A stretch of DNA of 28,648 nucleotides from NCBI GenBank assembly GCA_050050255.1, contig JASFUN010000001.1, positions 1-28,648 on the forward strand, given 5' to 3'. Below are positions 1 through 28,648 of the stretch, piece by piece (within the stretch, counting starts at the first letter, position 1; each line of letters starts with the position of its first letter). Made by a program: the position numbers and the translations under genes. This DNA is from Anaerolineales bacterium. Lineage in GTDB: Bacteria > Chloroflexota > Anaerolineae > Anaerolineales > E44-bin32. The notes under the pieces were generated by a model that saw only the letters and a list, made by a program, of their open reading frames with translations, did no database searches and was not told the DNA's origin.

Positions 1-423
1 TCCAGGGATGAGATGAAATCGATCTTCAGGGCGCTAGCTAAACGGTTTCATCCCGATCTGGTAACCGATGCGAAAGTAAAGATCTGGCGGCAGGGTATCA
101 TGGCCCAGATCAATGAAGCTTACGCTGCGCAGGATATGGCCGCGTTGAGGAAATTCACCGAACGGCCGGATCGACCAGAAGAGGTGGTTGAGAAGACGCG
201 CGAACAGCGGATCGCCGACATGCACAAGGAAATCCGCCGGCTGGATCAGGTCATCCGTAATCTCGAACGCGAGTTGAAAGAGTTGATCAACTCCCACACT
301 GTCAAGTTGATGCTGGAGGTAAGCATCGCCTCACAGCAGGGCCGTGATTTGCTAAAGGAAATGGCGGATGGGATGCGCGTTGAAATTGCCCAATTGGAAG
401 CTGAACTGGGCGCGTTGAGCTGA
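1..423 (+). CDS. J-domain (HPD) protein with C-terminal coiled coil, class C JDP; 5' truncated by the window edge
   Basis: Frame is open from base 1 (SRDEMKSIFRALAKRFHPDLVT...IMAQINEAY), giving helix II, HPD and helix III of a J-domain. A heptad-rich tail follows (IADMHKEIRRLDQVIRNLERELKEL). Stop TGA at 421-423. Confidence 0.8.
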   Translation, partial: SRDEMKSIFRALAKRFHPDLVTDAKVKIWRQGIMAQINEAYAAQDMAALRKFTERPDRPEEVVEKTREQRIADMHKEIRRLDQVIRNLERELKELINSHTVKLMLEVSIASQQGRDLLKEMADGMRVEIAQLEAELGALS

Positions 424-454
424 TATTTTTTTCGGTTGAAGAGATTTAAAATGA

Positions 455-482
455 GTAGGGGCGACCGCAAGGTCGCCCCTAT
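455..482. repeat. GTAG-type REP-like palindrome / stem-loop between convergent genes
   Basis: GTAGGGGCGACC-GCAA-GGTCGCCCCTAT: perfect 11-bp stem (456-466/471-481) with a GNRA loop and a GTAG start. No U-tract on either strand, so it is not a classic intrinsic terminator. Confidence 0.6.
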
Positions 483-552
483 GGCATTTATTGACCATGT
501 GTGGCCCTGTGATTCCGTGGTTCACATGGGTAAGCTGTGGTGTTCACGCAGT

Positions 553-3255
553 TCAGGCGGTCAGCATTTGCCTCAACACGGTGTGCAGTATGCCACCGTT
601 GCGATAGTAATCGATTTCGATGGGGGTATCCAGGCGTGCCACTACGCTGAACTCGATTTTATCGCCGCCATCCTTCTCGGCAATGACGGTCAACTCCTGG
701 CCGGTTTTCAGGTCGTTGTCAAGGCCAAGGATGCTGAAGGTTTCTTCCCCGGTTAGGCCGAGCGAAGCGGCGTTCTGGCCCTCTTTGAATTGCAGCGGCA
801 GGACGCCCATACCGATCAGATTTGACCTGTGGATGCGCTCGTAGGATTCTGCAATGACCGCTTCGACCCCCAGAAGCAGGGTTCCCTTTGCAGCCCAGTC
901 ACGCGAGGACCCCGATCCATACTGTTTACCGGCGATGACGATGAGCGGGGTACCGGTCTCCTGGTACTTAACCGCTGCTTCATAAATGCTCATTTGCTCA
1001 TCGTCCGGGAGATAGCGGGTGACGCCCCCCTCGACATCCGGAACGAGCAGGTTCTTCAAGCGGATATTGCCGAAAGTGCCGCGCGTCATCACGCGGTCGT
1101 TGCCGCGGCGCGAGCCGTAAGAATTGAATTCGCGCGGTTGGACATCGTGTGCCATCAGGTATTTGCCGGCAGGGCTTTCGACGGGGATCGCTCCGGCAGG
1201 GGAGATGTGGTCGGTCGTGACCGAGTCTCCAAGCAGCACCAGGACGCGTGCTCCCTGGATCTCGTCGATGGAAGGGAGTTCGGCTGTCAGGTCCAGGAAG
1301 AAAGGTGGCTCTTGAATGTAGGTGGAATCGGGATCCCAATTGTATAGTTCACCGCCGCTGGTGGGGATCTCATTCCAGGTTTCATTACCTGTGAAGACAT
1401 CGCGGTAACGCTTCTGGAACATTTTCGGAGATATGTTCTGCTCGATGGTTTTGCGAATTTCCTTGTTCGTTGGCCAGATATCGCGCAGATAAACAGGTTC
1501 TCCCTGTTTATCGCTGCCGAGAGGTTCGTTGAGCAAATCAATGTCGACGGTACCGGCGAGCGCATATGCGACCACCAGTGGAGGGGAAGCCAGGTAATTC
1601 GCCTGAACATGTGGGTTGATGCGGCCTTCGAAGTTGCGGTTGCCGGAAAGAATGGCTGCGGATACCAGGTCTACCTCGTTGATCGCTTTGATGACCTCGC
1701 CCGGGAGCGGTCCGCTGTTCCCAATGCAGGTTGTGCAGCCATACCCTACGATGTTGAACCCGAGTTCGGCGAGCGGTTCCAACAACCCGGAATCATCCAG
1801 ATATTCCGAAACAACCTGCGAACCGGGGGCAAGGCTGGTCTTCACGTACGGCTTAACTCGCAGCCCCTTTTCTACGGCTTTTTTAGCGACCAATCCGGCT
1901 CCGATCATGACGCTCGGGTTGGAGGTGTTGGTGCATGAGGTGATAGCTGCGATTACGAGCGCGCCGTGGCTTATCGAGTCGACGGTGCCGTTTGAGCGTA
2001 CCTGTGATTGTTGGTTAGCTTCGATTTCGGTCTTGCCGAAACCACCTTCCAGTTTTGGCTTCGTCACGGCCTGACGAAAGGTTGGCTTCATCTCTGAGAG
2101 CGGAATGCGGTTGTGGGGCAGCCGCGGTCCGGCCAGGCTCGTCTCCACCGTGCTCATATCCAGTTCGAGCAGATCCGTATATTTTGGTTCTGAGGCGCTT
2201 TCGGAACGGAAGAGCCCCTGGGCTTTAGTGTATCTTTCGACGCGATCGACGAGCGCTTCAGATCGGCCGGTGAGTCGAAGGTAGTCAAGCGTGACATTAT
2301 CAACGGGGAAAAAGCCCATTGTTGCGCCATATTCAGGAGACATGTTGGCGATCGTGGCGCGGTCGGGCAGCGACATATGGTCCAGACCAGGGCCGAAGAA
2401 TTCGACGAACTTACCGACCACGCCGTGCTCCCTGAGCATTTGCGTGATGGTCAGCACGAGATCGGTTGCGGTGACGCCCTCCGATAACTGACCCAATAAT
2501 CGAAAGCCGATCACATCCGGGGCCAGCATCACGAGCGGTTGACCGAGGATAGCTGCCTCCGCCTCAATGCCGCCAACCCCCCAACCGAGGACCCCCAGGC
2601 CGTTGATCATCGTGGTGTGAGAATCGGTCCCGACAAGCGTATCCGGAAAGACGAAGGTCATTCCGTCAACCTGCCTGGTGAGCACAACCTCAGCCAGGTA
2701 TTCCAGGTTGACCTGGTGGACGATGCCCGTTGCCGGTGGCACAACGCGGAACTGCTGGAAAGCATCCTGACCCCAGCGCAAAAATTCGTATCGTTCCCGG
2801 TTGCGCTGGAACTCAATATCAGCGTTGCGTCTTAAGGCATCCGGTGAGGCGAAGAAATCGACCTGAACCGAGTGATCGATGATGAGATCGACAGGAACCT
2901 GCGGGTTGATCCTGGAAGGGTTTCCTCCCAGACGGGCTAGAGCGGAGCGCATGGCGGCGAGGTCGACAACCGCTGGCACGCCTGTGAAATCCTGCATGAT
3001 GACTCGCGCCGGTTGGAAGGGTACATCCGTGCGGTGCTCGCTGCGTGGCTGCCATGCGGCGAGGTTTTTCACATCATCAGACTTGATTTCACGCTCATTA
3101 ACCTGCCGCAGCACGGATTCCAAAAGCACACGGATGGAGTAGGGCAGACTTGAGAGCGACGTCAGTCCGGCGTCCTCCAACGACGCTAACCGGAAGTAGC
3201 TGAGTTTCCCTTCTTCCGTCTCCAAAGTTGACATTGTGTTGAACGGGTCATTCAT
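553..3255 (-). CDS. acnA: Aconitate hydratase A (AcnA/IRP family), 900 aa
   Basis: Motifs [65 protein letters not shown] (three Fe-S cysteines), [21 protein letters not shown] and [13 protein letters not shown]. Confidence 0.98.
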
Positions 3256-3305
3256 TGAAGTGGCTTCCCTTCAAGTGTTGACGATCTGGTTGCACCTTAT
3301 AGGAG

Positions 3306-3313
3306 AGTATAAT
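3306..3313. promoter_or_regulatory. Overlapping divergent -10-like hexamers (TATAAT on +, TATACT on -)
   Basis: AGTATAAT lies in the acnA/kinase intergenic region. No well-spaced -35 was found on either strand. Confidence 0.3.
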
Positions 3314-3588
3314 CGAAGGATTAAAAGTTTTGTCGTCGTCTCATTCATGCCCTACTGCCCTTAGCCATTAAACATGTGCATGGGCGGACGAATTTCCCAA
3401 TAGACCCGCTCGAATGAAGGTGTAAACTGTTTAGAGGCGATCTGCCTTATGAAGCTTTCACCCCGGGAGCGAGGTGACCACTTCGTCCGGGGCATGAGCT
3501 GGGTACAGATCGGGGCTGCATGATCGATTGCGACTGCCGATCATTGATTCGAAGATGCATTCAGGTTCACAGAGCGGAAAACTAGAGT

Positions 3589-6393
3589 ATGCAAGCCGAG
3601 CAGACCAGTTCCAAGGATGTCAACCAGGCTCCCAACTCAGATTTGTATGAGTTGAATAGGCTGACTCGGGGGATTCTTTACGCTCCAGATATCGAAAGCC
3701 TTTTAAGGGAAGCCACACGCCATCTCATACGTTATGCGCAGGCCAGTGGTGGCTATGCTTGCGTGTGGGATGATGCCCTGCAAGCAGTAAGTTTGGTTTA
3801 TGAATCCAACCAACCACCCACGCTGTTCCCAATTTGGGAGGGCAGCAGTCCGGGGAGCGGGATCAGTCAACGAGCACTCGAAGGTGGAAGGGCGCTGACG
3901 CTGGATCTTGGAGCGTTGGACCCTGCCCTGATTATCGAAATATCCCCCGGGCTCCGATATGAAGGGGCGATTGCACTACCCTTGAGCGTTGGTGAGAGTT
4001 GGTTGGGGTGTATCGTTTTAGGAGTCCCCGAAGCGAACGAGTTCTCAATTACGGATAGGCTGTTCTACGATCAGGTCGTCAACCTGGTGTCGCTCGCTTT
4101 TTCGAAGCTGCAAGCGCTGGCGGGCGAACGCAAGCGCAGCAGTGAACTTGAGGGTCTCCACAAAGCAAGCCTGGGATTTACATCGAACCTTGATTTAGAG
4201 ACCGTTCTGGATGCGATTCTGGAAAGCACGCTCGACATGATCGAGGCAGACGACGCTCATATTTTTCTCTATGAAGACGGCGATCTGACCTTTGGGGCTG
4301 CCCGCAGGGTTGACGGACGCACGATCGGCCCCTACTCTACGCCGCGGGAGCACGGGCTGACCAGCGCGGTGGCTCGCAGCGGTGAAGCGATAGCAATACC
4401 CAACGTAGATGAGCACCCGCTCTTCACCGATTGGAAGTGGGGAGGTTCGATTGTAGGTTTGCCGTTAAAAGCAAGCGATCGCGTGGTTGGTGTGATGAAC
4501 ATCGCGCTGATGCAGCCGCATGAGTTCGATGAGGCTGAACTGCGGGGCTTACAACTCCTGGCGGATCAGGCCGCGATCATGGTCCAGAACGCGCGCTTAT
4601 TCGAACGCGTGGTGCGGGAACGACGCAACCTCGAACTTGTCTACGAGATCGCGCAGGACCTGGCCAACAGTCTCAACCAGGACGAGATCCTCGAACGGGC
4701 GTTGGCCTCCACGGTAAAACATCTGAAAGCCCATTCAGGTGAGATCTTCCTTTTCGATGAACATTCAGGCAAGCTTCATCTAAGAGCCTCCTCCCGACGG
4801 GATGGGTTGAAACTGTTGGAGATAGATGAACCCTATAAGCTGACCCTGGGCCATGGCTTGATGGGCTGGGTCGCACAGCACCGCCAATCCGCGTTTGTTC
4901 CAGACGTGAGCCTGGATGAGCGCTGGGTGATCTTCGAAGGCATAGATGAAGCCGTGTCCACTGCAGTGGCAACCCCGCTCATTTCAGGCAGCACCCTGAT
5001 CGGGGTCTTGGGGGTTTTCCAGACCGAAGTGGGTGAGTTTACCGAAGACCACCTGCATCTGTTGGATGCGATCGCCCGCCAGTTGAGCCTGGCAATCTCG
5101 AACGCAAGGCGCTACGAAGCGCTTGAGCGCAGAGTCGCGGAGCTCTCTGTCGTGCGTGAGGTCGTCCAGGTCGTCAATCAGCGCCTTGAAATGAGGAGCT
5201 TGCTGGAAGAGATCGTTCACCAGGTTGGTGAGGTCGTCGGCTATCCGATTGTAGAAGTATATCTGGTCGACGGATCGGAGCTCGTTCTCGGCGCGACCTA
5301 TGGTGGTCCCACTGATACGGCGACCCGCTACACACTGGCAGAAGGGGTGCTGGGACGCGTGGTTCGCACGGGCGAAGCGGCGTACTTGCCTGATGTCCAA
5401 GACGATCCTGATTACGTGGAAGGATGGGAGAATACGCTTTCTGAAATTGCAGTTCCATTACGTAAGGAAGACATGGTGATCGGGGTTCTCAACGTCGAAT
5501 CACCGGCAATTCGGGGGTTAAATGAGGAGGACGTTCGCCTGCTCAACGTCCTCGCAGACCAGATCTCAATCGCCATCGAAAATGCGGCGCTCTATGACCG
5601 GCTGCGCGAGCACGCTGATGCACTCGAATTAATGGTAGCTGATCGGACCGCCGAGTTGGCGGAGGCGCTCAACAAAGCTCAAGCGGCGGATAAGTTGAAG
5701 ACAGACTTTGTTTCCGACGTCTCACACGAGCTGCGCACTCCCTTGAGCAACATCCGTCTGTACCTCGATTTGCTTCGGCGAGGTCCTGAAGATCGTATTG
5801 AGAAATATTTGCAGACGCTTGACCGCGAGACGAACCGCCTGGTTGCATTGATAGAGGACCTGCTGGCCATCTCAAGCCTGGACGCGGGGACATCCATGCC
5901 GGATGCCAGGGCACTCGACTTGAACAAACTCGCACAAGCGCTCGCGGAAGACCGTAAACGTTTGTATTCCGACCGGGACCTTCAGCTTTCGCTGAATCTG
6001 GCTGCCGTCTTGCCCACCGTGCAGGCTGACGAAAAGATGATCTCACAGGTCGTGGCCAACTTGATGACCAACGCGCTAAATTACACGCCGCAGGGAGGGC
6101 ACGTGGTGCTGTACACCGAGCTAGTTGAAAATGAAGAAGGGACCTGGGCGACACTATCTGTGTGTGACGACGGCCTGGGGATCCCCGGCTCCGAGCTCGA
6201 CCGCATCTTTGACCGCTTCTTCCGCGGCAGTATCTCGCGCCGGACCGGCACTCCAGGTACCGGCCTGGGGCTGTCGATCTGCAAGGAAATCATCGAGAGG
6301 CATCAAGGTCACATCAGCGTGGAAAGCAAACCGGGCGAGGGGAGCACATTTACAATCTGGCTGCCCTACACCCGGTTGGTTGAGTGGGAATAG
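3589..6393 (+). CDS. Cytoplasmic multi-GAF (about 4 GAF) sensor histidine kinase, 934 aa
   Basis: Repeated GAF signatures (LPLKASDRVVGVMNI, TPLISGSTLIGVLGV, VPLRKEDMVIGVLNV, each followed by L..LA.Q..IAI.NA). H-box VSHELRTPLSNI, N-box VVANLMTNALNYT, G1 DDGLGI, G2 GTGLGLSI. No TM segment and no receiver domain. Confidence 0.95.
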   Translation: MQAEQTSSKDVNQAPNSDLYELNRLTRGILYAPDIESLLREATRHLIRYAQASGGYACVWDDALQAVSLVYESNQPPTLFPIWEGSSPGSGISQRALEGGRALTLDLGALDPALIIEISPGLRYEGAIALPLSVGESWLGCIVLGVPEANEFSITDRLFYDQVVNLVSLAFSKLQALAGERKRSSELEGLHKASLGFTSNLDLETVLDAILESTLDMIEADDAHIFLYEDGDLTFGAARRVDGRTIGPYSTPREHGLTSAVARSGEAIAIPNVDEHPLFTDWKWGGSIVGLPLKASDRVVGVMNIALMQPHEFDEAELRGLQLLADQAAIMVQNARLFERVVRERRNLELVYEIAQDLANSLNQDEILERALASTVKHLKAHSGEIFLFDEHSGKLHLRASSRRDGLKLLEIDEPYKLTLGHGLMGWVAQHRQSAFVPDVSLDERWVIFEGIDEAVSTAVATPLISGSTLIGVLGVFQTEVGEFTEDHLHLLDAIARQLSLAISNARRYEALERRVAELSVVREVVQVVNQRLEMRSLLEEIVHQVGEVVGYPIVEVYLVDGSELVLGATYGGPTDTATRYTLAEGVLGRVVRTGEAAYLPDVQDDPDYVEGWENTLSEIAVPLRKEDMVIGVLNVESPAIRGLNEEDVRLLNVLADQISIAIENAALYDRLREHADALELMVADRTAELAEALNKAQAADKLKTDFVSDVSHELRTPLSNIRLYLDLLRRGPEDRIEKYLQTLDRETNRLVALIEDLLAISSLDAGTSMPDARALDLNKLAQALAEDRKRLYSDRDLQLSLNLAAVLPTVQADEKMISQVVANLMTNALNYTPQGGHVVLYTELVENEEGTWATLSVCDDGLGIPGSELDRIFDRFFRGSISRRTGTPGTGLGLSICKEIIERHQGHISVESKPGEGSTFTIWLPYTRLVEWE

Positions 6394-6406
6394 CGATTTA
6401 CGTGGT

Positions 6407-7480
6407 TTACCCAAGGCCCAGGGCAGCGTAAATCTCCCCGAGCTCTGTGTTCTCTTTCAGTAGTTTCAAGAATGTGTCCAGTTTCTCGGGCTGCCCGAGC
6501 CGCGTCTTGCCGTGCGCCTCTTCGATCTGGTTGACGGTCTCCATAGTATTGTCGTTCACCAACAGGATCGGCACGCCCAACTGCTCGGCTTGCTTGATGA
6601 TCAAAGGGCTGGGATGCAGGTTGCCGGTGAGGATCAGCACGACGGTTGACGTCTCGAGTGCAGCCAGTTGAATGTCTGTACGGTCACCACCCGTGATGAC
6701 CGCTTTGTTTTGATAGCGCCGGAACCGGGAGAGCGCGGCTTCTGCGGTCATCGCGCCCACGGTGAGCGATTCGGCCAGCGCCTCCGGGTTCAAGTTTTCG
6801 GTAAGCACTTCGGCCTCAAGCAGTTCGACGAGTTCGCCAACGCTCAACGCCGAGAGCCGTGGGACGCTGGGCAGCGCGCCCAGGACTGTGATGCCCTTAG
6901 CCTCCAGGAACGGAACTGCGTATTCGCTCAAGAAATCACGGCCCTCATCAGGCACCATGTTGAGGATGACCCCCAGCAGTTGTTCGCCAAGGCGGAAGCG
7001 CGCCGTCAGCACGTCGTCGACCAACCGCATTTCGCCACGATAAGGGACGATAACAAGGGCGGGCGCGCCAAGCACCTGGGCGACATGCAGGTTGGATAAC
7101 CCCATCGCATAGCCCTCCCTCAAGCTGCCGCCACCTTCGAGCAGCAGCAGATCCTTACCTTCGCTGATCTTTTCAGCGCGCGCCTCAATCTTCTTGATCA
7201 AATCCTCTCCATCCAGCCCCTTTAACCGATTGCGGAGCGTGGATGGCGTCACGATGATCGGTGACACATCAATTGGATCACCTTCCAAGGAAAGCGATTT
7301 ATGCACAAAGACGGCATCCTCATCGGCGAGTTTACCCTCTGGTGTGCGCCAGGGCTGCGTGCTGACCGGTTTGAGATAGCCGATCTTATAGCCATCCTCT
7401 TGCAGGATGTTGCCAAGGGCGAGGCAAACAGCAGTCTTCCCTGAGTAGGGTTCGACCGAGGTTATGTAGAGTGATTTCAT
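6407..7480 (-). CDS. Phosphotransacetylase N-terminal-like protein (BioD-like P-loop + DRTGG), lacking the Pta catalytic domain, 357 aa
   Basis: ITSVEPYSGKTAVCLALG P-loop, GYLKPV, LLLEGGG and VITGGDRTDIQLAALE...LILTG. The protein ends with no PTA_PTB domain. Start overlaps the upstream stop (ATGA at 7480-7477). Confidence 0.9.
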   Translation of the reverse strand: MKSLYITSVEPYSGKTAVCLALGNILQEDGYKIGYLKPVSTQPWRTPEGKLADEDAVFVHKSLSLEGDPIDVSPIIVTPSTLRNRLKGLDGEDLIKKIEARAEKISEGKDLLLLEGGGSLREGYAMGLSNLHVAQVLGAPALVIVPYRGEMRLVDDVLTARFRLGEQLLGVILNMVPDEGRDFLSEYAVPFLEAKGITVLGALPSVPRLSALSVGELVELLEAEVLTENLNPEALAESLTVGAMTAEAALSRFRRYQNKAVITGGDRTDIQLAALETSTVVLILTGNLHPSPLIIKQAEQLGVPILLVNDNTMETVNQIEEAHGKTRLGQPEKLDTFLKLLKENTELGEIYAALGLG

Positions 7481-9633
7481 TTGCTACTCCCTGATTGTGT
7501 TACTTCAGATTTGTCATTTGAACTATCACCTGATTTGAGGATGATGCGCATGTCAATGGCGATGCCCCCCTGGCCTTGCGCGTAAACGATGAATGGGTTG
7601 ATATCCAGCTCGGCGATCCTGGGGAAATCAAGCACAAGTTGGCCGATGCGCATGAGCGCGTCGACCAGAGTATCCTGATCGACAGGAGGCTCACCGCGCA
7701 CGCCGTCCAAAAGCGCGCTGGCCCGGATTTCTTTAATCATTTCGTTGGCTTCTTTCCTGGAGAACGGCGCCACACGGAAGGATACATCCTTCAGAGTTTC
7801 AACATAGATCCCGCCGAGACCGAACGTGACCAGGGGGCCGAACTGCGGGTCGCGGTTCATACCGATCAGGACCTCAAGGCCCTGCGGGACCATTTTTTGA
7901 ACCAGACAACCCCAGATGCGCGCTTCTGGCAGGTAGCGTTGGGCTCGGTAGGTGATCAGGTCGTATGCATCACGCACGTCGGTGGCGTTCTCCAGGCCGA
8001 CCTTTACTCCGCCGACATCTGTTTTGTGAAGGATATCCGGAGAAGCGATTTTCAGGACGACAGGATAGCCCATTTCATTGGCGAACTCCACCGCTTCATC
8101 GGCGCTTTCGGCCAACTGTGAAGCGGGGATATCCAGACCGTACGCGGTTAGGATTGAGCGCGCTTCTGCGTCGCCGATGGACACCCGTCCATCGGACAAG
8201 ACATCATCGATGATCTGCGCGACAGCTTGCTTATCGACATCAAAATGTTCGTACTCCGGAAGGGGTCTCTCCTGATTTTTCCTGTAGCGACTCATGCCCT
8301 CTAAAACCATCGCTGCACGCTCGGGAAATCCGAAGTTGGGAACGTTGTGCTTTTCAAGTATCTTCGTACCCGCTTCCACGCGCGCCTCACCCATGAAGCA
8401 GGCCAGGACGGGGAGTTCAACCTGGCTGGCGATGTCAGCGATCACCTCAGCGGTCTCAACAATTTCGGTCATAGCCTGTGGGGTCAATATGACGAGCACG
8501 CCGTCCACATGAGAGTCTTTCACAACTTCTTCCAGTGCAAAACGATAGCGGTCTGCACGCGCATCGCCGAGCACGTCGACCGGGTTGGCTGCGCTGGCTG
8601 CATCGGGTAGGAATTCTTCCAACGCCCGTATGATCTTCGGATCGAAACGCGCTAGCTGTAGCCCGGAGCGCTCGATCGCATCCGTCGCGAGGATGCCGGG
8701 CCCTCCGGCGTTTGTTACGATCGCGATCCGATCGCCGTGCAGCGGAGGTAAATATCCGAAGGCAATTGCGTAATCGAAAAGGTCCTGCAGAGAATGTGCG
8801 CGGATCACGCCGGATTGTTGGAAAGCGGCGTGATAGGCTTGCTCCGAGCCGGCCAGGGAGCCGGTGTGTGAACTGACGGCCCGCGAACCTGCCTGCGTCA
8901 CGCCGGATTTTAACGCCACGATTGGTTTTTGTTTGGTGACCCGACGGGCGACTCGGATGAATTCCTGCCCATCTGACAGACCCTCAATGTAGCACAGCAG
9001 CACCTTCGATGTGTCATCTTCCATCCAAAGCCTGAGCAAATCGATCTCATCGACGTCGGCCTTGTTGCCAAGCGAGACAAATTTACTCAACCCCAGTCGA
9101 CCCGCCTGCGCCCAATCGAGAATGGCTGTACCCAGCGCACCGGATTGGGACATGAAACCCATCGGGCCTTGTGGCGGCATATCGGCGGAGAAACTGGCGT
9201 TCATAGGGGTGAAAGTATCGATGACCCCCAGGCAGTTTGGACCGATCAAGCGGATGTCGTACTCTCTGGCGATTTCGATGAGCTCGCGCTCACGCTCGAG
9301 ACCTTCCATTCCCGCTTCTCGAAAACCCGCGCTGATCACGATCACAGCCGGGATGCCCTTCTCGCCACACGTCCGCAGCGCATTGGGCACGTATGGGTAC
9401 GGGATTACGATCACGGCCAGGTCGATCGGCTCTTCGACATCCGTGACGGATGAATAGGCTTTCAGTCCGAGGATTGAATCAGCGCCAGGGTTGATCGGGT
9501 AGACTTTACGGCTTCCGTCAAAATAACCACCGTTTACGAGGTTGTCGAGCACAGCGTGCCCGAGTTTTTCCTCATTTGTTGACGCGCCGATCACGGCGAT
9601 GGCTCTGGGTTCGAAGAATGCTTCAAGCGACAC
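7477..9633 (-). CDS. ADP-forming acetate/acyl-CoA ligase, fused alpha-beta subunits, about 718 aa
   Basis: IAVIGAS...VYPINP CoA-binding domain, RLIGPNCLG, SQSGALG, VSLGNKADV, AVSSHTGSLAG (phospho-His) and ATP-grasp with ILHKTDVGGV and ELDINP. No GNAT domain, so not a Pat acetylase. Start moved from 9699 to GTG 9633, which has an upstream GGAG. Confidence 0.92.
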   Translation of the reverse strand: MSLEAFFEPRAIAVIGASTNEEKLGHAVLDNLVNGGYFDGSRKVYPINPGADSILGLKAYSSVTDVEEPIDLAVIVIPYPYVPNALRTCGEKGIPAVIVISAGFREAGMEGLERERELIEIAREYDIRLIGPNCLGVIDTFTPMNASFSADMPPQGPMGFMSQSGALGTAILDWAQAGRLGLSKFVSLGNKADVDEIDLLRLWMEDDTSKVLLCYIEGLSDGQEFIRVARRVTKQKPIVALKSGVTQAGSRAVSSHTGSLAGSEQAYHAAFQQSGVIRAHSLQDLFDYAIAFGYLPPLHGDRIAIVTNAGGPGILATDAIERSGLQLARFDPKIIRALEEFLPDAASAANPVDVLGDARADRYRFALEEVVKDSHVDGVLVILTPQAMTEIVETAEVIADIASQVELPVLACFMGEARVEAGTKILEKHNVPNFGFPERAAMVLEGMSRYRKNQERPLPEYEHFDVDKQAVAQIIDDVLSDGRVSIGDAEARSILTAYGLDIPASQLAESADEAVEFANEMGYPVVLKIASPDILHKTDVGGVKVGLENATDVRDAYDLITYRAQRYLPEARIWGCLVQKMVPQGLEVLIGMNRDPQFGPLVTFGLGGIYVETLKDVSFRVAPFSRKEANEMIKEIRASALLDGVRGEPPVDQDTLVDALMRIGQLVLDFPRIAELDINPFIVYAQGQGGIAIDMRIILKSGDSSNDKSEVTQSGSSK

Positions 9634-9769
9634 TATTAAATCTCCAGGTTGGGCAATTTCCGTAGTGTAACGTCTCTGTGCAGCCAGGCACAGGGACAAG
9701 GCTCATAAGATTGGCAGGAAGATATCGTATCTGCACAGGTGATCTTATTGTAATAGAGTGGGTTTCCAT

Positions 9770-10441
9770 CTAACTGCTCGCGGGATTAGATCCTGCATGC
9801 ATCAGGGCTGCGATGGGTTCAAATGATTGGCGGTGAAGAGCGGATGGCCCTAGCTTGCGGAGCGCTTGTTGGTGTTCGGGGGTGCCGTAGCCCTTGTGGT
9901 TGCGGAAACCGTAGCCGGGATATTTTTTGTCATAGGCGATCATCTTGCGATCGCGGGCGACTTTGGCCAGAATGGATGCCGACGATATGGAAAGGACAGA
10001 GACATCTCCATGTGGAAGGGCGGTCTGCGGGAGCGAATTTTCGGGGAGCAGCAGATGATCGATAAGCAAGAACTCTGGCGGAATCTTCAACCCATCGATC
10101 GCTCGCTGCATGGCCAGGCGCGTCGCCGCGATCATTCCCAACGAATCCACTTCCTTTACCTTGACCATTCCGACGCTCCAGGCCAGGGCGATTTTCTTCA
10201 GGGATTGCTCCCAGTGCGTTCGCTGTTTTACGGAGAGCAGCTTCGAGTCTCGGACCCCATCTAATTCCTCGAGCAGGTCATCCTGGTCCACTGGCAAGAT
10301 GATCACGCCGGCCGCCACCGGTCCTGCCCAGGCTCCGCGACCGGCTTCGTCGATCCCGGCGATCAAGCGGTATCCACGATTAAGCAGTTCAATCTCGAGA
10401 TTAAGGTCAGGCCAGTCAGGCTTATGATTTGCCGGTTTCAT
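9770..10441 (-). CDS. rnhB: Ribonuclease HII
   Basis: IAGIDEAGRGAWAGPV, RDSKLLS, SISSASILAKVARD and YGFRNHKGYGTPEH...HRQSF. Confidence 0.95.
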   Translation of the reverse strand: MKPANHKPDWPDLNLEIELLNRGYRLIAGIDEAGRGAWAGPVAAGVIILPVDQDDLLEELDGVRDSKLLSVKQRTHWEQSLKKIALAWSVGMVKVKEVDSLGMIAATRLAMQRAIDGLKIPPEFLLIDHLLLPENSLPQTALPHGDVSVLSISSASILAKVARDRKMIAYDKKYPGYGFRNHKGYGTPEHQQALRKLGPSALHRQSFEPIAALMHAGSNPASS

Positions 10442-11153
10442 AATTTCCTTGACGGTCGTTCATACGGATCTGGATGAGGTCTGCGAACATGGCGATCGAA
10501 TCGCGCAGAATGTGGATTCGGCTGCCCCGGTTGAAGTACCAGTTAATCGGGATCTCTACGATCCGGAAGCCGCGTTTTCGGGCTATGTAGAGTATTTCCA
10601 CGTCGAAAGTCCAACCATCGAGCGTTTGTGCCTGGAAGAGCTCCTGCGCCACGCTCGACCTGAAGCACTTGAAACCGCACTGCGTATCCTGGATTCCGGG
10701 CAGCGTGATCAATCGAACGAGCAGGTTGAATACGCGCCCGATCCAATGGCGGTAAGCCGGCTCACCAATCCTTCGCGCTCCGGGGGCTTCTCTCGAAGCG
10801 ATTGCGATATCGTAATCAGGCCCATCGGGGGGTAGAAAACGGGCGACTTCTGCGATCGGCATGGATAGGTCCGCATCGGCGATGAAGCGGTACTGCCCTT
10901 GAGCTTCCAGCATCCCCTTTCGTACGGCGAGCCCCTTGCCCGCACGCTCCTCCGAGTGCGCATGGATAAATGCATAGCGGCGATCAAAATCACGTGCGAT
11001 TTCCAGAGTTCGATCCTGGCTACCGTTCTCGATGACCAAGATCTCGTACTGATAGGGTTGTGATTCGAGGAAAGCGATGATCTGCTTCAAGCTGATGGGG
11101 AGACGATTTTCCTCGTTATGGGCAGGGATGATGATGGATAGCAGGGGTGCCAC
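10422..11153 (-). CDS. GT2 glycosyltransferase, dolichyl/polyprenol-phosphate glycosyltransferase-like
   Basis: LSIIIPAHNEE, ENGSQD, GKGLAVRKGM, FIADADLS (DXD), DTQCGFKCF and GWTFDVEIL. GTG start; overlaps the rnhB start by 20 nt. Confidence 0.92.
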   Translation of the reverse strand: MAPLLSIIIPAHNEENRLPISLKQIIAFLESQPYQYEILVIENGSQDRTLEIARDFDRRYAFIHAHSEERAGKGLAVRKGMLEAQGQYRFIADADLSMPIAEVARFLPPDGPDYDIAIASREAPGARRIGEPAYRHWIGRVFNLLVRLITLPGIQDTQCGFKCFRSSVAQELFQAQTLDGWTFDVEILYIARKRGFRIVEIPINWYFNRGSRIHILRDSIAMFADLIQIRMNDRQGNYETGKS

Positions 11154-11183
11154 GCAAGGCTCCAGGATGACGTAGGCTCACAA

Positions 11184-12050
11184 TTAGACCGTATTGGCGA
11201 GGATCAGGATGGCGAAAATACCGATGATGAAGAGCTCGACGACCGCCATGGCGACCAGCAGGATGATTTGCCTGCGCGATAGCGGGATGCGCCTTTCGCG
11301 CAAGGAGCGCTGCTCGCGGGGTGTAAGCGCGGGAGCCTCGTTGGCATAAAGCAAGCCGCGTTCTTCACCGGAGATCTCGGGCAGGTCCACGGGCGCATCA
11401 GGCCGTGGTTCGGGTTCAGGGGGCGCCTGTGCTTCCTCTTCGAGCTCGGGTTGTGGCGGATTCGTCAGTGCCTGGACGATATCCCGGATGTCATCGCCGT
11501 CCATGATCGGTTGATACTCCTGGAGGTTTGCGGCGAAGTGATCCACGGCATCAGCGTACACGATGCGCACCTTCGATTGAAGCGAATCGACATGGGTGCG
11601 CGGGTCTGTAAAAATGAGCACCGGCTCGATTTCCGGCAGTCCGAACCCTTGTTCACGCAGGTAGTTTAGCAGTGCGTCGGCCATGTTCAACGCGCGTTCC
11701 TGCAGGTTTGGTTTTGCAGGGGTGAACTTACGTGAACTGCCGCCGCCAATTTTCAACCACTCCTCCCCTTTTGCCTTGAAGACCCCTTTTATTGGCGTGG
11801 GGATAATCAACCTGACACCTTGTGGGCCGAGCAAGATCAAGGGAGCGACCATCGAAGCATCGGGGATCTGCAGGTTGGTGAGCGCCTGATAGGCTTGATC
11901 GAGATCCTTGTCGAGGCGGTTCACGATCCACTTCAGAGCTTGCATATCTCCGTACCAGCCGAAGCCGTGTTCAAAGGTTGCTCGGACGCGGTTCTCAAGA
12001 CTGATTTCGCCCTGCTCGTCGATATATTCGGAGAAGTCTTGTTTTTTCAT
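11184..12050 (-). CDS. NERD-like domain protein with Pro/Glu-rich linker and C-terminal TM anchor
   Basis: LILLGPQGVRLII...KGVFKAKGEEW...NLQERA...EPVLIFTDP resembles the NERD fold pattern. C-terminal hydrophobic segment IILLVAMAVVELFIIGIFAILIL. Confidence 0.6.
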   Translation of the reverse strand: MKKQDFSEYIDEQGEISLENRVRATFEHGFGWYGDMQALKWIVNRLDKDLDQAYQALTNLQIPDASMVAPLILLGPQGVRLIIPTPIKGVFKAKGEEWLKIGGGSSRKFTPAKPNLQERALNMADALLNYLREQGFGLPEIEPVLIFTDPRTHVDSLQSKVRIVYADAVDHFAANLQEYQPIMDGDDIRDIVQALTNPPQPELEEEAQAPPEPEPRPDAPVDLPEISGEERGLLYANEAPALTPREQRSLRERRIPLSRRQIILLVAMAVVELFIIGIFAILILANTV

Positions 12051-12146
12051 GGCTCTGTTTCTGCTTAGCCGCCGTGTAACCCGGTTATCGCAGACACGAT
12101 TGCGATGTGCGGCTGGCGGTCAGGCCGCTCATCATGACTACAAGCC

Positions 12147-12174
12147 ATTATAAAGCAGACGCCGGTCAGGACAA
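12147..12174 (-). promoter_or_regulatory. Putative sigma70-type promoter for the NERD-GT2-rnhB unit
   Basis: On the minus strand, TTGTCC (12174-12169), a 16-nt spacer and TATAAT (12152-12147). Confidence 0.4.
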
Positions 12175-12200
12175 CCGGAAAACAGGGTGGACTTTACGGC

Positions 12201-12206
12201 TATAAT
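12201..12206 (+). promoter_or_regulatory. Putative -10 box for nfeD
   Basis: Perfect TATAAT 18 nt upstream of the ATG, followed by GAGG. No recognisable -35. Confidence 0.35.
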
Positions 12207-12224
12207 CTAAATCAAGAGGTATCC

Positions 12225-13547
12225 ATGAAGTTCAGCCCACGAGTCTTTGTTTTCAGCGCCCTGATTTTGCTCTCAATGTTCCTGCCCATGCAGGCGGAGT
12301 CTCAGGCGGATTCACAGGTACTGCTGTTGGAAACAAGCGGCCCGCTCACGCCTGCGATGGTCGAGTACCTGGAACGCGGCATCCAAAGGGCGGAGGACGT
12401 TAACGCGGAAGCACTGATCTTCCAGATGGATACCCCCGGAGGCTCCGTGGATCTGATGAACCGCATGGTGCAGAAGATCCGTGCCAGCGAGGTACCAGTG
12501 ATCGTGTACATCGCACCGAGCGGCGCGATCGCAGGCAGCGCCGGTACGGTCATCACCCTGGCAGGTGACGTCGCCGCGATGGCACCGGAAACAGCCATAG
12601 GTGCGGCGAGCCCGGTTGGAGGTCAGGGTGAGGATCTTGGGGAGACGATCGCGGCCAAACAAAAGGAGATCCAGAAGGCGACCGTGCGGGGGCTTGCCGA
12701 GCGCAGGGGAGATCGGGCAGTCGCTCTTGCGGAGGCTACGATCGAGGATGCCAAGGCGGTTTCATCAGAAGAAGCGCTGGCTGCCGGATTGATCGACGTA
12801 GTGGTAGAGGATGTAGATGCACTGCTGGCGGCCGTTGATGGCTTGGAGATACCGGGTGCCGGCGGAGAGCGTTTGAACGTTGCGGACGCACAGGTCATCG
12901 TAATCCCCCAAACATTCATCGAGCGTTTTCTGCAGGTGCTGACCAATCCAAACATCGTCTTTCTCTTAATTACGGTCGGGGTTCAGGCCGTTTTAATTGA
13001 GATCTCAGCTCCCGGTGGATGGGTGGCGGGGTTCATCGGTGTGGTTTGTCTGGCCCTGGGTGTCTACGGCCTCGGAATCCTGCCAGTAAACTGGTTTGGG
13101 TTGGTTTTTATCCTGACGGCTTTCGTCCTGTTCTTCCTGGAGATCAAGGTACCGGCGTATGGAGCCTTGTCGGTCGCGGGGCTTGCCTCGTTCATCGTGG
13201 GTGCGCTGGTGCTGTTTAATTCAACCACGGCTCCCAGCTTCCTGCGTGTATCCATTCCCCTGGTGATAGGGACAGGGATCGCCACGGCAGCTTTTTTCAT
13301 GACCATCGTCACCTTTGCGATACGGGCACAGATGAGAAAGCCGGAGGTCGGAAGGGAAGCGATGATCGGGCGCGAAGGCATGACGCGGGGCGCGCTCTCA
13401 CCATCGGGGATGGTCCATGTAGCCGGGGAGCTGTGGAGCGCAGTCTCGAAATCCGGCGAGGGCATACCGGCCGACACGAGGATCCGGGTCGTTGGGGTTA
13501 ACGGACTGCGGCTGGAGGTTGAAGCCAGCGACACGCCGACGGGTTGA
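12225..13547 (+). CDS. nfeD: Long-form NfeD membrane-bound ClpP-class serine protease, 440 aa
   Basis: Signal-like N-terminus, MDTPGGSVD, VIVYIAPSGAIAGSAG (catalytic Ser), MAPETAIGAA and a Lys in AAKQKE. About five TMs, then a C-terminal OB-fold (GMVHVAGELWSA...IRVVGVNGLRLEV). Confidence 0.93.
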   Translation: MKFSPRVFVFSALILLSMFLPMQAESQADSQVLLLETSGPLTPAMVEYLERGIQRAEDVNAEALIFQMDTPGGSVDLMNRMVQKIRASEVPVIVYIAPSGAIAGSAGTVITLAGDVAAMAPETAIGAASPVGGQGEDLGETIAAKQKEIQKATVRGLAERRGDRAVALAEATIEDAKAVSSEEALAAGLIDVVVEDVDALLAAVDGLEIPGAGGERLNVADAQVIVIPQTFIERFLQVLTNPNIVFLLITVGVQAVLIEISAPGGWVAGFIGVVCLALGVYGLGILPVNWFGLVFILTAFVLFFLEIKVPAYGALSVAGLASFIVGALVLFNSTTAPSFLRVSIPLVIGTGIATAAFFMTIVTFAIRAQMRKPEVGREAMIGREGMTRGALSPSGMVHVAGELWSAVSKSGEGIPADTRIRVVGVNGLRLEVEASDTPTG

Positions 13548-13572
13548 CTCATAATTATTGAAAATGTACACT
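13544..13572 (+). promoter_or_regulatory. Sigma70/sigmaA promoter for the FHA gene
   Basis: TTGACT (13544-13549), a 17-nt AT-rich spacer and TACACT (13567-13572). RBS AGGAGG lies ahead of ATG 13599. Confidence 0.65.
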
Positions 13573-13598
13573 TGCGCCAGGAAAGTCAGGAGGGTTTT

Positions 13599-14174
13599 AT
13601 GACATCATCCGCCTTTCGCTTGATCGTACGAACCGGCCCAAACCCCGGTACGGTAACTGAATTGACCAAGGAGGTCAATCTGATCGGGCGTGATGTGACC
13701 AACGATGTCGTCGTCGGAGACGCTGAGGTTTCCAGACAGCATGCCCGTGTCACGCGTACACCGGGCGGCTACGTACTCGAGGATCTTGGCTCGACCAACG
13801 GCACTTTTGTCAACGGCGAACGGCTGACGACGCCGAGGGTTTTAAACCCCGGGGATTTGATCGCCCTGGGAGAGACGGTCACGCTCACCTTTGACGCCGT
13901 GGCGCCGGAAGCTGCCGCGACGGTTGCGCGCCCGGCTGCCGAGCAGCCTGAGACCGTGCGTGAGGCACCGCAACCTCAAGCTCCCCCTGTACAACCGCAG
14001 GTCCCCGTTCAGCCAGCGGCGCCACCGGCAGAGAAAAAACGCCGCTCGCCGTGGATGCTGGCGGGTATAGGGTGCTTTGTGCTCATCCTGGCTTGTGGCG
14101 GATTCCTGTGGTTCATGGACGCATTCTATCCGGATATCCTCTACGCTCCATTGCGCTTGCTTGGTTTTTATTAG
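13599..14174 (+). CDS. Membrane-anchored FHA-domain protein, 191 aa
   Basis: FHA motifs IGRD, VSRQHA and DLGSTNGTFVNG, then a Pro/Gln linker, KKRR and a C-terminal TM. Start moved to ATG 13599 (RBS AGGAGG). Confidence 0.93.
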   Translation: MTSSAFRLIVRTGPNPGTVTELTKEVNLIGRDVTNDVVVGDAEVSRQHARVTRTPGGYVLEDLGSTNGTFVNGERLTTPRVLNPGDLIALGETVTLTFDAVAPEAAATVARPAAEQPETVREAPQPQAPPVQPQVPVQPAAPPAEKKRRSPWMLAGIGCFVLILACGGFLWFMDAFYPDILYAPLRLLGFY

Positions 14175-14200
14175 ACATCCGGACTGGCGCGATCTTTCAG

Positions 14201-14230
14201 ACGGGCGGTGTATGCCGCCCGTTTTTGTTT
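14201..14230 (+). terminator. Intrinsic terminator
   Basis: ACGGGCGG-TGTATG-CCGCCCGT followed by TTTTGTTT. Confidence 0.8.
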
Positions 14231-14329
14231 CCGCATCACGCCTTAACCGGGCATGAGATTACCTGTAACCTTTCCCCTTTCACGACATCCAATACCTGTA
14301 TGTTGAGATTTTGATAAGAGGAGTATCCA

Positions 14330-14740
14330 ATGGAAATGGAGATCACTTTCCCGGGCGGTGCGCGCGTCGACGCGCAGTTCGGACCGTACACGGTTAGGAC
14401 CGATCAACCGCCGATGGGAGGCGGCGAGGGTTCATCACCGACGCCGTTCGCGCTATTCCTGGCTTCTATCGGCACCTGTGCCGGTATTTACGTCCTTGGT
14501 TTCCTGCGCCAGCGCGGGCTGACGACAGAAGGCGTCCGAATCCGCCAGCGGATGCACAGCAACCCCGCTACCGGGATGGTCGCACAGGTCGACCTGGAAA
14601 TCGAGGTACCTGAGGATTTCCCGGAGAAGTACCGGGATTCGCTTGTGCGATCGGCGGAGCTTTGCGCCGTGAAGAAGCATTTTGAAAACCCGCCATCCTT
14701 CAGCATCAGCACACAGACGGTGGAACGAGCCAGGACGTAA
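14330..14740 (+). CDS. OsmC/Ohr family protein, 136 aa
   Basis: TDQPPMGGGEGSSPTPFALFLASIGTCAG and a second Cys in AELCAVKKHF. RBS GAGGAG. Confidence 0.88.
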   Translation: MEMEITFPGGARVDAQFGPYTVRTDQPPMGGGEGSSPTPFALFLASIGTCAGIYVLGFLRQRGLTTEGVRIRQRMHSNPATGMVAQVDLEIEVPEDFPEKYRDSLVRSAELCAVKKHFENPPSFSISTQTVERART

Positions 14741-14774
14741 TTTACCCTGCGCTACAATAGAGGGTGGAGATGTC

Positions 14775-15536
14775 ATGATACTCAAACGCTCCACCCTCTT
14801 TTTATTGCTGATCGCGGCATTAGCAGCATGTGTCGGTCTGCCTGAAACAAGCGCGAGCTCCCCAGACACAGATGCCGCGACTTCCCAGACGGCGCACCTC
14901 AAAGAGCAACGTGAAAGCATGGTCCGCGAAGGGATCATCGGCTTCGGGATAGAATCGGAAACCGTCATAAAGGCGCTGCGCGAGACGCCTCGGCACGAAT
15001 TCGTGCCGGAAGAGTTTCTTGATCAAGCCTACGCCAACCACCCGCTGCCGATTGGATTCGGGCAGACGATCTCCCAGCCTTACATTGTGGCGCTGATGTC
15101 GCAGGAACTCGGCGTCGCACCAGGGGAGAAGGTCCTGGAGGTAGGAACCGGTTCTGGATACCAGGCAGCCGTGCTGGCGGAAATGGGGTTGCAGGTTTAC
15201 TCAATGGAGATCATTGAGCCCCTGGCCGAGCGCGCCCAGGCTCGCCTGCAGGAGCTCGGCTACGAACAGGTCCAGGTGCGCAACGCGGATGGGTATTATG
15301 GTTGGCCGGAAGAAGCGCCCTTCGACGGCATACTGGTGACTGCTGCGCCAGATCATGTGCCCCAGCCATTGCTTAGACAACTGAATGTCGGCGCAGTCAT
15401 GGTTATCCCCGTAGGGCCGGTTGGTGGTTATCAGGAATTATGGAAGATCAAGCGCGTCTCTGAAGAAGAGTTTAAATCAGAGAGCCTCGGGGGTGTGCGC
15501 TTCGTGCCACTCACCCGATCCGAAAAAGATGAGTGA
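14775..15536 (+). CDS. pcm: Protein-L-isoaspartate O-methyltransferase with N-terminal lipoprotein signal, 253 aa
   Basis: PRHEFVP, PLPIGFGQTISQPYIVALM, VLEVGTGSGYQAAVLA, DGYYGWPEEAPFDGILVTAA and GVRFVPLT. Start moved to ATG 14775 (GGAG). N-terminus MILKRSTLFLLLIAALAA-C. Confidence 0.93.
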   Translation: MILKRSTLFLLLIAALAACVGLPETSASSPDTDAATSQTAHLKEQRESMVREGIIGFGIESETVIKALRETPRHEFVPEEFLDQAYANHPLPIGFGQTISQPYIVALMSQELGVAPGEKVLEVGTGSGYQAAVLAEMGLQVYSMEIIEPLAERAQARLQELGYEQVQVRNADGYYGWPEEAPFDGILVTAAPDHVPQPLLRQLNVGAVMVIPVGPVGGYQELWKIKRVSEEEFKSESLGGVRFVPLTRSEKDE

Positions 15537-15603
15537 CCCGGACCCTCTCAATCTGGCATGGTGTGGTCATTCCGCCGATTACGCAGTTTTAAAAGAGTAA
15601 GCT

Positions 15604-17958
15604 CTAGGCAGCATCGTTCCTACCGAAATAATTTGCGACGAGATAAGCGCCCCAGCCGATGGCAAGTGTTCCCTGCAAGCCGACATCAAGAGCGAGCATC
15701 GCAGCGACCACCCCGCTGATCCCGGAGAAAGCTCCGTTCACAGCCCAGGCCCATGGTATCCAACCAGGGTGCCGGCGTTCTAATCCGCGCAGGCCGGAAG
15801 CAAACGGCATGCCCATCAGAATGCCCAGGGGCATCAGCATGGCAATCATCACCAGCCATCTAGCCAATTCAGGTGCAGGAAGCATCCAATGGATAACAGG
15901 CGAGGCAAGCAGCAGAGTAACCCCGAGATACACGAGCAGTCCCAACAAAGCTTGCCTTATTTGGAAACGGGGGGACAGCCAGCTGCCAATGCCCGAGCCG
16001 AGGAGCAGGATGAAAAGCACCCCGGCAAGTGATTGCGCTGGATGGTCCAACAGCAGCGTGAATTGCTGAATGAGCGGGATTTCGACCAGTAGATAACCCA
16101 ATCCCAGGCCTGCAAAAAAGACCATGGCCCTGAACTCGGGTCGGTCAAGCGGGCGATCGCGAGCGCTGAAAAACAACGCTGTCAGGACCAACACTGTGGC
16201 GAGCACGGACATCAAACCCAGCAATACAAGGAGGACGAAATAGCCGCTGCCCCCGAAGGGCTGCCAGAAGGTCCCCAGTGATGCAATGACTTCAGGTGTC
16301 TGAGCCCAGCGGAAGAAGTGGTTGAAATACGGTTTGTCATCCACTGCAGGGGTTAACCGGAAAGGGTATTCGTCTGCCGCTGCGGGATGATTTAGCAGCG
16401 CATCGAAGAGCTGGTGGTAGATAGGCTCAGGCAGACGGTTGAAGCGGTTGATCTCCCCGGGCTTGAGGTCCGGCAGGAGAACGGCATCGAAGGCATTGCG
16501 TTCGAGAAACTGGCGAACAGATGCGATTTCGTTTGGAGTAAAGGCGCGCGGCGAGACGAGAATGGTAGCTGTGCGGATTCCACGCAAAGCGATCGTGTGT
16601 TTGCGAATGTCCTGCACGCCGGCCCGGCGCAGCGCGGCAAGCAGCGTGTTCCAGGCGCGCACGGAATCACTGGGCGGGGTGCCGATCCAGCGCGTGATGA
16701 CAAGGATCCCCTCTGGATTGAGTCGCGACCAGGCATCGGCGAAGGCGTTGACGGTCAGCAGATAATCCTCGCTGAGGCTGAAAGCACCTGAAGTGACCGG
16801 GTGAAAGACGTCGCTTAGCGCAAACTCGATCACATCATAGCTGTTGCTCTTTTCGGCAAGTACGCCCCGGGCGGTGCGAGGACGAACATCGAGATCAGGA
16901 TGGTTGAGCAGGTTGTAACTATAGCGGTCGTAGCTGTTGCGCAGCAGGTCCGTCAGGATGGGCTGATCGTTGGGCAACGTGAGCTTCAGTCCTGGCTGAG
17001 CGAGCGCTAGAAGGGCCGGAGTCCCCGCACCCCAATCGAGTATGAGCACCTCAGCTGCAGGGCGGAGCGCGTAGGCAATCGACGATGGCATACGGCGTCC
17101 GAGGTCGACAGCGACTTGATCCCGGGGCGATAAGTGTGTGATCGGGTAGGGTCCCTCCCCGTCCAGGAAGGCGCCCGCTTGTTCGGGCAGCGTTAGCGCT
17201 GCATTCAGGCTTAGCCCCGGGAAGCTGTGCAACCCCGGTCTTTCGATGACATCGAGCCGAACGGTCGAGCCCCATTCCTTGACGGTATGCTTGGCTTCGC
17301 TGGCAAGCTGGGCGGCGCTCAGGGGTTTGTAGGGCGAGAGTCGCCATTGAAGCGCTCCAACCGGGATGGAGAAGCTGAGCAGCGCAAAAGCGGCGGCCGT
17401 CATGAGGGCGAGCGCATATTTTCGCGAGGTACTTAGCACGACAGAGGCTAACAACCCGAGGGCGATGATGAAACCGATCGTGCCTTCGCCACCGATCCAA
17501 TCGATGGCAATCAGCGCCAGGGGGCAGCCGATAGCAGCGCCGATCATATTTGCAGCATAAGGGCGATAGGCATCCGTACCCGCCGCGTCGAGGGCTGAAC
17601 CGATCGCCCATCCAGCTGCCAGGAAAGGTGCCCCGGACAGCGCAAAATACAGCAGTAAGATCCACCATTGACGCGGATCCCATGCGATGCTGTAGGAGTC
17701 GAACGGCAGCAAATTCAATGTAAAGTAGGCTGCCAATACGGCGATGGAAAAGAAAAGTGCCAGAAGCGGGGGTGGAGGCTTCAGCCTGCGTGTCGCGAGC
17801 AGTGCCCCGCTGGCAGCAAAACCCATGGTGGCGATGCTGATGACGACGAATGCGAAATGGTAAAACTGCTGAACGGCGATCAAACGGGTGAGCGTGATCT
17901 CATAAGCGAGGCTTGCTGCTGAGATCAAGAGGATCCCCAGAGTGTGTCGGCTGTCCAT
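15604..17958 (-). CDS. Polytopic membrane protein with central spermidine-synthase-like class I SAM-binding domain, about 784 aa
   Basis: N-terminal TM bundle (LISAASLAYEITLTRL...HFAFVVISIA), soluble domain with VLILDWGAGT and SYDVIEF...YLLTVNAF...LNPEGILVI, and a C-terminal TM bundle ending PWAWAVNGAFS. Start may be 17958 or 17967. Confidence 0.75.
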   Translation of the reverse strand: MDSRHTLGILLISAASLAYEITLTRLIAVQQFYHFAFVVISIATMGFAASGALLATRRLKPPPPLLALFFSIAVLAAYFTLNLLPFDSYSIAWDPRQWWILLLYFALSGAPFLAAGWAIGSALDAAGTDAYRPYAANMIGAAIGCPLALIAIDWIGGEGTIGFIIALGLLASVVLSTSRKYALALMTAAAFALLSFSIPVGALQWRLSPYKPLSAAQLASEAKHTVKEWGSTVRLDVIERPGLHSFPGLSLNAALTLPEQAGAFLDGEGPYPITHLSPRDQVAVDLGRRMPSSIAYALRPAAEVLILDWGAGTPALLALAQPGLKLTLPNDQPILTDLLRNSYDRYSYNLLNHPDLDVRPRTARGVLAEKSNSYDVIEFALSDVFHPVTSGAFSLSEDYLLTVNAFADAWSRLNPEGILVITRWIGTPPSDSVRAWNTLLAALRRAGVQDIRKHTIALRGIRTATILVSPRAFTPNEIASVRQFLERNAFDAVLLPDLKPGEINRFNRLPEPIYHQLFDALLNHPAAADEYPFRLTPAVDDKPYFNHFFRWAQTPEVIASLGTFWQPFGGSGYFVLLVLLGLMSVLATVLVLTALFFSARDRPLDRPEFRAMVFFAGLGLGYLLVEIPLIQQFTLLLDHPAQSLAGVLFILLLGSGIGSWLSPRFQIRQALLGLLVYLGVTLLLASPVIHWMLPAPELARWLVMIAMLMPLGILMGMPFASGLRGLERRHPGWIPWAWAVNGAFSGISGVVAAMLALDVGLQGTLAIGWGAYLVANYFGRNDAA

Positions 17959-18073
17959 TGGCCACATATGCAGTTTGATTTTACAGCAACAGGAGCACGA
18001 CTTGTTAAGCGGCTGGGGGCCGGGCTTCTGCCCATGTTCGGGTATGATTGCAGGCAGGAGTTATGCGGATCGC

Positions 18074-19027
18074 ATGGAAATCAAACCTGAAAGCCTCGCA
18101 ATCCGTCTCATGCTGCTGCTTGGCTTGTTTTTGGGCCTCGATTCCTGTGGGTTGCAAGCCAGGCGCGCCCCTTCGCTTGACCACGGGCCCGGCGTGGCTG
18201 TGACGCAAGTCACTGAGGACGCTGCTATCGGCGGATCACAGGGTGCGACCGGACAGCCCACCGCCAGCTCTTCCGCAACTGGCGCGGGCGTGAAAGCAAC
18301 ATCCAAACCGCAGTGTACTGAACTACAGGGGCGCTTCGACCAGGTCGAGTACTCAAGCCAGCTCACTGGTGAGTATGTGCCGGTGTTAGTCTACTTACCG
18401 CCCTGCTATTCGGAAACGGATGAATATCCGGTGCTCTTCCTTCTGCATGGCAAACCGCAGGATGAAAAACACTGGCGCATCCTGGGAATCGACGAGGTCG
18501 TCCATCGGCGCATTCAGGCGGGTGATCTGCAAGGTGTGATCCTGGTCATGCCGCAGCAGCCCGAACCGCTTTTCAGCCAAACGGATGGGGGTCCAGGTTC
18601 TTATGAGGGGGAATTCATCTCCACGCTTGTCCCTTTCATCGAGTCACGCTATGCGGTGAGCAGAGAACCTGCCCGCCGAGCACTGGCGGGAATCTCGCGT
18701 GGCGGGGTATGGGCTCTTGAGATCGGCTTCACGCACCCTCATTTTTTTGGAAGCGTAGCCGCCTTGAGCCCGGCCCTGAACGTCAATGTGGCACGCGAAG
18801 CATACGACCCAATGTATCTGGCTCAAAATGCAGAAACGTTGACCGGGCGTATTTTCCTGGCCAGCGGGGATGTTGATTCAGCAGCCGCCGATACAGAAGG
18901 CTTGCATTTGATTTTGACCCGACGCGGGATAGAGCACCGCTACACGACTGTGCCGGGCGGACATGAGGGTGCTACCTGGGAACAACTGCTGGGCGAGATG
19001 CTGGATTACTTGGCCCGGGATTGGTAA
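18074..19027 (+). CDS. Exported alpha/beta-hydrolase, putative esterase (CE1/XynC-like), about 317 aa
   Basis: VYLPPCY, YPVLFLLHG, RALAGISRGG (nucleophile elbow), FGSVAALS and GGHEG. Hydrophobic N-terminus with Cys and a Thr/Ser/Gly linker. Start uncertain (18044 or 18074). Confidence 0.82.
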   Translation: MEIKPESLAIRLMLLLGLFLGLDSCGLQARRAPSLDHGPGVAVTQVTEDAAIGGSQGATGQPTASSSATGAGVKATSKPQCTELQGRFDQVEYSSQLTGEYVPVLVYLPPCYSETDEYPVLFLLHGKPQDEKHWRILGIDEVVHRRIQAGDLQGVILVMPQQPEPLFSQTDGGPGSYEGEFISTLVPFIESRYAVSREPARRALAGISRGGVWALEIGFTHPHFFGSVAALSPALNVNVAREAYDPMYLAQNAETLTGRIFLASGDVDSAAADTEGLHLILTRRGIEHRYTTVPGGHEGATWEQLLGEMLDYLARDW

Positions 19028-19063
19028 AAAAACTGCGCAGGGACGACCATCCGTCCCTGCGCA
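19026..19063 (-). terminator. Intrinsic terminator for clpB, possibly bidirectional
   Basis: Perfect 12-bp stem TGCGCAGGGACG/CGTCCCTGCGCA (19034-19045/19052-19063). The A7 run at 19026-19032 gives a U-tract on the minus strand. Confidence 0.85.
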
Positions 19064-19075
19064 TTATTCTCACGC

Positions 19076-21676
<2,601 letters not shown>

Positions 21677-21761
21677 ATCTGCACCTCGATTAGTGAGATC
21701 AAGCTTTCATAAATCTCTTCAATTAAGCACGCGCCCGGTTGAACCTGCTCATGCGATCTTG

Positions 21762-21767
21762 ATTATA
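21762..21767 (-). promoter_or_regulatory. Putative -10 box of clpB
   Basis: Perfect TATAAT on the minus strand about 85 nt upstream of the clpB ATG. RBS GAGGTG. -35 is poor. Confidence 0.4.
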
Positions 21768-21925
21768 GAAAGCTTGCATATGAGTGCCGTTGGAGCGGCG
21801 TTAACGTAAGATTTACAGAAGAGTTAATGGATTTCATATGTCGTATTTGGATACTTCTAACGTACGGACGTTATCTTTTAATGCGTAAGCTAGATACGGA
21901 AACTTCACTTTACGGAGGATTACAA

Positions 21926-22318
21926 ATGCAAAGGTATTACATCACACCACGTGGTTATCGGCCGATGCGCAGATATCAGCCGACAGGCTTCAACGGAGGC
22001 CGTCGCTTGCCGATCGATGTGCGCGCCGATGATGATGGATATGAGATCACGGCTGAGGTCCCTGGCCTGACAGCAGAGGACGTCAAGATTGAGATTCTTG
22101 ATGACGTCGTGACCCTGCGGGCTGAGCTCGAGACGGAAGAAGAAGGCGATCGTGTGCTCCTGCGCGAGCGTGGACCGATAGCGTTCGAACGCCGTTTGCG
22201 ATTACCAGACCCTCTGGACGTTGACGGGGCGGAAGCGAAAATCGAGAATGGCCTATTGCGGCTCCACCTGCCTAAGGCAGAGGAAGCACGGCCAAAGATG
22301 ATTGAAGTTAAAGCCTGA
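21926..22318 (+). CDS. Small heat-shock protein, Hsp20/alpha-crystallin family, 130 aa
   Basis: LPIDVRADDDGYEITAEVPGL...VKIEILDDVVTL...FERRLRLP...AEAKIENGLLRLHLPKAEEARPKMIEV. Start moved to ATG 21926 (GGAGGA). Confidence 0.95.
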   Translation: MQRYYITPRGYRPMRRYQPTGFNGGRRLPIDVRADDDGYEITAEVPGLTAEDVKIEILDDVVTLRAELETEEEGDRVLLRERGPIAFERRLRLPDPLDVDGAEAKIENGLLRLHLPKAEEARPKMIEVKA

Positions 22319-22343
22319 AATGCTGCAGGTATAACTGCGGTAC

Positions 22344-22374
22344 AATGGGCGGCGAAAGCCGCCCATTTTTTGTT
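22344..22374 (+). terminator. Intrinsic terminator after hsp20
   Basis: AATGGGCGGC-GAAA-GCCGCCCATT (10-bp stem, GNRA loop) followed by a T-run. Confidence 0.88.
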
Positions 22375-22395
22375 AACTAAACAGGTCAGGGTTAC

Positions 22396-23082
22396 ATGTT
22401 TCCGATCAGGGACACTATACGCTCCAGATCCTTCCCGCTGGTCAATCTGGCGCTCATAGCGGTCAACGTCCTGGTGTTTCTCTTCCAAGCCTCGCTAAGC
22501 CAGCAAGGTTTCATGCGCATCATCCAGGTCTACGGGCTGGTTCCGGCGCACATCTCGCTCTCGCGCCCGGTGGAATTCTTCACGGTTTTCTCATCCATGT
22601 TTATGCATGGAAGCTGGTTTCATCTCATCAGCAATATGTGGACCCTGTATATCTTCGGCGATAATGTAGAAGACCGTATGGGATCGTTCCGCTACCTGGT
22701 CTTTTATCTGCTCGCCGGATCGATCGCGGCGGCGACACACGTGATTTTTGCGCCAAATTTGCAGCAGCCGACGGTGGGTGCCAGCGGAGCGGTCGCCGGG
22801 GTGTTGGGGGCTTATTTTCTGCTGTTCCCGAATTCCAGGGTGGTCACTTTTATCCCGATCTTCTTCCTCCCCTGGTTCGTACAGATCCCGGCCTTCATTT
22901 ACCTCGGCATCTGGTTTCTCTCACAGCTTGCAAACGGCGTCATGCTGAATCAGGCCATGAGTGGCATCGCCTGGTGGGCGCACATCGGCGGATTCATAAC
23001 CGGGCTGGTGTTGGTTCGGGCTTTTGCCCGACCAGAGCGTGTCGATGTCACATTTCACCAGGGTGATTACTGGCCCGGATAA
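22396..23082 (+). CDS. Rhomboid family intramembrane serine protease, 228 aa
   Basis: SMFMHGSWFHLISNMWTLYIFGDNVED, TVGASGAVAGVLGAY (catalytic Ser) and IAWWAHIGGF (catalytic His). About six TMs. Confidence 0.95.
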   Translation: MFPIRDTIRSRSFPLVNLALIAVNVLVFLFQASLSQQGFMRIIQVYGLVPAHISLSRPVEFFTVFSSMFMHGSWFHLISNMWTLYIFGDNVEDRMGSFRYLVFYLLAGSIAAATHVIFAPNLQQPTVGASGAVAGVLGAYFLLFPNSRVVTFIPIFFLPWFVQIPAFIYLGIWFLSQLANGVMLNQAMSGIAWWAHIGGFITGLVLVRAFARPERVDVTFHQGDYWPG

Positions 23083-23124
23083 AATCTATATACAATGGTA
23101 TCGATTTCAGGAAGGGGTTCTATC

Positions 23125-23856
23125 ATGAGCGATATCGGTCCCTCTATCAACCCAAACACAGCAGATCAACAGGAATTGATCCTGTTGCCCGGGGTCGGGG
23201 AAGCGCTAGCCCAACGGATCATCGAGCGTCGCCCTTTTGATTCGATCGAAGATTTGCAGCGTGTCCCCGGGTTGGGAGAAAGCACGCTCGACCGCATCAG
23301 GCCTATGATCGCCCTCAAAGAGCAGGATGTGCCCGAAGGCTCCCGGGAAGACTCCGTACCTGAAGTCGGTGCTGGGGGTGAGCCCGACCGGAGCGAATTC
23401 ATGACGAGATCTCAGGTCCTGGGTGTCAGCGCAGCCATGGCAGGAGTCGGGGTCATCGTCTCGATCTTACTGGTGCTGGCCATATTTATCGGTGTTAACC
23501 GGACCTTGAATTACTCGCGCCACGAAGCCGTGCGAACTATGGCCTCCGATGTGACGCAGATCGAGGTTGAGTTAGAGGGGTTGGCCGGAACATTGGACGG
23601 GGTGGAAGAACGCCTGCAGGCCCTCGAGGGTTTGAGCGGGCGTATGGCTGAACTGGAGGCTGAGACGCAGGACCTCGCTGGTGATGTCGCTGCAGCCTCG
23701 GCGCAGGTTCAGAGCATGCGCACACGTATCGGGGATATTTCAATCCGGATTGACGAGGTCGCCCGACAGTCGCAAAATCAGGCCACCTTTTTTGAGCGCT
23801 TACAGAGCTTGCTCACCGAGCTTTTCGGTGGCCCGGTTGAGGAGGGCACACAATGA
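23125..23856 (+). CDS. Helix-hairpin-helix (ComEA-type) domain + single TM + coiled coil, 243 aa
   Basis: INPNTADQQELILLPGVGEALAQRIIERRPFDSIEDLQRVPGLGESTLDRI, then TM GVGVIVSILLVLAIFIGV and a long heptad region. Start moved to ATG 23125. Confidence 0.85.
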   Translation: MSDIGPSINPNTADQQELILLPGVGEALAQRIIERRPFDSIEDLQRVPGLGESTLDRIRPMIALKEQDVPEGSREDSVPEVGAGGEPDRSEFMTRSQVLGVSAAMAGVGVIVSILLVLAIFIGVNRTLNYSRHEAVRTMASDVTQIEVELEGLAGTLDGVEERLQALEGLSGRMAELEAETQDLAGDVAAASAQVQSMRTRIGDISIRIDEVARQSQNQATFFERLQSLLTELFGGPVEEGTQ

Positions 23857-24686
23857 CGGACTCGCAGAATCAGGTTGAGGCCAAACAGGAAACGGCGGCC
23901 AGGGTTGAATCATCCCCTCAGGGAAAGCGAATGACCGCGCCGGAACCTTCGGTCGCCCGGAAAGTGGTGCGCTGGATATTCCGTATGCTGGTGGTAATTT
24001 TTCTGGGGATCGCCCTAGGCGCGGGTATTTACTATGGAGTGCGGCGTTTCTACCGGGATGCGATCGAACCTCTACAAACAATGGATCAGCGTACGCGCCA
24101 GGTGGAAACGAACGTTGCTGAGTTAAGCGAGACGATCCGGGAAGACAAGAAATCAGCGTTGGAAGAGATTGCCGATTTGAAGGGAAAACTTGCTGTTCAA
24201 GCGGAGGAAATAGCCACGCTATCATCCCAGCTATCCAGGCTTGAAACTCAGGCGGCGGAGCAAGCCGAGGCGCTTGATGAGATAACGGGACTGCGTGAAG
24301 ACATAGACCAGATCCAGGATGATTTCACGTCGTTGGACGGGCAGCTTGCGGATCTTGATGAGCTCGTCCAGGCGGAGGATCTTCCTGCCGCTCAGGTGCG
24401 GGAGAATCTGCAATTGATGCGGGTTATGATCTTATTGACGCGCGCCCGCCTGTGGGTAGAACAAGACAATTTTGGCCTGGCGGGCGAGGATGTGGACGCG
24501 GCGATTGGTATCATGGATGAAATGATGATTGACGGGACAGAAACTGAGGACCAGCCAGATCAAGCGTTGCTTGCGATCAGTGAGCAGCTTACACTGGCTT
24601 CTGACAATCTCGGGGACAATCCTACTCTCGCTGAAGAGGAACTGGAGATCGCCTGGAAATTGTTGTTCGAAGCCACCGCGCCTTAG
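23853..24686 (+). CDS. Uncharacterised single-pass coiled-coil membrane protein, 277 aa
   Basis: ATGA overlap with the upstream gene and RBS GAGGAGG. Basic RKVVRWIFR, then a TM, an acidic coiled coil and a C-terminal helical bundle. Confidence 0.8.
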   Translation: MTDSQNQVEAKQETAARVESSPQGKRMTAPEPSVARKVVRWIFRMLVVIFLGIALGAGIYYGVRRFYRDAIEPLQTMDQRTRQVETNVAELSETIREDKKSALEEIADLKGKLAVQAEEIATLSSQLSRLETQAAEQAEALDEITGLREDIDQIQDDFTSLDGQLADLDELVQAEDLPAAQVRENLQLMRVMILLTRARLWVEQDNFGLAGEDVDAAIGIMDEMMIDGTETEDQPDQALLAISEQLTLASDNLGDNPTLAEEELEIAWKLLFEATAP

Positions 24687-24723
24687 AGGCGTGAATCTTA
24701 TCTGCTGAGGAGGGAAAAGAGCC

Positions 24724-25380
24724 ATGCAAGAGGAAGAACAGGGAGCCGGTACGATCGGGAACGAAGATCAGGAGCCAGTCGAAGCCAGCCCTGAAACTGC
24801 AACCACAGAGCCTGAACTGGAACAAATGGACCAGATGGAAGAGGAGCAGGCCGAACCGCGCCGGCTGAGGCGATTCTTGACCTGGACGGTGGGACTCCTG
24901 CTTTTATTCGCGTTTGGGGTCGTCGCAGCCTGGTTCCTTCAAATAAAGCCCATGCGTGAACAGAATCAAAGCCTGCGCGCCGATCTCGCCGAAGCGCGCC
25001 AGAGCGTTGAATCGCTAACCAGCGAGGTCGAGGATCTGAGGCCGCTTAAAGCTAGAAATCAGGCGCTGGAGGAACAGGTGACTCAGTTGGAAAGTCATAT
25101 CTTCCTGCTGGATGTCCTCGTCGATATCTCCAAGGCGCAGCTGGCATTGGCCGAAGAGGATCTTATCGCCGCTGAGAACGCCCTGCGTGGCACGGATAAG
25201 CGCCTGAATCAGCTTGAAAATCGTCTGAGCGGAAACGATTCCGAGACGGTGCGTGGGTTGAGCGAAAGGCTCGCATTAGCGATTGAGGAAGTTGAAACGG
25301 ATGAGTTCGCGGCCCGCCGAGACCTGGAAATCCTGGCCAACAACCTGATCGCTCTTGAACAGCGGCTTTTCGGTGAGTGA
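24724..25380 (+). CDS. Uncharacterised single-pass coiled-coil membrane protein, paralogue of the upstream gene, 218 aa
   Basis: RBS GAGGAGG. Acidic N-terminus, RRLRRFLTW, then a TM, a coiled coil and a C-terminal bundle similar to that of 23853..24686. Confidence 0.8.
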   Translation: MQEEEQGAGTIGNEDQEPVEASPETATTEPELEQMDQMEEEQAEPRRLRRFLTWTVGLLLLFAFGVVAAWFLQIKPMREQNQSLRADLAEARQSVESLTSEVEDLRPLKARNQALEEQVTQLESHIFLLDVLVDISKAQLALAEEDLIAAENALRGTDKRLNQLENRLSGNDSETVRGLSERLALAIEEVETDEFAARRDLEILANNLIALEQRLFGE

Positions 25381-25404
25381 ATCCTGACACTGCATTTAAA
25401 TTTG

Positions 25405-25434
25405 AGCCCCCATATCCGTATGGGGGCTTTTTTT
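25405..25434 (+). terminator. Intrinsic terminator closing the coiled-coil gene unit
   Basis: AGCCCCCATA-TCCG-TATGGGGGCT (10-bp stem) followed by a T-run. Confidence 0.88.
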
Positions 25435-25479
25435 ATGAACTGAGGGACGCTAGAGCCGCCCTTCCGGTTGCGGAGCGCA

Positions 25480-26583
25480 TCAGTAGCGGGCGGTCGCGGC
25501 GATCTTTCCGGCCTTGGTCAGTTCTGGCGCCGGGGAAATGATTTCTACCTCGCCTCCATCCTGTAAGACCTTATGTACCGCCACCTCAACCACATCCTCG
25601 ATCTCTTCGAAGGGGTTGCCGCAGAACGGGCATTCTTCGCTCGGCTCAGCAGAAATAAAACCACAATTCGTGCATCTGAAGCCAGGTGCGCGGTAGCCGT
25701 CTTCGATCACCAACATCTGGACGTTTCCAGCGTACACAGCCTGGAGAGTATCGTCCAGGCCGCTGGCGCCACGCTCCTTTGCTGCGGCGGTCAGTACGCT
25801 TTTAATCAACTCCTGCTCCTCGCGTTCTTTGACATCTTCGGCGACGCGCATAACCGTTTCGAGCAGCTGTGCGTGTCCTGCCGTCATGTCGATCGTAAAG
25901 GTTCCCAGAACGATAGATTGCCAGCGCTTTGGGAGCAGTTCGATGAATCGTTGGGTGATCGGTTCCGAGCCGCCGATCAGTATCCTGCGTATTTTGTTCT
26001 GGTCAAAAAACTTTGCGGCGAAATCGGCCGACTCACGCAGGTTGCGTTCCACCAATTCCTCCGTGTAGCGCGTCTGCCCTGCGGTGCCGCCGCGACGGCC
26101 GGCAGCCTGTGACCCACCACCGCTTTTCGTATGCCGGACGTTCTCGCCCTTGATCTCTTCCTGTTCACTGATTTCACCCAGGTGAAAATGGAAGGCTCGC
26201 AGTCCTTGTTTGTCAACAATGGCGACGCCATAATGTCCAAAATGATCCAGTAGAGCAGCTAGCGGCTTTACGTAGGGCTTGGGTAGGAGCCGGGCGCGAT
26301 TGCGCACGGGAATCGGGAGGCTGATGGCGTGGAAGAAATCATCAGCCTGACAGGAGAACAAAACCAACCCCTGGCCGGAACCATCGTAATGATGCTCGAG
26401 ATAATTGTGAATCGCCTCGACATCTTCAGGGGACTGATCGCTGTAGGGTTTTAGCATCTGGCGGGAGCGGAGCCTGGCTTTTTCCGTTGTCGTTTGCGAG
26501 GGGTCAAAATTCAGATAGACACTTAATACTGGTTGCGATGACTGGAACTCGATTAGATCTCTGATGTCCAATTCGCGCAGCAT
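25480..26583 (-). CDS. Bacterial archaeo-eukaryotic release factor (eRF1/aRF1 superfamily, baeRF10-like) with zinc ribbon, 367 aa
   Basis: VLSVYL...GLVLFSC...PYVKPL (domain 1), YGVAIVDKQGLRAF and GGGSQ loop (domain 2), RILIGG, and GASGLDDTLQAVYAGNVQMLVI (domain 3) with CTNC...CPFC. RBS GGAGGAGG. Confidence 0.82.
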   Translation of the reverse strand: MLRELDIRDLIEFQSSQPVLSVYLNFDPSQTTTEKARLRSRQMLKPYSDQSPEDVEAIHNYLEHHYDGSGQGLVLFSCQADDFFHAISLPIPVRNRARLLPKPYVKPLAALLDHFGHYGVAIVDKQGLRAFHFHLGEISEQEEIKGENVRHTKSGGGSQAAGRRGGTAGQTRYTEELVERNLRESADFAAKFFDQNKIRRILIGGSEPITQRFIELLPKRWQSIVLGTFTIDMTAGHAQLLETVMRVAEDVKEREEQELIKSVLTAAAKERGASGLDDTLQAVYAGNVQMLVIEDGYRAPGFRCTNCGFISAEPSEECPFCGNPFEEIEDVVEVAVHKVLQDGGEVEIISPAPELTKAGKIAATARY

Positions 26584-26627
26584 AGATGTCCTCCTCCAAT
26601 AGTGAGGTCTAGGTGAATGCCATAGCC

Positions 26628-27839
26628 TCAGGGGCGAGCACCAATCGTCAGTGGAATATCCACCTCCTCATTATCGCGTATAACCGTCAGCGTGACGGTC
26701 TGGCCAGCGTTGGTGAATTTAAAAAGATAGGAGAGCAGATCTGCGAATGTGTAGACGGGTTCTCCATCGATGGCGATGATTAAGTCCCCACCACTGCGCA
26801 GGTTGGGTATGGCGGTCTCAGCAGCGCCGCCGCGCAAGCCAGCCTGATCGGCGGGCCCGCCGGGGATGACCTCTGTGATATAGGCGCCGTTTGTGAACGG
26901 TCCGTAGCCCAGGGCTTCGATCGTCTTCAGATTCCAGAGATCATCGTCGAGGCTTGAGATGCCGAGATATGGATAGCGGTATTCCCCGTTCCGGATGATC
27001 CCCGGTGCCACCCGGCGAACGATGTTGACCGGTATCGCAAATCCGACGCCTGAGCTTGCGGCATCTCCCTCCACCGTGAAGGTCTCGGTCTGGATGGCAC
27101 GGTTGACGCCAATCACCTCGCCGCTCATGTTCAAGAGCGGTCCTCCGGAGTTGCCGGGGTTGATTGCGGCATCAGTCTGGATCAGGTCACCAGCTGAGAA
27201 ACGCAGGCCTCCTGGCGTGGTGCGCTCGGATTCGAGCGTCCTGCCGATGGCGGAAATAACGCCGACTGTCATCGTGCCGCGCAGCCCAAATGGGTTGCCG
27301 ATGGCGACAACAAACTCGCCCACCCTAACGCCATCCGAATCACCCAGCGGCAGCGGGGACAGGTACTCTGAGTCGATGTCCACTTTCAAGATTGCAAGAT
27401 CTGAATCGGGATCGATTCCAATCAAATCAGCCCAGGCCTTCGCCCCCGAAGGGAAATCGACCTCGATCTCATCCGCGCCGCTGACAACGTGCTGGTTGGT
27501 GATGATGTAGCCTTCTTCATCAATCACGAAGCCGGATCCCTGACCGGCTGGAAGGGTGCCGGTCAGTCCCGAGGTGCTGTCATCAAAAATCCAGATCGTG
27601 ACCACGCCTGGGCTGACATTGGAATAGAGTGAGGTCAGATCCCCGCGGGTTATCTCAGTCTGATCGCTGAGGATGGGTGATGTCAGGTTTACAGCAGGTG
27701 AGGTTGAAGCCGGCAGCTCCATTGCGGGTGGCAGGGTTTCCTCAACCGGGGAAGGTGGCACAAGTTCCAGCCCGCAGGCAAGGTTCGAAAGCAGCAGGAC
27801 CAGCGCTACCGCCACGAGGTAATGTTTTCTTTTTTTCAT
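26628..27839 (-). CDS. htrA: HtrA/DegP-family serine protease with one PDZ domain, lipoprotein, 403 aa
   Basis: GSGFVID...ITNQHVV (His), DSDLAILKV (Asp), QTDAAINPGNSGGPL (Ser), PDZ GAYITEVIPGGPADQAGL, and signal MKKRKHYLVAVALVLLLSNLA-C. Confidence 0.93.
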   Translation of the reverse strand: MKKRKHYLVAVALVLLLSNLACGLELVPPSPVEETLPPAMELPASTSPAVNLTSPILSDQTEITRGDLTSLYSNVSPGVVTIWIFDDSTSGLTGTLPAGQGSGFVIDEEGYIITNQHVVSGADEIEVDFPSGAKAWADLIGIDPDSDLAILKVDIDSEYLSPLPLGDSDGVRVGEFVVAIGNPFGLRGTMTVGVISAIGRTLESERTTPGGLRFSAGDLIQTDAAINPGNSGGPLLNMSGEVIGVNRAIQTETFTVEGDAASSGVGFAIPVNIVRRVAPGIIRNGEYRYPYLGISSLDDDLWNLKTIEALGYGPFTNGAYITEVIPGGPADQAGLRGGAAETAIPNLRSGGDLIIAIDGEPVYTFADLLSYLFKFTNAGQTVTLTVIRDNEEVDIPLTIGARP

Positions 27840-27885
27840 GCTTCCAACCAGTCCTGAAAAACCAACCCGCTGTCACACTGGATTA

Positions 27886-28647
27886 CTACCCATTAAGCTT
27901 GGCAAGCTCATCAAACAATTCCCGCTCGCGGCCACTAAGGTTTTCTGGAATCTTCACATTTAACTCAGCGAAAAGGTCACCCTTTACAGATGGTTCTCGC
28001 AAGCGGGGCATACCGCGGCCTTTTAGTCGGAAGGTCTTTCCCGGCTGACTGCCCGCCGGGATGGTGAGAATGACATCCCCGCTCAGTGTTGGTATTTTTA
28101 CCTCGCCTCCCAAAACAGCGGTGTAAAGATCGACCGTTACCTGGGTTCGAAGGTCATCGTGTTTGCGCTCGAAGCGCGGATCATCCTGCACGTTCACGCG
28201 CAGGTACAGATCTCCAGAACCGCCTGAACCGGATTCGCCTTTGCCGCTCACACGCACGCGTGTCCCGGTCCGGGCTCCAGGTGGGATCGTCACTTCTAAG
28301 CGGCTGCCATCCCGCTGGATGGTCCTTTGAGTTCCGGTATATGCCTCGGTGAGGCTGATAGCGATGGGCTGCTCAATGTCACGGCCGCGTCTGGCTGTTC
28401 GTGGTCGGCGACCGAAACTGCCAGCGCCTTGTGCTGCACCGCCGCCAAAGATGGAATTAAAGAAATCCGAGAAACCACCACCGCCGAAGATGTCCCCGAT
28501 GTCACCAACTTCAACCCTGACATTCCCCCCGCCCCCGGGGAAACCGCTGGCCCATTGGGACCAATCGAAGCTGCCCGGATCCCGTCCAGTGCGCTCCCAG
28601 GCTCGATAAGATGAGCCCAGTTGATCGTACTTGGCACGTTTCTTTTT
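27886..28647 (-). CDS. CbpA-like class B DnaJ co-chaperone (no zinc finger); J-domain largely beyond the window edge
   Basis: My translation runs open from 28647: KKKRAKYDQLG...GGGGFSDFFNSIFGG...RGRDIEQPIAISLTEAYTG...LEVTIPPG...GDLYLRV...RLKGRGMP...GDLFAELNVKIP. The ORF track lists only the last 135 aa. Confidence 0.92.
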   Translation of the reverse strand, partial: KKKRAKYDQLGSSYRAWERTGRDPGSFDWSQWASGFPGGGGNVRVEVGDIGDIFGGGGFSDFFNSIFGGGAAQGAGSFGRRPRTARRGRDIEQPIAISLTEAYTGTQRTIQRDGSRLEVTIPPGARTGTRVRVSGKGESGSGGSGDLYLRVNVQDDPRFERKHDDLRTQVTVDLYTAVLGGEVKIPTLSGDVILTIPAGSQPGKTFRLKGRGMPRLREPSVKGDLFAELNVKIPENLSGRERELFDELAKLNG

Positions 28648-28648
28648 A

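Follow-up and report, generated by a model that had tools for sequence, protein, structure and literature searches.

Three consecutive genes, here referred to as g1, g2 and g3, are located on the forward strand of the 28,648-nucleotide stretch of DNA analyzed in this study (“the window”), which originates from an uncultured wetland Anaerolineae bacterium (Table 1). A previous sequence-only reading of the window described the genes as consecutive, with an ATGA overlap between g1 and g2, a 37-nt gap between g2 and g3 and a strong terminator downstream, and the coordinates of the open reading frames and of the hairpin agree with this description. The trio was also taken to be a unit, and while the tight coupling of the genes is consistent with this, the unit begins before g1, with a gene for a rhomboid intramembrane protease ending 42 nt upstream of the g1 start. 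This start was placed at the ATG in position 23125 rather than at position 23095 because all g1 homologs begin with MS[DE]. The rhomboid translation contains the catalytic motifs HxxxxHxxxN, GASGA and AHIGG (read by eye), from which an active-looking protease is predicted.

The putative transcription unit starts with hsp20, the ATG of which is preceded by a good Shine-Dalgarno sequence. The hairpin downstream of hsp20 ends 22 nt before the rhomboid start and is probably a partial terminator (attenuator), or it could be a full terminator; the spacing between hsp20 and the rhomboid gene in relatives ranges from a few to about 70 nt. Very probably, g1, g2 and g3 are read through from the hsp20 and rhomboid genes. 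In four metatranscriptome runs, exactly matching contigs covered hsp20 every time, g1 and g2 were each partly covered in a single run, and positions 24372-27107 were silent throughout; an alternative reading is that the contigs in these RNA libraries could derive from DNA carry-over. The unit is flanked by a divergent 866-aa ORF, which we take to be ClpB from its sequence and to which full-length phmmer matches were obtained at the equivalent position in relatives, and by convergent genes for a baeRF_family10 protein, likewise syntenic in relatives, and an HtrA-type protease.

Table 1. Genes and sequence features identified in and around the g1-g2-g3 locus (positions refer to the window).
Feature	Position	Strand	Description or support
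ClpB-like disaggregase, divergent conserved neighbor	19076..21676	-	866-aa ORF
hsp20 (130 aa), leading gene of the probable unit	21926..22318	+	PF00011, E 8e-21
Hairpin and T-run after hsp20, terminator-like	22344..22373	+	10-bp stem, 7 G-C pairs
Rhomboid intramembrane serine protease (228 aa)	22396..23082	+	PF01694, E 6e-36
g1	23125..23856	+	HhH, disordered acidic linker, TM, kink motif GINRTLN, 100-residue heptad helix
g1 HhH2 domain, ComEA/PsbU type, residues 7-62	23143..23310	+	PF12836 (HHH_3), E 4e-16
g1 TM helix, residues ~95-125, small residues abundant at N-terminal end	23407..23499	+	Hydrophobicity, structure model
g1 coiled coil, residues 134-234, motif RLxALEGLSGRMxxxE conserved	23524..23826	+	Family alignment, model, periodicity
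g2	23853..24686	+	Basic N-tail, TM (GxxxGxG), ~110-residue coiled coil, four-helix-bundle domain
g2 C-terminal domain, residues 172-274, LTRARL...NfGLA...ELEIAWKLL	24366..24674	+	Profile A4
g3	24724..25380	+	Acidic disordered N-tail, RRLRR, TM, ~50-residue coiled coil, four-helix bundle
g3 four-helix-bundle domain, residues 116-218, invariant FAARRDLEILANN	25069..25377	+	AF2 pLDDT >90
Intrinsic terminator closing the unit	25404..25436	+	11-bp stem, 6 G-C pairs, T-run
baeRF_family10 release-factor-like protein, convergent conserved neighbor	25480..26583	-	PF18854, E 1.7e-36
HtrA-type protease (trypsin and PDZ), conserved neighbor	26628..27839	-	Domain matches; synteny in relatives

Each of the three proteins contains one hydrophobic helix, followed by conserved hydrophobic positions with a periodicity of 3.45-3.5 residues that extend over about 100 (g1), 110 (g2) and 50 (g3) residues, and the portions downstream of the TM helix have a pI of 4.0-4.6. 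One TM helix and an acidic coiled coil per protein, as first described, were thus recovered, but g2 and g3 both end in a shared four-helix bundle of ~100 residues and not in a coiled coil. Dozens of homologs with conserved motifs were identified for each of the three families, and the genes are therefore real rather than chance open reading frames.

In g1, the HhH domain was predicted with a pLDDT of about 90, and its closest structure is the ComEA-related protein 2DUY from T. thermophilus, which matched the g1 family profile with an E-value of 2.8e-21 in a PDB profile search. Both GxG hairpins and the basic positions R31, R36, R46 and R57 are conserved, and the mean net charge of the domain is about -1 across the family. 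As the domain is not basic, the “DNA-binding subunit” of the sequence-only reading is best regarded as a candidate DNA binder. Relatives of the domain within HHH_3 include PsbU and GspK, which have HhH-type domains that do not bind DNA. P, E and A are abundant in the linker between the HhH domain and the TM helix, as are small residues in the first half of that helix (GISAAAAGVG), and the C-terminal tails of distant g1 homologs are P/T-rich, resembling the outward C-termini of g2. Profile comparison detected no paralogy between the g1 coiled coil and g2 or g3.

The C-terminal domains of g2 and g3 both span about 100 aa, lie downstream of the TM and coiled-coil regions, and belong to a family defined by LTRARL, N-x-G-L-A and ELEIAW motifs. 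The profile of the g2 domain, A4, retrieved 996 clusters at E<=1e-3 from a representative library at 50% identity, and scored g2 with an E-value of 1.4e-30 and g3 with 5.5e-11. A direct hhalign comparison of g2 and g3 gave a probability of 96.9% (E 1.6e-10), and by this comparison g3 is a paralog of g2; its occurrence is lineage-restricted. Searches with the g3 model (Foldseek against PDB, AFDB clusters, VIA wide and ESM Atlas) returned only generic four-helix bundles or uncharacterized proteins, with VIA Z-scores of 12-14 to generic up-down bundles; the bundle resembles the periplasmic sensor bundles LytS-N, PcaY, NarQ and CHASE3, at generic scores only.

By the positive-inside rule, g2 and g3 are clearly predicted to be N-in/C-out. 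Basic residues precede the TM helix in both proteins (ARKVVRWIFR in g2, PRRLRRF in g3), as had been noted previously, and counts of K and R on the N-terminal and C-terminal flanks in the family alignments are 95/48 for g2 and 137/57 for g3. In 118 further g2-type proteins the corresponding numbers are 334/114, and the C-terminal tails of these proteins consist to 50% of P, T and S. Unlike in g2 and g3, the basic residues of g1 are located mainly after the TM helix (55 before versus 86 after in the family alignment), and its orientation is ambiguous by charge alone. This bias points weakly to a topology opposite to that of the model presented below. The cytoplasmic location initially assigned to the g1 HhH domain is favored by natural fusions (P0106, L046-L048), in which an HhH domain is located N-terminally of a g2-type TM helix with K and R counts of 19/7, a sequence arrangement that would put g1-type HhH domains on the cytoplasmic side.

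The g1/g2/g3 family is real, sizeable, unnamed and confined to the class Anaerolineae. At the class level, g1 immediately precedes g2 in at least 13 of 20 loci, with only partial matches to the g1 profile in two more; the two genes are fused in three of the 20 loci, and a third paralog is present in three. Judged from these loci, the core conserved across the class consists of g1 and g2, either paired or fused, and not of the trio. The genes are syntenic in relatives, as expected from the sequence-only reading, but g3 is found only in some genomes, as an additional paralog in the family of the host (32 of 36 genomes) and in parts of the order. A fixed 1:1:1 trio is not required, since the complete genome G249 contains g3 without g1 and G201 contains g2 and g3 without g1. 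The block in which genes for ClpB, Hsp20-rhomboid-g1-g2-g3 and baeRF-HtrA follow each other recurs in the family and in several families of the order, within which the distribution of the module is nevertheless patchy. The heat-shock block is absent around the class-level g1-g2 pairs, the neighbors of which are MscS-like channels (directly upstream of g1-g2 in L003, L063 and L042), permeases or unrelated genes, and no rhomboid gene was found within about 7 kb of these pairs.

Based on these results, we tentatively propose, at somewhat less than even confidence, that the proteins form a bitopic stalk module with a cytoplasmic HhH end, expressed here with heat-shock genes, which links the envelope to the cytoplasm. 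All three proteins would be oriented N-in/C-out and would assemble, via the TM helices and the coiled coils outside the cytoplasm, into a hetero-oligomeric stalk of about 10-15 nm, the tip of which would be formed by the g2 and g3 bundles near the wall or sheath. On its flexible linker, the g1 HhH domain would dangle in the cytoplasm, where it may bind DNA non-specifically or another ligand. Cells would produce the module during proteotoxic or envelope stress, and it would serve as a mechanical or organizational link between envelope and cytoplasm rather than in DNA uptake or septation. A stress role is proposed because, in this lineage, transcription very probably continues from hsp20 and the rhomboid gene into the module, which is located among genes for ClpB, HtrA, DnaJ-like and baeRF proteins; the heat-shock context may be incidental because it is absent from the class-level g1-g2 loci. 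A more specific version, with the nucleoid held by the HhH domain, the wall or sheath held by the stalk and bundle heads, and release under stress by the neighboring membrane proteases, is conceivable as a trans-envelope tether but distinctly unlikely.

Other explanations were weighed against the same data. The HhH domain could be a protein-interaction module as in PsbU, with the bundles sensing or binding an envelope component, so that the complex acts as a scaffold or sensor; for comparison, the HTH domain of RodZ binds MreB. The near-neutral to acidic HhH domain, its non-DNA-binding relatives PsbU and GspK, the likeness of the g3 bundle to sensor bundles and the MscS-like genes upstream of three class-level pairs are all consistent with this explanation. 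We consider it rather unlikely, as g1 has kept both GxG hairpins and the four arginines, like DNA binders of the ComEA type, its closest structural match is ComEA-related, no output domain or partner was found, and the fold matches are non-specific. Proteolysis offers a different explanation for the gene order, namely that the rhomboid cleaves a single-pass protein, most plausibly g1, and thereby releases the HhH domain or the coiled coil under stress. An active-looking rhomboid is encoded next to g1 in the window and, with conserved synteny, in many relatives, the Hsp20 locus lacks both genes in G201, G222 and G213, the g1 TM helix has a small-residue-rich N-terminal half and the charge bias of g1 allows an N-out orientation, which is the orientation of most substrates cleaved by rhomboids. 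However, the N-in/C-out orientation of g2 and g3 is non-canonical for rhomboid substrates, the fusions argue for an N-in orientation also of g1, and rhomboid genes are missing near the class-level pairs. Moreover, a ClpP/NfeD-type protease gene separates the rhomboid gene from g1 in L001, g3 follows the rhomboid gene without g1 in G252, and the joint loss of both genes is confined to one genus and could represent a single deletion; this proteolytic explanation is judged to be unlikely. A joint relocation of the rhomboid gene and g1 was rejected, as the second g1-g2 copy of G222 adjoins an MscS-like gene and not a rhomboid gene.

The topology itself may be inverted, such that g1 is N-out with a cytoplasmic coiled coil and the HhH domain binds extracellular DNA in uptake, in the matrix or in biofilm anchoring. 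The charge bias of g1 is in the direction expected from this arrangement, the HhH domains of ComEA, PsbU and GspK are all extracytoplasmic, and the P/E/A-rich linker resembles wall-spanning linkers. We nevertheless regard it as very unlikely: export of a ~95-residue N-tail with six or more arginines would be needed in a protein that has no signal peptide, in the natural fusions the same HhH domain precedes a g2-type TM helix, on what is clearly its cytoplasmic side, and the P/T-rich tails of distant g1 homologs match the outward C-termini of g2. In addition, g1 scores far below the TIGR01259 cut-off for comEA, and comEC and other competence genes are absent from the neighborhood. A septal role, suggested earlier from an FtsL/FtsB-like topology, would make the proteins a divergent FtsL/FtsB(/FtsQ)-type sub-complex of the divisome. 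They share the bitopic N-in topology with an extracytoplasmic leucine-zipper-like helix, two of the subunits are paralogous, weak matches to DivIC (PF04977) were obtained and some JGI annotations read “FtsB”. These DivIC scores, 18.8 bits for g3 (E 0.0015) and 10.8 bits for g2, are below the gathering score of 28.9, and separate DivIC-type ORFs of 127-188 aa are located elsewhere in five relatives, two of them scoring over the cut-off. As the patchy distribution within the order is also unlike that of an essential divisome part and the genomic context is heat shock rather than dcw, a role in the divisome is highly improbable.

The filamentous Anaerolineae abound in sediments, wetlands and digesters, and almost nothing is known about the biology of their envelope. 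The analysis defines a protein family that had no annotation and that comprises about 1,000 clusters at 50% identity. In its domain grammar, an HhH protein is combined with a partner made up of TM helix, coiled coil and bundle, either split or fused, and with optional paralogs. Intracellular DNA binding by the HhH end would make the module one of the rare bacterial systems dedicated to connecting DNA with the envelope, and if the trans-envelope tether is correct, the position or compaction of the chromosome would be coupled to envelope mechanics in filamentous Anaerolineae. If the HhH domain does not bind DNA, the module would still amount to a conserved stalk of the envelope, recruited in one lineage to a heat-shock and protease gene block. 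The practical value now lies in annotation, with a domain definition and a testable topology.

We compared the three proteins to named families and systems. Scans of Pfam, NCBIfam and PADLOC returned only HHH_3 and coiled-coil noise, which in the PADLOC defense models was restricted to SMC-like models at E>=1e-4, and PDB profile searches returned only HhH relatives and coiled coils. Neither these scans nor the fold searches matched a characterized family, in line with the initial statement that no named system was recognized. No Pfam model matched the C-terminal domain in 31 g2 family members, and our searches found no solved structure and no paper on the family, nor anything relevant in the literature on the architecture or the gene block.

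With ComEA (2DUY from T. thermophilus; ComE operon protein 1, 8DSS and 8DFK), g1 shares the HhH2 type and a single TM anchor. The order is reversed, with the HhH domain located before the TM helix and no signal anchor ahead of it; the C-terminal HhH domain of ComEA is extracytoplasmic, whereas residues 7-62 of g1 are probably cytoplasmic, and ComEA has an oligomerization domain where g1 has a 100-residue coiled coil. An identity as ComEA proper was ruled out by this reversed order and by scores of 39 bits for TIGR01259 and 38.4 bits for TIGR00426, against cut-offs of 152 and 53.1, respectively. Like g2 and g3, FtsB and FtsL (DivIC) are paralogous bitopic N-in proteins with extracytoplasmic coiled coils that are thought to pair, but the trio proteins are 2-3 times longer, g2 and g3 carry a four-helix-bundle head and their distribution is patchy; an FtsL/FtsB identity was rejected from the DivIC scores and the separate DivIC-type genes in relatives. 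HemX (PF04375) and bacterial Mic60/mitofilin (PF09731) resemble g2 and g3 in having a TM helix, a coiled coil and a C-terminal helical region, and both were weak neighbors (0.76) in protein-language-model features. HemX was rejected, since Pfam gave no match at E<=1 in the 31 family members and hhalign probabilities to E. coli HemX, represented by a single sequence, were 0.2% (A4) and 3.6% (A2); the hemCD context is absent. Mic60 gave no Pfam match, and no Mic60 structure was among the fold matches.

Other systems are similar in layout. RodZ and ToxR-ToxS-type proteins are a lead, in that a cytoplasmic domain of nucleic-acid-binding type is connected by a linker and TM helix to an extracytoplasmic region, and the protein works with a bitopic partner; in the trio the domain is HhH rather than HTH or wHTH, the ectodomains are a coiled coil and a helix bundle, and no sequence or fold relationship was found. 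Rhomboid quality-control pairs (B. subtilis YqgP-FtsH; Shigella GlpG/Rhom7) resemble the block in placing a rhomboid gene among proteostasis genes, a comparison that concerns the neighboring rhomboid gene and not the trio proteins. The best structure matches to the coiled coils of g1 and g2 are the SlaB S-layer stalk (8QOX_B), reovirus sigma-1, P22 gp26 and UspA1 (E 2e-5 to 1e-9). The likeness is one of heptad composition only and no homology is claimed; SlaB is archaeal and C-terminally anchored. The PDB profile matches in the coiled-coil regions are mostly to trimeric stalks, which suggests a membrane-anchored multi-stranded stalk. The layout of the proposed trans-envelope tether would be analogous to that of eukaryotic LINC or HeH/LEM tethers of the inner nuclear membrane.

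The genes g1 and g2, together with g3, a paralogue of g2, constitute a real, conserved and unnamed module of membrane coiled-coil proteins, in which g1 carries an HhH domain. The sequence-only reading of the three genes was right overall: they are co-oriented, g1 and g2 share an ATGA overlap of stop and start codons, 37 nt separate g2 from g3, and a terminator-type hairpin with a T-run closes the trio. For g1, the start at 23125 was chosen over 23095, since every homologue in the family alignment starts with MS[D/E] at the matching position and a good Shine-Dalgarno sequence is located 5' of it.

Coordinates of the trio and the genes 5' of it in the window
Feature	Positions	Strand	Details
hsp20	21926-22318	+	5' of rhomboid gene
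rhomboid gene	22396-23082	+	PF01694, E 6e-36; ends 42 nt 5' of g1
g1	23125-23856	+	243 aa ORF
g2	23853-24686	+	277 aa ORF
g3	24724-25380	+	218 aa ORF
terminator-type hairpin and T-run	25404-25436		11-bp stem, 6 G-C pairs

The one TM and long acidic coiled coil read in each protein were also recovered. All three have a single strongly hydrophobic segment, C-terminal to which conserved hydrophobic columns in the family alignments show a period of 3.45-3.5 residues, in stretches of about 100 (g1), 110 (g2) and 50 (g3) residues, and the post-TM parts have a pI of 4.0-4.6. These periodic regions are canonical heptad coiled coils. Residues 7-62 of g1 match the HHH_3 domain (PF12836, E 4e-16). The AF2 model of g1, built from a 34-sequence alignment, has an HhH2 domain modelled with confidence, followed by a disordered linker (67-94) and a TM helix (95-125), then a helix break at the invariant GINRTLN motif and one unbroken helix (134-234); the motif RLxALEGLSGRMxxxE and F222 are also conserved across the family. 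In the g3 model (mean pLDDT 79.5, above 90 from residue 81 on), a disordered acidic tail (1-45) precedes a long helix (47-143) that spans the TM helix and the coiled coil, the end of which forms an up-down four-helix bundle with four short helices (residues ~116-218). Searches with VIA-align and Foldseek matched this bundle to generic bundles only (cytochrome b562, PsbQ, FliS, LytS-N, PcaY, NarQ), with Z scores of 12-14, a range that VIA-align itself calls common for helical bundles, and to uncharacterised proteins among the AFDB clusters. The C-terminal parts of g2 and g3 are paralogous (hhalign 96.9%, E 1.6e-10), and A4, a profile built from g2 C-terminal domains only, finds g3 at E 5.5e-11; no relationship of the g1 coiled coil to g2 or g3 was detectable. 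The cytoplasmic tail of g3 (residues 1-49, window 24724-24870) is disordered and highly acidic, with 16 D+E vs 4 K+R and a conserved MQEEE start; that it might mimic DNA or serve the HhH domain as a partner is pure speculation.

Close homologues of each protein fall into 40-60 clusters, and all stem from metagenome bins of Anaerolineales or of other Chloroflexota. In the window's family, 32 of 36 genomes have g3, but its occurrence across the order is patchy and a 200-genome class sample practically lacks it; g2 is more widespread (34/201 class genomes). Among the 20 class-level g2 loci fetched, g1 is located directly 5' of g2 in at least 13 and fused to it in three, two more have partial g1-profile matches only, and three have a third g2/g3-like paralogue 5' of g1. 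With clustering at 50% identity, the A4 profile matched 996 clusters at E<=1e-3, of which 614 reached E<=1e-10. Across 300 genomes sampled from the phylum, its matches were confined to Anaerolineae-class genomes, the only exceptions being weak partial ones in one genus of a different Chloroflexota class (g211), where 181-aa ORFs match positions 3-83 with E values from about 1e-9 to 3e-7 (G438:C1:3096732-3096956, plus eight further genomes). Given this pairing, fusion and taxonomic range, the conserved unit is g1 plus g2, with g3 as an accessory paralogue. The genes and synteny of the proposed trio are real, but the trio is not obligate. Hsp20-g2-g3-HtrA occurs without rhomboid and g1 in genomes G201 and G222, g3 stands alone at the corresponding locus in G213, G252 has a rhomboid-g3 arrangement and the complete genome G249 has g3 only. 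The remainder of G201, G213, G252 and G249 yielded no full-length g1, and G222 has a second g1-g2 pair adjoining an MscS-like gene. One g2 homologue (G141:C319:8581-9348, E 5e-42) contains one in-frame TGA; the gene may be a pseudogene, or the codon may reflect recoding or an error in sequencing.

The block ClpB(-) / Hsp20-rhomboid-g1-g2-g3 / baeRF_family10(-)-HtrA(-) recurs in the window's family and several other families of the order, and is also found in the complete Anaerolineaceae genome CP070708, whose g1 is 39% identical; there, a ClpP/NfeD-type serine protease gene (PF01972, PF25145; L001 4938-5792) lies between rhomboid and g1. In the window, co-oriented minus-strand genes for a DnaJ_C-domain protein, an HtrA (trypsin+PDZ) protease and a baeRF_family10 protein with a rubredoxin-like zinc ribbon (25480-28647) converge on the trio, and baeRF and HtrA are syntenic with it in many relatives. 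The rhomboid has the motifs HxxxxHxxxN, GASGA and AHIGG, and a trio member as its substrate remains a rival explanation; the ClpB-Hsp20-rhomboid / baeRF-HtrA block is absent around class-level g1-g2 pairs, which neighbour MscS-like channels, amino-acid permease-Usp fusions, MFS transporters or glycosidases. At least two lineages encode MscS-like proteins (PF05552) directly 5' of g1-g2 (L003 4411-5916, L063 3380-4891, L042 4610-6006), in L042 with an intervening cyclic-di-AMP receptor gene (PF06153), an arrangement that hints at a connection with osmotic conditions or membrane tension.

A strong terminator-like hairpin and T-run after hsp20 (within 22344-22395) stops 22 nt 5' of the rhomboid start codon. 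Since this leaves no room for a separate promoter and the hsp20-rhomboid distance in relatives is a few to ~70 nt, we infer a single unit hsp20-rhomboid-g1-g2-g3 via partial read-through, on which the rhomboid gene and the trio seem to depend; the module may be expressed under stress. Wetland metatranscriptome contigs matched hsp20 exactly in four runs. One run each gave matches to 23145-23405 (g1) and 23909-24090 (g2), and none of the four gave any in 24372-27107. The much higher contig density on hsp20 than further downstream is consistent with a partial terminator. Evidence for transcription of the trio region is modest, as contigs from RNA libraries can come from DNA.

Topology was assessed by the positive-inside rule, counting K+R in 15 residues on either side of the TM helix. 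The counts before and after it, 95/48 in the g2 family and 137/57 in the g3 family, predict N-in/C-out for both, in agreement with the sequence-only reading. For 118 further g2-type proteins from a library of 1.84 billion proteins the counts were 334/114, and their C-terminal tails are 50% P/T/S, as is typical of exported linkers. The g1 family is ambiguous (55 before, 86 after), and an outward-facing eDNA receptor remains as a rival. In natural HhH-g2 fusions (P0106 and the f2-family proteins of L046-L048), a g1-type HhH domain is N-terminal to a g2-type TM helix (GAGIYYG), followed by coiled coil, bundle and PT-rich tail, with K+R 19/7. The HhH domain is therefore cytoplasmic in the fused forms, as had been suggested for g1 itself; judged from these fusions, that of split g1 is quite probably cytoplasmic too, its own charges being ambiguous. 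A conserved 543-560-aa protein adjoins the fused gene in f2, upstream of it at L004 4357-5991, L048 5039-6670 and L047 4983-6641 and downstream in L046 (5150-6832); no Pfam match is found among the copies scanned or on record, and it may be another partner of the module.

Both GxG hairpins and R31, R36, R46 and R57 are conserved in the g1 HhH domain, whose closest structure is a T. thermophilus ComEA-related protein, so that DNA binding is plausible. The mean net charge of -1 leaves it unproven, and a non-DNA scaffold or sensor remains as a rival. ComEA proper was rejected: the domain order is reversed, scores fall below equivalog cut-offs and no competence genes are nearby. A part in the divisome also remains among the rivals. 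Identity with FtsB/FtsL was rejected, with the DivIC model below cut-off and separate DivIC-type ORFs elsewhere in five relatives. HemX and Mic60, likewise rejected, appeared only as weak language-model neighbours (0.76); no family member has a Pfam match to either, and hhalign against E. coli HemX gave probabilities of 0.2-3.6%. Nor is the module a known defence system: PADLOC returned coiled-coil noise only. Full-text literature searches found no paper on the g1-g2-g3 architecture or gene block. The absence of a named system, as originally proposed, stands.

In the model with the best support, g1, g2 and g3 would make up a hetero-oligomeric bitopic complex whose TM helices associate; the g2 TM has an invariant GxxxGxG-type face, and small residues abound in that of g1. 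Outside the cytoplasm, the coiled coils would run in parallel as a stalk 10-15 nm long that bears the g2/g3 bundles at its end, and a linker of 30-110 residues would tether the HhH domain within the cell. Among solved structures, those most like the coiled-coil profiles are trimeric stalks, namely the S-layer anchor SlaB (8QOX_B), reovirus sigma-1, P22 gp26 and UspA1. The likeness, one of composition only, fits a three-stranded assembly.
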